A stretch of DNA of 62,362 nt, the filler included, from Basidioascus undulatus (Eukaryota), in the NCBI GenBank assembly GCA_000826855.1. It is 11 parts of 11 records of this genome, joined end to end, with 100 filler letters (N's around TTAATTAATTAA, not from the genome) between each part and the next. Parts side by side here need not be neighbours in the genome. Positions count along the whole stretch, not along the records: positions 3,794 to 28,428 come from JTLS01000235.1; 10 more parts are not named here. One strand, 5' to 3'. Shown here piece by piece: positions 1-62,362 of this stretch (position 1 is the first letter of the stretch; the number at the start of each line of letters is the position of its first letter). Under the pieces are notes generated by a model. That model ran no database searches. It worked only from the letters and a program-made list of their open reading frames with translations, and was not told the origin of the DNA. The position numbers and the translations under genes are program-made.

Positions 1-662
1 CTCTCCCGACGCTCATCGACTTCTTCCTTCCCCTCCTTCCCGATCCCCTTGCCCGCCTGGTGCACCGCCCACACGACCGTAGGCTCCCCCAGCCCCTCCC
101 CGCTCCACTCCACCTCCGCCTCCAACCCGCCCTCGACGATGCGGGAGACCCGCGCACCCCGCAGGGAGCGGATGACGTCCACGCCCTTGAGCTTGAAGAG
201 CTCGGCGAGGTAGGGGAGGGGGATCCCGCGGAGCGCGGGGTCGGCCATGCGCTGTGGGTCGACCCGGGGCAGGGGCTGGCGCGGGAGCCGGGCGGGGAGG
301 ATCAGGGAGAGCGTCGGCGGAGGAGGGAGTTTAGGGACGGCGGGAGGGCGGGCAAGGGAGAGGGGGGCTTGAGACCATGGGATCGAGCGAGAACGCGGGG
401 TCGTGCTCTGCGCGGCGCCGGCGGGGGACCCGACGCCTACGCCGCGGACCGACCGGCGCTTGTAGGGCGAGGGCGTGCGGGAGGGGTAGGGGCTGTTGGG
501 GCGCGAGGGGGGCGTGGATGTGGAGGAGGAGGAATGCTTGGAGAAGCGCGGGCGGGTCTTGAGCTCCCGGTCGCGGTCGCGGTGAGGCTTGGATGGACGC
601 GAGAGGTGGGGCGAGGGCCCGTTCTCGGTGTCGAGTTGCATCGTTTCCATCATCGAGATCAT
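1..662 (-). CDS. Clampless1 (Clp1)-like protein, N-terminal part (runs off contig end)
   Basis: Frame open from ATG at 662 to position 1 and not listed in the ORF track: MISMMETMQLDTENGPSPH...PSPYKRR...LILPARLPRQPLPRVDPQRMADPALRGIPLPYLAELFKLKGVDVIRSL. Resembles the recalled basidiomycete Clp1 pattern LPxxLxR...DPxLxxxPxxY...G. Confidence 0.5.
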   Translation of the reverse strand, partial: MISMMETMQLDTENGPSPHLSRPSKPHRDRDRELKTRPRFSKHSSSSTSTPPSRPNSPYPSRTPSPYKRRSVRGVGVGSPAGAAQSTTPRSRSIPWSQAPLSLARPPAVPKLPPPPTLSLILPARLPRQPLPRVDPQRMADPALRGIPLPYLAELFKLKGVDVIRSLRGARVSRIVEGGLEAEVEWSGEGLGEPTVVWAVHQAGKGIGKEGKEEVDERRE

Positions 663-2151
663 CTTGTGTCGGTCGCGAGGGGTGTGTGTGTGAGTATGTG
701 CGGATTGAGGTGGACGATGGTGATGGTGGTGGTGTGGCGGTGGTGAGTAAAAAACAAGCAGCAGCGGCGAAGTGCGAAGTCAGCAGCCAGAAAGCGAACG
801 ACAATGCAGGGGCGTCCAGCTCCTGTTTTGCGCTGGACGTTGAACGACGTTCGCTCCTCTCCAGCGAGCGAATATGCAGGAACGTTCGAACGGCGATGAG
901 CGGAACGCCAGCGGAGCCCGTGGCGGATGTAGAGAGTCAGGGAGAGCGAGTCGAATTTTGATGGCAGTAGCGAAGGGGAGCGCAGGAGCCGTTAGCGGTC
1001 CGTGGGCGGAGGCTGAAGACGGAAGATGGAGAGGAGAGCGAGGAAGTGAGGGGAGGGCGAGCTCTCAGGTGCTGTTTGTCAGAGGCTTGACGGTGTCAGC
1101 ATTCAGCTCACTTTCTCCTTTTTTCTGGTCATTTGTGAGACACTCGGGCCTGGGAAGCTGGCTCGAGCGTCGACAATATTGAGCAGGGTATACGTGTTCA
1201 CGGCAGAGAGACGTCGTGGCTCGACGGTCGGCATGAAGGAAGACGTATATTGTCTGGACTGGCAGATCTCTGGTTGGGCCCGTTCACTGCTGCCTCTTGC
1301 GGCACCGAGCTGGCCGCACAGCCGAATTTCATCCTGGGCTCATATCCGATCGGAGCACCGTGCTCCGCGCTGTCCTCCAGTGATCCCATGGCCAAAAGTG
1401 GGTCCGCTCTTGACGGCTGCCTCAGGGAGTCACTTCTAGTTGTATGAGTCAGTCGCAGCCTGAATTCGAAGATCCTGGCGCATCAATTTGTGTCTCTAAA
1501 GCTTCAAGCCTACAACGGTCGGCAAGGGACGAGTAAGGGTTGTCGGAAGCGAAGATCCGAGGAGACTCCTCAGGGCATACTGTCCCGATCCGCTTCCCCG
1601 GTTCATTTCCAACTGAGTTCATTGAGTGCTCGGGATTGGGGAGCTGGATTGAGGAAAAATGACAATCAAATACCTAGTGTTCGGTCCATTTGAACGCCGT
1701 GTATAGGCAAAAAGCACTACGGCCTGAGCACGCAGTCACCTTGCCGCTGTTCTGAATGGAGTGCAACTTGTGTGACACGGTACTCAAATGTGTTTAGAGT
1801 GTATGTTAGGGAGTTGTATTCAGGGAGTCTGGTCGACAAGGGGTTGCTGCAGAGCTCAAGCACGGGAAGTTCCACAGCGGCACGAGAACACTCGCTGAGC
1901 GCAGGCGGCGGCAGTATGAATGAGGGAGATCAGAAAGAAGCGTGTCATTGGGTATCTTGCTGCCAGGACACCGGAAAGACCGAGATGGGAGAAGTGAAAA
2001 TGTACAAACGCTCGCCTCAGAGAGGATTATAGAATACAGTGGGTGCGTGACGGGGTATCAAGCGAAAAGCCAGGCTGAAATCAGAGGGTATTCTTAAAGT
2101 GGACAATAATAAATCGAAGGACAACACAGAAAGAGAAGAGTGGGAGGACCT

Positions 2152-3435
2152 CTACTCCGCTTCGACAGCGGGAGTAGTGGGGCCGAGGAGGATCTCCAGA
2201 GCCGCCTCAGTGAGGACGAGGACGTCCCCAGAACTACATGAACCAATTTTCAACTAGTTCTAGTCTAGTCCTTGCGGTTGGGGCAGGGGAGAGGGTCCGA
2301 AAGACATACGCATCGCGGCAACCGCCGTCCGGGCCAGGAGTGAACACGCCGTTGAGGATCTGGATGAGGACGAGGACGTCAAGTTGGATGCCGGGGCTAT
2401 GTAGCAATAAGGATATCAGTAAGTAAGTAAATTTTTTTAAGGTAGTTTAGGGGAAAGGACGGTGTACGCACATCCGGTCGCACCACTGCCCGACGGCGTT
2501 CTGAATGTAGCGCTGATGATGATGTTGAGGTCGAGGAGGGTGGCGGACCTGAGGTGGGGAAGGACAGTTATGTGTAACAATTGTTGAACCTTTGGGCCAA
2601 AAATAGAGACATATTGGTTGCAGAGTCGGGCAGCACCCCCGCAGGCGGGCCGTGGAAGAGCGCAAGTACAACATTGACGCTCACAAGGAGGCCGGAACTG
2701 ATATCGCCTTCGTCGTTCAACTTGGAAGAGCTTATGGGAAAGGAAGGAAGGGAACGTACATCTCGTCCCGGCAGAAGCCACCAGAGAGGTAAGTGTACCG
2801 TCCATTGATGATCGTAGCGAAGATCTCAGCGCTGAGGATGTTGCCGGCACTGCATGCGAGACGATGGACTGTCAGCGTTGCGAACAGTACCGTAGTTGAA
2901 AGCTCAGTGATGTACCCGTTGGGAAATTTCACCTCACCATTCCCGAAGTACTGCAAGTAGGTTAGCGCGGCGAAGAGTTCGAAGTCGAAGGGCGCGCCGT
3001 AACTGTTGAAGCCAAGAGGGTGCGAGCCAGCCCGTGAGACTGGGAAAGGGAGTTGGGGGAGGACGCAAGCGATGCTGGACCAAGTTCCCTCCCCGCAGGA
3101 GGTGAAGTACCCGGTGAGGAGGTACGCGAGGAGCTCAAGGTGGAGGGCGTTGCCGTTCCTATCCGCACAACCACAAGCCAGTGACTTCGCCAGCAATCTC
3201 AGATAGCTCAAAGAAAGGCGAAACGCACGACTCGCTGTAGCATCCGCACCCCTCCTCTCTCCGCGAAGTAGCCCTCCACGATCGTGAGCGTCGCCTCAAC
3301 GTCGAGGATGGACAGCCCGCCGTTGTTGAGGGGCCGCTCGACCGGGGCCGGGAGGGGCGGGAAGTCGGGCGCGGGCGCGGCGTGGGAGACGGCGCCGAGG
3401 GAGGCGAGGAGGGCGATTAGGGTGGGGGTGTGGAG
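2152..3435 (-). CDS. Secreted protein of unknown function built from hydrophobic/amphipathic repeats (multi-exon; in-frame ATG not found; possible frameshift near 3250)
   Basis: Signal-like LHTPTLIALLASLGAVSHA-APAP. GT-AG-separated exons give ...NGNALHLELLAYLLTGYF..., ...SATLLDLNIIISATF..., ...GIQLDVLVLIQILNGVF..., ...DVLVLTEAALEILLGPTTPAVEAE* (TAG at 2152-2154). Confidence 0.55.
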
Positions 3436-3693
3436 TGGAAGAGTGAGGGGTTGGGAATGCGGAGGTGAGAAGGGGAAGTGTTGGAGTGGGATGAGGGGAA
3501 AGCAGCGGGGTGGAAGGCGGCCTTTATGCGATTCTGTAACATGTTGTGTGTTGTTCAGTTAACAGAACAGACTGGGCTGGGCTGAGAGATTATTTCTGGG
3601 CTTGATAGGCCGTGTCGAACGTTGTCGGGTTCTAGAAGGCGGTCATGGTCGATGGACAAGCCGGGAGGAGGGCCGGGTGTCAGTTTCGTTATG

Positions 3694-3793
3694 NNNNNNN
3701 NNNNNNNNNNNNNNNNNNNNNNNNNNNNNNNNNNNNNTTAATTAATTAANNNNNNNNNNNNNNNNNNNNNNNNNNNNNNNNNNNNNNNNNNNN
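3694..3793. other. Artificial contig spacer (N44-TTAATTAATTAA-N44)
   Basis: 100-nt N run containing a six-frame stop linker. Confidence 0.98.
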
Positions 3794-4217
3794 CCATGCT
3801 GCGCGTCCTCATCCGCTTCATGAACCCCTCTCAACCTCTTGTCGAACCCCTGGTGCCGCGACGCGCTGATGTCCTCCATACCTCAGCTCGAATCGCCAAT
3901 TGTGAGCGCGCTCAGCTTAGCTCACGACATTCGCTTTCCAGTCGCTGCGCAAATCACGCTCCCAAGTTCAGGCCTGTAGTGTTCAATCATTTCGTTCGTA
4001 CGCGAGCTTCTGGGCTTCAGACATGGATCCCATTCTCTGCGGCTAACCTCGGGGCGTGTCGAATCGACGACGCGGCTTGCGGACGGCGCCGCGAGCTCTG
4101 AGGAATCACTTGCCGGTCGCGCTTCCGCCGCGGGCGCAGAACGTGCAGGCTGCCCCCAAGAAGGCAGGTGAGCGAGAGCTGGGGGCAAGAGATGTGAGGG
4201 TGCGCATACACGAATAA

Positions 4218-4256
4218 TTCTTGGAGCTGTCGTCGTTCTTGGAGCTGTCGTCGTTC
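4218..4256. repeat. 18-nt tandem duplication TTCTTGGAGCTGTCGTCG x2
   Basis: Exact direct repeat followed by TTC; in-frame length. Confidence 0.85.
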
Positions 4257-5352
4257 ACAGCCGTCGTGCGCTGTAGGTCCTTGGCCTCGACCTGGGAATG
4301 GCACAGGCACAGGCTTCAGCGGGCGAGCACGAAAGGGAACCCTTCCCCCTCTCTCCTACAGACCTTCCGATTTCCACCAGATACTTGACCGGGTCGAACT
4401 TCTTACCCTTCGCCGAAGCGGCCATTGCGCCATCATGCAGCTGCACGTCCAGGCACCGGGGGGTCAACCGCCCGGCCCTTGATCCTCGTTATCTGCGAGC
4501 TTTCACGACGAACCTCGCAGATGAACTGGAAGTAAACCTTGATGCGCTCGATGGTCTCTCCGCTCAACATGCCCGAGCACATCTGTGGATTGGGTGGGTA
4601 TCTTGTTCGAGTCGGGAACTGCCGATGGGGTGGACTGACCAAGGCCGCTTTCATCATGCCAATGCCTACGCCCTCAATCTCGTCCTTCATGTTTGTGAAC
4701 CGTGTGACTGAGGTTAGACGCAGGGTAGTGAGTTTGAGTGTGGGGAGAATTTGGCGACTTGGATCGTGGCGGGCGAAGCGAAGGAGAAGACCGCGTTTCG
4801 ACTTGCACGCTGACACATCCAAACCGTGACGGTGATGCCGTCTTGAAGGTATGGGAACTCCGCTGTTCAGGTTCACGCAGAGCGAGTTAAGTCCGTTTTC
4901 GGGACGCGCTGAATTTGAACGCAGTCGCCTGTTTGTAGGAAGCTTTGGGTTGCAAGAACAACAGTTGGACAGGCGCTGCCACGGAAGACCAACAAGCACC
5001 ATAATTGGGAGGGGGATAATTTGACTTGGCTCATAGAGACAATGGCGCACAGAGCTTCTCTGAAATGATGAAAGGAGCTTTCGTTTGAAGACTTCCGATA
5101 CGCACCCAGCTAAGGCTGCACTGCGGTGGCACACTATCCGTCGAACACGATCTGCGGCTGCATGTAAACGCTACAATTAGTTTGTTCTTCATGAAGGTGC
5201 AAGGCACATATCTATCGCACAGCCGTCTTTGCAAGGGGGCAGAATACCGGTGCTCTCTGGCATGCCCCAGTGGTCAGACTGACCTGCCCTTGGTACCACA
5301 CAACAGCACGCCCACGCAGATATCGAACAATGTACACAAATTACAACATTAC

Positions 5353-6293
5353 TCAAGCCTAATCGAACAAGCGCCCCGTCCCCTCTTTCCCACTCCGCCT
5401 CAGCTCACGCCCCAACCTCAACCACCTCCCCCTGCTCCGCCCTGCCCTTCGCCGCCCCATCCCCGAGCACCCACTCCTTGCTTACGAACGCCGGCGCGCC
5501 GTAGCCCTTCTCGCGCGCAAACTCCTGCCCCCTCACGCGCCCGGACGGGTCGGACGGGGAGACGTAGAACTCGTCGATGATCGGGAACTGGAGGAGGTTC
5601 TGGTGCGGCGTGATGGTGATCAGGGTGTTGGTGCGGATTTCGAGCCAGTCCGCTGCGAGCAGAGCGAATCAGTTTGGTGTGTCGGGACGGAGAGGGGAAA
5701 GGGAAGGAAGAGGATTGAGGATGATGAGGCGACCAACCTTTCTCGAAAGTCAGCGGCTCAGAAGCAATGAGGATGATGTCCTCGCGCTTGTCCGACTTGG
5801 TCATCTTGTAGTGGCCACCCGGCGCGTACTCGTAGAAGGAGGTGCCAGAGGAGAAGTACTGCGGTGCGCCAATGGCAAAGAGGCTGAGGTCAGCGGGGTG
5901 TTGGGGTGCGGTAGAGGGAAGGAGAAGGGAGAACGCACGAGCGACGCAGCCTCTTCCGTCCGCGAAGAGATATACCGCGACGCGACGACCGACGACCCGT
6001 CCGTTACGCAGAAGTTCATCAAGCTCGGCTGTTGTTTCCATGCAAATGCATATCAAGTTAGCATGATAGTCCCCCCAGCAAACTGACCCTTTCCGGGGGG
6101 AGACAGAAGGTACGGCGGGAAGGAGAGGAAGAGAGGGCAACAGAAAAGGAGAGGGGGGGGATAAGAATGGAGAAAAGGAACGCACCTCCGTAATCCCCTT
6201 CTCCTTCGCCCACGCGGTGAGCGTCGAGATGGTCTTGAGCATCGCGTCCTTGAGCTCGCGCCAGTCGAAGCTCGCTTTGAGGGGGTCGGTGAG
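5353..6293 (-). pseudogene. DUG3: Class II glutamine amidotransferase (Dug3-like), C-terminal half only
   Basis: Spliced exons: LTDPLKASFDWRELKDAMLKTISTL...PSLMNFCVTDGSSVVASRYISSRTEEAASL-YFSSGTSFYEYAPGGHYKMTKSDKREDIILIASEPLTFEK-ADWLEIRTNTLITITPHQNLLQFPIIDEFY. No N-terminal catalytic Cys half is found upstream. Confidence 0.75.
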
Positions 6294-6356
6294 CTACGGT
6301 CCCGCCCACACATATCCCACATTTGTCAGCTCGCTTCCCGAGAGCGGGCGAGGAGT

Positions 6357-6641
6357 TCAGGGGGAAGGAAAAAGGGTCAACGCGCCTGTGCAGAAGAAGC
6401 ATGACTCCACCGGGCACGGCCCCGCGAGCACGGCAGCCATCTCCCCCGGCGTGATACGGCGCTCGAGCGAGAGGGGGACGCCGTACCCTGCGCGTGAGAG
6501 CGCGTCCCGCCAGAAAGCGTCGTCGGCACAGAGCGAGCGAAGGGAGGTGCATGTGCGGGAAAACGCGACGGCTGAGGGGAGGGGGAGGAAGTCCCGCAGG
6601 GCGAGAAGGGTCTCGGAGGGGAGATAGAGGAGGGCGGTCAT
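6357..6641 (-). CDS. F-box domain protein, N-terminal exon
   Basis: MTALLYLPSETLLALRDFLPLPSAVAFSRTCTSLRSLCADDAFWRDAL matches the F-box consensus (LLxLPxE...S.TC..L..L..D..W). Confidence 0.7.
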   Translation of the reverse strand: MTALLYLPSETLLALRDFLPLPSAVAFSRTCTSLRSLCADDAFWRDALSRAGYGVPLSLERRITPGEMAAVLAGPCPVESCFFCTGALTLFPSP

Positions 6642-7224
6642 GAGGGTGGCGGGGCCTGGTGGGTTTTGGGTCAGTATTAAAGGTGTGAGGGAGTGAGCGG
6701 GGTCAGTGGTCAGGCGAAGGAGGTGGGTGAGGAGGTAACCGAAGTAAGCGAGCGCTTATGAGAGTCCGAGCTGTGAGCGTGCCTTCGAAACAAGGAAAAG
6801 GTGTTTTTAGATGGCTGTCTAAATCCATTGTTCTATCCGTTCAGCGCAGCTTTTTAGGGGCAAGAAAACTTGTTCAATTCAGTTTGAGGCGCTGAAGCTC
6901 AAGTGCCTGAGGCCAGGTTGCTAGTCGTCCGCAGCTTCAGTTTCGCTTGCCTCTCCTGCACACGGTATTTCAGGACCCATGGATGATACAGCTGCCGCTT
7001 TCGCCCTTTACTTACACGGAAAACATGTTTTAGTGTCATCAGCTTGCCACACCTGACATACTCATGCCGCCACGCTCAGTGAGCGGCTTAAACGAAGAAT
7101 AGACAGGCTTGCACTGCACTGCTTCAAGCGCGTTACGCCGGGACGCCCTATTGACAACGAAAACCAAGCATTCAGATGTTTTGGAAAGCATTGAAATTGC
7201 CAGAGGACCTCCGTTCCGCACCCC

Positions 7225-7893
7225 TCACACACACCTTTGCTCCGACAGCAGAACAAACTCAACCACCGCCCCCGGCCCTCGAGCGTCGTAATCTAGTGGA
7301 AGGACCCAAATCAGGTCTTTAAGCACGTCGGGCCTCCATGCGTGCTGTTCGTAGCCTGGGATGTCAATCCGCACAGACCGGAGCTGAGGGTCATAGTGAA
7401 CGAGCGCAGATCCCCAGTCGACGTCTCGAGGGGTACACGTAACCGAGGCTTTCATTGAAGACTTCGAGGCGCATCGGGTTTCGAAACATCAAGGAGAGTG
7501 TATGGATGCAGCAGGTATCCTCATTTGACGACCGCGCGACTCGCGGAGCAGCGCCAGGAAGGTCGCGTCCAATCGACCCCAGTCGTCCGGCAGACAAGGG
7601 ATGGAAAGATGCCTCGTGTGCCGGAGGGGAGAAAGAGAGTATGCGCGAAGGCCCGGTAGGAACCGCCCGAGTGCCGCCTCGTCTGTGATCGAAACGGAGG
7701 TGTACAGGTGTGCAGTTGCCACGGCGCCCAACTGCTTGTTGACGAGCGCGGCCGAAGCCAGGGACGGAGGGTCGAGGTACGACATAACCTCGCTCACCAG
7801 CTCGAGGATGCGGTGCCAGGTCGGCGCGGGGAAGACAGGCAAGGTGGCGGTGACGCTCATGAGGCTCGGGACTCTGGGCACGGTCGAGGACAT
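7225..7893 (-). pseudogene. F-box-like protein, probably disrupted
   Basis: MSSTVPRV...LELVSEVMSYLDPPSLASAALVNKQLGAVATAHLYTSVSI is an F-box followed by a typical basidiomycete LY..V motif. The frame stops at 7489 while coding-like sequence continues in other frames. Confidence 0.5.
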
Positions 7894-8378
7894 GTTGCGG
7901 CGCTCGGTTAGGGGGATGGATGTGATGCGTGGCGGAGTGCTAATGGGAAAAGCGAGGTGAAAGTGGAAGGGAGAGACCAAGGACAAATTGACTCGTGCGG
8001 CCGCAAATTGGGTGAGGCATGAGCGCACGGAAACAGTCCAAAAGCGGCCTGGACATATCGCGACTAACAAAACCGGTATCATCCTAGAAAAGCATGATGT
8101 TCTGCTCAGCAGAATAAGCAGGGAAAAGTGGCACTAAAAGCGTGTGGCAGGCGAGTCTCTCTCAAGAAGCTGGTAAAAGCGATGCAATAAAGTCGGGATG
8201 GCGCATGCGCCGAGGTCGTGAAGATCTACCTGAAGTATTTGAAAATCAACGTGTTCGAAGACTAAGAGTGTAAGCGATCTACTAGGATAAAACGCAATAA
8301 AATGTCCAAAGATCCCAAGAGACCCTAAAACGAAAGGATAGCCACGAAAGCCCGATACGTGAGAGGAAAAATAGTCCG

Positions 8379-9438
8379 CTAAGAAACCGCCAAAGCCAAT
8401 AACAGCGCTCCGCCTAACAGCCCCGAATGCGACATCCCTATTGCAGTTCCCCTCGCTCCGGAGGTGGTCGAGCTCTCCGCAACAGGCGTCAGTTCCCCGC
8501 CGCACGCGTCAAGGAACGCGCTCGACGCGTTGACGTACGTGCGCGCGAGCGCGGCGTTCTCGGAGACGCCGGCGGAGGGGTAGAGGGAGAGGAGACTGCG
8601 CGTGCAGGAGGAGCAGGACATGTGGGACGCGGAGGTAGACGACTTGGGGAGCGGCGTGCCGAGCGGGAGGAGGTAGAAGTAGAGCGCGGAGGGGGAGGGG
8701 GAGAAGGCCGCTTCGGCGTAGCAGTAGAGAGAGGTGCTCGAGTCGCGCTGGCAGGCGGCGGTGGAGAGGATGGGGTAGGCTTGGAGGGCTGCGTGTCGAG
8801 ACAAAGGGGAGTGAGCGGTCGAAGAAACGGGCAACAGGCACACTGCGCTGGTGCAGGGGCGGCGCGTGATAGAGATACTCACCCGTGATAGCCTGCATAA
8901 CGAGCGCGTTCTCCTGCTCGATCTCGACCGCGCACGCGTTCGTGGCCGAGAGCGTCTCGACCCACTTGGCCATGGCGTACTGGCACGCATCGCTGCGGGC
9001 GGAGCAGGACTTGTCGAGCGTGCCGACGAGGAGGGACGCGTTCGTCTGGAGCGCGTAGAAGGACGTGGAGGAGGAGAGGAGGAGGGAGAATGGCTTGCAG
9101 CCGGAGAGGGACGTCGAGCCGATGAAGGACTGGAACGCGATCGCGCAGGCTGTGGTCAAACTGTGGGGGGTTTCGTCCTCGCTCAGTCTCCCATTCCCTC
9201 CAGCCCCAAAGGCGATAGTCTCAAGATGGATCGGGAAGGCCACGCACTTTGCATATGACAAGATCGTGTCGAACGGAGCCGGGAAAGGGTTCGGCGCGAC
9301 GCCCACCTCCGGCACGGTCGCTGTCAAGTTGGCGCTCGCGTCGGACGCGGTCGCTGCGGCCGCTGGTGGCAGTGCAGCGAGCGCGGCAAGGAGGGCGAGG
9401 ACGAGGAGGAGGTTCAAGCGCCCGAATCGGCGCGCCAT
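8379..9438 (-). CDS. Cys-rich secreted, GPI-anchored conserved fungal protein (DUF7729-like)
   Basis: Signal peptide, then PFPAPFDT...C..F...C.PFSLLL..S.SF...C...C...QA..ALQAY...AC...YCY...LYFY.LPLG..LP...CSSCT, then a C-terminal omega site and hydrophobic tail (SGARG...GALLLALAVS*). Two GT-AG introns. Confidence 0.75.
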
Positions 9439-11540
9439 GATTATTGCGGTTCTTCGGGCGAGAACCGGATGAGGGTCGTAAACGAAATTGAAGGAGTGCG
9501 GTTGTGCAAATGAGTGTGAAGGTGTCTGGGCAGTGTGTCGCCCGCCAGTGGAGGACTAGGGTGCTGGTACCGTGTCGTGAAGGGAGATGCAGGAGGAGAG
9601 GATGAGGATGAGGATGAGGAAAAAGGCCGTGATGATGGAGCAGATCGAGGGCGACGCGGGAAGGCACGACGGCGGCCTCGTGTTAAAGAGTGAGGCCTCG
9701 GCCCCTCTCTGTTCCTCCCGCCAGACCCTCATCCTCTGCTCCCCTCTGCCTTTCATATTACTCTTTCCGTCTGTTTCTCTAATAATAATTAGTGGTGCTA
9801 CACGTCTATTAATTGTTCTCCTGACCATGAGCATGGAAAATTGGACGGGCGAAAACAAAGAAGACTGAGTCTCAATGAAGCGATTTGAGACATCGCGTGG
9901 CACATGGTTAACGTACTCTTAGTGGGTTCCTGGCTGGACAAGCTCGGTGCCCTCCAACGCACGCAAGCTCGTTGCGCAAGAAAGGTCCCGTTGAGCATGG
10001 ACGAACAGCTTGGCAACTTATTCCTGCTGAAGTTTGTAAGTTGCATCCTGCTTTCTGTGGGTAGGCAGCGAGGCTCTGCGGGAAGGAAACGCGGGTGGTT
10101 CAGGCAAATTTTGAACTCGAGGTCGCAGTGAATGTCACGGTTGCGGACGGGTCGCCGCCTGATTGAGCACAGCCCAATATTCTTCTAAGTAGTAGGACAC
10201 CTATGGGCTACTGTAAAGTCCCCGTTACCACGGTATCATTCCTGACTTGGCGCACCATCGCTATTCCGATCAATCCAGGAGCGCAGCCTTAGCTCGTGCT
10301 TCTCCTGCTCCTCATTCCGACGTAGCGGCCGCGCACACTTGGACTGCTGCGCATCCGATTATTTGCCTATCGTGGAAGACCCTGAGGGAAACTCATTTGT
10401 GTCGCGAGGGCTGGTCAGTGGTCGAATCCCCCGCGTTCGTTCGTGTACATGCCCTCGTCCTTCACTACTCGTTCTCGTTGCGAATGTGGTCCAAAGTCCT
10501 CAAATATACACGACATAAACTCAAGAGGTGCATCAGGGACCACTGGAATTCTCTCGTTTGGGCGCCAGCTGCCTTGAAGAGGCTGACACAGCCAAGAGAC
10601 GGTGCAGGCGAAAGCACAGCATGCTCCCCAGTTGGATTCAACACCGTGGGAACGAAGTATCAGGGGGAGACTACTGAGAACCTAGACCGACATGCTCAAC
10701 AAGTCACCCAAAAAATTCTCAGATTAGGTGCCTCCTTGTAAGTTGCGAGGGGGTTGCCAGCAAGAGGCACATTCAATGCTGCCGGTCTACATCTTTCTCT
10801 CGGGACTTATTCCATTGAGGGAACAAGAAGGAACCTTTAACTGTTTCTATATCCCATTTTGAATGCTGAATGTCACAAATGAGGGCCTGCGAACTGGAGT
10901 GGTAGCGGGAATTGTTAGTGTAGGAAAACGTTGTGAATCTCTGAAGTTGGGTGGTGAAACCATCATTCAGGGGTGTGGGGAAATTTAAAAGAAGGTGAAT
11001 CGAAAAATTGTTGGTTATCCATGGACGGTTGTAAGGATTGAGAATAGGGCGGTATACGTCTTCTAGGAAGCAGTCGGGCTGCTCTCTTGTTTATTCACTG
11101 CGGTGTATGGATTGGGTCGAAGTTCTGTATGGGCCACTAGAACGTTTATCTGATGTTAATTCTTAATCAGATATTTTATCGGTATGTAATCAATGCTATA
11201 CCATTGAAGCGAGTGCGATGAGATGTGCCTGTAAGAGCTGAGGCAGTCCGGCCCGTAAAAGTTGCACGTGCTGGCCTTCACAGGCTCGCTGACGGCATGT
11301 GTCTCCATTGTGATACTTCAAGACTCTCTATTATGGGGCCCATAGTAATGGGTTGCCTAGATGTATGCGCACCGGGGAATTGCGGACCATGTAGTCTTGA
11401 CGCGACTGTGCCATCTGACAACCACACCTTCCTCCACCTCATCATAGAGCGATAACACAGGCGTCGAAGGAGGGAAGCAGTCCTCTCTACCAAACAGCCA
11501 TCATCCTCTCCCTCCCCCTTAACCGTGTTGCCAACCTAAT

Positions 11541-12490
11541 ATGTCCTCCGATAAACCGACGTTGCCCATCGACATCACCTCCGACACGACCTGCCCGTGG
11601 TGTTTCATCGGCTTCCAGCGCCTGCAGCGCGCGATTGCCTCGCCCGAAGTGCAGAAGCTGAACGTGAACATAGAGGTCCGCTTCCGGCCGCCGCGACCGA
11701 AGCGCTCGCGGTACGATGCGAAGTTTGGTATTGCCGGGGATCAGCATACGGATGCTACGCAGGTGCGTGCTGGAGAAGCTTCAGAGGCGTTGTGGGAGAT
11801 AGCGGGCTGATGGGTTTGGAATGGGACAGCTCCGTATTGCACTTGCGGCAGAGGAGGAGGGCATCCAGTTCCGCTGGGGCGGCGTGACGGGGCGGACGAC
11901 GGACTCTCACAGCTGCTGGAGAAGGCGTGGGAGAAGGGCGGGTCGGGTCTGCAGGTTAAATTCGCGGAAATTGTCTGCAAAGTGAGTTTTTTTGTCTTTA
12001 ATGTGCAAAGGTTTGCTGACCGCCGATTGGCAGGGATACAACGAGGAGGAGCAGGACGTCAGTTCGCACGCGTACTTGGCGTCGGCCGCCGAGAGTGCGC
12101 GCGTATTCTCGGAGAGCGAGGCTTTGGAATGGCTGAAGGGTAGCTTGTTCTACATGCGGTGGAAGGGAAATCCCTATGCTGACTGTGGTGCAGGCGACGA
12201 CTGCCTACGCGACGTCCAGCAGGGGTTTTTGCGTGCGAAGTCGTACGGCGTCGACAGTGTCCCGTGAGTGGTAGACATCCCAGAATGCATGGGCGAGCTG
12301 CAGCTGAACTCGTTTCACACTTCCTCCTGCAGGTATATTGTTATTGACAATCGCGCGGCCGTCACGGGTATGCGTTCGTGATGCCTTCGAGCTCGTTTCT
12401 CGCTGACCTTGCTTGGCTACAGGCGTCGAGGATATTGGGCTCTTCATTAAGGAGATTCAGCTTTGCGCAGAGAACCCCACCCCTTACTGA
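11541..12490 (+). pseudogene. DsbA/FrnE-like thioredoxin-fold protein with a 1-nt frameshift
   Basis: IDITSDTTCPWCFIGFQRL (CxxC); FRWGGVTGRTTDSH then, in a shifted frame at ~11912, LLEKAWEKGGSGLQ; later GVDSVP-YIVID (cis-Pro loop); stop at 12488-12490. Confidence 0.75.
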
Positions 12491-12619
12491 ACGAATCGTT
12501 GTACGGAGGCCGATGTCGCTGATGCATTGTGCACGGGCTACACGCTTTCTCACAACGGCACACACGGTTTATCATGCAAAATCAATTAGATCTAAAGTGT
12601 CGAATGGCGAGGTCCAGCC

Positions 12620-14580
12620 TTACGCCGCAGCTTTGATAGCCGCTTGATACTCCGTAATCGCGTCTGCCTTGACCTGGAGTGACCGAAAGCGTGAGCCTGC
12701 TGCGTACGACATGAGTAGCGGGTATGCACGCACCTTGTTGAACTGGTCGACAAGCGCCTGCGTCTGAGCGTTGTACTGGTTAACAAGGTCCGTCTTCCCC
12801 GCGTTGTAGTTGTCGCTGTAGACCTTCGTAGCGTCGTTGACTTCCGCCTTGTACGTCGCGAGGTTGGCGTTGTCCGCCGCGCTGAAGCGCGCCTTCGCGT
12901 CGGCAACCGTAGCGTCGAACTGCTGCTTCGCGGCCGTGTAGAGCTTACCGCGGTCCGCGGCCATCGCATCGAGCTTCGTCTGTCGCCCAAAAAATGTGGT
13001 TCAGTACTCCTCCAGAACCAGCTCGGTTTATGATAGAACACGCACCTTGTACTCCGCGAGGGCGGCGGCGAGCTTCGTGTTGTAGTCCGCGTTGGCGGCC
13101 GCGGTGGCGTTGTTGTACACGTCCTTGGCGCCCGCTGAATCGCCGTTGAAGACGTCCTTGAGGGAAGTCCGGTTGGCGAAGTAGGTCTATTCAATTGTGC
13201 GTTTTTATAAGCACGTAATTGACCGACTGTACGGAAAAGGTAGACCCGGACTCACGTTCTTGAAGTCCACCGTTCGGTTGTTGTAGATGTCCTTGAGAGC
13301 ATTGCCCATGGTCGTGATGTTCGAGTTGACTTGGACACCGAGAACGCCGATGGCGGCGTTCGTCGCTTTGGCAGCAGTATCGATCGTAGTCTGATAGTTG
13401 GCGAGGGCCTGCGCCTTCTTGGCTGCGGCGATCTGTCGGAGTAGGCAGTTTATGGTCAGTTTCGGATTGTGTAAGATTTTAACTGCTCGTGAGAAAAGAG
13501 CGGGCCTCGGGAGGCGTCTGAATGTCGGTCAAGGAAGAGGTGTCGGCGTCCGCAGGCAGGAGGGAAAAGTCGATGCAGTTCTGTGTGCTTGATGGTGAGC
13601 TACACAGAAGCGGGCTTCAAAGAGAAAAGAAACACTACGTACGGCATAGTACTGCTGGGTGTTCTGTGTAGGCTCAAGAAGGTAAGAAATCGATCACCTT
13701 TTACTGAATACGAACAATCATACCGGGCTGAGCCACATCCACCTGTTGGAACGCACATGTCAGGTCGCGTCACTATTTATGGCAAACGAAGCTGTGCGCA
13801 CTGCAATGCACAGGCGCCTGGAGTCGAACATTGGCCTTGCAGCTCCTCCGGAAGGGAGAATGTCCAGTCGATGTCGTCGGGCTGCGCGGGAAGCGAAGCG
13901 AGATAGCCGTTCTCTTCGGGCGACGACCAGGTCTTGATGGTGTGGAGGATGGTGTTCGAAGCGAGGGAAATGATTGAGGCATTGGCGTAGCTGTGAGGGT
14001 GATCATGTTGAGTACGATGCCGCTCGCACTCAGGCCTGCGAAGACGCACCCTGCGTGGTACGCGGTGAACTCATGGTGGACCTTGACCGTTTGGCCGACA
14101 GCCCAGGTGTGGATAGTGGTATTGTACTGATCCGCATATTGCTGGGTGGAAGATGGAAGTTAGTAACTCCCCCAAGCACATGGCCGAAAGACGAAGTCAA
14201 GTACCATGCCGCGACAGTGCCTGCCGAGCACAACGTCAGTGACTTGCGAACGGCAGGGGAATTGAATACTCACCAGATATCGCAACCATCCAGCGGCTTG
14301 GGTACCTTGTTTATGTACGAATACCAGTCCACGCCCCACCGCCATTCCATCGGACCGTTGGGCAAGTTGGAATTGATTTGGTTCGTCCAACGCTCGCCGC
14401 ACTTCTCAGTCATGCTGGGGGGGTCTCGGTCAACTCATTTTGCTACCCTTGAATCCAGCACGATGTAACTTGTACTCACGCTGGGCCCGGTTTTCGTGTT
14501 TGCGGATACACGATGCGTCCATGACCCAAAGCAGAGCTTGCGAGAGCGAGCGCGAGGAGCAGCTGAGTAATGGGGGCCAT
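12620..14580 (-). CDS. Secreted histidine-brace LPMO-like (chitin-binding type-4/AA13-related) domain fused to an Ala-rich hendecad helical tail
   Basis: 12 exons. 19-aa signal MAPITQLLLALALASSALG, then HGRIVYPQTRKPGPAMTEKCG...CDIWHCRGMQY...FTAYHAGYANASII...QCSTPGACALQWMWLSPNTQQYYANCIDF. A phase-0 GC-AG intron (13433-13505) then joins it to IAAAKKAQALANY...AAIKAAA*. Confidence 0.75.
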
Positions 14581-17500
14581 GTTGGGGCGTGTCGAATGAT
14601 ATGTAAAGGTTGGTGAAGAGGAAGAAGAGGATAAGGAGAGTGGCCCGCGCTGCGAAGAGAAACGAAGAATATAAAAAAGAAAGAGGGTAAGGAGCAAGAG
14701 CACAATCGCACAGAAGGGCTGCGAGGTGAGGAGCGACATCCGCTTGTGGACGATATCCCGACGTCGCAACGCGTCTCCTCACGTAGATTGTGTCAAACTT
14801 GAGTGTAACAACACCCAATTATACAACAGTGGCTTGTCCGAAGGGGCCTCATAAGGATTCGCGTCGCCGGGCGCGTGCAAAGAGCGTGCGCGAGCGGTGA
14901 AATGCGGGGGAGGAGGCGCGTTGTGGCGCCCTCTCGCAAAAATATTTGAGAACTGAGACGGTTTGAATGCTCTCGCTAAAGGTTGATATGCGGTGTTCGC
15001 GGAAGGCGATCGCATTCTTCACTGCTTCGCCAATAATTCAGGGGGTGATAAACAGCAATAATTATAGCCGTGGGATGCAGACGCGAATGTGAAGTGGTCA
15101 GCCTCAACGAAGCAGAGGATTTGTGTGAAGTACTGTACGGTCAGCTATCCAGCTTTCGCATTGCTTCATGAGTGCTGAATTATCTGTGTACTGGGGGTGA
15201 ACCATGCTAATGGTGGTGGTTAAAGGTGGTTTTCTTACTGGAAGGCAAGTGAAGTAGACCACCTTTCGGATGCGGCGCTTCCGTCGGTCCACCCTGTCTC
15301 GCTCCTCTCTAGTCTTCTCTCTTGTCCTCCCAAGTGCTGGTACAGCCGTACAGCAGGTCAGTGGCTTGGGCTTGAACCTTAGTGGAGAACACCCCTAACT
15401 TAACCACATTGTGGAAGCCGCATGTGGCACTCCTTCGTATACTTACTCTTCAACGTTTCTACTGCCAAATTTCACTCATGTATCCGACAAGTCTGTTTTC
15501 CGACACTGCGGTACTTCCTGTTCCACCACCCCGGTGGACACTCTGAAGCCCTTCTGCCCTCACAGACATATCGTTTCCAAGCCTTCCATGTTATCCAAAT
15601 GAGGCTCGACAGGAAGTATAGCTCCGGGCCGGCAGGAGACCTCCTTGCACATGAAGTCGGCTGCTGCCGTTTTTCTTTTCATACACCTTCTGCTCCCACT
15701 AAATCATCCGTGTTTGTCCGGAAACTCATTTTGGTCGCCACTCGCTTCCTATTCAGTATGCCTCTCAAAGATAGGGTTTACTGATCGCTGCAGACTGCCA
15801 GATGGCAGATGGACACTCCAAAACTCGTTGCCCGGTTTTCACTCCAAAAAAGCATGTCAAGCGCATAAGAAATGAATACGAAATAACCATTCTTTCCATT
15901 GAGGTTGGAGACTAATCAGGGCAACAGGGGCACGCGCGCGGAGGCAGACGACAGGTCTGTCCCAACGATACGGGAAAGAGACATTATGGGGCGTTGCTGA
16001 ACTTGGTAGGACCCAACTGAAATTAATTTGGTGGAATTACAACACGGGGTCATGTTGGCTGGATTTGGGGAGCATGGCATAGACGCGTGGGCCTGCTCCG
16101 CCACCTTCAAAAGCAGCTGGAGCGACTCCTGCCGGCGCTCGTGAGCAATGGCATGGGCTTCCAGTCAACGATAGGAGGTTAAAGGCCGAGTAGGCCTGAA
16201 TTTTTGGCAGGTTCTCCTCCGTACACATGCAGAGGTACATACTGCAGCTGCAGGTGAAGGTGCTGCTCCGCGATGCCAACGATTTCTGCTCTCGACAGCA
16301 AATTCAAGGCGTTTGTGAGCTGCTATGCAAGGGCGTTTATTACTAACATCACTCAAAAAGGAGCCTTAACATATCAGATTCTTCAATACCTGGTTCCTGC
16401 GTATCCTGCAGCTCGTTTATGCAGGTCTCAAGCTGTCATGGTTTCGGTTTGAAGAGGTGGGCTGAGCCAAGGTCGGGTTTTCTCGACCCCCGAGCCTCCT
16501 TTGAAGATTCTCTTTGAGCACGATGTGATATTCCTGGAACGAAAATTTCTTATTGTCTTCACCAGCTGGTAAAACCTCGTTTCTCAGGAGTCAAAACAAA
16601 ACGTAACAATGTTTGCCGAGGTTCGCGACACAGACACCCCATTCGAAGCAACAACGTCGTCTCGCACGAGGCTATCAATCAAGTATTTGTGTACGAGGCT
16701 GAAATTTATACTATCGGTGCAGGACTTCAGTCCGGCTCAACTATTCTGAAAGACGGAGAGCATCATGGGATCGAGCAGTTCGCGGCAGCGGCTCCGGCAG
16801 CTCATGATGCCACTCGCCAAGTGCGTGCGTGAAGAGCTACCTAACATGGTGTGCCTACAGCACTTCCAAAAAATGAGTAACAGAAAGGATCACTGCTGTG
16901 AACGGCTGGGGAAGTGAGGTGAGAATCCAATGTCGAGCTGATGGTGCAGCCAACAGTCCATGGACGACGCTTCTCCCTCTGACTGTCTCTCAGTTGCTGC
17001 CGTGCGTGCACACACAACTTCAATGGGCTACCACGTGAGATGGCGTCCCTTAAACTTAACGAGATCCAGGAACGCAAAGTTCTCCATTGGGGGCTTCCGC
17101 CTTGGTAAACAGATATCGAGGCACTGGGCGAGGCACCGTGTTGGGGTCACGCGAGACACCCTCGCCTTGGCGATGGCTGCGAGTTCGTCGTGACTGAATG
17201 GGCTTGCGAGTGTTTACAGTGACTGCCCACCGCTTTCGTAATCCCGTGTGATCTTCAGCATCTTCTGCGTACATTGTACTTCAATTCCGGCTTGGCTGTG
17301 CATCGACAGGTTTCATGCGGGCCTGGCAGCCGGAAGGGCCGGCTGGCAATCACCCGCCGGTCCGCTTTCTCACCAAGTCAAATCGCTCTTTTTCCTACCA
17401 GGAGGCGGAAAGACTCGGAATGTACCTGTGACTCCGCCCAGGCCTTCGATCAGGGCACGAAGCTACAGTGCCAGTCGGTCAGCTGTTAAGCTCATCCCTA

Positions 17501-17697
17501 GCTCTCAGTACATCTTGTATAAGGGATTCGCTGCCTCTTGTCTGCGAGGTCCTGCACGCCTCTTCCTTCTTTCATCTCTCAGGATCTTTAGAGCTTTCCA
17601 ACACGTTACACTTTCTTCATCTCCCCCTCTCCGCCTAGACAACTAGACGGACGTCTCACCCGCCCATCCACCCACACGACTTCCTAACGTTCGCGCG

Positions 17698-20668
17698 ATG
17701 ACCGACCAAGTCGACTCCGCCTCCCTCAAGGACGAAAGCCCTGAGGAGTTCATTGAGAACGTCCCAATTGCCGAGCCGGGGTATTCTGACGTCAACGACA
17801 AGCGGCTCGTTCGAAAGCTCGACAAACGCATCGTACCCTTCCTGTCACTTCTCTACCTTCTGTCGTACGTAGCCTGGAGCATATCCCCCAATCACCGGAA
17901 ACTGACAGTATTGCTTTACTCCCCAGCTTCCTAGACCGCACAAACAGTAAGTTTTGTGTTGAATACTCATTTCCGTTTGAAGGCCTCGCGCTGACGCGAG
18001 TGATATCAAGTCGGCAATGCGAGGCTGTTCGGGCTGGGTACGCGATCGTTTGTTCGGCAGTGCCGGTTGTGAAGCTGATGCCTGTGCCTTTGTGGGTCGC
18101 CAGAGACGGATCTCGGCTTTACGGGCACCCAATATTGTAAGATTAGAAAACTTATCCTTTCCAGCAATCTCCTGACTGAGGGAAACAACGCAGCGACGTG
18201 CTTGGCCATCTTCTTCGTCGGGTTCGTCGCTTCCTTGGATGCAAGCCGTCTCAGAAAGGCTAAGCGTCGACATACACAGCTACGTGGCCTTCGAAATTCC
18301 CAGCAACATGGCGCTCAAGCGCACAAGGCCATCAATCTGGCTGCCAATCATGTAAGGTGGCCGTAACTGCTCGGGGCACACCGAAACAGGCCTGACAAAG
18401 TCTTTCGACGTTACAAGCATGCTGGCGTGGGGCTTGACCATGACTTTTATGTTCGTAGCTGTCCATTGTGTTTGGATAACCTCATCTGTTCAGTAGACCT
18501 CCACACTTCCATCTTACAGGGGCTTCGTAAAGAACTTCCAGGACTTGATGATCTCGCGAGTTATTCTTGGCATCACGGAGGCTGGTACGCAGCGATTCAT
18601 TGATTTCGCATCGGGCACCCAGCTGAGCTCGACATTATGCAGGTCTTTTCCCTGGTGTATCGTGGTTCATTACTCTTTGTAACCAGACCTTCCCCGTCCT
18701 ATCCTCCGAAATTTGGGGCTGACTCTCCGTCCCGACCATGACAGGGTACAAGCGCGCGGAGTGCGCCTTCCGCATCTCGCTCTTCTTCGCCGCCGCTTCC
18801 ATGTGGGTTTTTGTATCTGTCAGAGCCTCATTCCAATCCGGCTTACCGGTAACTTGCACAGGGCCGGCGCCTTTGGCGGACTCCTCGCGCGCTTGATCAA
18901 CCTCATGGACGATGTGGCAGGCCTCGACGGCTGGAGGTGGTGAGTTACCACCGCATCCCTTCAACAACTGTTCCAGCTGCTGATCCCTGATTGTTTGAAC
19001 ACCTCAGGATCTTTATTCTGGAGGGAATCCTCACTGTTCTCGTGGCCGTTTCTGCGTAGGTCGTGCATCTGCTCATATGCTCTTGAGACTCTCAATACTG
19101 AGGCTGGCGCCAATTTCTGGATGCTTGAGGACTTCCCAGAAACGTCTAAGTGTGAGTAATTCCATTGTAGACCTTACAGGTCCTGGCATGGCTGACTTCC
19201 TTCTGGCAGTCTTGAGCGAAGAAGAGAAGAGGCGTGTGATTGCTCGTCTTGCCGAAGACTCCGTCGGCCTCTCCACCGAGTGGAAGAAGCGCTTTATCTA
19301 GTACGTGGTAAAACTCCTACATGATTCCACAAGCCGCTTGGGTTAGTTGCGAGTCGGCGTAAGCGGTGGCGCGACGTCTTGGGCTTTCGGCGTTTTACGC
19401 ACACACACACACAAGTACCTGTTCGCTAACGCTGAGGCGTCGGTTCCAGTGACGGCTTGCTCGACTGGAAGGTTTGGCTCCAGGTAGGTAGGTATGTATG
19501 TATTAACCGGAAGGCCACTTAAAGACCACACCGTGTCCGCCAGGGACTTCTCTTCATTGCTGGGTTAATGCCCGTTTACTCGTTCTCCCTTTTTATGCCT
19601 ACCATCGTGGCAAATATGGGCTTTACCGCGGCGACCAGCCAGCTCCTTACCGTTCCGCCCTACGTCTGCGGTGGTCTGTCTACCATCTTTGCAGGCTGGA
19701 TATCGGACAGGAAGCGTGAGCCTTCCTCAAGTCTTTGATTAGCACTATATTCTCATCATGCTCTCCAATCCTTTCCAGAACAGCGCTACTGGACCATCGT
19801 CATTCTCTACTGCGTCGGCATTGTCGGTTTCGTCATGCTCATTTCTTCGGTCAACCCGGCTTTTCAGTAGTGCGTCCTTAGGTCTTCTCATATTCAAGGC
19901 CCCCCAGCAGACTCACGATCAACCAATCTTTCAAAGCCCGGGTGTCTTCCTTGGTGCCATTGGCATCTACCCCCAGATCCCGCTGGATGTGTCATTTGTA
20001 AGCGCCGGGATTTTAGTGGCCAGGCGAAGCCGCGGAGCGACTCGCTCATTCTTGGTTCCTCAGGCCGGAAACAACATGGGCGGCGTTCTGAAGCGCGGTG
20101 TCGGCATGGCGTTTGTTGTCGGATTCGGAAAGTAAGCTCAGGTCCTCTGAAAACAGGCTGCGTTGTGCGAGCAACGGCTGACCTGCATCCGCGTCCCCCG
20201 CAGCATGGGTGGTGTGCGTCCTACTTCTCATTGTGCTGAGGTGTAATGTTCGCTTGTTGGTTCTTACCAAGCCTTCGCTTCTTCTAGGTCATCTCGTCCT
20301 ACATCTACCGCGCGCCCGACAAGCCCCACTACTACCTCGGCCACGGCACCGTGAGTAGCAGCTTTCCCTTCGTCTCGTCTTTCACGGCCTATGATCGTAC
20401 CGCTCATTCCAAACTACCCTTCTTGCAGATAATCGGCTTCCTCTGCATGGGCGTCGTCTCGTCCACTATCCTTCGCCTCTACATGGGCCGCCAAAACCGC
20501 CTCCGGGACGAGGCCGACGGCGGCAAGCAGTGGACCCCGGAGGAGCGGGCGCCGTATGTCGACGACGGCGACGACGCGCCTTTCTTCCGGTGCGCAATGC
20601 AGTCCTCAGTTTCCAGCTCGCTGTTGATGTTTACGGGGTCTCCTTTTCCAAACAGGTACATGCTCTGA
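17698..20668 (+). CDS. MFS transporter, anion:cation symporter (allantoate/nicotinate permease, Dal5/Tna1-like) family
   Basis: RLVRKLDKRIVPFLSLLYLLSFLDRTNIGNARL...EIPSN..LKR...SRVILGITEAGLFPG...GLDGWRWIFILEG...QLLTVPPY...NNMGG..KR...PFFRYML*; about 22 introns. Confidence 0.93.
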
Positions 20669-21829
20669 AGCATCACATCAACCGCCTACCGCGCACCGTC
20701 TCCGTCTCTTTCACCTGATATTCTCCATGGGTTTCTTATTTCCAACTGCTGTTGTCTTACACTGTACAAGAAGAGATCAAGTGTTTCATGCAATCGGTCC
20801 CTAGCGTCTGGTATTGCTTAAGTTCCGTGTTGCTTCGTGTTGGCATTACTCGCGTCTAGGTTTTCATATTGGTCTTCCCGCCTGAGGAAAGACCTTATGT
20901 AACGCCTACAGACTCTCAGAGCAGAGAGGTCAAGTCGTTCTTGTCTCATAGCTTCAGAGTACCTTGAGTAAGATCGGAGACGGAACTTGTCCTAGATCTG
21001 GCATTCCAGGCTCCCCCGCGGCGCAGCTTCTGTTGGCCTTTGTGTGGGCTGATAGGCCGTTCCAACCGCAAGGACCTTTAAGGTCTCTTTTAGACTTCCC
21101 ATAGGTCATGACTTCGTAAACCTGGGCATAGAAAAGTGGAGCAGAGCGCGCGCAAGCGTGCCTTCGCCACCACTCGCAGATGTCTCAGTGAATTTCGAGC
21201 AGCATGGCTTTCGAGCTAGTGCATAATCGAATCCATCTGTTTGATTCTACGTGCGTTTTACTCCCCTGGGTCCTCAATCATAATCTCTTTGGGTAAGCCA
21301 CGTCGTCTCAGTCAAGGCTTCGGTGATGCCTGCGGTCGGCAACACCTGCTACGTCTTGGCTGCAGAACGTACTGCAGGGAAGTGTCCTGAAGATAGGGAG
21401 CCGAAAGAAAGGTACTCATCCCCGCTTCAGTATTGCTTGTTCTCAAATCTACCCAAATCTCACGCCGGTGGTTGGTTGGTGGCTGGATCGTCGCTGCCGC
21501 TGCAGCCACATTGATTGCACTGGGAGCCAAGATCTTCTGCCTCCGAGGGTTAACTTATTTGCCATGGTGACTTTGTGTCCATGGCTCTCGAATCCTCGCT
21601 ACCAAAAAAAATCCAAAATTCTGTGCATGTTGTGCAGTGCTGACCGTCGCTGTCGCTCGTCTTCAGAGCCTCGCGTCGGAGCCTCGTAGGCAGACGGAGT
21701 GCCCCTCGATTACATCAGCGGCACTTGGCTTCGCTGGCTTCCTCGACTCCTCCAAACTCATCTCCTGTCTTCCTTCAACAAAACAAACTTACCACTCGAT
21801 ATCTGACCCTACACATATTCACCAGCATA

Positions 21830-23221
21830 ATGACGACCTCCTTGCCCGGCTCGTCCGATTCGATCATCCGCCCGGGGAAGTTTGTGTACCTCAGCGACTG
21901 GGACGGGACTATCACCAGTGCGTTGCTCTGCTACTGCGATCTCTGGACCGCTTGTGAATGAGATGTTGAACTTGGGGATTGCAGCTCAGGACTCTAATGA
22001 CTGTGCGGAACGAGAACGCTTGTGGAGGGTGTAGGGAGACTGGGGAAGCTCATGTGAAGCGGTGGGCCGGCAGACCTCGTCGACAACTTCGGCTTTGGAG
22101 AGGCGCGCCGGTGCGTGTTTCCCGTCATGCGCCAATCAACATAGCGGCCGCTTGACGCTGCTTTCTTTACAGGAAGGAGTTGAACAAGGACATCTTGTCT
22201 GGAGCGACCACCTTCCGGTGCGTTACTCCTGCGCACGCTGTTGCTCGCGTCGAGGGTTGACGCTGGTTCCGGTCGCAGGGACGCCTTCCATGACATGCTC
22301 CACAGCGTCAAGCTCTCCTTCCCGGAGTGCATGGAGGTGCTGAAGCGGGGTGAGCTTTCCGTAACGTAGATTGTGGGCATGAAGGACGGCACTGATGCGG
22401 TCCGGCAAAGACATCGTCTTGGATCCCGGCTTCAAGCAGTTCTACTTCTGGGCGAAGGAGCAGGGAATCCCTGTTATCATTGTCTCTTCGTACGTATCCT
22501 CTTGCTCTCCACTATGGAGTGGAATGTCGGTCACTAATGGGTGCGCGTTGCAGCGGCATGGCCCCCCTCATCCGCGCGGTGCTGGCCAACCTGATCGGCG
22601 ACGAGGAGGCGGAGCAGATGTGAGTTTCCCCGCAGCAGTCGGATTATGACAAGCAAAGAAGCTGAATCTTGGCGCGGGCCAGCGACGTCATTGCGAACGA
22701 TGTCAAGCTGCATGACCCGGAGGCCAAGAAGTGGGAGATCGTCTACCGGCACCCGGAGAGGTGAGTCCTGCTCCCCCGGAGGTCCGTTTTGGTAGTTACA
22801 GCGACGCTGAACTCGCCCGCCCGTGCGCGCAGTGGCTTCGGACATGACAAGTCCAAGGCCATCCTGCCCTACCGCGACCTCGCCGAGCCGCCCGTGCTCT
22901 TCTTCTCCGGCGACGGCGTTTCCGGTTCGTCTCCCCCCTCCCCCCCAGTCGATTTTTCTTCCTGATGCCTAACCCGCCCCGCAGACATGTCCGCCGCCCG
23001 CCATGCCGACTACCTCTTTGTCCGGCGGGGCAAGGTGCGTTGCCGTTCCCGGCCTCACCCGCTGGTGCGAACGCTGATGGGATGAGAGTGTGCCACAGGA
23101 CCTGGAGCGCTACGTCCTGCAGGAGAAGCTGCCGCACGAGACGTTCGACTCGTTCCTCGACATCCAGTCGCGGGTGAACGAGGTCAAGACCGAGAAGGGC
23201 GCTGCGAACGGCCACGTCTAA
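21830..23221 (+). CDS. HAD-superfamily phosphatase (MtnX-like; yeast Pyp1/YNL010W family)
   Basis: Motif I SDWDGTIT-xQDSND, LDPGFKQF, VIIVSSGM, GFGHDKS, motif IV GDGVSDMSAA; about 10 introns. Confidence 0.9.
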
Positions 23222-23335
23222 TTGAATAGAATGTAGAGCAGGCCCGATACCATAGATTGGCGTCTTTAGCTGCGCCCCGGATTGGAAATACAAAACAATC
23301 GGCATCTTCGTCAAGCGTGCATGATTGTTCTAATT

Positions 23336-23898
23336 TCACAAGTTCGCAACCGCAGGAGGAAGATCGGTGACCTTCCCAACAATGTTGTACCGCTGCAACA
23401 GCCCCAGCGCGTCAACCTTCGCCCGCCCTGCGCGGAACAGGAGGTACGGGGGACGCACCTTCTGAAAGAACGTGTACCAGTCGTCGAGCACCTGCCGCTC
23501 CTTGTCCGGCAGACCTGAGTAATCCGGCACCGCGTCCTCCGGCTTCAACGAGCTCAGCCCCAGCCCCTTCGACCCGTCCTTCCCCTGCACCCGCCTCACA
23601 CAGTGTGAGCCACGCTGCCACCCGCTACGGGATTCGTAAAGAGTAGGACGCACCGCAAAGATGTTGTACCCCTTCCCCTTCCCGTAAATGTCCGCCTTCC
23701 GGGTCACGTCGAAGACGGTGCCTGCCCGCGGGCTCCCATGAGCTCACCCCCGTCAGGCACGGACGGAGCGGTACGAGACGCACCCTTGATAGACACGTAG
23801 ATCGGCCGGCCCTCCACCGAGCCATCGAACTTCTTCAGGTCCTCAAGCGTGAAGGGGTTGTCCTTGGGCGGGTTGAGGTTGTCTACGGGCGGCTGCAT
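23336..23898 (-). CDS. Cytochrome b5-like heme/steroid-binding (MAPR family) protein, short form without TM anchor
   Basis: FTLEDLKKFDGS...IYVSIKGTVFDVT...YGKGKGYNIFAGKDGSKGLG...LDDWYTFFQKRYNIVGKV; 3 introns; convergent with the HAD gene. Confidence 0.92.
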
Positions 23899-25461
23899 CG
23901 TGCGATAGATCGTCGTTGGGGGAACCGAACCCGCTTCAGCGTCCCTTCGGGGACGTGAGCAGCCGGCGGAGGCATTCCTCCTCTCCTCCGGGGAAGATCC
24001 GGCTGTCTTCCAGACCCAACCGTAACGTGAGCGAGCGCCAGACAGCTTTTAAAGGCGCCGCCCCTGCACCTTCCCTCTTCCCTATCGAAAGTTCACTCTC
24101 CCGTATTTCTGGTCCGTCTGCACTTTGCTTTCACGGATGGGCCTTTGTGCTTGGGAGGGGGGAGCATCGCTGTCGGATTCAAGATCGGGCCTTCTTCTTC
24201 GTGGGGGCAGCGACCCGTGTCCGACATACATCTTGTCCTGTTCGACTTGCATATAGATTCGACTAGATCCATTGAGCCTTGCACCTTTGGCTTGGGATTT
24301 GCCTGTTCACAACCCACCTTTCATATCACTTCAATCACAGGTTCACTTTGGGCCTGCTCAAAACCGAAGCGGTTACACCACAAGCTTGACTTCCACAACA
24401 GCTGAGACAGATTTTCCAATCTGTACCGCAAATGTTTGTCCGCATTGTGGTACCAGGCAAGTTCGGCCCAGAGTAGAAGCGACTTAATATGAGAGTATGA
24501 GAATATGAAGGAGGTTTACCAGAAAAAGAAATTCTTGTCCACAACAGCGAGGACACGCACCGAGCAAAGCATTCTGTGTTCCGTTTGTTTTGGGGTATAA
24601 AGTACCTTCCTCTTTTGAAGAAGACTAATTCAATGAGCGATATCTATGAATCCTTTGAGGTTCAGCCTCAAGTACAGAAGTAAAAGGAGACAAACAGGAT
24701 ATGCCACCAATTCCGTAATCCATAGGCTGGAATAGCTCCTTGACTTTTTTTTCTTCCGACTTGAGGAAAAGATGCTGAAGTAATACACTCAGTGCCGCCC
24801 AAAGTAGCTGCGTTTCGTTGAGGACTGCTGTGCTTCTGCACATGGCACAGGTCACATTACCCAGCTCACAGCCAATGAGCCCAGTCATTGAAATTTTTGA
24901 TGGTGCTAATGAGCCATAGATGCACCCTGACGGTGATTGTGCCGGTTATGAAGGGGAAAGGCTGAGCCATCTGACACCAACTGGACCTGCCCTTTACCTC
25001 CTCCTTTGCCTAACTCGAACGGTGTTCATACTCTTTTCTACAATTATTGTACAGGGTTCTGGAGGAGGTTGACAAAGTGGCTTAAAACAATGGTGTACTG
25101 GCGATAGTGGGCAACCTGCGGTCCACAATTGGCAAGCCCACTTACGCGTCCGTGCCATAGAAAAGGGAAATTTCTTCGATATCAGGCACCTGACTAATGT
25201 TAATTGGTTTGGCACGTATGTTATCGATGAAAAACAACGTGCATTTTGATCAGTGAGGGCGCAGTTTGCGAGAAAGTGAAGTTGCGGGCAAAACAAACGT
25301 GAACGTCCCGCCAAACCCAGTCTCAGGCTGCCCTGAAAGACGTTACAGATGTGACTCCGGAGCGAGCTTCTGAAGAACCGCCGAAACCATCGGCACACAG
25401 CTCAAGTTCATTCTTCGCTATATGTAATTATCAATGTCCACAAAATCCGCCAACACTGCTT

Positions 25462-27360
25462 CTACGTGTCCGCGATCTTGATGACAGCCTGTGCAACGTA
25501 GTGCCGAACGTCAGCAGCGCCCACAGGCCGTACTATGCAGGCACAACGCACCTTGCCAAAGTTCTCACCGCGCAGCATGCCTAAGAAGCATCCAACTGTT
25601 AGAGATATTCGTCCCGGGAAAGTAATTCACGAAGTCACGACGCACCGACGAACGCCCGCTCGGCATTCTCCAGCCCGACCGTCACGTCCTCCTTGAACTT
25701 GAGCTCGCCGCTCGCGAGCTTCTTCGGGACCTCGGCGTAGAACTTCTCACCCCACTTGGGCTCCAGGTCTGTGAACGTGCATTTACGTGAGTATCTTGGG
25801 ACGCATCGAGCGGGAGGAGCGCGAACTGACCGCTGACGATGAAGCCCTCGACCTTCAAGCGCTTCGCGACGATTTGGAATGTGCTGTAGACGACATTGTC
25901 AATCATCAAACCGCCTGTGGGAGAAGCTCGTATACATACTTCTTCACTCCGTACTTCTCAGTCGCGTTATACTGTGAGATAGATCCGCAGCACTTTGTTC
26001 CGAAGCGATCAGTACACGATCGTGCGCGTTCCACGCTTGCCCGGCTTAGCCAACTCACAATGATGCGCCCGTGGTCCTCAATCCCGTCCAGCACAGCATC
26101 GAGCGTCGGTCCGCCCACGTTGTCGAAGAAGATGTTGACGGGCCCGAACTTGCGGATCTCTTCCGCCGTGTCGCTCGTCTTGTAGTTGAACGCGTGGTCG
26201 ACCTGGAGCTCGTTTTTGACGAACTTGACCTGCGTGGCAGAGACAGTACGTGTCAGACTGTGGCGCAATGGAAGGTGTGAGGGTAAGGGACGCACCTTCT
26301 CGTCCGTTCCCGCCGAGGCGAGCACACGCAGGCCGAGGTTCTTCGCGTGCTGACACACGAGTTGCCCAACCGCACCGCTCGCCGCAGAGACGAAGATGCT
26401 CTCGCCCTGAAATATGTGAAGGACTCAGCAGGGACCAGCGCGTGAGGTAGCCGGGAAGATCAGGCGGACCTTCTTCGGCTGCCCAATCTCGACTGCGCAC
26501 GACAGCTGAATCAGCATGTCATTGCGAATATCGCACCACTAAAGGCAGGCGTACGCAAGCTCATCCAAGCGGTCTTTCCCGGCATGCCTAATGTGTGCCC
26601 CGCGAAACGTGTCAGCTTGCGTACATTGGGCAGCCAGCGAGTTTCTCGAGACCGACCAACAGCACCGACCCAAGTCGTCCACGGCAAGCGCTCCGCATTC
26701 TCAAGGATCTTGAAGCTCCCCGCGCTCTCCTTCGGGAAGACCGAGTACTCCTCGAAACCTGTTCAATGAAACACCGTCAAGCTCCTAGCGCCCCTCGCGC
26801 TGTCAACCCCTCCGTGAGACGTACGGTAGAAGCCGTACAGCTTCTGCCCGACCTTGATGTCCGTGTGCTCGGAACGGAGGACCTCCCCGACACCGTAGTT
26901 GTCGAGCGGCTCGCCGAACACGAACCCGGGGCGGTAGCTCTTGATCGAGGGGTCACGCATCCGACCGCCTGTCCGTGTGTCCCCTCCGACCAGATCAGCT
27001 CAGTGCCGCTTACGACAGCGATCATGAGCCATAGGAAAAACGCACGCTAAAAATGCAAGATGCCCGCCCCATAAGCATTCGTAGCGCCAGCGTGACAGTT
27101 GGAAGCTCGCACGCACCTGGTACGGGTCGATAGAGACCACCAAGTTCTTGGTCAAGAACCCCCCATTCAGAGCTGCCATCCCATCCCGCCAGATGCACTT
27201 CAGTGAGCGTCCCAGCTAGGCGTGACGCCTGGGAAGCCAGCGAAGAAGACGTACGGATGTTGTCGAGGTCGATCTCATCCGTTACGAGCTTGGTCGTCTC
27301 ACCGGGTACGGGCTCGCCCTTCGGCACAGCGGTATAAATGACCTTCTGGTTGCGGACCAT
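25462..27360 (-). CDS. NADP-dependent zinc-independent MDR oxidoreductase (leukotriene B4 dehydrogenase/PTGR-like)
   Basis: SIDPYQ.GRMRD, GMPGKTAW, IFVSAASGAVGQLV, ASAGTDEKV, AFNYK, FFDNVGG, CGSISQYN, GENFGKAVIKIADT*. Confidence 0.92.
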
Positions 27361-28428
27361 GGTATCAATGTGAGCGATGAGCGGTGGTGCAGTTGGAGAG
27401 GAGGATGCAAGGTGATAATCGATGAAAGCCAGAGAGAAGACGCAAGCGAGTGCAGGGGACACTCTTTTATGATCCAATCGGCAGGCACAGGGAAAGAACA
27501 TGCACGAACTTACTGCTGACCGATCCGGTTGAAAATACCCCAGACGCGAGAGCGAATCGCTCCGTCGACAGCTGCATGGTCGGCGGCCTGGATACTACAT
27601 ACATCCTCTCCAGCTCGCCCGCACACCGAAGCCTGGTGAGTACTTGACTGTGCGTGTGCGTCCTCGACTGCAAACCCCTTATCGCCAACATCACGAAGAC
27701 GGTGTGATGGAGCCAATAAGATGGAGCGGGAGTTCCAGAGCACCGGCAACTAGGGAAGCCGGAGCCTCCACCTCGCACGCTCCATCATTGCGGCGGTCTA
27801 CGCACCCGGAGACTGATTGGCTTTCCGACTGACAAGCCTAGCACGCAGCACACACAGACGGTATCAGAGAGCTTGCGTGTTGATGTAGCGAGAGCGAGAG
27901 GAATCGAGCCTAATATGCACATATGGAGGCGAGCGGGGGAGGGAGGAACGGACGTAACCAGCCAGGCCAGATGGTAGGGGAGCGAGCGCGTGGAGACGTG
28001 ACGAAACGAATCGCAGCGGGAGCAGCAAGAGGTGTTGAGAGAATGAGAATTGTAAGAAGAAAAAAGAAAAGAAGAGAAGGATGACACAAAAGCACAAAGG
28101 AACGCGTGTAGGTGTTGTTGCAGCGAGAGAAGCGATGAAAATTGAATAGGAACGGAAGCGCGAACCAAGAAGAGTGTAGAGCGGATGTGGAGGGGGATCA
28201 GGGACGGGAATAGCGAGATGCGGGGGTTGGTGCAGGGCGATGGTTTAAAGATGGGACGATAAGAACAGAAACGGGAGGAACGGAGGGAGGGCGACGTGGG
28301 AGGGCGGGAAACGGAGGTGCGGGAGCGGATTAGGAGGTGAGGATCAGAGAGCGGGTGAAGGCGGGGCGAGGTTGGGGCCGGCGGCGGCGCGAAGGGAGGG
28401 TATAGGCGATGGTCGGAGGAGGAAAGAA

Positions 28429-28528
28429 NNNNNNNNNNNNNNNNNNNNNNNNNNNNNNNNNNNNNNNNNNNNTTAATTAATTAANNNNNNNNNNNNNNNN
28501 NNNNNNNNNNNNNNNNNNNNNNNNNNNN
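28429..28528. other. Artificial contig spacer
   Basis: N44-TTAATTAATTAA-N44. Confidence 0.98.
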
Positions 28529-28631
28529 GTTCGATCCTATGACCCCCATCATCTCTATGACGTCCAACTCGAACCCGAACGCCATCCTCAACTTCTCCTC
28601 CACTCCCACCCTCGCCGCACCCCTACCCCAG

Positions 28632-29919
28632 CTTCTTCGCCGAGCTCCCGCGGATCGGCGCGCCCGACTACGTGCCGAACGAGAACGACGTCCTGCGCGC
28701 GCGGACAAAGACGACGGGCATCTCCGAGACGCGATTCGCGATGGGGCAGCTGAGCATACAGTGCGTCGCCTGCCCACCTTCGCGTCTTCTCAACTTCCTA
28801 CTTCCCTGCCTTCTTCTTCCGCTTTTCTACCTTCCTAGATAATCATCCCACCTCCCGTCTTCACGCCTTTCCACCTCCCACCTCCCTCTCACTCTCTACC
28901 TTCCCACCTGCCCACTCCCCACTTGCCCACCTCCACCCTTCCTACCTCTCCACCTTTCCACCCTCCTCCTTCCTTCCCCCGCCGGGGTCCAGCCCGCGGA
29001 GACACCTGACGCTGATGCACCTTGCGGGCGCGGTTACAGCATGTTCGACGTCGGCGGCCAGCGCTCTGAGCGGAAAAAGTGGATCCACTGCTTTGAGGCC
29101 GTCACGTCCATCATCTTCTGCGTCGCGATGAGCGAGTACGACCAGGTGCTGCTGGAGGAGTCGGGGCAGGTGCGTGCTCTCAGGTGTGGGTGTGGTATAG
29201 GCGCTGATGCGGGTGGGGGCGACGAGCAGAACCGGATGCAGGAGAGCCTGGTCCTCTTCGAGAGCGTCGTAAACTCGCGATGGTTCGTGAGGACATCCAT
29301 AATTCTGTTCTTGAATAAGGTGCTTTTCCCTCCTCCCCACTCCTTCTCCCTCCCCCTGCCCCTCCGGCCTCCCTCCTCTGCGACCGGTGCGGATAGCTGA
29401 CGCGGCGGATACGGATGCGCGCACGCAGATCGACGTCTTCAAAGCCAAGCTCCCCAAAGTGCCCTTGGAGCGGTACTTCCCGGATTACACTGGTTGGTCC
29501 CCTATTCGCGTGTGAGGAAAAATTGGAAGGGAAGGAGGAAGCTGATGCGAGCGTGGGGGAAAAGGCGGGAGCGACATCAACAAGGCGGCAAAGTACATCC
29601 TCTGGCGGTTCACGCAGACGAACCGCGCGCGGCTGTCGATATACCCACAGTGCGTCGCTTTCCCCCGCCGTGCTAGGTCTTTTCGAAGGAGAGGGATCTG
29701 GAACTGATGAGAGCGCGGTGGTGCGGGACGCAGTCTCACGCAAGCGACGGATACTTCAAATGTGCGTCTCGAAGAGCGTATACCGGGGAGGAGAGGGATG
29801 AATTTGAACTAACTGTGGATGATCGTGGTGGGGATTGGGAAAAACAGATCCGGCTAGTGTTCGCCGCCGTCAAGGAGACGATCTTGCAAAACGCCCTGCG
29901 CGACTCCGGGATCTTGTGA
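28632..29919 (+). CDS. Heterotrimeric G-protein alpha subunit, fungal group III (cAMP-pathway, Gpa3/Gpa1-type), 3' part
   Basis: [78 protein letters not shown]. Confidence 0.95.
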
Positions 29920-31024
29920 TCCTCTCTCCTCTCCTCTCTCCGCCCCACATCTCCGCCCCTCCCTGCTCCCTTACGCTGCACCCGCATGACCCGAACCACC
30001 TCCTTCTCGCTCCCTCTGTGCTCTCCCTCTCTGTCTGCCATTGTTCTTATTGCCGCTCCCTGCCCCGTCTCTGTCTCTGTTTCTTAACTCCTAACTCCCC
30101 CGCCCTCTCCTACCGCAACCCCACATGCATCCCTTCGCTCCTATCCGCCGCATGCACTCCACTTCCTCCCTCTCCTCCCACTCGACCCGCCCCGACCCCT
30201 CCCTTCCCAAACCCCGCTGGACGGTCCCCCTCTTCCTCCGCCCCCTTCTCAGACGTACCCGCACCCCCACCGTACCTTCCCTCCATTGCCTACCCACCCT
30301 GATCTGTCCTACCTTCTACGTTCTAGCTCTCTTACTTGGTCCCAACAGTCCATGCTTAGTTCTCACCCACCAACATCGTTGTATAATCCCCCCCACCCCC
30401 CGCGCTATCAAGGGCGGCTGCTGCTTGCTTGCTGCTTGACTTGCTTTGATTGATTTTTTTCGTGCAACCCCGATTCCCCAAGCGTGTGTGTTTTTATCTG
30501 ACAAAAATTTGGCAGGCTTTGGTTGAAGAGGTTCGGCGGTCGGTTGAAAGGCTCGGCGACGCGCAGCAAGGGTTGCCCTCGACCGCCATCGCCTTCGCTG
30601 CCCCAGACCCCTGGCCACTCGCATTTCTTCGACCCCCAAAGTCCGCCTCTCATCTCTTTGCACTCAAATTCGCAAATATCAACATGCAACAATGCGCAAA
30701 GCGACGTGGCTGGCTTGTTTTCCTTCGAATCCCAAACTCGATCAGCTGCCCTGTGGGATGGCGCTTCAGACTGACCCCCGCTCAACCCAGCCCAGTCCGC
30801 GATGGCTGGTGGTGTATCGCATCTGCTTCCCCGGTGTCAACCGCAATGCACAACTTCGCGCTTGCTTCCCGTGCCTTCCTTGGAGCTTTCCCGTCGGCCG
30901 CAGCCCTTGCCCTTTGCCCTGCACCCGCGCCTCGTCGCGCCCTCGCACCCCCTGCCCCCCTTCATCCTTCATCCGCTCACCACACCGCACCGCATAAAGG
31001 AATAATACTGAGCGAGTGCGCAGC

Positions 31025-32219
31025 ATGCTCGAGCTCTGCCCGCCGCTCTCTGCGCCAGCCATTTCCGGCAGCAGCAGCGGCACCGCCTCGTCGCAACAAC
31101 CACGCCCATCTCGTTCTCCCACAACACCACAGCTCCAAGCACAACTACAAGCACCACACTCTTCTTCCCCGCGCCTGCGCACCTTATTCCTCTCCCCGCA
31201 CGCCCCACCCACGCGCACGCGCTCGGTCCGTCGCGCCCCAGCAGCACCGCCTGTTCGGCCAATGTACCTCCCGTCCCCGACGTCCCTCCTCCCGCCGCCG
31301 CGCCTCCAGCGCACGCGCTCCGCCTCGGCGCTCAACCTCGCCACCGGGGTAACACCCATGGACGAGGAGGAAGGAGCGAACCGCCCGAGGAGCAGCATCG
31401 CGAGCCTCCTCTTCCTCGACGACCCGTTCCAGGCGCCGCCCGTCTCGCCCCTCTACGGTTCGCGCGACGCCTTCTGCCCCACCCGCCCGAGCACGTGGGT
31501 CGTTCAGCCCGAGGCGGGGTCCCGCTCCGTCGCGGGCCCGAGGGACGGCGGCGACGGTGGGCGGAGGCAACAGTCCCAGCAGTCCACGTTCGCCCCCTCC
31601 TCGCGCAGCTCCACGATCCCCCTCGACAGTCCGGCGGGCGGACCAAGACTGAAGGAGCTCCAGCTTCCGAAGAGGCTGCTCTCCGCTTCTCCTCCGCCAG
31701 AGTCGACGCCCCCGCTGCTCCAGATGACTACCCGCAAACCCCGCCCGGCCCCAATCGTCACACTCCCGCACTCCGCGTTCGCGTCGGACGAGAACCTCCC
31801 GCGTGCGCGGCAGGTCCCGGACTCGCCGGCTTCCTCGACCACTTCATCCGCCGCCGCCGCTGCGGGCTACAAGCGCGGGCGCCGGCCTGCGCTGGTGCGC
31901 CAGTCTGCTACCGGTACGCTTTCCCTTCCCTCTTAATCCCTCTCTCTGGGACGCAATCTCACTGCTTCTCCGCATCTACTCCCTTTCCCTCCCCCTCAGC
32001 AACCCACGCATCCTCCACGCTCTCCCTCCCGCTCTCCACGCTCTCCACCTCGACCGCGTCCACCAGCTTCTCGCACACCCCGCCCACGCCTACCTTCCCC
32101 TCCACGCCGCCCTCCTCCTCTTCCGCGCACATCCTCTCGCAAAATGTGTACTACCTCCCCCCGCCGCACACCAAGCCGTCCCTCGCGTCCCTCCGCTCCG
32201 CCACCATTCCCACCCCCAC
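31025..32219 (+). CDS. Ser/Pro-rich, probably disordered hypothetical protein (5' part, runs into gap)
   Basis: ~300-codon high-GC3 open frame from ATG at 31025; likely intron at GGTACGC (~31914) followed by an S/T-rich frame. Confidence 0.55.
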
Positions 32220-32319
32220 NNNNNNNNNNNNNNNNNNNNNNNNNNNNNNNNNNNNNNNNNNNNTTAATTAATTAANNNNNNNNNNNNNNNNNNNNNNNNN
32301 NNNNNNNNNNNNNNNNNNN
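32220..32319. other. Artificial contig spacer
   Basis: N44-TTAATTAATTAA-N44. Confidence 0.98.
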
Positions 32320-32345
32320 CCCCCCGGCGCGCCCCGCCCACACAG

Positions 32346-32550
32346 CTTCGGCGTAGCCTACATGGTCGGCGCCGACAATCACCTGCAGTTCACGCTCACG
32401 AACCGGGCGGACGTGGAGGTAGATGGCCTCAAGGGGCAGGAGCGCAACGACGCGTTTGCGAGGGCGCTGCTGGAGGCGAGCGAGGAAGTTTGGAGGCTGT
32501 GGCTTGGCTGGGAGAAGGGGGAGAAAGCTGGGGAGAGGGCGAAGTTGTAG
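32346..32550 (+). CDS. Carnitine/choline O-acyltransferase, last exon, with peroxisomal PTS1 (AKL)
   Basis: (G)FGVAYMVGADNHLQFTLTNR...F...L.EASEE...ERAKL* after a CAG acceptor; resembles fungal Cat2-like C-termini. Confidence 0.6.
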
Positions 32551-35500
32551 AGTCGGGCATGGGGAGGAAGAAGCGGGGACGAGGGGGTGAGTGGTGCGTG
32601 GATGGATCTCTGAAATGCTTGGATCGCGCCGGCGTGGCTCTGAATGTCGGCGTGCATGCGCGAAGGGTGGGAGTTGAAAGACCCGTTGTCGTGCTGTGGG
32701 TGTAGTAGCGAAGTTGGAAGGCCCGGCGGCCTCGATGTGGCGAAGTTAGTGGAACCCCAAGCGGCCTCGAGCTCGGTGCAGATGGTGAAACCGGGGACAA
32801 CAATACATGGTGCTACCGAAGCTCGGACGAGGATGGGACGAGGATGGGCGCAGTGTGGCAGATTTCGTGCGCAAGCCTTTCTGCGGTGTCGATCTAGCTG
32901 AGCTGAAGAAGGAAAGAGGCCGCCGCTGTTGCTGAGCACGGCGCATTGGACGAGCCAGCTGCTTCCGGTACAAGGGACCGCGACAAGATCCCTCTTGAAG
33001 CAATACCTGCTCCGACCATATTTCATGCTGAAAATGAATGGAAAGTCTATAAAACTCCTCCCAGGCAACTAGGAGGCACCCAATATGATTCACTCATACT
33101 TGCTCATACTTAATACTCATACATACATACAGTTGTAAGAGGGTCCTTGTAATTGAGGACAAACTTGATAGTATGAGAAAAAATGACGAACGCAGCAGAC
33201 ATTGCATCGCAATGCTGTTGGCTTTTACAACAGGTGTTTCTGTCCAATTAGGAGAATGGTCCGTCAGAGCACATCGAAGCGTGAACAGAGCAAACGAGAG
33301 AAGCACGCGTACGCGCGAAGCCTAGCGTGCCAAATATGAGAGCCCACTTTTATGCGCACCAGTTTAACGAAAGGGCCTGACAGCCATGCCTAAGTTCCTG
33401 GCTCTAACGTGCAGCAAAAATGGAAAGGATGGCCGCGTACTGGCGAAGAGAAGGACACAACCATCAGACCGAAAGTGAGGGCATTGGCAGCACTGCGAGG
33501 GGAAGATTGAGGAAAAGATCAGACAACCCCTTCAACCATTCGTAGCCTGGCTAACGGACTTGACCAGGTAAGACTCTGAGAACCGAACAAAATCTCAGTT
33601 CAGCAACAACAATGAGTATAGCAAGGTTTCGTGCATACTCTGTTGTCCTCAGGCACTCTGCAGTCATGTGTTTTCGGAGTGGTTAGCAAAGAGACAAGTC
33701 TTCCACGATGAACAGCAAGAGAGCCCACAAGCGAGTTCATCGCACCCCAGATGCCTGTACCCACCAATGGAGCAATCAGTTGGATGCTCACGTAAACTCT
33801 GTTTTGGATGCTCACGTAAACCTGTCAGGGTGACCGCTTGCGTGGGGTGAGAAAGTTGCAGATGCCCAAGATCAGGGCATTGTAAAAGTGGACCGGTACC
33901 TGTAGAAGTCGTGTGTACCTTCAGCATTTTTGAACACTGCTGGACCGACCACGGAGACGGAGAACGCACCACTTGACTTTCGTCGGGATCGACGGGACCC
34001 CGGCAGTTCTCTGCCCGTAAGTATGTCGACCATCGCTTGCTTCCGTTGGAGCGTTGGAAAGATAAGAAACAAAGCCGGGAGAGACACTCACACTGCATGC
34101 CCACGCTCTTCTTAAGGCATCGTGAGCGGTAGGCCACAGTCTTACCAAGTTGGGGGGTTGTGGGTCATCTTTGCTTTAGATCGCGTATCTCGGACTGTCG
34201 ACCCAAGTCGACCCACTGCTGCCGCGTCCAGAGCTTGCAGTAGACGGTATCAGCATCAGCTCGTTGCCGTACAGACGATGGCGCAAGAGGGCAGACGCGT
34301 GGCGGTGGTACCGCGGCAAATGCACGCGGCGAATGCTAGCAGAAGCCCGGCTTCACACCTCCCCTTCCTAGCTTTGACCTTTGAAGCTGCAGACAGCCAA
34401 AAGCTCAGACCCGTGCGACTTGAGCAAACAGACCAGCATTGACGAAACCCCGCGGGCTTACAAGGAGATATAGCGGATGTTAGTCTATACACGTATGAGA
34501 CCCAACACTTACATTGTAGTCTTCCTCGTCAAGATGGCTCACCACCAAGAACCCAGGACATAAGCCGTGTCCACCCGAGGGTCGCGGGCCAAGGGATCTT
34601 ATCACGCCTTGCCCACTGAGTACTTTGATGTGCGCCACAACAACGCAGTCAGTTAGAAAGAGACAGGTTTCTGACCTATCCTCGAAATTAGCAATTCCCA
34701 TCCACTTCCTTCCACTAGCAGCTCATAGTTATTGACTGAGCCTGTCCATCGGGCTCGACCGGGATGACTTTCACTCCCAGGACACTGTTGCCGCGGCGTC
34801 GCTAAATTCCGAACACTCTTCTGATCTCTATACAAATGCTTATCCGTACTGTATTATTCTAAGCACTTCTCTTTTGAGCTTCTAGGTCTGACAAATCCAA
34901 GGATGCATGTTTGACCAAGTCTCACCGACAGAATAATTATCGTGGCATGCTACAATAGTTATGTGAAGGCCGCGTGTTTGCGGAAGGAACAAGCTGGGTT
35001 TCTTGAGGCCTGGCGGTTGGAATGCACAGATATTAGAAAAAACACGCAGATACGCACCCACTCACCCGACTTTCAGCAAAGGCTTAGGCTCATGTTTGAA
35101 ACGTTTATATACAGAGCTCTTGTACAAGCATGGGCGTTTAGCATACGTCCTCTTTCCTCGATGCGCAATGGAAAGGAATGTCCTTCAAGGAGATTGTCAC
35201 TTTGCTGGGGCACCGAGGCCTGGAATGTTGCCTTGCAAACCCCTCCCATACGCCTCAAAGGTCCTAATAGGAGATATTTATACACAGTTAAGCTTTGAAT
35301 CCTAGGTTCAACGCTCAGTGCTATTCAATACCATGCGTATTCTGTCCCTCACTCCAATCCGTGGAAACATTCCGCGGATGGACGCCTGAGCGGTCACGAC
35401 GACAGCGCACCGCTGCTTCTTTCCCATTTTCCTCATCGTTCAACTGTCTTCTGCCTTAACTGATGGTAAGACCTTCAGGGTGAGCCCAGGGTGGTCTGGC

Positions 35501-36008
35501 AAACCAAATCATCTGAAGTGAAGGGTTGGGGATCGATCTCAATAGACCGGCTCACTACGCTCGCACCCGAGCTCATCGACTGCATAGCGAGTTTCGTCGA
35601 GCCATCTTCTCTTCATGTGCTCACACTCACATCTCGGTCACTGCATTCGATCTGAACAAGCACCTCTACGCGACTTCGCACCTCATACCCCATCGCGATA
35701 TCATCGCGCTCCACCGCACAGTCGACCAGCACATCCCGTTCGGCCATCTCATTCGCTCTTGGACCGTCCCAGTCGTTTCCATGGACTGGGACGATCACGA
35801 AAAGAGGACCCGCCTTCTGGTTACGACCATTCGCGTCAAGGGCCTTACGTGCTCCTTCCCGTCCACGACATCACCGAGGCGGAGGCGTACGTCCAGCTCT
35901 ACGCCGCCCTCCATTTCGCAGCCTTCCACCTGGCCCTAACGGAGCGGCGGCTGGAGTTTCGCACGCGCAGGACATCCTCTCCGCTGCTCCAACACCCTTC
36001 GGGAAGTC

Positions 36009-36108
36009 NNNNNNNNNNNNNNNNNNNNNNNNNNNNNNNNNNNNNNNNNNNNTTAATTAATTAANNNNNNNNNNNNNNNNNNNNNNNNNNNNNNNNNNNN
36101 NNNNNNNN
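36009..36108. other. Artificial contig spacer
   Basis: N44-TTAATTAATTAA-N44. Confidence 0.98.
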
Positions 36109-37389
36109 CAGAGGGGGAGAGTGTGAGCGGACTCCCCTGCATCACACCCAAGGTCCTCCCAGCCACACCCCTGTTGCAACCCTTCCACTGACTGTCGATC
36201 ACAGTCTCTTGCTTGTGGGGCTGGCAAAGATCTCCTATGCTCATCTTCCCTGAACCCCCTCTGCCACCTCCTTTCCCCTCCAGTTCCTCCCTCCCATTTT
36301 ACTGTCTCCTCCTGTTTGACATCCATCACTCTCATCTGTTGTGGTCACTCAGCAAGGGCACACCACACCCAAACATGTGCCTGCCTCTTCTGCCTCAGGC
36401 TCACAGTCAGACCATTGGGTCACTGTCACTTGAGCTTGTATTCATGCTCGCAATCCTTTCGATCAACGCATGGACTGAGTTGATAGCCCACCACCCTCTG
36501 CATCCTGTTGCAGAGATGGAAAGCATTCAAAATCTGCTCACCACTGTACCTCACAAGATGTACACCTTCATGTTGCTGACTCCACTGCTCAGCCTGTTGC
36601 TGACAGTTGACAGCACTCCTCTCGCACACAGTGGATCAGACCCCTTTGTCTCAGCACCTGTGACCCAGTCAAGGACATCTAGTCCTAAAGCTGTCAATGG
36701 GTTTGTAGCTTTCACTCAGGTCTTTCCTCATCTTCTGAGCCATAATTGCCTCATCTCAGCTGTCATACCTAGTCCCTTGCATTCCTCAGGTTGATTGCTA
36801 TACACACACACCTATTCATATTATGCAGCATTGTTTTCATGTATTGGGGTGCTATTAGGACATTCTGCCAGATCATGATTCTACATGCTGGACTTTGTGT
36901 GGGCACAGTAAATGGTCAGCTGCGGAGCTGGTCAGGCCTGACACATTATTGTGAGGCTTCATCCTTTGGCATCTTGAGAACTTGTGATCAACTTCCAATT
37001 CTAACTCTATCTGTGTTGACATGCCTGTTTCTATACAGGACTCATAGAACAGATATCTATTTATTGCTTCAGTGCTGGGAGGACAACTGAAACAGCAAAA
37101 CTTCAGTGCCTGTCTTGCCACACAAGAACCTTTGTGTTGTCTGGGTGCAGTCTCAGACATGAGATAAGGAAAAATAATGCATGCTTTTTACATGGAGACT
37201 GCTAGTCTGAACAACTATACCTGATTTGTCAACTGCTCAGTAAGGAAATGGAGGTGCTCAGTGTCAGTCTGCCACAAAGAATTCTGCTTGATACAGCACA
37301 TAGCTGACTTGTACAAAGCGGGAAAATACCTACCCTCATGGCCACTCGTGAAGAGCAAACAGGGGCAAACGAAGAAATGGATGGAGTGC

Positions 37390-37394
37390 AAAAA
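37390..37394 (-). terminator. Pol III T5 terminator of the tRNA-iMet gene
   Basis: TTTTT three nt downstream of the discriminator on the minus strand. Confidence 0.75.
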
Positions 37395-37397
37395 GAC

Positions 37398-37469
37398 TAG
37401 CTTGATCTGGTTTCGATCCAGAGACCTGTGGGTTATGAGCCCACCGCGCTTCCCCTGCGCCATCAAGCT
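37398..37469 (-). tRNA. Initiator tRNA-Met (CAU), intronless
   Basis: AGCTTGA TGGCGCAGGGGAAGCGC G GTGGG-CTCATAA-CCCAC AGGTC TCTGG-ATCGAAA-CCAGA TCAAGCT A. Shows A1-U72, three consecutive G-C pairs in the anticodon stem and the eukaryotic initiator ATCGAAA T-loop. Confidence 0.96.
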
Positions 37470-38109
37470 GTTGTGTTGTACCTCGCAAATCTAATCCATG
37501 TTTAAGGCAAGATGTCACACAGAGACCAATAGTGCCTCAAGCAGGCTATAAAATGCCCTTGACCTCCTAAACCTCATTACAGATCATCCGAAGATGAAGC
37601 CAAGATCTGCCCCAGTATTGGCATTGGCCATGCTGCAACTATGTTCTGTAAACTGCTGTTCTACTTCAAGTTGGGATACATCTACACGATTTTCCTGACT
37701 TGTGCTTTACATGGAGCTGATGCTGCACATTTCAGTATCAAAGAGAAATTCAAATTCAAGTGTTTTTACTGGGAGAGTACATATTGTTCCATGCACTGCC
37801 AGCACTGAGTATATAGGTCAAACTGCAAATGCCCTACTAGCTGCAGGTAGTTCAACTTGAAATGAATACCATTTAGGTCTAAGGTCAATTTCAAGCTTTG
37901 TGTAACCAACAGGGGGAAGCAGGTCTGGGTCATGTGAGGTTATCACAACCAGGATAACACTCAATCTATATTAGCAACCAGCAGATCTCTGTCAATGAGC
38001 TCTATGTGACAGTGACTACATCCAATATCCACAAACCTATAGCGACCAGCAGATCTCTACAAGAGGAGAAAAAGTTAAGAAACAGAAACAACAATAAAAC
38101 ACACTGACC

Positions 38110-38800
38110 TCAGCCACAATGCTCTGTAGGGGATGTCAAACTTGCAACCAGTGAATTGCCATTGCAAGCAAGTTGCATGTGTTGCACCTCTGGAGGTGCA
38201 ATGCACAGGCAAGTATGGTTCTGCATGATGGTGAGGGTGGCCTGATTGTCACCATAGATAATGGTTGGAGCACAAGGTGGAAGACAAAGCCCAGAGAGGA
38301 AGACATGGAGCCACATGGCCTTCTTGGCAGCATTGCAGAGACTGACATACTTGGACTCAGAGCTGGAGAGCGTGACATTTGGCATGTGGTTGGAGGACCA
38401 TGTGACAGCACTGCCAGCAAGGATGAAGGCATAGCCCATGACTGAACATGGCTGACTGCTGTAGTCTGAGTCAGAGAAGCCATGGATGATGCTGTTGCCG
38501 TGGACATTGGTGTGATGATAGGTGAGTGAGAGGTTGTGTGTCCCTTTGACATATCAGAGGACCTGGCTGAGAGCCACCCAGTGTGCTGATGTTGGATGTG
38601 AGGCAAACTGCCTGAGGTATGAGACAGCAAAGGTGAGGCCTGGGTACATGCTACAGGTGGCATACATGAGTGAGCTGAGTGCCTACTGGTAGGGTGCATC
38701 TGTATGCAGGTCATTTGATGCACTCAAGCTTGAGGCCAGTCTCAATTGATGTGGTAACAGCATTGCAGTCAGACATTCTGAAGCTGGGAATGTGTTCCAG
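38110..38800 (-). mobile_element. Degenerate Ty1/copia retrotransposon, RT C-terminus and RNase H
   Basis: PYQ*ALSSLMYATCSMYPGLTFAVSYLRQFASHPTSAHWVALSQVL*YVKGT...GFSDSDY...GYAFILAGSAVTWSS...VTLSSSESKYVSLCNAAKKAMWL...IYGDNQA; in-frame stops; CpG-depleted. Confidence 0.9.
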
Positions 38801-39589
38801 CAGTGAGAGATGATCTCCAAAGTTTCAGACATGTCCTTGAGCCTGAAGTAGTGTGGGGAGAACAACAGGTCCGTCACATGGAGTTTGATGCAAACACCTC
38901 TGCCGCCACTCAGCACTCCAGTGTGTACTGAAAAGACTCTCAAGCATACTGCTCCAAAGCTCCTTCTCACTGCCACCCTATGCCACCTGTGCCCATCTCC
39001 TGCACTGGATTACACTACTCAGGCCTGGTTCAGGTCAAGGGTACACATTGAGGCATTTTCTGAAATGGAATGGCAGCTTTGTATGTGATGCAAGGGAAAG
39101 TAAGGAGGGAGGGTGAAAGGATAGCATGTGAGGCTGAACATGATGCTGTGTGTGGTGAGTGGTGACGAGGACTCATTGTGCATGGTAGCTATGAGTGTGG
39201 GAGTGCAGTTGGTTGATAGATAGAGAATGTGAATGTGGGCAGCCAGTTTGGTGACAGAGGGGACATTGACAGTGATGCGGTAGTAGCTGGAACGCAGGTT
39301 CATGGGCGAGACATGGAATGCATGTGGAATGAGGAACTGATGGTAAATGGCCTGTGAGAAATAGACATGAGCACAGTCATGGCATGTCACCTGCAGTGAT
39401 TATGCTCCCCTAGTCAAAGGTGCCTTTTCTTCAGTGCTGGTGCCTGGTTCGAGGAGGTACATGTGTCACTCATTGAATGTGTTGTGGACCTGTCGAAACA
39501 CTGATTACAGTTGTGATAATGACAAAGACTGAGAGCATGTGGTCAAGCGCACCTCTAATATGGCAAGTGTCATGAATACCCCACCCAGT

Positions 39590-39730
39590 CCAACCCCTGA
39601 CAACTGTCACCCTTGTCACCTCCCCTGTCACATTCCTGGCCTCCCCTGTTGCACTGCCCTCCCCAGTCACACTCCCACTCTCCCCAGTCACACTCCTGCC
39701 CTCCCCAGTCACACTCCCACCCTCCCCTGC
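39590..39730. repeat. Degenerate 18-21 nt minisatellite (CTCCCCAGTCACACTCC-like)
   Basis: About six imperfect tandem copies. Confidence 0.75.
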
Positions 39731-39795
39731 CTCTTGGCAACACAGCCCTTCTGGTAGCTATAAGAGTGCCCACTTACCCTCTACTTGCTCCCCAT

Positions 39796-39895
39796 NNNNN
39801 NNNNNNNNNNNNNNNNNNNNNNNNNNNNNNNNNNNNNNNTTAATTAATTAANNNNNNNNNNNNNNNNNNNNNNNNNNNNNNNNNNNNNNNNNNNN
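39796..39895. other. Artificial contig spacer
   Basis: N44-TTAATTAATTAA-N44. Confidence 0.98.
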
Positions 39896-39947
39896 TATCT
39901 TTTGTAGTTCCCTCGACCCAAAGTCTGACACCCCCCACAAAACGCAG

Positions 39948-40545
39948 ACCTCCTCCGCGCCTCCCTCTCCTTCCTCCCCGCCCTGCACCCTTTCGCTCTC
40001 CCCGAAGAAGCCTCGCCCGACCTACAGGCGTTCGGGAGCATCAAGAGCGAGGCGCTGCGGCTTTTGGGGGTTCTCGCTTCCGCAGATGCAGAAAGAGATG
40101 GGGAAGATGGGGATGGGGGACAGTATGTGAGGCGGCGTGTTGGAGAGTCCGGGGGGTTGGAGGTCGTCATGAGCTGTACGAGGGCGGACAAGCGGGAACC
40201 CTGTACGTCTTGTGTCTGTCCCCTCCCCTCCCCTCTTCTTTCCTCTTTCCCACCTTCCCACTTCTGCCCGCGCCCTTCCCATCTTCTATCTTCCCACATT
40301 TCCCCTTCCTCCCGCCTTCTTCCCACCTTTCTCCCCCCGCCCCTCCGCGCTGACAACTTTTTGAATGGGGAGCAGATCTCCGCGAGCACGCCCTCTTCGC
40401 CCTCTCTCTCCTGCTCAAGGACCACCCGGCAAACCAAGCGATCGTCGCGCGTGTGGGGGACACGCCGGTGGGGGTGCTGGACGAGTCGGGAAGGGTGCGG
40501 GATATCCCGGACGAGGTGCGGGAGAAACTGCGGGGGAGGGGATGA
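39948..40545 (+). CDS. Ataxin-10 domain protein (Ctr86-like), last two exons
   Basis: IKSEALRLLGVLA...V...GGLEVVMSCTRADKREP-YLREHALFALSLLLKDHPANQAIV matches the ataxin-10 C-terminal motif. Confidence 0.8.
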
Positions 40546-41989
40546 GGCGAAGGGGGGCCGTGAGGGGCGTGGGAGATGCGTGGGAGGGTGGAGTATTTAC
40601 GTAAGTTTCTGTGAGAACTGGGGCTGAGAGGAGGGACAAGAGAGGCGCGTTGGTGGGGAGGGGGACGATGCAGGTCGGCTGCGTGCGTCCGTGGGGTGGC
40701 CGTACAGCGTCGCTTATGACTGTGCGCATAATCTTCCGCCAAGGCCAAACGTGCGAAGAGCTGCAGTGGGTAACGTTGTCGTTGAAATCATGATCTCTGA
40801 CTGGAATATTTTCTGAGAGGAAGAAATATGCCCGAAGCGACAACTGCACAGGTTATAGATCCGCGGGTGCAGCTGAAACAGGCCAGTTCGCATGAATGGC
40901 CAACCCTGAGCCGACCGGCACGGTCGCGCTTCCCTTATGAAAATTGGAGCGTAATGGAGTGTTTATGTTGCGAGAGCGGAAGGATGGCACAAACGGACTC
41001 ATAGAGTGGTGATATATCCCAGTGACTGAAGGAGAACTACCCTGCATGCAAGCCTCCTGACCGCTGTGTTGCGAAGCGTCCTCCCTCTAGCCTCCATGTA
41101 CTCCCCTTCTGTTAGGTGAGCATAATCCTCTAGAGCCAGGTCCGTCAGAACGCGAGCAAGTGGGTGCGTTCGAAGGATCCCAAACTTGACGCAGCGGCGC
41201 ATGACCGGCACGAAAACACAGCGATGGCGCTCGGTGCCGCATCGCGCAGCAAAGACACGAGGGGTTCATGCAATTTTTGAATACCCTCGCCCCCAACTGC
41301 AGCTTAGACCACCGAATCTTCACAGGAGTGACCGTCACGGCAACATGCAATCGTACCCTCACTGCGCCAGCCAGTCCGCAGTCTCCCTTTCGTAACTACG
41401 CCCGTCAAACGCTCGCTGTATTCCCCTAGCCGGCTCAAAAGGCAGAGAATTCCGAAGTAAAAGGATTGATGGAGTAAATTGTTTTCTACTCCCTCCTCTG
41501 ATGGCAGATGGATGCTGAGAGAACAGTTGGTACTCGCCGGGCCGTCAGAGGCCCCAATCGGCGGCAGATAATATGGACGGTATGACAGAGCATAGCTCGC
41601 TCTGCAGCAGTCAGGTTGGACCGCGCAAATTAGTATGTCTCGATGAGACTGCGTTCACAGCAGCTTACGAACCTCTGCGGTCTGTTACAGAAGAGAAAGG
41701 GTGGCGCATATGGTCGGACACAGCCACGGAAAGCAGCCTCTTCAGACAATTAATCCAGAACGTTGTCGGAATGAAAAGTGTGTTTCAACAACTTGTTTTA
41801 TTTCTACGTGAGCATACCGGCCAGGTGTGAACTGTAGGTCAAAGTCGGAGGGCGCCACGAAGCGGCGGGCTAACTTGCATCTACTGCGTCGACATACTGA
41901 ATGACTGGAAATATTTGAACTGGGCCGTGGACTCAATTTCCAAATATTGTCGTCAGCGCATTGAATCAAACTGGGGAAGGCCTGACCGA

Positions 41990-43061
41990 CCCGCGGCACG
42001 CAAACGCAACGCGCAGAAACACAAACGCGCCTTCAAGATGCGCCGCGCGCCCCTTGTTCGCTCTTGGACCGGTACCACCACCTGCTTCCTGCACGAGCTG
42101 TTGACCCTCGCGCTTCATCATACGAGCTTCATTCGAGCTCATCAAGTCTTCGACCATGCCCTCGCTCTCCCCGTTGACGCCCTCTCGCTTTCGATAGCCG
42201 TCAAGGCGCAACCTGCCTTTGCGGGCGGACTCGATTTCCTCGCATTAGGCAACGGTGTCGCTTCGAGCACTCTAGTAATCGGACGCCCGCAGTTTCTTTG
42301 GACTTCCTCATTGCCATCCTTACCTCCGCCCAACGATGCACCACCGGCGGTGGAGCACGCCCTGTTCAGCCTCGCTGCGCGGGGCGAGCTCCTCGATCTC
42401 ATTGCGGACATGCTCGTCGGCTGGGCGGTACAGGCAGTGCAGAAGGAGATCATATCATATCGGGCTACTTGGCACAGCAAGGGGCGCAAGTGGGGGAGCA
42501 AGCCGTCGGAGTGGGCACACTGCCGGGACTGCATTGAGTGACTCTTGCACGAATACACGGAGCACCGCTTCACGCACGGCCAGGCCCGCGAGGCTTCGAA
42601 CTTTCTTCGTAGGGTGCGTTCCATTTCACTTTCTTTGAAGTCACGGGGGAAAATTTCATCTGACCATCGGTGCTTCGGAACCAGTATGGCCTACAGCTCG
42701 TCTCGCGCAGCAACTCGTCCTTCGGCACGTCTATCTCATCGCTTGCTCGAACATCGGACTCGCCGTTCCGCCCATCCCGCACGGTTTTGTGGTTGCTCAG
42801 GATACCAAGGCGATGACGTACTTGAGCACGCGTCCGTTCGAGCTTGCCGTCGAGCGCTTCCAACTGCCGGTCGTCCCGCCAGAGGACCTTGTTCCTGGAG
42901 GCAGCGCCTCGCTCTCCCAGACCACGCTTGGCAGAGCCGTCATCATGGCTTCCACCCTCAAGAACTACTCGAGTCTCCCGGGAAAGCTGCTGCCGCTCAC
43001 ATTGCACGGCGTCGTCGACCTGGGGTTGAACGGGGTGAATGACGGGGGGCGCCTCGTCTGA
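41990..43061 (+). pseudogene. Degenerate hypothetical gene or element of unknown family
   Basis: Long coding-like frame broken by an in-frame TGA at 42539-42541, with GT-AG-like introns downstream; no recognisable domain. Confidence 0.3.
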
Positions 43062-43566
43062 TGCAGAGATTCATTCGGTGGAGCACATCGATTATCGGTA
43101 GCCAAATGTAAAGTGTAAATGTGATTGAGAATGAGAGGGACCAAATGGACGCCGTGCCAGCTGTGGACTGCATGTCGGAGGGTGAACAGAACGTGTATCG
43201 ATGTCGTCTAGTGGCAGCTCAGGCGGATTCGGAAGGTGAAATTGCAACTGTCAGACCTGAACAAGATGGAACCAGGACATTACGCCTCAAAAACAAGCAG
43301 GGCGCAGCTGTTACGGTTGCGGCCGACGCGGACGATCCCGAAACCTCATGAAAGCCTTTGAGGAACGTTTCGACCAGAAACCAAGCTCGTATAGTGTAGC
43401 TGAGAATGATTTACTGGATACAACGACATGTCTGAGGAGGTATCTTAATCCCATTTGCCTTGTCTGTTGCGTCCTCTGTCGCCATAAAGCGCAGAGCATA
43501 TGGGCAGTGCGAGCGCTTTTCGATTCAGTACAACACAAGATGGGTATGTGGGAACGAATTGACGGT

Positions 43567-43666
43567 NNNNNNNNNNNNNNNNNNNNNNNNNNNNNNNNNN
43601 NNNNNNNNNNTTAATTAATTAANNNNNNNNNNNNNNNNNNNNNNNNNNNNNNNNNNNNNNNNNNNN
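43567..43666. other. Artificial contig spacer
   Basis: N44-TTAATTAATTAA-N44. Confidence 0.98.
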
Positions 43667-43755
43667 TTACCTCTCCCTCCCACACTCCTCCGCAACACCC
43701 GCAACTTTCCGCCCCTTCCTCATCCCCTATTCCCTCCCCTCCCTCCTCCCACCAG

Positions 43756-44237
43756 CACACAAGACCCTCCTCCGCCACAAGACGTACCTGAACGGGCGCC
43801 TCGCTTGGGCCGCGCAGCTGCCTATCGTCTCGCCCCCTCTCTCCTCCTCCTCCAAGGGAGGAGAGCAGCGGTTCTACCTTGCCGGAACGATCCGGCTCGT
43901 GTTCAGCCCGGGGCTGCCTGAGAAGGCGGATAGCACGGAGACGGTGTGCGAGACGCCGGGGGAGGCGGTGCCCTATTCGGGGGCACCGAGGGAGTGGAGG
44001 GAACGGCGCGCGCGTCGTAAGCGCGCTGAGGAAGAGGAAGAGGTGTTTAGGATGGATGGGCCCGGGAGAGGAGGACGGGGTGGGGAGAGGAGGTACCTCC
44101 TTGCGCCGTACTCGCCGTCCCCTGCAGCTCCTACGAGCACGAACGAGCTCCGCCTCCCCCCCTCGGAGGAGGACACCGACGCTGTTCTGAGCCGCTTTGG
44201 AAGGCTCGGGCTCGGGCAGCATAACGCTGGTCGATAA
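43756..44237 (+). CDS. FAM214/Atos-like protein, C-terminal domain, last exon
   Basis: HKTLLRHKTY..GRLAWAAQL...RFYLAGTIRLVFSP..PEKADSTETVCETP...PYS resembles the recalled KT.LRQ...LRYA.HL...YL...IR.VF motif. Confidence 0.5.
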
Positions 44238-46482
44238 CCGGCCTCATCTTCCTTCTCCGTTCTTCGTTTCTCCCTTCGTTTCTCCCTTTGTGCCACCTTC
44301 CCATACGATCGCCTTCTTCGTACAACCGCTATCACTTCCCAACCTGTCCGTCTCCTCGTTCTTCTACCCCTTCTCGGTTTCGCATCTCTTCACCCTCGTA
44401 CCCACGCATCTTCGCATCCCCCGCCCTTGTCTTCGAGTTCCCCCTCCACATTGTACGCACACTCCCTCCGCTCGCATCACCTCGTACATCGCATAGTCGC
44501 TCGTCCCCACACTGCATCGCATATCACATGAATCGAGGTTGTTTATCAAATCAAGTCTTTTCGTGCCCGGTTCCGCTCGTGGGCGTTAAGCGGTTCGAGG
44601 CGGTTGAGTGTGACTACTATGCGGGCTAGAAAAGCGGCTGAGTCTCCGTTCGCGAAACGCAATGCGCAGTGCGCCGCAGCGCACATCGAGGAGCAAGGCT
44701 GCAGGCGTCTTCTCTACGCCTTCACCTACCCCTTCCTTCCTGCTCGGTTCAGCCGCCTCTCCTCCTAACACGCGTCAGCATTTCCCTTCCCTCGAGTCTT
44801 TCCGCTTGTCCATTTAATTGCTCCAGGTTCCACCCACTGAAGTTCTCCTTCCGAGGTGGGTCAGCCACACCTGCGACGTGGGGCCGTGTTCTGTCAGCGC
44901 TCTCTGATTGCGTTTTCGTCCCCCGCTTCGTAGATTTGGCTGGTGGCTCGTCCGTCTCCGGCGACCTTTGGGCAGGGTCGTCCAGCAATGCAGTGCCGAT
45001 GTGCAGCAGCTCCGACATTGCAGCCTGCATGGGGGGTACTGCTTCAAGTGGAAACGTCGTCCTCACCAGTTCTGCAGATGCAGCACAAGGCAGGATTCTT
45101 GTTGACGACTGGTCTCGGACTAACATTGCCCCTCGGAAAGGTCTGCGCCGGATCGGAACCTTGTCGAGAAGAAGCAACTAAGTGGGTGAGATACGTGTGT
45201 GGTTTTTTGCTTGTGAGCTACAGCCGCTGCTGGTTTCGTCGCAGTCGATCAGCTGCAAGAGGTCAGGGATCGGTCGGCTCGCGATGTTAGTTAACTACCA
45301 TGCTATATCACAGGGCACGAAAACATGCATAGAACGTAGCTAGCTGTGGATAGCCACATTCGTTCCCAAGCCTGTCTCCCTTCACCGTTGAACACCGAGC
45401 TCCTCCGGACGCACCGCTCTCCCTTTGCCATCGATAAAAACAGATCCCTTTTTCCAGCCCGCAAGGAAGATTTTCAAACGAAACCCTGCACGCCGCCTTG
45501 CAACGAGAAGTCTTCAACCATCGAGACGTTAGTGGGTCTCATTCCATCGAATACGAGCTCTTGGACCTTTCCAGCCGAGATGTACTTGAGGCCAGGCAAA
45601 GCCAAAATATCGAGGCTATCGATGTTGGAAATTACAGCATCATGTTGTTCTCTTGCGTAGGGAAACATGGCAACTCGAGAGTCTCTATCACGGGATGAGG
45701 CAGGGTATCGACAGCGTGGGGGTGCACGATGCTGCGCGGTCGAAATCGACAGAGTGAAGGGCAGATCTCGGCCAGAGGCAGGGAGGCGCCGCGACTGCCG
45801 CGGGTGTGGGCGGATGATAGGAGCGAGAGGTCGGTCAGCGAGTGCCCGACGGCGCGGAGAGCCCGAACAGCCCGTGTGAGGCGTGGAACGAGTCGATCTC
45901 CAAGAACATCAATTGGCTATCAAGATAGGGAAGGAGATAAGAGAACAAATGCTCCTGACGACGGCGAGGAGAAAGACTGGATGAGGAGCAGTACTTCGGC
46001 TGTCGGTGCGACCGCGCACGCTTGCAGATTACTCGAGTGTCTGCACGCTGCCCCTATCTTCGCTCCTCCATGTCCAGGCTCCCGCGAGTCCGGCCAACAA
46101 CGTAGTCACCGACGCGCACTGAACACTGTTCGGCGCGTCAGACGGTTCTAATAGTGGACTCGAGTTGCCATGAGGCGCGGAGGTGCCCCGTTGCAAATGG
46201 GAGCGTGGCGCCGAGAACATGTTCCATAGCGAGGACAGAGAGCGAGTGCATGCTCAGTTCCTCTGCGGGGCTGCACGTCGTGCATGACTCGCACCCGAGG
46301 CTGCGACTCATCTGCGCTCCCGGCGCAGCCTCACAGCCTCACACCCGCCCAATCACGCGCACACACTCCCAAAATTCGGCAGCTTACGAGCATGAATGTT
46401 CGTCGCGGGCACTGCCAGCCGCGTCCACCGATCGATTCCATCCATAGCCCCCAAGCTCAGGCGAGAGCATGAAGCGTGGCGC

Positions 46483-47252
46483 TTAAGCCTCGTCCTCCGA
46501 CGCCTCCTCGGCGCCGGGGAAGTCGACCGAGTAGAAGCGGAGCTCGTAGACGTCCTTAGCAGTCGCGACCACGCGCAGCCAGTCCTTGAGCTGGTTCTTG
46601 CGGAGGTACTTCTCTGTGGGGGACGGACGAGGGTCTAGTCAGCACCCAGGAATGAAAGCAAGGAAGAGGAAAGGAGAGAGAAAGCAGAGGACGAGGAGGG
46701 AGAGGGCGAGAAGAGGGAGGGGGAGGGGCGGAGTGGCCACTAAGATGGGGGATGGAAGGAGAGAAGACGCACTCGTGAGGTACTTGAGGTACCGCTTGGA
46801 GAAGGGGATGGAGGAGGTCACGACGAGCTTGTTCTCGCCCTGCTTGGCGATCTTGACGTTCTCGCCCAGCTGGCCAGTCTTGCCGCTGCACGCACGTCCC
46901 ACCACTCCATCAGTCCAACCATCCCAAAACACAGTCGCGGAAAAAGGAGAAAAGGCAGAACGGGGAGGGGGACGCACTCGACCTTGATGCGGTCACGGAG
47001 GAACTGCTCAAACGCAGCGCCGTCGAAGATCTTGTCCTCCGCGGGGCGGGAGAAGTCGATCACGAACTTGTGCGACGGCTTGGTGGTCTTAGCGGCGGCG
47101 GCCTTGGGCTGTTCACCGCACGAATCGGAATCGATCGCCCATAGGGATGAATTCGAAGCCGAGGCGAATTGAATCAGAGCAGAAGAGAAAGGGGTGGTTG
47201 CAGTATGTCAGAGCCAGCTGAGACGGTTCCTCAATCTGAGCATACGCACCAT
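46483..47252 (-). CDS. RPL22: 60S ribosomal protein L22 (eL22)
   Basis: ATG|intron|[50 protein letters not shown]...[38 protein letters not shown]...EDEA*. Confidence 0.96.
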
Positions 47253-47333
47253 CTTGAACTGGGGCTAAAGGGGAGTCAGCTTCCGTGCGCTGAGGGGAAA
47301 GAGGGGGTAGGGAGAGAAGGAGGGGGAGCCGAA

Positions 47334-47433
47334 NNNNNNNNNNNNNNNNNNNNNNNNNNNNNNNNNNNNNNNNNNNNTTAATTAATTAANNNNNNNNNNN
47401 NNNNNNNNNNNNNNNNNNNNNNNNNNNNNNNNN
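47334..47433. other. Artificial contig spacer
   Basis: N44-TTAATTAATTAA-N44. Confidence 0.98.
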
Positions 47434-47585
47434 CGTCCTCCTCCCCCCCCCCCCCCCCCTCTCTCCCTTCCCATCTTCCCCACCTCCTCTCCCTCTCCCC
47501 CTGCCCTTCCTTCCCTTCCTCCCCTCTTTTCTTCCCCCTTCTCCCTTCTTCTTTCTTCCTTCGATACTGACGCGCCTCGCTCCAG

Positions 47586-47824
47586 CCATCCTCGCCCTCC
47601 TCTTCACCTGCCTCCTAGCCTGCTGCGCCTGCTGCGCCGGCAGAAAGGTCAAGCGCGTGCTCGACGAGGAATCCGCTGACGAGCCTCCAGCGTGGGAGCG
47701 GGAGGTGGAGGTTGATATTGTGCAGGTTGGGGAGATTGGCGAGATTGTTGTGGAGGGGGAGGAGGAGGAGGAAGAGGAGAAGAGTGAGGAGGGCAAGGGA
47801 GAGAAGGGCAAGGAGGTGGTGTGA
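47586..47824 (+). CDS. Last exon of a membrane protein (TM end, Cys cluster, acidic tail)
   Basis: CTGAC...CAG acceptor, then ILALLFTCLLACCACCAGRKVKR...EEEEEE...EVV*. Confidence 0.45.
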
Positions 47825-48164
47825 AGTGCTCTGAAAGGTTATCGTGGATGCGTTGCGCAGTACTTCCAAGACGCACAGTGGGCCTGCCGTGATAGCCTGG
47901 AAGCTACCGTCCAGCTGATCGCGAAGGGTCCCGTGGTCGTGAAGGCTCCCGTGGTTAGAATTTCCTCCTCAGGACGGGGTGATAGGGTTGTAGTTGCCTG
48001 CAGTTAATATTCTGAGGTTCGGGAACCGCAGCAGGTCAGGGAGGTGAACGCCCTCTAGTTGACAGGCCACCGACCGCCCGGATTTTGCAAAAGGCTTGCC
48101 CGCAACGCATGAATTTTAGAAAACAGCACCAGGACCATACAAACCAGCTCCCCGATGTCCTTCT

Positions 48165-50504
48165 TCAGTAATCCCCAAACCCGTCCTCCCCCTCAGCGGC
48201 GTTCCACAAGGACACGTCCGCTGCAGGAACCTGGTCGCCGAGCGGGTTCCATTCCGCAGGCGAACCAAAGTGCCTCTGGACCTCCCAGACACTGCGTAAA
48301 CCCTTTCGTCAGATTGCATGCTCGGGCAATGAGTTTACGATTCGCAACGTTGTGCCGGATACCCCTCAATCTGCGACCTGCCGAACTCGACAGCTTCGTT
48401 CGACAGCCAGCCGACGAACTTGCGGACGAGATCTGGAATGGGTTTCAGCAAGCTTTCTCCTATCTAGCCCTCCAAAGCTTTGAATTACCATTCGTTCCGT
48501 CCGGCCCAAGGACGTTGAACGCCTTGCCCGGGATGCGGCCCTCGTGCGCCGCATGGTATTCGGACCACTGCGTGCTCTGGCTGGGAAGGCGTGCGGTGCC
48601 GCTCCAGACTTTGGCGGCTGCCGTAGACTGGTACTCGGCCAGGCGGAAGGGTCCGGCGATGAAGATGTTTTCTGACAGGGTGATACGACAGGTCAGTACG
48701 GCACGGCAGAAGATTCATTGCGGTGACTGCTCGCACGGACGGTGAACGCTAGCGTCGGGTCGGGGATGTAGAAGGTGTCGAGATAACTGAAAGTTCCTCC
48801 CTTTTAGTTAAACGTCCCTCGATATCGGGGCGTTATGCACTCACAGGTTTTGTACGTGAGAGCCATCGGTCACGACGGGGAACTGGTTGCTCGCGACGGC
48901 GTCGTCCGAATGCAGGTGCTGAAGGAAGGGGAACGTGCGGGTCTGCAGTGAAAGAGAAGGTGTTCGGAAACTGTTGATGAAGGGGGGACTAAATCTGGGG
49001 AACCTCTCACATATCCAGTAGCCAAGATGACCCTGACAATCCCATGCAGAACCGTGCCGTTCTTGAGCAGCAGGGAAGACCCGTCCTCGAAGTACTCTGC
49101 GACTTCGGGGACGACGTGCGACTTTCGGGGAAGGCGCCCGGTGATGTAGTCTTTGCGATAGTCGGAGGAGGAAGCGTTCTGAAATCCCAGTGGAACAGGC
49201 TGTCAGCTTCATGAGCACGACCTTGTGGGGAACAAGAACAAACTCGGATGGACTGATAGATCGTCTTGGCGAAGGGACTTCAATTTTGCGGAAGGTCAGC
49301 GATCAGAGGCAGACTGGATACCAGATGAGGGGAGATTAACGCACCCAATCTCCTTAGCAATATCCACTCCCGACGTCGCTGCCCCGACAATCAAAACCGT
49401 CTCATTCGTATACCCCTCGGGGTGCCGATACTCTCTCGAATGCACCACCTTCCCCTCCTCCCGCTCCGCCCACTGCCTCAGCCCCTTGGTGCGGGGGACG
49501 TTCGCCGCATTATACCTCCCGCTCGCAACAAGTAGCGCGTCGAACTTCCTGCCACCAGGTAATGTTGGCCGACTGGCCGTCCTTGGAGGGGACGAACTTC
49601 CGGAGCGTGAGCGTCCACCCGCGGGGCGTGCGTTCGGCGAGCTCGACGCGCGTAGAGTAGGAGATGAGCGAGGAAGAGAGCGGGTCGTTGGAGTTGAGGC
49701 CTTTGAAGGAGGCGTAGGCGCGGACATAGGCTTGAACACGCGAGTGATGTTGGGCTTGAGAAGGAACCAAAAGTCAGTATTTTCTGAAGGAGAAAAACAA
49801 AAAGGGTGTTCGCACTCCAGGCGGTATCCGAAGGCCAGGGCAGCTCCCGGATGGTATGCAGCGGTTTTAACGACCTCTCAGTGAGCCACGGTCAATTCAG
49901 AGCGGTTCTGATAATCGTGGACGTACAATCGGGTTGTTGTTGTGCAGTCCAGCGTACACCGCTCTCGGCAACCAATGTGCTCTCCATTCCCGCTCGACCG
50001 CCTCGGGGCCCTCGATCGACTCCGAGTGCGGGAACGACGATGGCGGAGATGGCTTGAAGTCCGCTTCGGACGGGGCAACGTCGTCGTAGGACGCCGGAAG
50101 AGGCGTCTGCTCGGTGTAGTACCAGTTGCCGCCTGTAGAAAGCGCCCCAGACGTCACTTTGTCAGTGGGTTAGTGGTGTGGCATACAGATTGACCGTATG
50201 CGTACCGGGGTGCGGTGCGCGCTCGAACGCCCGAACAGTCAGGTTGTGGTCCAACAGCGCCCCCGTAGCGATCAAGCCGCTGCAGACGAGGTCGTCAACG
50301 TTGCGCTCTCGAGAGAATCTCTTGGATCGTCACTTACGAGACACCCGCACCCACCACCGCAACCCGCTCGATATTTTTGCTAAATTTAAAATGGGCTCCA
50401 TCAGACCCGAAGGTGGCTTCGCCCTCACGGTCCAGCGGGAGCTGTTGGGGCGCAGCGAGGGCGCCGATGAAGAAAAGGCTCGTAAGGAGCGCGATGCGTT
50501 GCAT
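48165..50504 (-). CDS. Class B flavin-containing monooxygenase with N-terminal signal peptide; frameshift near 49547
   Basis: VAVVGAGVSGL (FAD), GGNW.Y, FDALLVASGRY, VVHSREYR (FMO motif), VLIVGAATSG (NADPH), ILATGY, FYIPDPTLAF, EYQS.AAAKVWSG.ARLPS. Confidence 0.85.
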
Positions 50505-51092
50505 AGCTCTGGCTTGTCCGGGTAGTCCAGAGGGTAGGGAAGGATGGAGAGTATTGAGGTGCATCACCTCCCAAAATACATATCAGCCTGGAATGCAGTC
50601 AGCACGCCGAAAAGTGCGACTGGCACGCCTTCTGAGTTGGATTTGCGTCATCTGCTGCAAAGTTGGTGTGCCTTGGTGTGTCCGCATGAGAAGAGCTGCA
50701 AAGCCTTCAAACTTATCCAAATTTTTCAAAGAAAACCTCTTACTGGTTTGAGGTATATGTACCCCTATCTGGGGGCTGGTCAGCCATTGCCGCTAGCGCT
50801 TGTGAGAGCCACAGTCAGACAGCCGCTCAGCTTACGCCTGCGTCTCCGCCCTACCGAGCTTCCTTATCATTGGTAATATTCTTTTTCATTTGTGATGTAC
50901 AGCAATCAGCGTACCTCGTCTAAATGCACGCCTGGCTGTTTGAAAAGCCATCTGATGACGTCAGCAGAGCAACGTACATACACCGCCCATGCTCATCGTC
51001 CAAGCGTCTTCTTGCTTCCCTCCCGGCCTCCCTCTCCCACCTCATCGCCCCCTTCCCTCAATCCAAATGGTCCGCACGCCCCGCCCACCCGC

Positions 51093-51192
51093 NNNNNNNN
51101 NNNNNNNNNNNNNNNNNNNNNNNNNNNNNNNNNNNNTTAATTAATTAANNNNNNNNNNNNNNNNNNNNNNNNNNNNNNNNNNNNNNNNNNNN
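51093..51192. other. Artificial contig spacer
   Basis: N44-TTAATTAATTAA-N44. Confidence 0.98.
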
Positions 51193-51305
51193 GTGTTGCA
51201 GCGGCCGCCGTCAGCGCGCTTGAGGAAGTTGTTGGGTTCGGGCAGTGCGGTGGCGGTCGCAGCGGCGGCGACGGCGGCGAAGACCGAGAAGACAGCGGTG
51301 CGCAT
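51193..51305 (-). CDS. Hydrophobin, 5' fragment (truncated by contig end)
   Basis: MRTAVFSVFAAVAAAATATALPEPNNFLKRADGGRCNT is paralogous to the N-terminus of the complete hydrophobin at 52852 (LKRQDGGQCNT). Confidence 0.7.
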
Positions 51306-52717
51306 TATTGAAGGGATGGGGATTGGAGAAGGCCGAAAATGTGTATCGCTTGTCTGGAGCTGGGAAGCAGAAGGAGTGAAGTGGTGATGGGAAGAATAAG
51401 CGCTGTGAACGGGTCAGTGGGTTTTTATGCACTTCGTACTGCCTCTCAGCCGCCGTCCGCACGGTCGGCGCCAACCGGAGGTCATATGAGCTACATAGAA
51501 ATACAGTCCTAGGCTGACAACTCTTCCTCAAGGCCGGCTGACGATCCTCAGCACGTTTGTGTTTGGTCGAAGCCGTGGCAAGCCTCGTCGATGCACTTGG
51601 TGGGTCGATCCTGGCGTTCACTCCAAGGTTGGCAGGAAGTGTGGGTGGCTGTACTAATTACGACCAGTGTTCAGAGACAGAAGACTGATTCGCGGTCTCA
51701 TTTCTCTTGGGGTGATGAAGTGCGCGACATTGATCGACAGGCGCTGGCAAGAACGCCCAAGAGGTGGCAAGGCGCGTTGAAATGAAGTGCAGCCTAGCAA
51801 GGAACTAGTCTCGCCTGGTTGTGCTCTCATCCATTCCTCGATGAGTGAGCCTACACACCAAGAGGTTCGCGCATCATCTTGTCTGTCTGCACCGCCCCAT
51901 TACATGGTACACTAATGTGTGAGGATCGTTGTTTTGGGGACGACGCGCCTTGAGAAAGATGTCAGCCGTCAGCCTGGTAGCGCAATGTACACAGTCCTCG
52001 ACCATTTCCAGAGACTGGCGAAAGTATTGAAAACTAAGTTTTCTGAAAGTTTGTGTCTGAATCAACTCTACATGTTATGAACGTGCGCCCTTACGACCTC
52101 CATTTCGATTGGCTGGTCAATTGCTTGCTAGTTTCAAGCCCACTAGATGGAGCTTGCTGCCAATGGAAGCTGAGAATCGAGCATCTCTAGATTCTTCGCC
52201 TCATCCTGCTTAATCCGGTCTGAATCAAAGCCTTCTCATCTGCGCGTCGCAGTTTGCTGCACTTGGCTTGTGGATTCGGCACCGCTGAGCAGAGCGCGGG
52301 CCTCGAGCGTATGATATAGCGTGCACCGTTGAAACGAATGGTGGCGTTCACTCTTTCTTCGTGCACTGTAAGCGATACTTCCAAGCAATTAGCCAGATCG
52401 ATCCCCGTCGCGGACTGGGACATACACCACCCTCAAATCAGTCACACCAATGTGTAAAGAGTTGGCTACGTCTACCGACAGACGCCTTAAGTTTTCCTAA
52501 TTCTCTTAGACCCAACCTGACGCATATCGGTATGGTTGAAAACTCCCGGTGTCGCAATGGAGTGCCGTCGGTGTGGACCCGCGTGGCTGGTCCGGCTACA
52601 CATCTGGTGCCCTCCCGTCGCGACTAGTCCGGAGAATAAAGCCTACACAAGTTTCTATGACAGCATGATGAGCACTGGTGATCCCAGGGGTGGCGCAGCA
52701 TGGAGGTCTGTTCTGCC

Positions 52718-52723
52718 TATAAA
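52718..52723 (+). promoter_or_regulatory. TATA box of the hydrophobin gene
   Basis: TATAAA ~130 nt upstream of the ATG, followed by a CT-rich leader. Confidence 0.55.
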
Positions 52724-52851
52724 GACCCAGCTTCCCATGCTGCTCAACGTCTTCCCCAACCCAGACTCCCGGCGTATTCCTCTCTCTCACAGAGCCCTTT
52801 CTCCTCAAAGGCCTACCATACCCCATCCTCCGAAGTCCCCCTATCTTCAAC

Positions 52852-53450
52852 ATGCGCTCCGCCTCGTTCGCCATCCTCGCTGGTGTACTCGCCGTCGCCT
52901 CCGCCGTTCCCCACTCTGGCAACATCCTCAAGCGCCAGGACGGCGGACAGTGCAACACCGCCGAGGTTTCATGCTGGTGAGTAAAATCCCATTCAAAGCC
53001 AGAGATCTTGTCAAGTAACTGTAAACTTTCCGTCAGCAACACGGTCAACGACGCCAGCAAAGCAAGCGACGTGAGTGTTCCCTTTTCATCGGTCGAGTGG
53101 GATCCTTTCCTGTATCTGAAGCTTTTTTTTCTTTCCAATCAGCTTTTTGGCGGTCTTCTCAATGTCGGGAGCATTGCCGGCCAAGTTGGGATCAACTGCA
53201 TCCAGGTAAATATTGCGACCTAGGCAATTGGCGAGGCCTCCTGCTGACTTGTGCTTCGTTTTACAGGTCCCCGTGATCGCCGGTGCAGTCTCCGGCAAGT
53301 GTGACAGCAGCCCCGTGTGCTGCAACAACGTCTACCAGAACGGCCTCCTGGGTGTTGGGTGCTCGGTAAATGCCTATAAGCTATATTGTGATGACCGAAT
53401 GTGGCTTACCGTATTTCCGACGCACTTGGTAGCCCGTTCAAATTGCCTAA
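52852..53450 (+). CDS. Class I hydrophobin
   Basis: Signal peptide plus KR site; 8-Cys spacing C-X6-CC-X29-C-X13-C-X5-CC-X12-C across 5 exons; ends GCSPVQIA*. Confidence 0.93.
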
Positions 53451-54477
53451 AAGGCCCTCAACGTGCTATGGACATACAGACCCGAGATTTGGGAGTGTTA
53501 TTGAGCAGTGAGACTGTGAATGAATTGCTACATGTTGTGTGCTGTACAGGAAGCCACTATGCGCGTCGCGAAGCTTGACGGCCTGAGGTCTCAAGCTTTG
53601 AACAAGCAATTGTGTACTCAGAGAGTAAGGCGGACATCTCATCTTTACATGTATGGTTGCCTGTGGCATGTCAGACCTTTCAGTCACTTTACATGCGCTG
53701 CTCGGTTTGGAAACAGCTGGAAACAGACAGTGTTATGAAGCAGGCATTCCAATTACATACTTTGATAGTCATATTCTTTAATATAAAACTGGTCTAGAAA
53801 CATTCACACTAGCTTGGGTAGTACGCTTGAGCATCGACGGTCCGGCGTCGCTATCCAGGACACCCGGCCGCACGGACTTCCCGACTGCTCTGTGGTCGCA
53901 TGTCACGGCGAGTACATCATACTGTAGTCCAAGACTGAACTGCGAAAGCATGGAAGACCATCAACTTGCGATGAGTATACTCGCCGCGGGACATTCCTGA
54001 GCGATGATTTTGATATGAATGGACAAGGAAGTCATGTTGATATAGATCAACGACATGAGCGACGCGTATTTTGTCTTGCTGGAGCAGGGCAATGCAGGAG
54101 TACATGTCCTTATAGGAAAGGGCTCCCTGTGAAACGAAAGAAGGCAGTAGCTCACAGCGAACGCTGAAAGCAAGCGCAGTGCAGGCACTGAGAGCTGACG
54201 ACTGCCTCTCAAATTTCTGCTCAAGCATGTGAGATCGTTACTGACCAGTAGCGCCAGCGCAAGCCCAAAAAGTTCAATTGACATTTCACTCTCGAGCCAG
54301 TTGAATTGAGATGGAACGAAGAACGATCGCATGCATGCATGCCGCAGCCTCGGCCATCCACTCTGCACAGCATTGAATCATTGTCCTCGAACTTGGTATT
54401 TCCTCCTCATTCAGATATAAAGTCCCTAGTCCGCATTAAAGTCCTCCCCCATGTCCGCCTCGAAGTCCAATCCCATC

Positions 54478-54745
54478 TCACCCCTCTACCGTATTCCCCC
54501 ACTCCTGCGGGCTCTCCTCCATCTCAAACACAATCTCCGCGCCGTCTTTAATCCACTCATGCCTTATCACCGGATCCCCAAGCACCCGCCCATCGACGCG
54601 CACAGAGCGCACGTACTTGCGCCCCGCGCTCGTGCCCGGCGCGGAGATCGTCAGCGGGCGCGACGCCCCGGGGAAGCGCGTGGTGAGCTTGTCGAAGAAG
54701 GGCGTGCCGATTACGTAGGTTGCTGAAACGGGGTCGACTGGGGGT
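54478..54745 (-). CDS. Glycoside hydrolase family 92 alpha-mannosidase, last exon
   Basis: PVDPVSATYVIGTPFFDK...LTISAPG...KYVRSVRVDG...IRHEWIKDGAEIVFEM..SPQEWG. Confidence 0.85.
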
Positions 54746-54850
54746 AGAGGATGAGGGTTAAGAATGGCATGGTAGGAGGGGGACGGGGAGGGGAGAAAGG
54801 AGGGGAACGAGGAGAGAAGGGGGAAACGCACGTTCCCGCAAGTAAGCCTT

Positions 54851-54950
54851 NNNNNNNNNNNNNNNNNNNNNNNNNNNNNNNNNNNNNNNNNNNNTTAATT
54901 AATTAANNNNNNNNNNNNNNNNNNNNNNNNNNNNNNNNNNNNNNNNNNNN
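54851..54950. other. Artificial contig spacer
   Basis: N44-TTAATTAATTAA-N44. Confidence 0.98.
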
Positions 54951-55808
54951 AGTATGTCACGAAGACGATCGCCGACCTCGACAGGGAGACCCTCAACGGG
55001 CTGGCGAAAGCCGGTTTCAAGACCAACTTGGTGCGCAACTAATGCACCACTGAAACAGTTCGGGAGCATATTTTGACATACAGATAGGGCTTTCTTATGC
55101 TCTACTACAACCGTGGAGCCGGCTACTGTAGGGCCAAATCAGTGCATTCCAGATTTCCAGATAACGGCTTGTTGCTGACAGCTTCTCGTAGACCTCGACG
55201 TTGGCGCCTCGAAGCTCATCGCGGACGGCAATATCAAGGTCATGCAGGGCCAGGAGATTGGTACCTGGTACCTCCGTCCAAAGAGAAGAAGGTTTGTTTA
55301 CTTCTGCTGAACCTTTGTCTGCTGCATACCACTTCACCGAGGACTCCATCGTTTTCGCCGACGGCGCGGCGATCAAAGCGGACATCGTTGTCCTCGCGAC
55401 CGGCTACAAGAACATACAAGTGGATATGAACAATAGCAGGAGGTATTCGGACTTATTGTTCCTTTCTACACAGGAAAACGACTGCCGAGCGCATCCTCGG
55501 TCCTGAGGCGTCTCGTATGAACGAGGTCTGGGGTCTCGACACGGAGGGGAGCTGAAGACCATGTAAGCGGAGAAATAGCTTGCTGAACGGAGTTCGGACT
55601 CACTGGTATTTTTCTTACAGGTGGAGGCCGTCTGGGCACCCGAATTTGTGGATGATGGGCGGGTAAGTCTGAGATTCCCCCAAGAAACTGGTAGGCGCGG
55701 ACGTCGACGCTGATCTGCTCGACTTGCAGCAACTTGGCCCACGCCCGCTTCTACGGTAAGCGACTTGCGCTTCAGCTGAAAGCGAGACTTGAGGGCATTG
55801 CCTATTGA
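54951..55808 (+). CDS. Type II/YUCCA-related flavin monooxygenase, 3' part
   Basis: DRETLNGLAKAGF...RGAGYYLDVGASKLIADGNIKV...ADIVVLATGY...VWGLDTEGEL..WRPSGHPNLWMMGGNLAHARFYGKRLALQLKA. Confidence 0.88.
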
Positions 55809-56986
55809 TAGACCCCCCCCTTCTCCCGCCGTTTTCCGTCCGTTTGTATTGGAGAAGTCAGAATGTCACCATCCGGCAGGCCGGCAATCAGTCTCATACC
55901 GGTTGTAGAGCATGGGCGTAGCTAGCTGCAGATTTTAAGCCTTGAAATTCAAAAAGTATCTCTGAGACTCCCTAGTGCGCAAATGAATATTGCTGTGCCC
56001 TAAAAGGTCTGTCCCGACGCCCAGTTATCCGTGCTGCATCTGTGGGCAGCGGTGGTACCGGCAAGTTGCCTTGCCAATGACCTCGCATGCTAACAAATTG
56101 AACAGGTCGTATTATTATTGGGGCCTGGAAGACAATTGATGGACACAACGCACCTCTTGTTTTGCGGTCGCTGCGGTAGCAGCGGCGGTAGCAATACTGT
56201 CCGGCGCAGGCCATCATGAACACCGTGTCCGCAGACCACCGCGATGTTGTAGACCTGCATCCGCTAGGTCACGCTTAAGAGTTTGAATATGCAGGAATTC
56301 AGTCCCTGTTTGCGGGCATTCAGAGTCATTTCCGCTCCCTGCCAGCGTCAACGCGAGATTGCAGCGCTTGCAGGGAGCCACGTGAGCATCACCCGAAGCC
56401 GGTGTGAGCAAGCCTTGACTCGCCATGCTTTCCTGTGGCTCTGACATGACCTCCATCCTCCCAATTTCTGTAAAGTTGGAGCTAGTTTGGCGAGCCTCCT
56501 CCCGGGCCACGTTCAGTCAAGACATTTATTCCTGCTCGGCATGCCCGTGAAGTCACGACTCACGACTACAACTCCACCTATGCGCTACACTTCCTCCCGT
56601 GACCATAAGACAGTGCCATTCGCACGGCTTTGCACTTGTAATTTATGCTTCACCTTTAACAGCAATATTATAGGCTTAAAGAATCACATTAGCTAGGCAA
56701 GCAGCTGACTTCTCAGCCATATCAAGCAGATCACGGGCACTGCGCGGCCGCACCGGATGGCATGAAGCGGACTGCGACAAACGACCCGAGCTTTCCCGGG
56801 AAATTAGAGATTGCTCGAGTGGCGTGAAGGAGGATGCCCAAGAGATCAGATATAAGGTGGTCTCTACTGCGAGTGCTCGAGAGTCCCCATCTGAACGCAT
56901 TCATCTTCCCCACGCACACATCAAACAACCAACGCCTCCCCATATCACAGCACCATCTTCCATAACCCGTCACTACATCTCATATC

Positions 56987-58607
56987 ATGCTCGCTCAGCA
57001 CCAACCTGCGCCTCCTCATACTCTTTCGGCCCCTCCGTCGCGCCCGATGACGCCGCAGGTGACTTCCTCAGCCAACTCGGTACGTGGCGAGCAGTTCCAG
57101 CTAACTGTTCCGATAAAGCTCACTCCAGCTTTCTACCACAGATTGCTCGGCTGTGGTTCTCGAGCTTTTCGGAGGCCATGGCTTCTGGCGACACCTCGGC
57201 AGTTGACCACCTATTTCTCCCCGAGGGATACTGGCGCGACCTGCTGGCGCTGTCCTGGGACCACCGGACTTTGAAGACGCCTGCGAAGATCAAGGTGAGT
57301 ATCTCACCACCACTGACAGAAGTCCTTCTCCTAACAATCACCTACCCGCTTTTTCAGGCTTTCCTCGACGAGGACTCTCGCCTTAAGCGCGCTCAGGTGT
57401 CGAGTGCCGCGCTCGACGGCGAAGCTGCGCTGGTCGAGGCCAACGAAGGTAAGTCAAAAGCGCTGTCATGACTGCACAGAGGATACAGCCCCTTAACGTC
57501 CTGTTTCTTGAATAGATTTCACCTGGGTTCAGTCATTCTACAACTTCGAGACAGCAGTCGGCCGAGGCCGTGGACTGTTCCGCCTGATGCAGGACAAGGA
57601 CGGCTCTTGGAAGTGTTTGTCAGTGTTGTTGTCTCTTCTTTCGTGCTGGTGACTGCAATGTTGGAAATAACTGGACACAGCACGAGCTATACCGGCCTGG
57701 AGGAGATTAAAGGCCATGAAGAGAAGCGCGGCGCTGTGCGTACTCTTGCTTTGCCTTTGCTGACTTCTGCGGCTCACCAACGTGCTTTTGCGAGTAGGGC
57801 CGCCCTCTCGGCGTCAACCACGGGCAAAACTTCGGCCGCCAAAGCTGGAAAGCCCGGCGCGCTTCCAAGAAGGATTTCCTGGACTCCGAGCCTGAGGTCA
57901 GTTCGATCCAAGATCATGAGAGTCTGTCTGTTGCTTACAGAAATCCTGTTGCCTTCGCAGGTTCTCGTCATCGGCGCAGGCCAGGGTGGATTGACTGTGG
58001 GTGCTCGCCTCGGGCAACTTAACGTGGATACACTGCTCGTCGAGTGAGTGGCAGTCTTTGCTTCCAGACGTAGCATACTCTAAGATTTTCTTGGCCGTCT
58101 TTTAGCAAGAACGAACGAGTCGGCGACAACTGGCGCAAGCGCTACGAGTTCCTTGTCCTCCACGACCCAGTGTGGTACGACCACCTGCCGTACATTCCCT
58201 TCCCCCCTCACTGGCCGGTCTTCACCCCGAGTACGTCTTTACGATGTCTCAACTGAACGCCTGCAACGTATCTAACAGCATCCCGCGCTTATCGCAGAGG
58301 ACAAGCTCGGTGACTGGTTCGAAGCTTACGTGCGGACTTCTAATGTGGAAAGTGGTAGGAAACGCGTTGACTGAAATTCAACAAATTTATCCAGGCTGCC
58401 TCCATGGAGCTGAACGTCTGGATGGGCACTACGGTCAAGTCCTCGGTATGTTTTCTGTGTACCAAATGACATGGAGGGCAACACTGATCGTTGTGCGTAT
58501 CCCAGACGTTCGACCCTGCTGCGGGGCACTGGACCGTCACGCTCGTCCGTCCAGGCGGCGAGGAGCGCACTGTGAAGCCCAAGCATGTTATCATGGCGAC
58601 TGGGCAC
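56987..58607 (+). CDS. Type II/YUCCA-related flavin monooxygenase with N-terminal NTF2-like extension, 5' part
   Basis: LFLPEGYWRDLLALSWDHRT...VLVIGAGQGGLTVGARL...GDNWRKRYEFLVLHDPVWYDHLPYIPFPPHWPVFTP.DKLGDWFEAY...KHVIMATGH. Confidence 0.9.
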
Positions 58608-58707
58608 NNNNNNNNNNNNNNNNNNNNNNNNNNNNNNNNNNNNNNNNNNNNTTAATTAATTAANNNNNNNNNNNNNNNNNNNNNNNNNNNNNNNNNNNNN
58701 NNNNNNN
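58608..58707. other. Artificial contig spacer
   Basis: N44-TTAATTAATTAA-N44. Confidence 0.98.
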
Positions 58708-59325
58708 ATGCACGGGACCGGGTACGGCGTGGGGTTCCAGATCTCGCTTGCGCGGATTGCATTACGGGCATTGTGGCGGGGAGCAAGCGGAGAAGAGAGA
58801 GGTTGAGAAGGTACGGCGGGACACAGGGCGTGGGTCGCGGGGCGGTCAGGTACAGCGGAAGGGCGACGCCGATTCCAAGGAGGACATGGAGCGCTGCGAG
58901 GCGGACGAGGAGGGTGAGCGGGCGGAGGGAGAGCGCGGCGTCGGAGGGAACGCTGGATGGACTGGGGGCGGGAGGGGAAGGTGCAAAGAGAGAGGACGAG
59001 TGCGCCGGGCTGTGTCTGTATCGCAATAGGCAAGATCAGAGATTCAGTGGTGTAGGGTTGGGTATGTTGAGGAAGAGAAAGCGCGCACCTCGGCTGAGGA
59101 AACCACATCCTGCAAGCGTAAACCTCGGCCCACCGCGGGCGCAAGAACGCAAACAGGGCCTGTCCCAGTCCGTCGCCACCACGCCTCCATTAGCGCCGCC
59201 CACATACCGTGCTTTCCCCCTTCGGCCCTTCGACGTACCCATCCGAGCCCACCCAGCACAAACCCCATCGCAGCACACGCGATGAGCCCCCATTCCGCGG
59301 CCCCGGGCGCGGGGCAGGCGTCCAT
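58708..59325 (-). CDS. CSC1/OSCA (TMEM63/DUF221)-like membrane protein, 5' part
   Basis: MDAC...GFVLGGLGW|ALFAFLRPRWAEVYACRMWF|...PSDAALSLRPL...GIGVALPLYL...C...LLNLSLLRLL with two GT-AG introns; the FxxLRP..xVY pattern is typical of the family N-terminus. Confidence 0.6.
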
Positions 59326-62300
59326 GAGGCGTATACGAGGTTAGGACGAGAATATAGAAGCTCAAGAGCGTTAGTATGATCGTCAGAGGCGCGTCCAGCG
59401 GCGCAAGTCGTCGAGAGTCGTTGGGTTAGTGGAAGTGTGAAAAGAAGAACGTCGGGCGCTGAGTAGGAAGATCGACAAACGAAGACGGGTGGGGCCCGCG
59501 AGAGAGCTGTGTCCGCCAGGGACTCCAGAAACGGTGTCGCAAGAGCACGACTAGCGATGCGGGCCGTCAGACGGGGTCGTGGATCAAAGTTTTCAAAGTG
59601 CGTCCGGCGCGTGAGAGGAAAATACAGCAGATTAAGCACCAGGGATGCGTTAGTCTATGAGAGGAGAGGTACACCCCCAGATGGTGGAAGAGGGGTGAGG
59701 ACCATCGCAGAGATGAGGACCTGAACGAGCGAGGAAGACGATCCTGCAAAACGAGGGTCGGGCGGAGGAGGGCGCCAGAGGGCGCAACTGGAGCCGGAGC
59801 AAGACCTGGGTGGAAAGATTCCGCGTTTAGTTCGCCTGCAGTTTAGTGTGAACGCGTTTGTGGCCACGTTGTACCAGTGTTATTTCCAAGTCTTTTGTCA
59901 ACACAATTCCACGTGTCATGGTCCGGAGTCAGCCAGGTGTTGCACTCCCACAGCGGTGAGCAACCGACAGCCTGCACTGCCCGATGTCTTTCGAGCAGCT
60001 TTTCCTTCCATAGGTTCGTTCCCTCTAGTCAGATTGATGAAGACTGGCTAAAGACTGGAGAGCATCGCCTCACTCCTCCCAGCACAGACTTATGGGGCTA
60101 GGGTGTATCCCCAGAAGCGACACCTGACCCTAGCTGCGGCGCTGCCATTCCCGACCCCCACAACGCCTGCGGTAGTCCGAACACAAAGTGAAATCGAATA
60201 AATTGGCTTTTACAAGACCTTTTTACAAGGGTCTGGTTTGCATCGGGGTTGTGGTGATGGAAGAGATAAAGGACAAGCGGGTGTTGTGCGCATAACGGAG
60301 GCTGCAGCTGGACCACTTCACTACAGCCATCAGTCGATTGAAAGAGCGAAATTTCAGTCCGATACCACAACGCTTTCCGAGGTGAGCGGAAGTGTTGGGG
60401 GTTGAACTGTCGGGGAGCTGGTCTTGACATGCCGGACACGAACTTCGAAGCTGCCTCAGCAGACTTCGTCCTCAACATGCGCATGCAGACAACTTGAGAC
60501 TTCTGGCGTATGTGGACTTCAGTGACTTGCTCTATACACGTTCACTAAACCCGTGGGCACTCCAACATTCTCCGATAGTCAGGTTCAACACCCAGCTCAA
60601 ATGCTGGAGCGGCGAGACGCCGTTGTAAGGGCTATCCAACGCGTAGTTGCGGAGTAATTCGCGCTAGCAATGACATGCATTACAACCGCAGATGGGCCCA
60701 TACTTTACAACACACGTTTGTAGGAAGAGGTGCACGAAAGACTTTTAAAAATACTGCGGGTGAAAACGCTTCTCATTCGCAAAGTAAGAGCGCGACTGCG
60801 AAGGCGAGAACATTGTCAAGGTCCACACGAGACCAAAGAGATATGTTGCATATGGGCATCAAATAAATACTTGCTTGCTCGCACGCAAGAAATTTAAGAG
60901 AACACGCCTCTGGCCTCCGCAAGGCGGTCAATCTGCTCCGCGATCCCCCAGATCCTGTTCCTGTTCCGCGACGAAGAGCTCCTCGATTATTGGTCCCTCC
61001 TGCGGTCGCACGGTCCGTAGTCGACGTCGACGATGTGCTCGGGCGCGTAAAGTCGGTCTGGAGCTCGTACATTGCGCGCATGAACGTCGAGGGCTCGAAA
61101 TGAGGGGCGGCGGCTCGCAGGATCTGCCACGCTGTGAGCTGGAACTGGTACAAACCCAACTCGCTCATGAACGTGAACATTTGTGAGCGGTCCCTCTTTG
61201 TACACTCGCGGTCGTCCGTGTAGGCTTCAACCATGTCGTAGAATAACATGGCGGTCCGGTCTTGCAACGCGGCCCTCTCATCTGCGCAGGGCGTCAGCGC
61301 ACGGCAAGGCCTGCAACTCGTGGACAGAGCGCTCACCCGGCTCGGCAACAATGGGATTGTCTGAATCATCATCCCGGCACTTCACGACGAGGTCCTTCGC
61401 GCTTCCCTATCCTCGGCGGACAATGCCAGTCGCTCGATCACCTCTGGATCGGGAGGGCGCTGCAGGACGCCGGGGTCCCTACTCCAAAGCATGCCATCTA
61501 GATCGTCCAGCTAGAGTGAGGCAAGTTCATATGGTGAAGAAGGTATGTCCAAGTCGGAAAAGCGAACAAATCAGGGACGGACATTCACACCAGAGTGACC
61601 TCCGGAAACCTGTCGCAAGAGAAGTGTAAGCCGACGTCGTCATGAGGCAAGGTCTCGATTGTGCGCACCGCGCAGAAAGTATGCCAACAGCCCATTGCTG
61701 GTCGAGGTGTGTTTGAGCAGGAGCAAGATGTACACGCGCCCTTTCCTGCAAGCGCTCGGTCCTCCCTTACCTAGATACTCCGACGGTATCCTCTCTCTCT
61801 TGGCTCTCGTAAACTACTGGGTAGTAGGCAAGTACACTCGCCCGCTGTGATACCAAATTTCCCATGGTCCAGAAACAAGGAGAAAGGGAAAAGGAGAGGG
61901 GCAGACTTCGGCGAGAGCTGGGCGACAGGGGATGCAGAAACTGTGAAAACAGTACCGCAGAAAGTCTGCAGCTCTGCTCCACCTCCTCTTGGTTCCTCCC
62001 TCGTCTCAGACGACGTCGACGGGCCTTCATCACGTCGTTCCTCTCGTGCACCTTCACTTCCTCAGCGTCCTCCCCGTCCCCCGCGCCGCCGCCAGCTGCC
62101 TCCTCCCCCTCTCGCACATTCCCATCACCGCTCCGTCGCCCTGTCCCTCCGACCTCTCCACGCTCCAACAATACCGGCACTCGCTCACCTCACTCCAGTA
62201 CCTTCTGGTGCGTTTTTCTCGACTTCCTGTCCATAAAACGGCCTCTTACTCACCGGAATTCGACTCCTAGGACAATGACAAGGATTCTCTCAGAGAGCTG

Positions 62301-62362
62301 ATGGCCTACGTCGTTTTCGACGCTCCGTCAGACGAAGCACCGCCCGAGGCCCTCGTCACTCC

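Follow-up and report, generated by a model that had tools for sequence, protein, structure and literature searches.

Does the minus strand at positions 14580-12620 encode one secreted protein in which a copper-binding head is mounted on a long helical tail and, if so, what are the head and the tail? The gene lies in a window of 62,362 nucleotides (filler included) from Basidioascus undulatus. This window consists of several contigs joined by N spacers (3694-3793, 28429-28528 and later), and contig C1501, which carries the gene, occupies only positions 3794-28428. The gene is intron-rich, and the size and content of its introns point to a basidiomycete. The 12 exons proposed in the sequence-only reading of this locus splice in frame, and their coordinates all agree. 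The spliced sequence of 1272 nt encodes 423 amino acids plus a stop, with no internal stop. The product begins with a leader of 19 aa, followed by the head (about 180 aa), a linker of 20 aa and a tail of 205 aa. Ten of the 11 introns have GT-AG ends and are 53-69 nt each; the eighth is GC-AG.

By sequence comparison, the head is an AA16 domain. An exon-5 profile from three paralogs was compared with 177,635 PDB sequences, and its sole match at E<0.001 was 7ZE9 (E 3e-8). This entry is MtAA16A, the only solved relative of the head. Exon 5 of this gene alone matched 7ZE9 at E 5.6e-4. Furthermore, the spliced model matched an AA16-CBM1 protein at E 8e-23 (library-scaled), and the spliced head aligned end to end with five full-length database AA16s at 28-33% identity (pairwise E 3e-29 to 1e-24). 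An 'AA13-related' family had been suggested for this head, and that label has to be replaced by AA16, given that 7ZE9 was the sole PDB match. AA13 structures are present in the PDB, and the exon-5 queries gave no LPMO chain besides 7ZE9 at E<=10 and E<=1. Against a representative protein library, the exon-5 profile had 20 matches, nine of which spanned the profile and were AA16-like; the other 11 matched it only piecemeal, over many short stretches, and were not considered further. The Pfam model LPMO_10 (PF03067) was matched by none of eight single exons and gave no match in the genome scan. In AA16-like relatives, it was found at E<=0.1 in 5/9 and over the cut-off in 1/9.

The residues of the head were mapped to 7ZE9 via a bridge protein, P0021, which matched 7ZE9 at E 2e-76 as its sole PDB match at E<0.001. 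Across six aligned AA16 heads, 28 positions are invariant, including His1, Trp164, Gln171 and the six cysteines Cys20, Cys59, Cys64, Cys152, Cys158 and Cys176. Exon 1 (14480-14580) begins with the signal-peptide-like leader (14524-14580), which ends right before the codon of His1 (14521-14523), the predicted brace ligand of the mature protein. The highest hydropathy window of the whole protein starts at residue 1, in this leader. Signal cleavage would leave His1 at the N-terminus, as judged from the hydropathy and from the alignment, in which it falls at the mature His1 of both 7ZE9 and AA16 proteins. Exon 2 (14274-14414) carries Cys20, Gln27, Cys59 and an L2-type region; compared with MtAA16A and AaAA16, about 7-10 aa are inserted in L2. 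Exon 3 (14205-14220) is a micro-exon with Cys64 and completes a conserved C-x-G-x-x-Y motif. Exon 4 (14050-14141) carries His96 (codon 14057-14055), which corresponds to the second brace His of MtAA16A. Its H-x-G-x-A-N motif aligns with AA16s, and its context is H-x-G-Y-A-N, compared with H-P-G-Y-A-N in 7ZE9. Exon 5 (13802-13990) encodes the core of the AA16 beta-sandwich, with Cys152 and Cys158, and exon 6 (13724-13742) carries Trp164, equivalent to Trp149. Exon 7 (13643-13663) carries Thr169 and the Q-x-Y motif, in which Gln171 (codon 13654-13652) is equivalent to Gln156 and Tyr173 (codon 13648-13646) to the axial Tyr158. Finally, exon 8 (13506-13580) encodes the last head strand, with Cys176, and the 20-aa linker, which is acidic and contains Ser, Thr and Pro.

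The available text of PMC6420742 gives a signal peptide, two His and a Q-T/N-Y motif as AA16 hallmarks. With the leader, His1, His96 and Gln171/Tyr173 present, this protein has them, save that the middle residue of its Q-x-Y motif is Tyr where the family motif has Thr or Asn. The signal peptide, both histidines, the Q-x-Y motif and the paired cysteines of the sequence-only reading map onto AA16 in the alignment. The brace geometry of the head is predicted from 7ZE9. Two departures from MtAA16A were observed: Thr169 stands at the column of the second-sphere Asn154, with Asn168 adjacent, and Gln27 stands at the column of the pocket/surface residue Tyr27. The second-sphere Asn and Tyr27 are features of the one member MtAA16A and are not family-defining. 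Given Thr169 and Gln27, the chemistry of the head may differ from that of MtAA16A.

The join between head and tail depends on a non-canonical intron (13433-13505, 73 nt, GC-AG), which is predicted from its donor score, its phase and the matching intron of the C2861 paralog (named after its contig). Although the GC donor at 13505 scored highest of the 10 GT/GC sites in 13579-13441 and matches the acceptor at 13433 in phase, it is a weak donor, scoring 0.3 on a matrix built from this gene's 10 GT donors. An alternative GT donor at 13483 was rejected (score -7, phase mismatch with acceptor 13433). If the intron were retained, a stop would follow 8 codons in, giving a predicted tail-less AA16 of about 210 mature residues. 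The tail itself has no leader, and its sole in-frame ATG lies 41 codons into exon 9; GC3 is 83% in the tail vs 72% in the head. Since the lone ATG is this deep in exon 9 and the codon bias is like that of the head, the tail is hardly a separate secreted gene.

The C2861 paralog (locus L005, about 3770-1960, minus strand) is an AA16 gene with a helical 11/3 tail. Its exon 5 is 56% identical to that of this gene, and the first 24 residues of its exon-2 region are 83% identical. At the matching head/tail codon boundary it has a canonical GT-AG intron of 79 nt, and the tail behind this intron is rich in Ala and Lys. In the first 83 residues of that tail, the period also peaks at 3.68 (0/500 shuffles). 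The position of its last intron also matches that before exon 12. Beyond composition, the two tails are similar only in the last exon (p 0.015; other pieces p 0.38 and 0.08). This copy is damaged: 3/8 anchored introns are without proper ends, frameshifts are present and the His1 region is not intact. The lesions are small and include 1-nt indels, many of them in runs of G or A, so that C2861 is either a pseudogene or an error-rich consensus. Because its intron lies at the same boundary and its tail has the same 11/3 period, this paralog independently supports the fusion of a histidine-brace, LPMO-fold head to the tail, as was first read from this locus. The fusion architecture is, on the evidence of this alignment, old enough to be common to a paralog with 56% exon-5 identity.

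The same evidence bears on whether the tail is made at all. The GC donor could be inefficient, or a decayed GT, in which case the main product would be a tail-less AA16 and the tailed form a dying relic. The weak non-canonical donor and the clean stop that retention gives 8 codons after the linker would fit, as would the damage to the other tailed copy. However, the four tail exons are intact with three canonical introns between them, GC3 is as given above, the tail is without a usable start or leader of its own, and the GC site lies at the codon boundary where C2861 has GT. We consider this explanation very improbable. A splice switch at the GC-AG intron between tailed and tail-less AA16 is possible; the weak donor may let some transcripts yield a free tail-less head.

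Exon searches found four AA16 loci in the genome, whose heads are closely related but whose tails are of two types. The C1000 paralog (locus L006, 3631-2380, minus strand) has His1, a Ser/Thr/Ala tail (36% Ser+Thr) and a Leu-rich C-terminal helix, which could be a GPI-type or membrane signal. The C2930 paralog (locus L010, from 505, plus strand) has an insertion of about 45 aa before the last head strands. Its tail is a very long Ser/Thr tail (64% Ser+Thr in the first tail exon), with repeated V-I-V-P-P-G-V-W motifs that continue past the locus end. In a tree of exon 5 (64 residues, C2930 left out), this gene and C2861 are sisters (0.87), with C1000 outside (0.96). As the helical-tailed copies are sisters and the Ser/Thr-tailed C1000 comes next, the tree suggests a tail swap inside a lineage-specific AA16 expansion. 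AA9 is represented in the genome by 34 exon matches; they are spread over 18 contigs, 15 over the cut-off, and from these matches the host is predicted to be a cellulose-oxidising fungus.

The tail is encoded by exon 9 (13256-13432, 59 aa), exon 10 (13046-13186, 47 aa), exon 11 (12734-12979, 82 aa) and exon 12 (12620-12673, 17 aa plus stop), and the register of exon 10 is continuous with the remaining tail. These lengths, and the Ala/Asn/Lys-rich composition (49 Ala, 22 Asn and 19 Lys among 205 aa), are as the sequence-only reading had described them. Ser and Thr together make up 12%, and there is no Pro and no Cys. No TM or GPI-like segment was found, also in agreement with that reading: the best 19-aa Kyte-Doolittle window is 0.94 past the leader and -0.05 near the C-terminus. 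A Cys-linked module of the CBM1 or CBM104 type is likewise absent from the tail (0 Cys; no such Pfam match). The tail has four N-glycosylation sequons, no more than expected by chance (p 0.25).

The hendecad character of the tail was borne out. Its large hydrophobic residues have a period peak at 3.68 with a power of 4.54; the maxima of shuffled sequences average 0.76, and 0/2000 shuffles reach the observed value. The power is 3.75 at 11/3, compared with 0.16 at 7/2, 0.15 at 18/5 and 0.05 at 15/4. Self-identity peaks at lags 11 and 22, and the phase moves only from about 90 to about 160 degrees between the ends of the tail, with no register break. The hendecad positions a, d and h hold 32/50 large hydrophobics vs 13.6 expected, and the remaining eight positions are polar on average. 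Position h is mostly Tyr, Phe or Ile and is aromatic in 10/19 repeats; position d is Ala in 8/19, and position e is often Lys. In hendecad coiled coils, the core is formed by a/d/h, and crowding of the d type is relieved by Ala or a higher oligomer (PMC9858780, available part). The a/d/h core with Ala at d in this tail thus fits the small-residue rule described there.

An 11/3 period is also typical of lipid-binding helices (PMC5889406, in part), so the period by itself is not proof of a coiled coil. The tail could instead be a conditionally folded 3-11 amphipathic helix in the style of perilipins, apolipoproteins or LEA proteins, which would lie flat on a hydrophobic surface and tether a monomeric copper head there. 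Candidate surfaces would be lignin, the wax of a cuticle, a membrane or an interface between air and water. The 11-mer periodicity is unbroken over about 18 repeats, Lys lies beside the hydrophobic stripe (8 K/R at position e vs 3 at k, the e residues being K), and 3-11 helices that are long and only weakly hydrophobic are known to coat lipid surfaces (PMC5889406, in part). However, the hydrophobic face is just 3/11 positions wide and carries bulky Tyr and Phe, with Lys mainly on one flank. The mean hydrophobicity is 0.03-0.17, the moment is 0.2-0.3 over most of the length (range 0.13-0.34), and the net charge is about 0. In addition, Plin4 is almost free of aromatics in the account available from PMC5889406. 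Because the stripe is narrow and aromatic, with Lys mostly along one edge, we rank the lipid-surface reading second and consider it unlikely. The narrow a/d/h stripe and the low hydrophobic moment favour a coiled-coil rod. The sequence-only reading had left the choice between an oligomerising rod and a lipid-surface tail; the stripe and the moment tip it towards the rod.

We also compared the tail with structure predictions. Single-sequence AF2 gave a helix over residues 2-58 of exon 9 (57 residues, mean pLDDT 93). For the query covering exons 11-12, it gave a helix over residues 2-84 (83 residues, pLDDT 76), broken only at an intron-encoded stretch in the query. Such single-sequence runs readily give helix for Ala-rich sequences. 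If it were one unbroken helix, the tail would measure 31 nm, in line with the estimate of about 30 nm made earlier. A homotrimer prediction for exon 11 (82 aa, run without alignment or folded controls) scored 0.01 vs a mark of 0.32, which we count neither for nor against a trimer. A tail folded back into a monomeric helical hairpin or bundle would make a compact two-domain enzyme, for which apolipophorin-III and HsbA/Mp1 are helical-bundle models. The amphipathic helix with scattered Gly and the balanced charge along the tail would suit such a fold. Against it, there is no Pro and no phase jump to mark a turn, the AF2 helices are unbroken over 57 and 83 residues, and exon 11 had no sequence match in the PDB at E<=10. 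We therefore regard folding back as decidedly improbable.

The aromatic residues at h allow a further reading, in which the Tyr/Phe stripe is a binding track for glucan, chitin, a cellulose fibril or a partner protein, and the tail a new elongated binding module. A protein partner might take the form of a heteromeric coiled coil or a polyproline strand. Besides the aromatic residue in 10/19 repeats, two reports are consistent with a track: a helical cellulose-binding module, CBM104, exists on AA16 (PMC12678898, in part), and AA16-AA9 contact has been proposed (PMC10088020, in part). However, CBM104 consists of two short disulfide-linked helices, compared with 205 aa and no Cys here. Furthermore, the C2861 tail keeps the period but resembles this one in composition rather than in sequence, as would not be expected of a specific binding site, and no partner is known. 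This explanation is improbable.

How unusual is such a tail? AA16 members often have C-terminal extensions (PMC6420742). According to the part of PMC8615602 available, a C-terminal region of unknown kind is present in 45% of AA16, and 80% of those regions are called disordered; the roughly 20% not called disordered could include ordered tails of the present kind. The AA16 appendages on record in the available parts of PMC6420742, PMC8615602 and PMC12678898 are Ser/Thr-rich or disordered, CBM1, CBM104 or GPI. The tail described here differs from these in being a 205-aa hendecad helix that is predicted to be ordered. LPMO dCTRs share with it an unassigned extension directly behind the catalytic module and a near-neutral net charge. 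They differ in that they are predicted to be disordered and in that 86% of AA16 dCTRs are 50-150 aa long (PMC8615602, in part), compared with a strongly periodic, Pro-free tail of 205 aa. An AA16 with a helical tail was not found among the six long AA16-like database proteins examined, in searches of low sensitivity. These six were taken from seven matches of the AA16 profile among 8000 scored candidates of 341-2000 aa. Two have Ser/Thr+CBM1 tails, three are fusions to unrelated domains and the sixth has a CBM1; the seventh match is ankyrin-rich. None of the six database AA16 tails tested had an 11/3 signal (p 0.09-0.99).

Other searches for similar tails were also negative within their reach. 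The protein-database searches for the tail and exon 5, made with single exons or short exact words, have little power: exon 5 matched 0/29 candidates at E<=0.1 and the tail ORF 12623-12979 matched 0/350 at E<=1 among longer database proteins. The ESM Atlas, queried with the tail or exon 5, gave nothing usable, and Foldseek gave no match with the tail model. In metagenome contigs, exon 5 was found in 0/131 stretches. Exon 2 was found in 1/80, in what we take to be a Myb-type repeat; this match, a short word common by chance, was discarded. Pfam matches to the tail were limited to DUF4677 and Tex55, which were below the cut-off and set aside as generic helix matches. The tail exons matched only the gene itself in its own genome, and the literature search turned up no paper on an LPMO or AA16 with a coiled-coil tail. 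The search for relatives with the same tail, which the sequence-only reading had called for, thus yielded the C2861 paralog but no database AA16 at low sensitivity. That reading had also set the architecture apart from the usual LPMO appendages. AA16 is an enzyme family already described, and its members often have C-terminal extensions, so the head is ordinary; it is the helical tail that is unusual.

Long helices of related design are known from other settings. In the streptococcal antigen I/II stalk, a long helix rich in Ala, Asn, Lys and Tyr holds a head domain off the surface, and this helix pairs with a proline-rich strand of its own chain. The present protein is without such a strand, and there was no PDB sequence match. 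The hendecad coiled coils of Scy and FilP resemble the tail in their 11/3 period, a/d/h core and Ala-rich composition (PMC9858780, in part). They differ as cytoplasmic bacterial scaffolds with no sequence homology found, compared with a predicted secreted, enzyme-bearing protein. Plin4, apolipoproteins and alpha-synuclein share the long unbroken 3-11 amphipathic helix (PMC5889406, in part); the stripe here is narrower and aromatic-rich, with one-sided Lys, on a predicted secreted and enzyme-linked protein. For the head, the closest known counterparts are the AA16s MtAA16A (7ZE9) and AaAA16, which likewise have a signal peptide, His1, a second His, the Tyr of Q-x-Y, a stacking Trp and six Cys.

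Our preferred reading, to which we give a probability of roughly 0.45, is a secreted AA16 copper enzyme, H2O2-making or LPMO-like, on a nearly straight, oligomeric hendecad coiled-coil stalk. By analogy with other AA16 work, signal cleavage would let His1, His96 and Tyr173 bind one copper. Once reduced by small phenolic or other reductants, this copper would convert O2 to H2O2 and possibly cleave polysaccharide. The activity of AA16 is disputed. MtAA16A and AnAA16A are described as H2O2-producing oxidases that do not cleave polysaccharide and that boost AA9s (PMC10088020), another AA16 was reported to cleave cellulose (PMC6420742), and both views are repeated in PMC13353379, in the parts of these sources available. 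Two to four tails may zip via the a/d/h stripe, with Tyr or Phe at h, Ala at d and Lys at e. The bundle would be a rod with almost no supercoil, as long as about 30 nm, with the heads clustered at one end. Such a rod would take the spacer role held by the Ser/Thr tail in the sister paralogs and space the heads from the wall or matrix. Its likely purpose would be to gather the H2O2-making heads and hold them where hypha and substrate meet, close to the many AA9 LPMOs; the AA16-AA9 link here rests on co-occurrence in the genome only.

A bolder form of this reading takes the gene as a member of a lineage-specific AA16 subfamily that has exchanged the floppy LPMO tail for a rigid oligomeric 30-nm stalk, with a multi-headed copper-oxidase 'bouquet' as the result and the weak GC-AG intron as a toggle to a free head. 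We regard this combination as doubtful. If true, it would be the first LPMO-fold enzyme on a coiled-coil stalk to emerge from our searches, and AA16 would have a role fixed at the wall or an interface rather than as a freely diffusing booster. The stalk, if real, would give the LPMO repertoire an appendage that is ordered and oligomerises, and would offer a natural scaffold to cluster H2O2 sources beside peroxygenases in biomass cocktails. The role of appended domains in AA16 is called unclear in the available text of PMC10088020. The four paralogs, with two tail types on close heads, provide a system in which tail swaps can test location, oligomer state and AA9 boosting.

Several neighbouring genes were also noted. 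The product of 8512-9555 (minus strand) matches DUF7729 at E 8e-20 and has a signal-like start, and two F-box-like ORFs lie at 7492-8133 and 6360-6755 (both minus strand). Two ORFs downstream in the neighbour at 11542-12267 (plus strand) had no Pfam match. This neighbour is convergent with the AA16 gene and carries a D-x-x-C-P-W-C-F motif; its first frame stops near 11808, and it presumably resembles the DsbA/FrnE thioredoxin-fold proteins.
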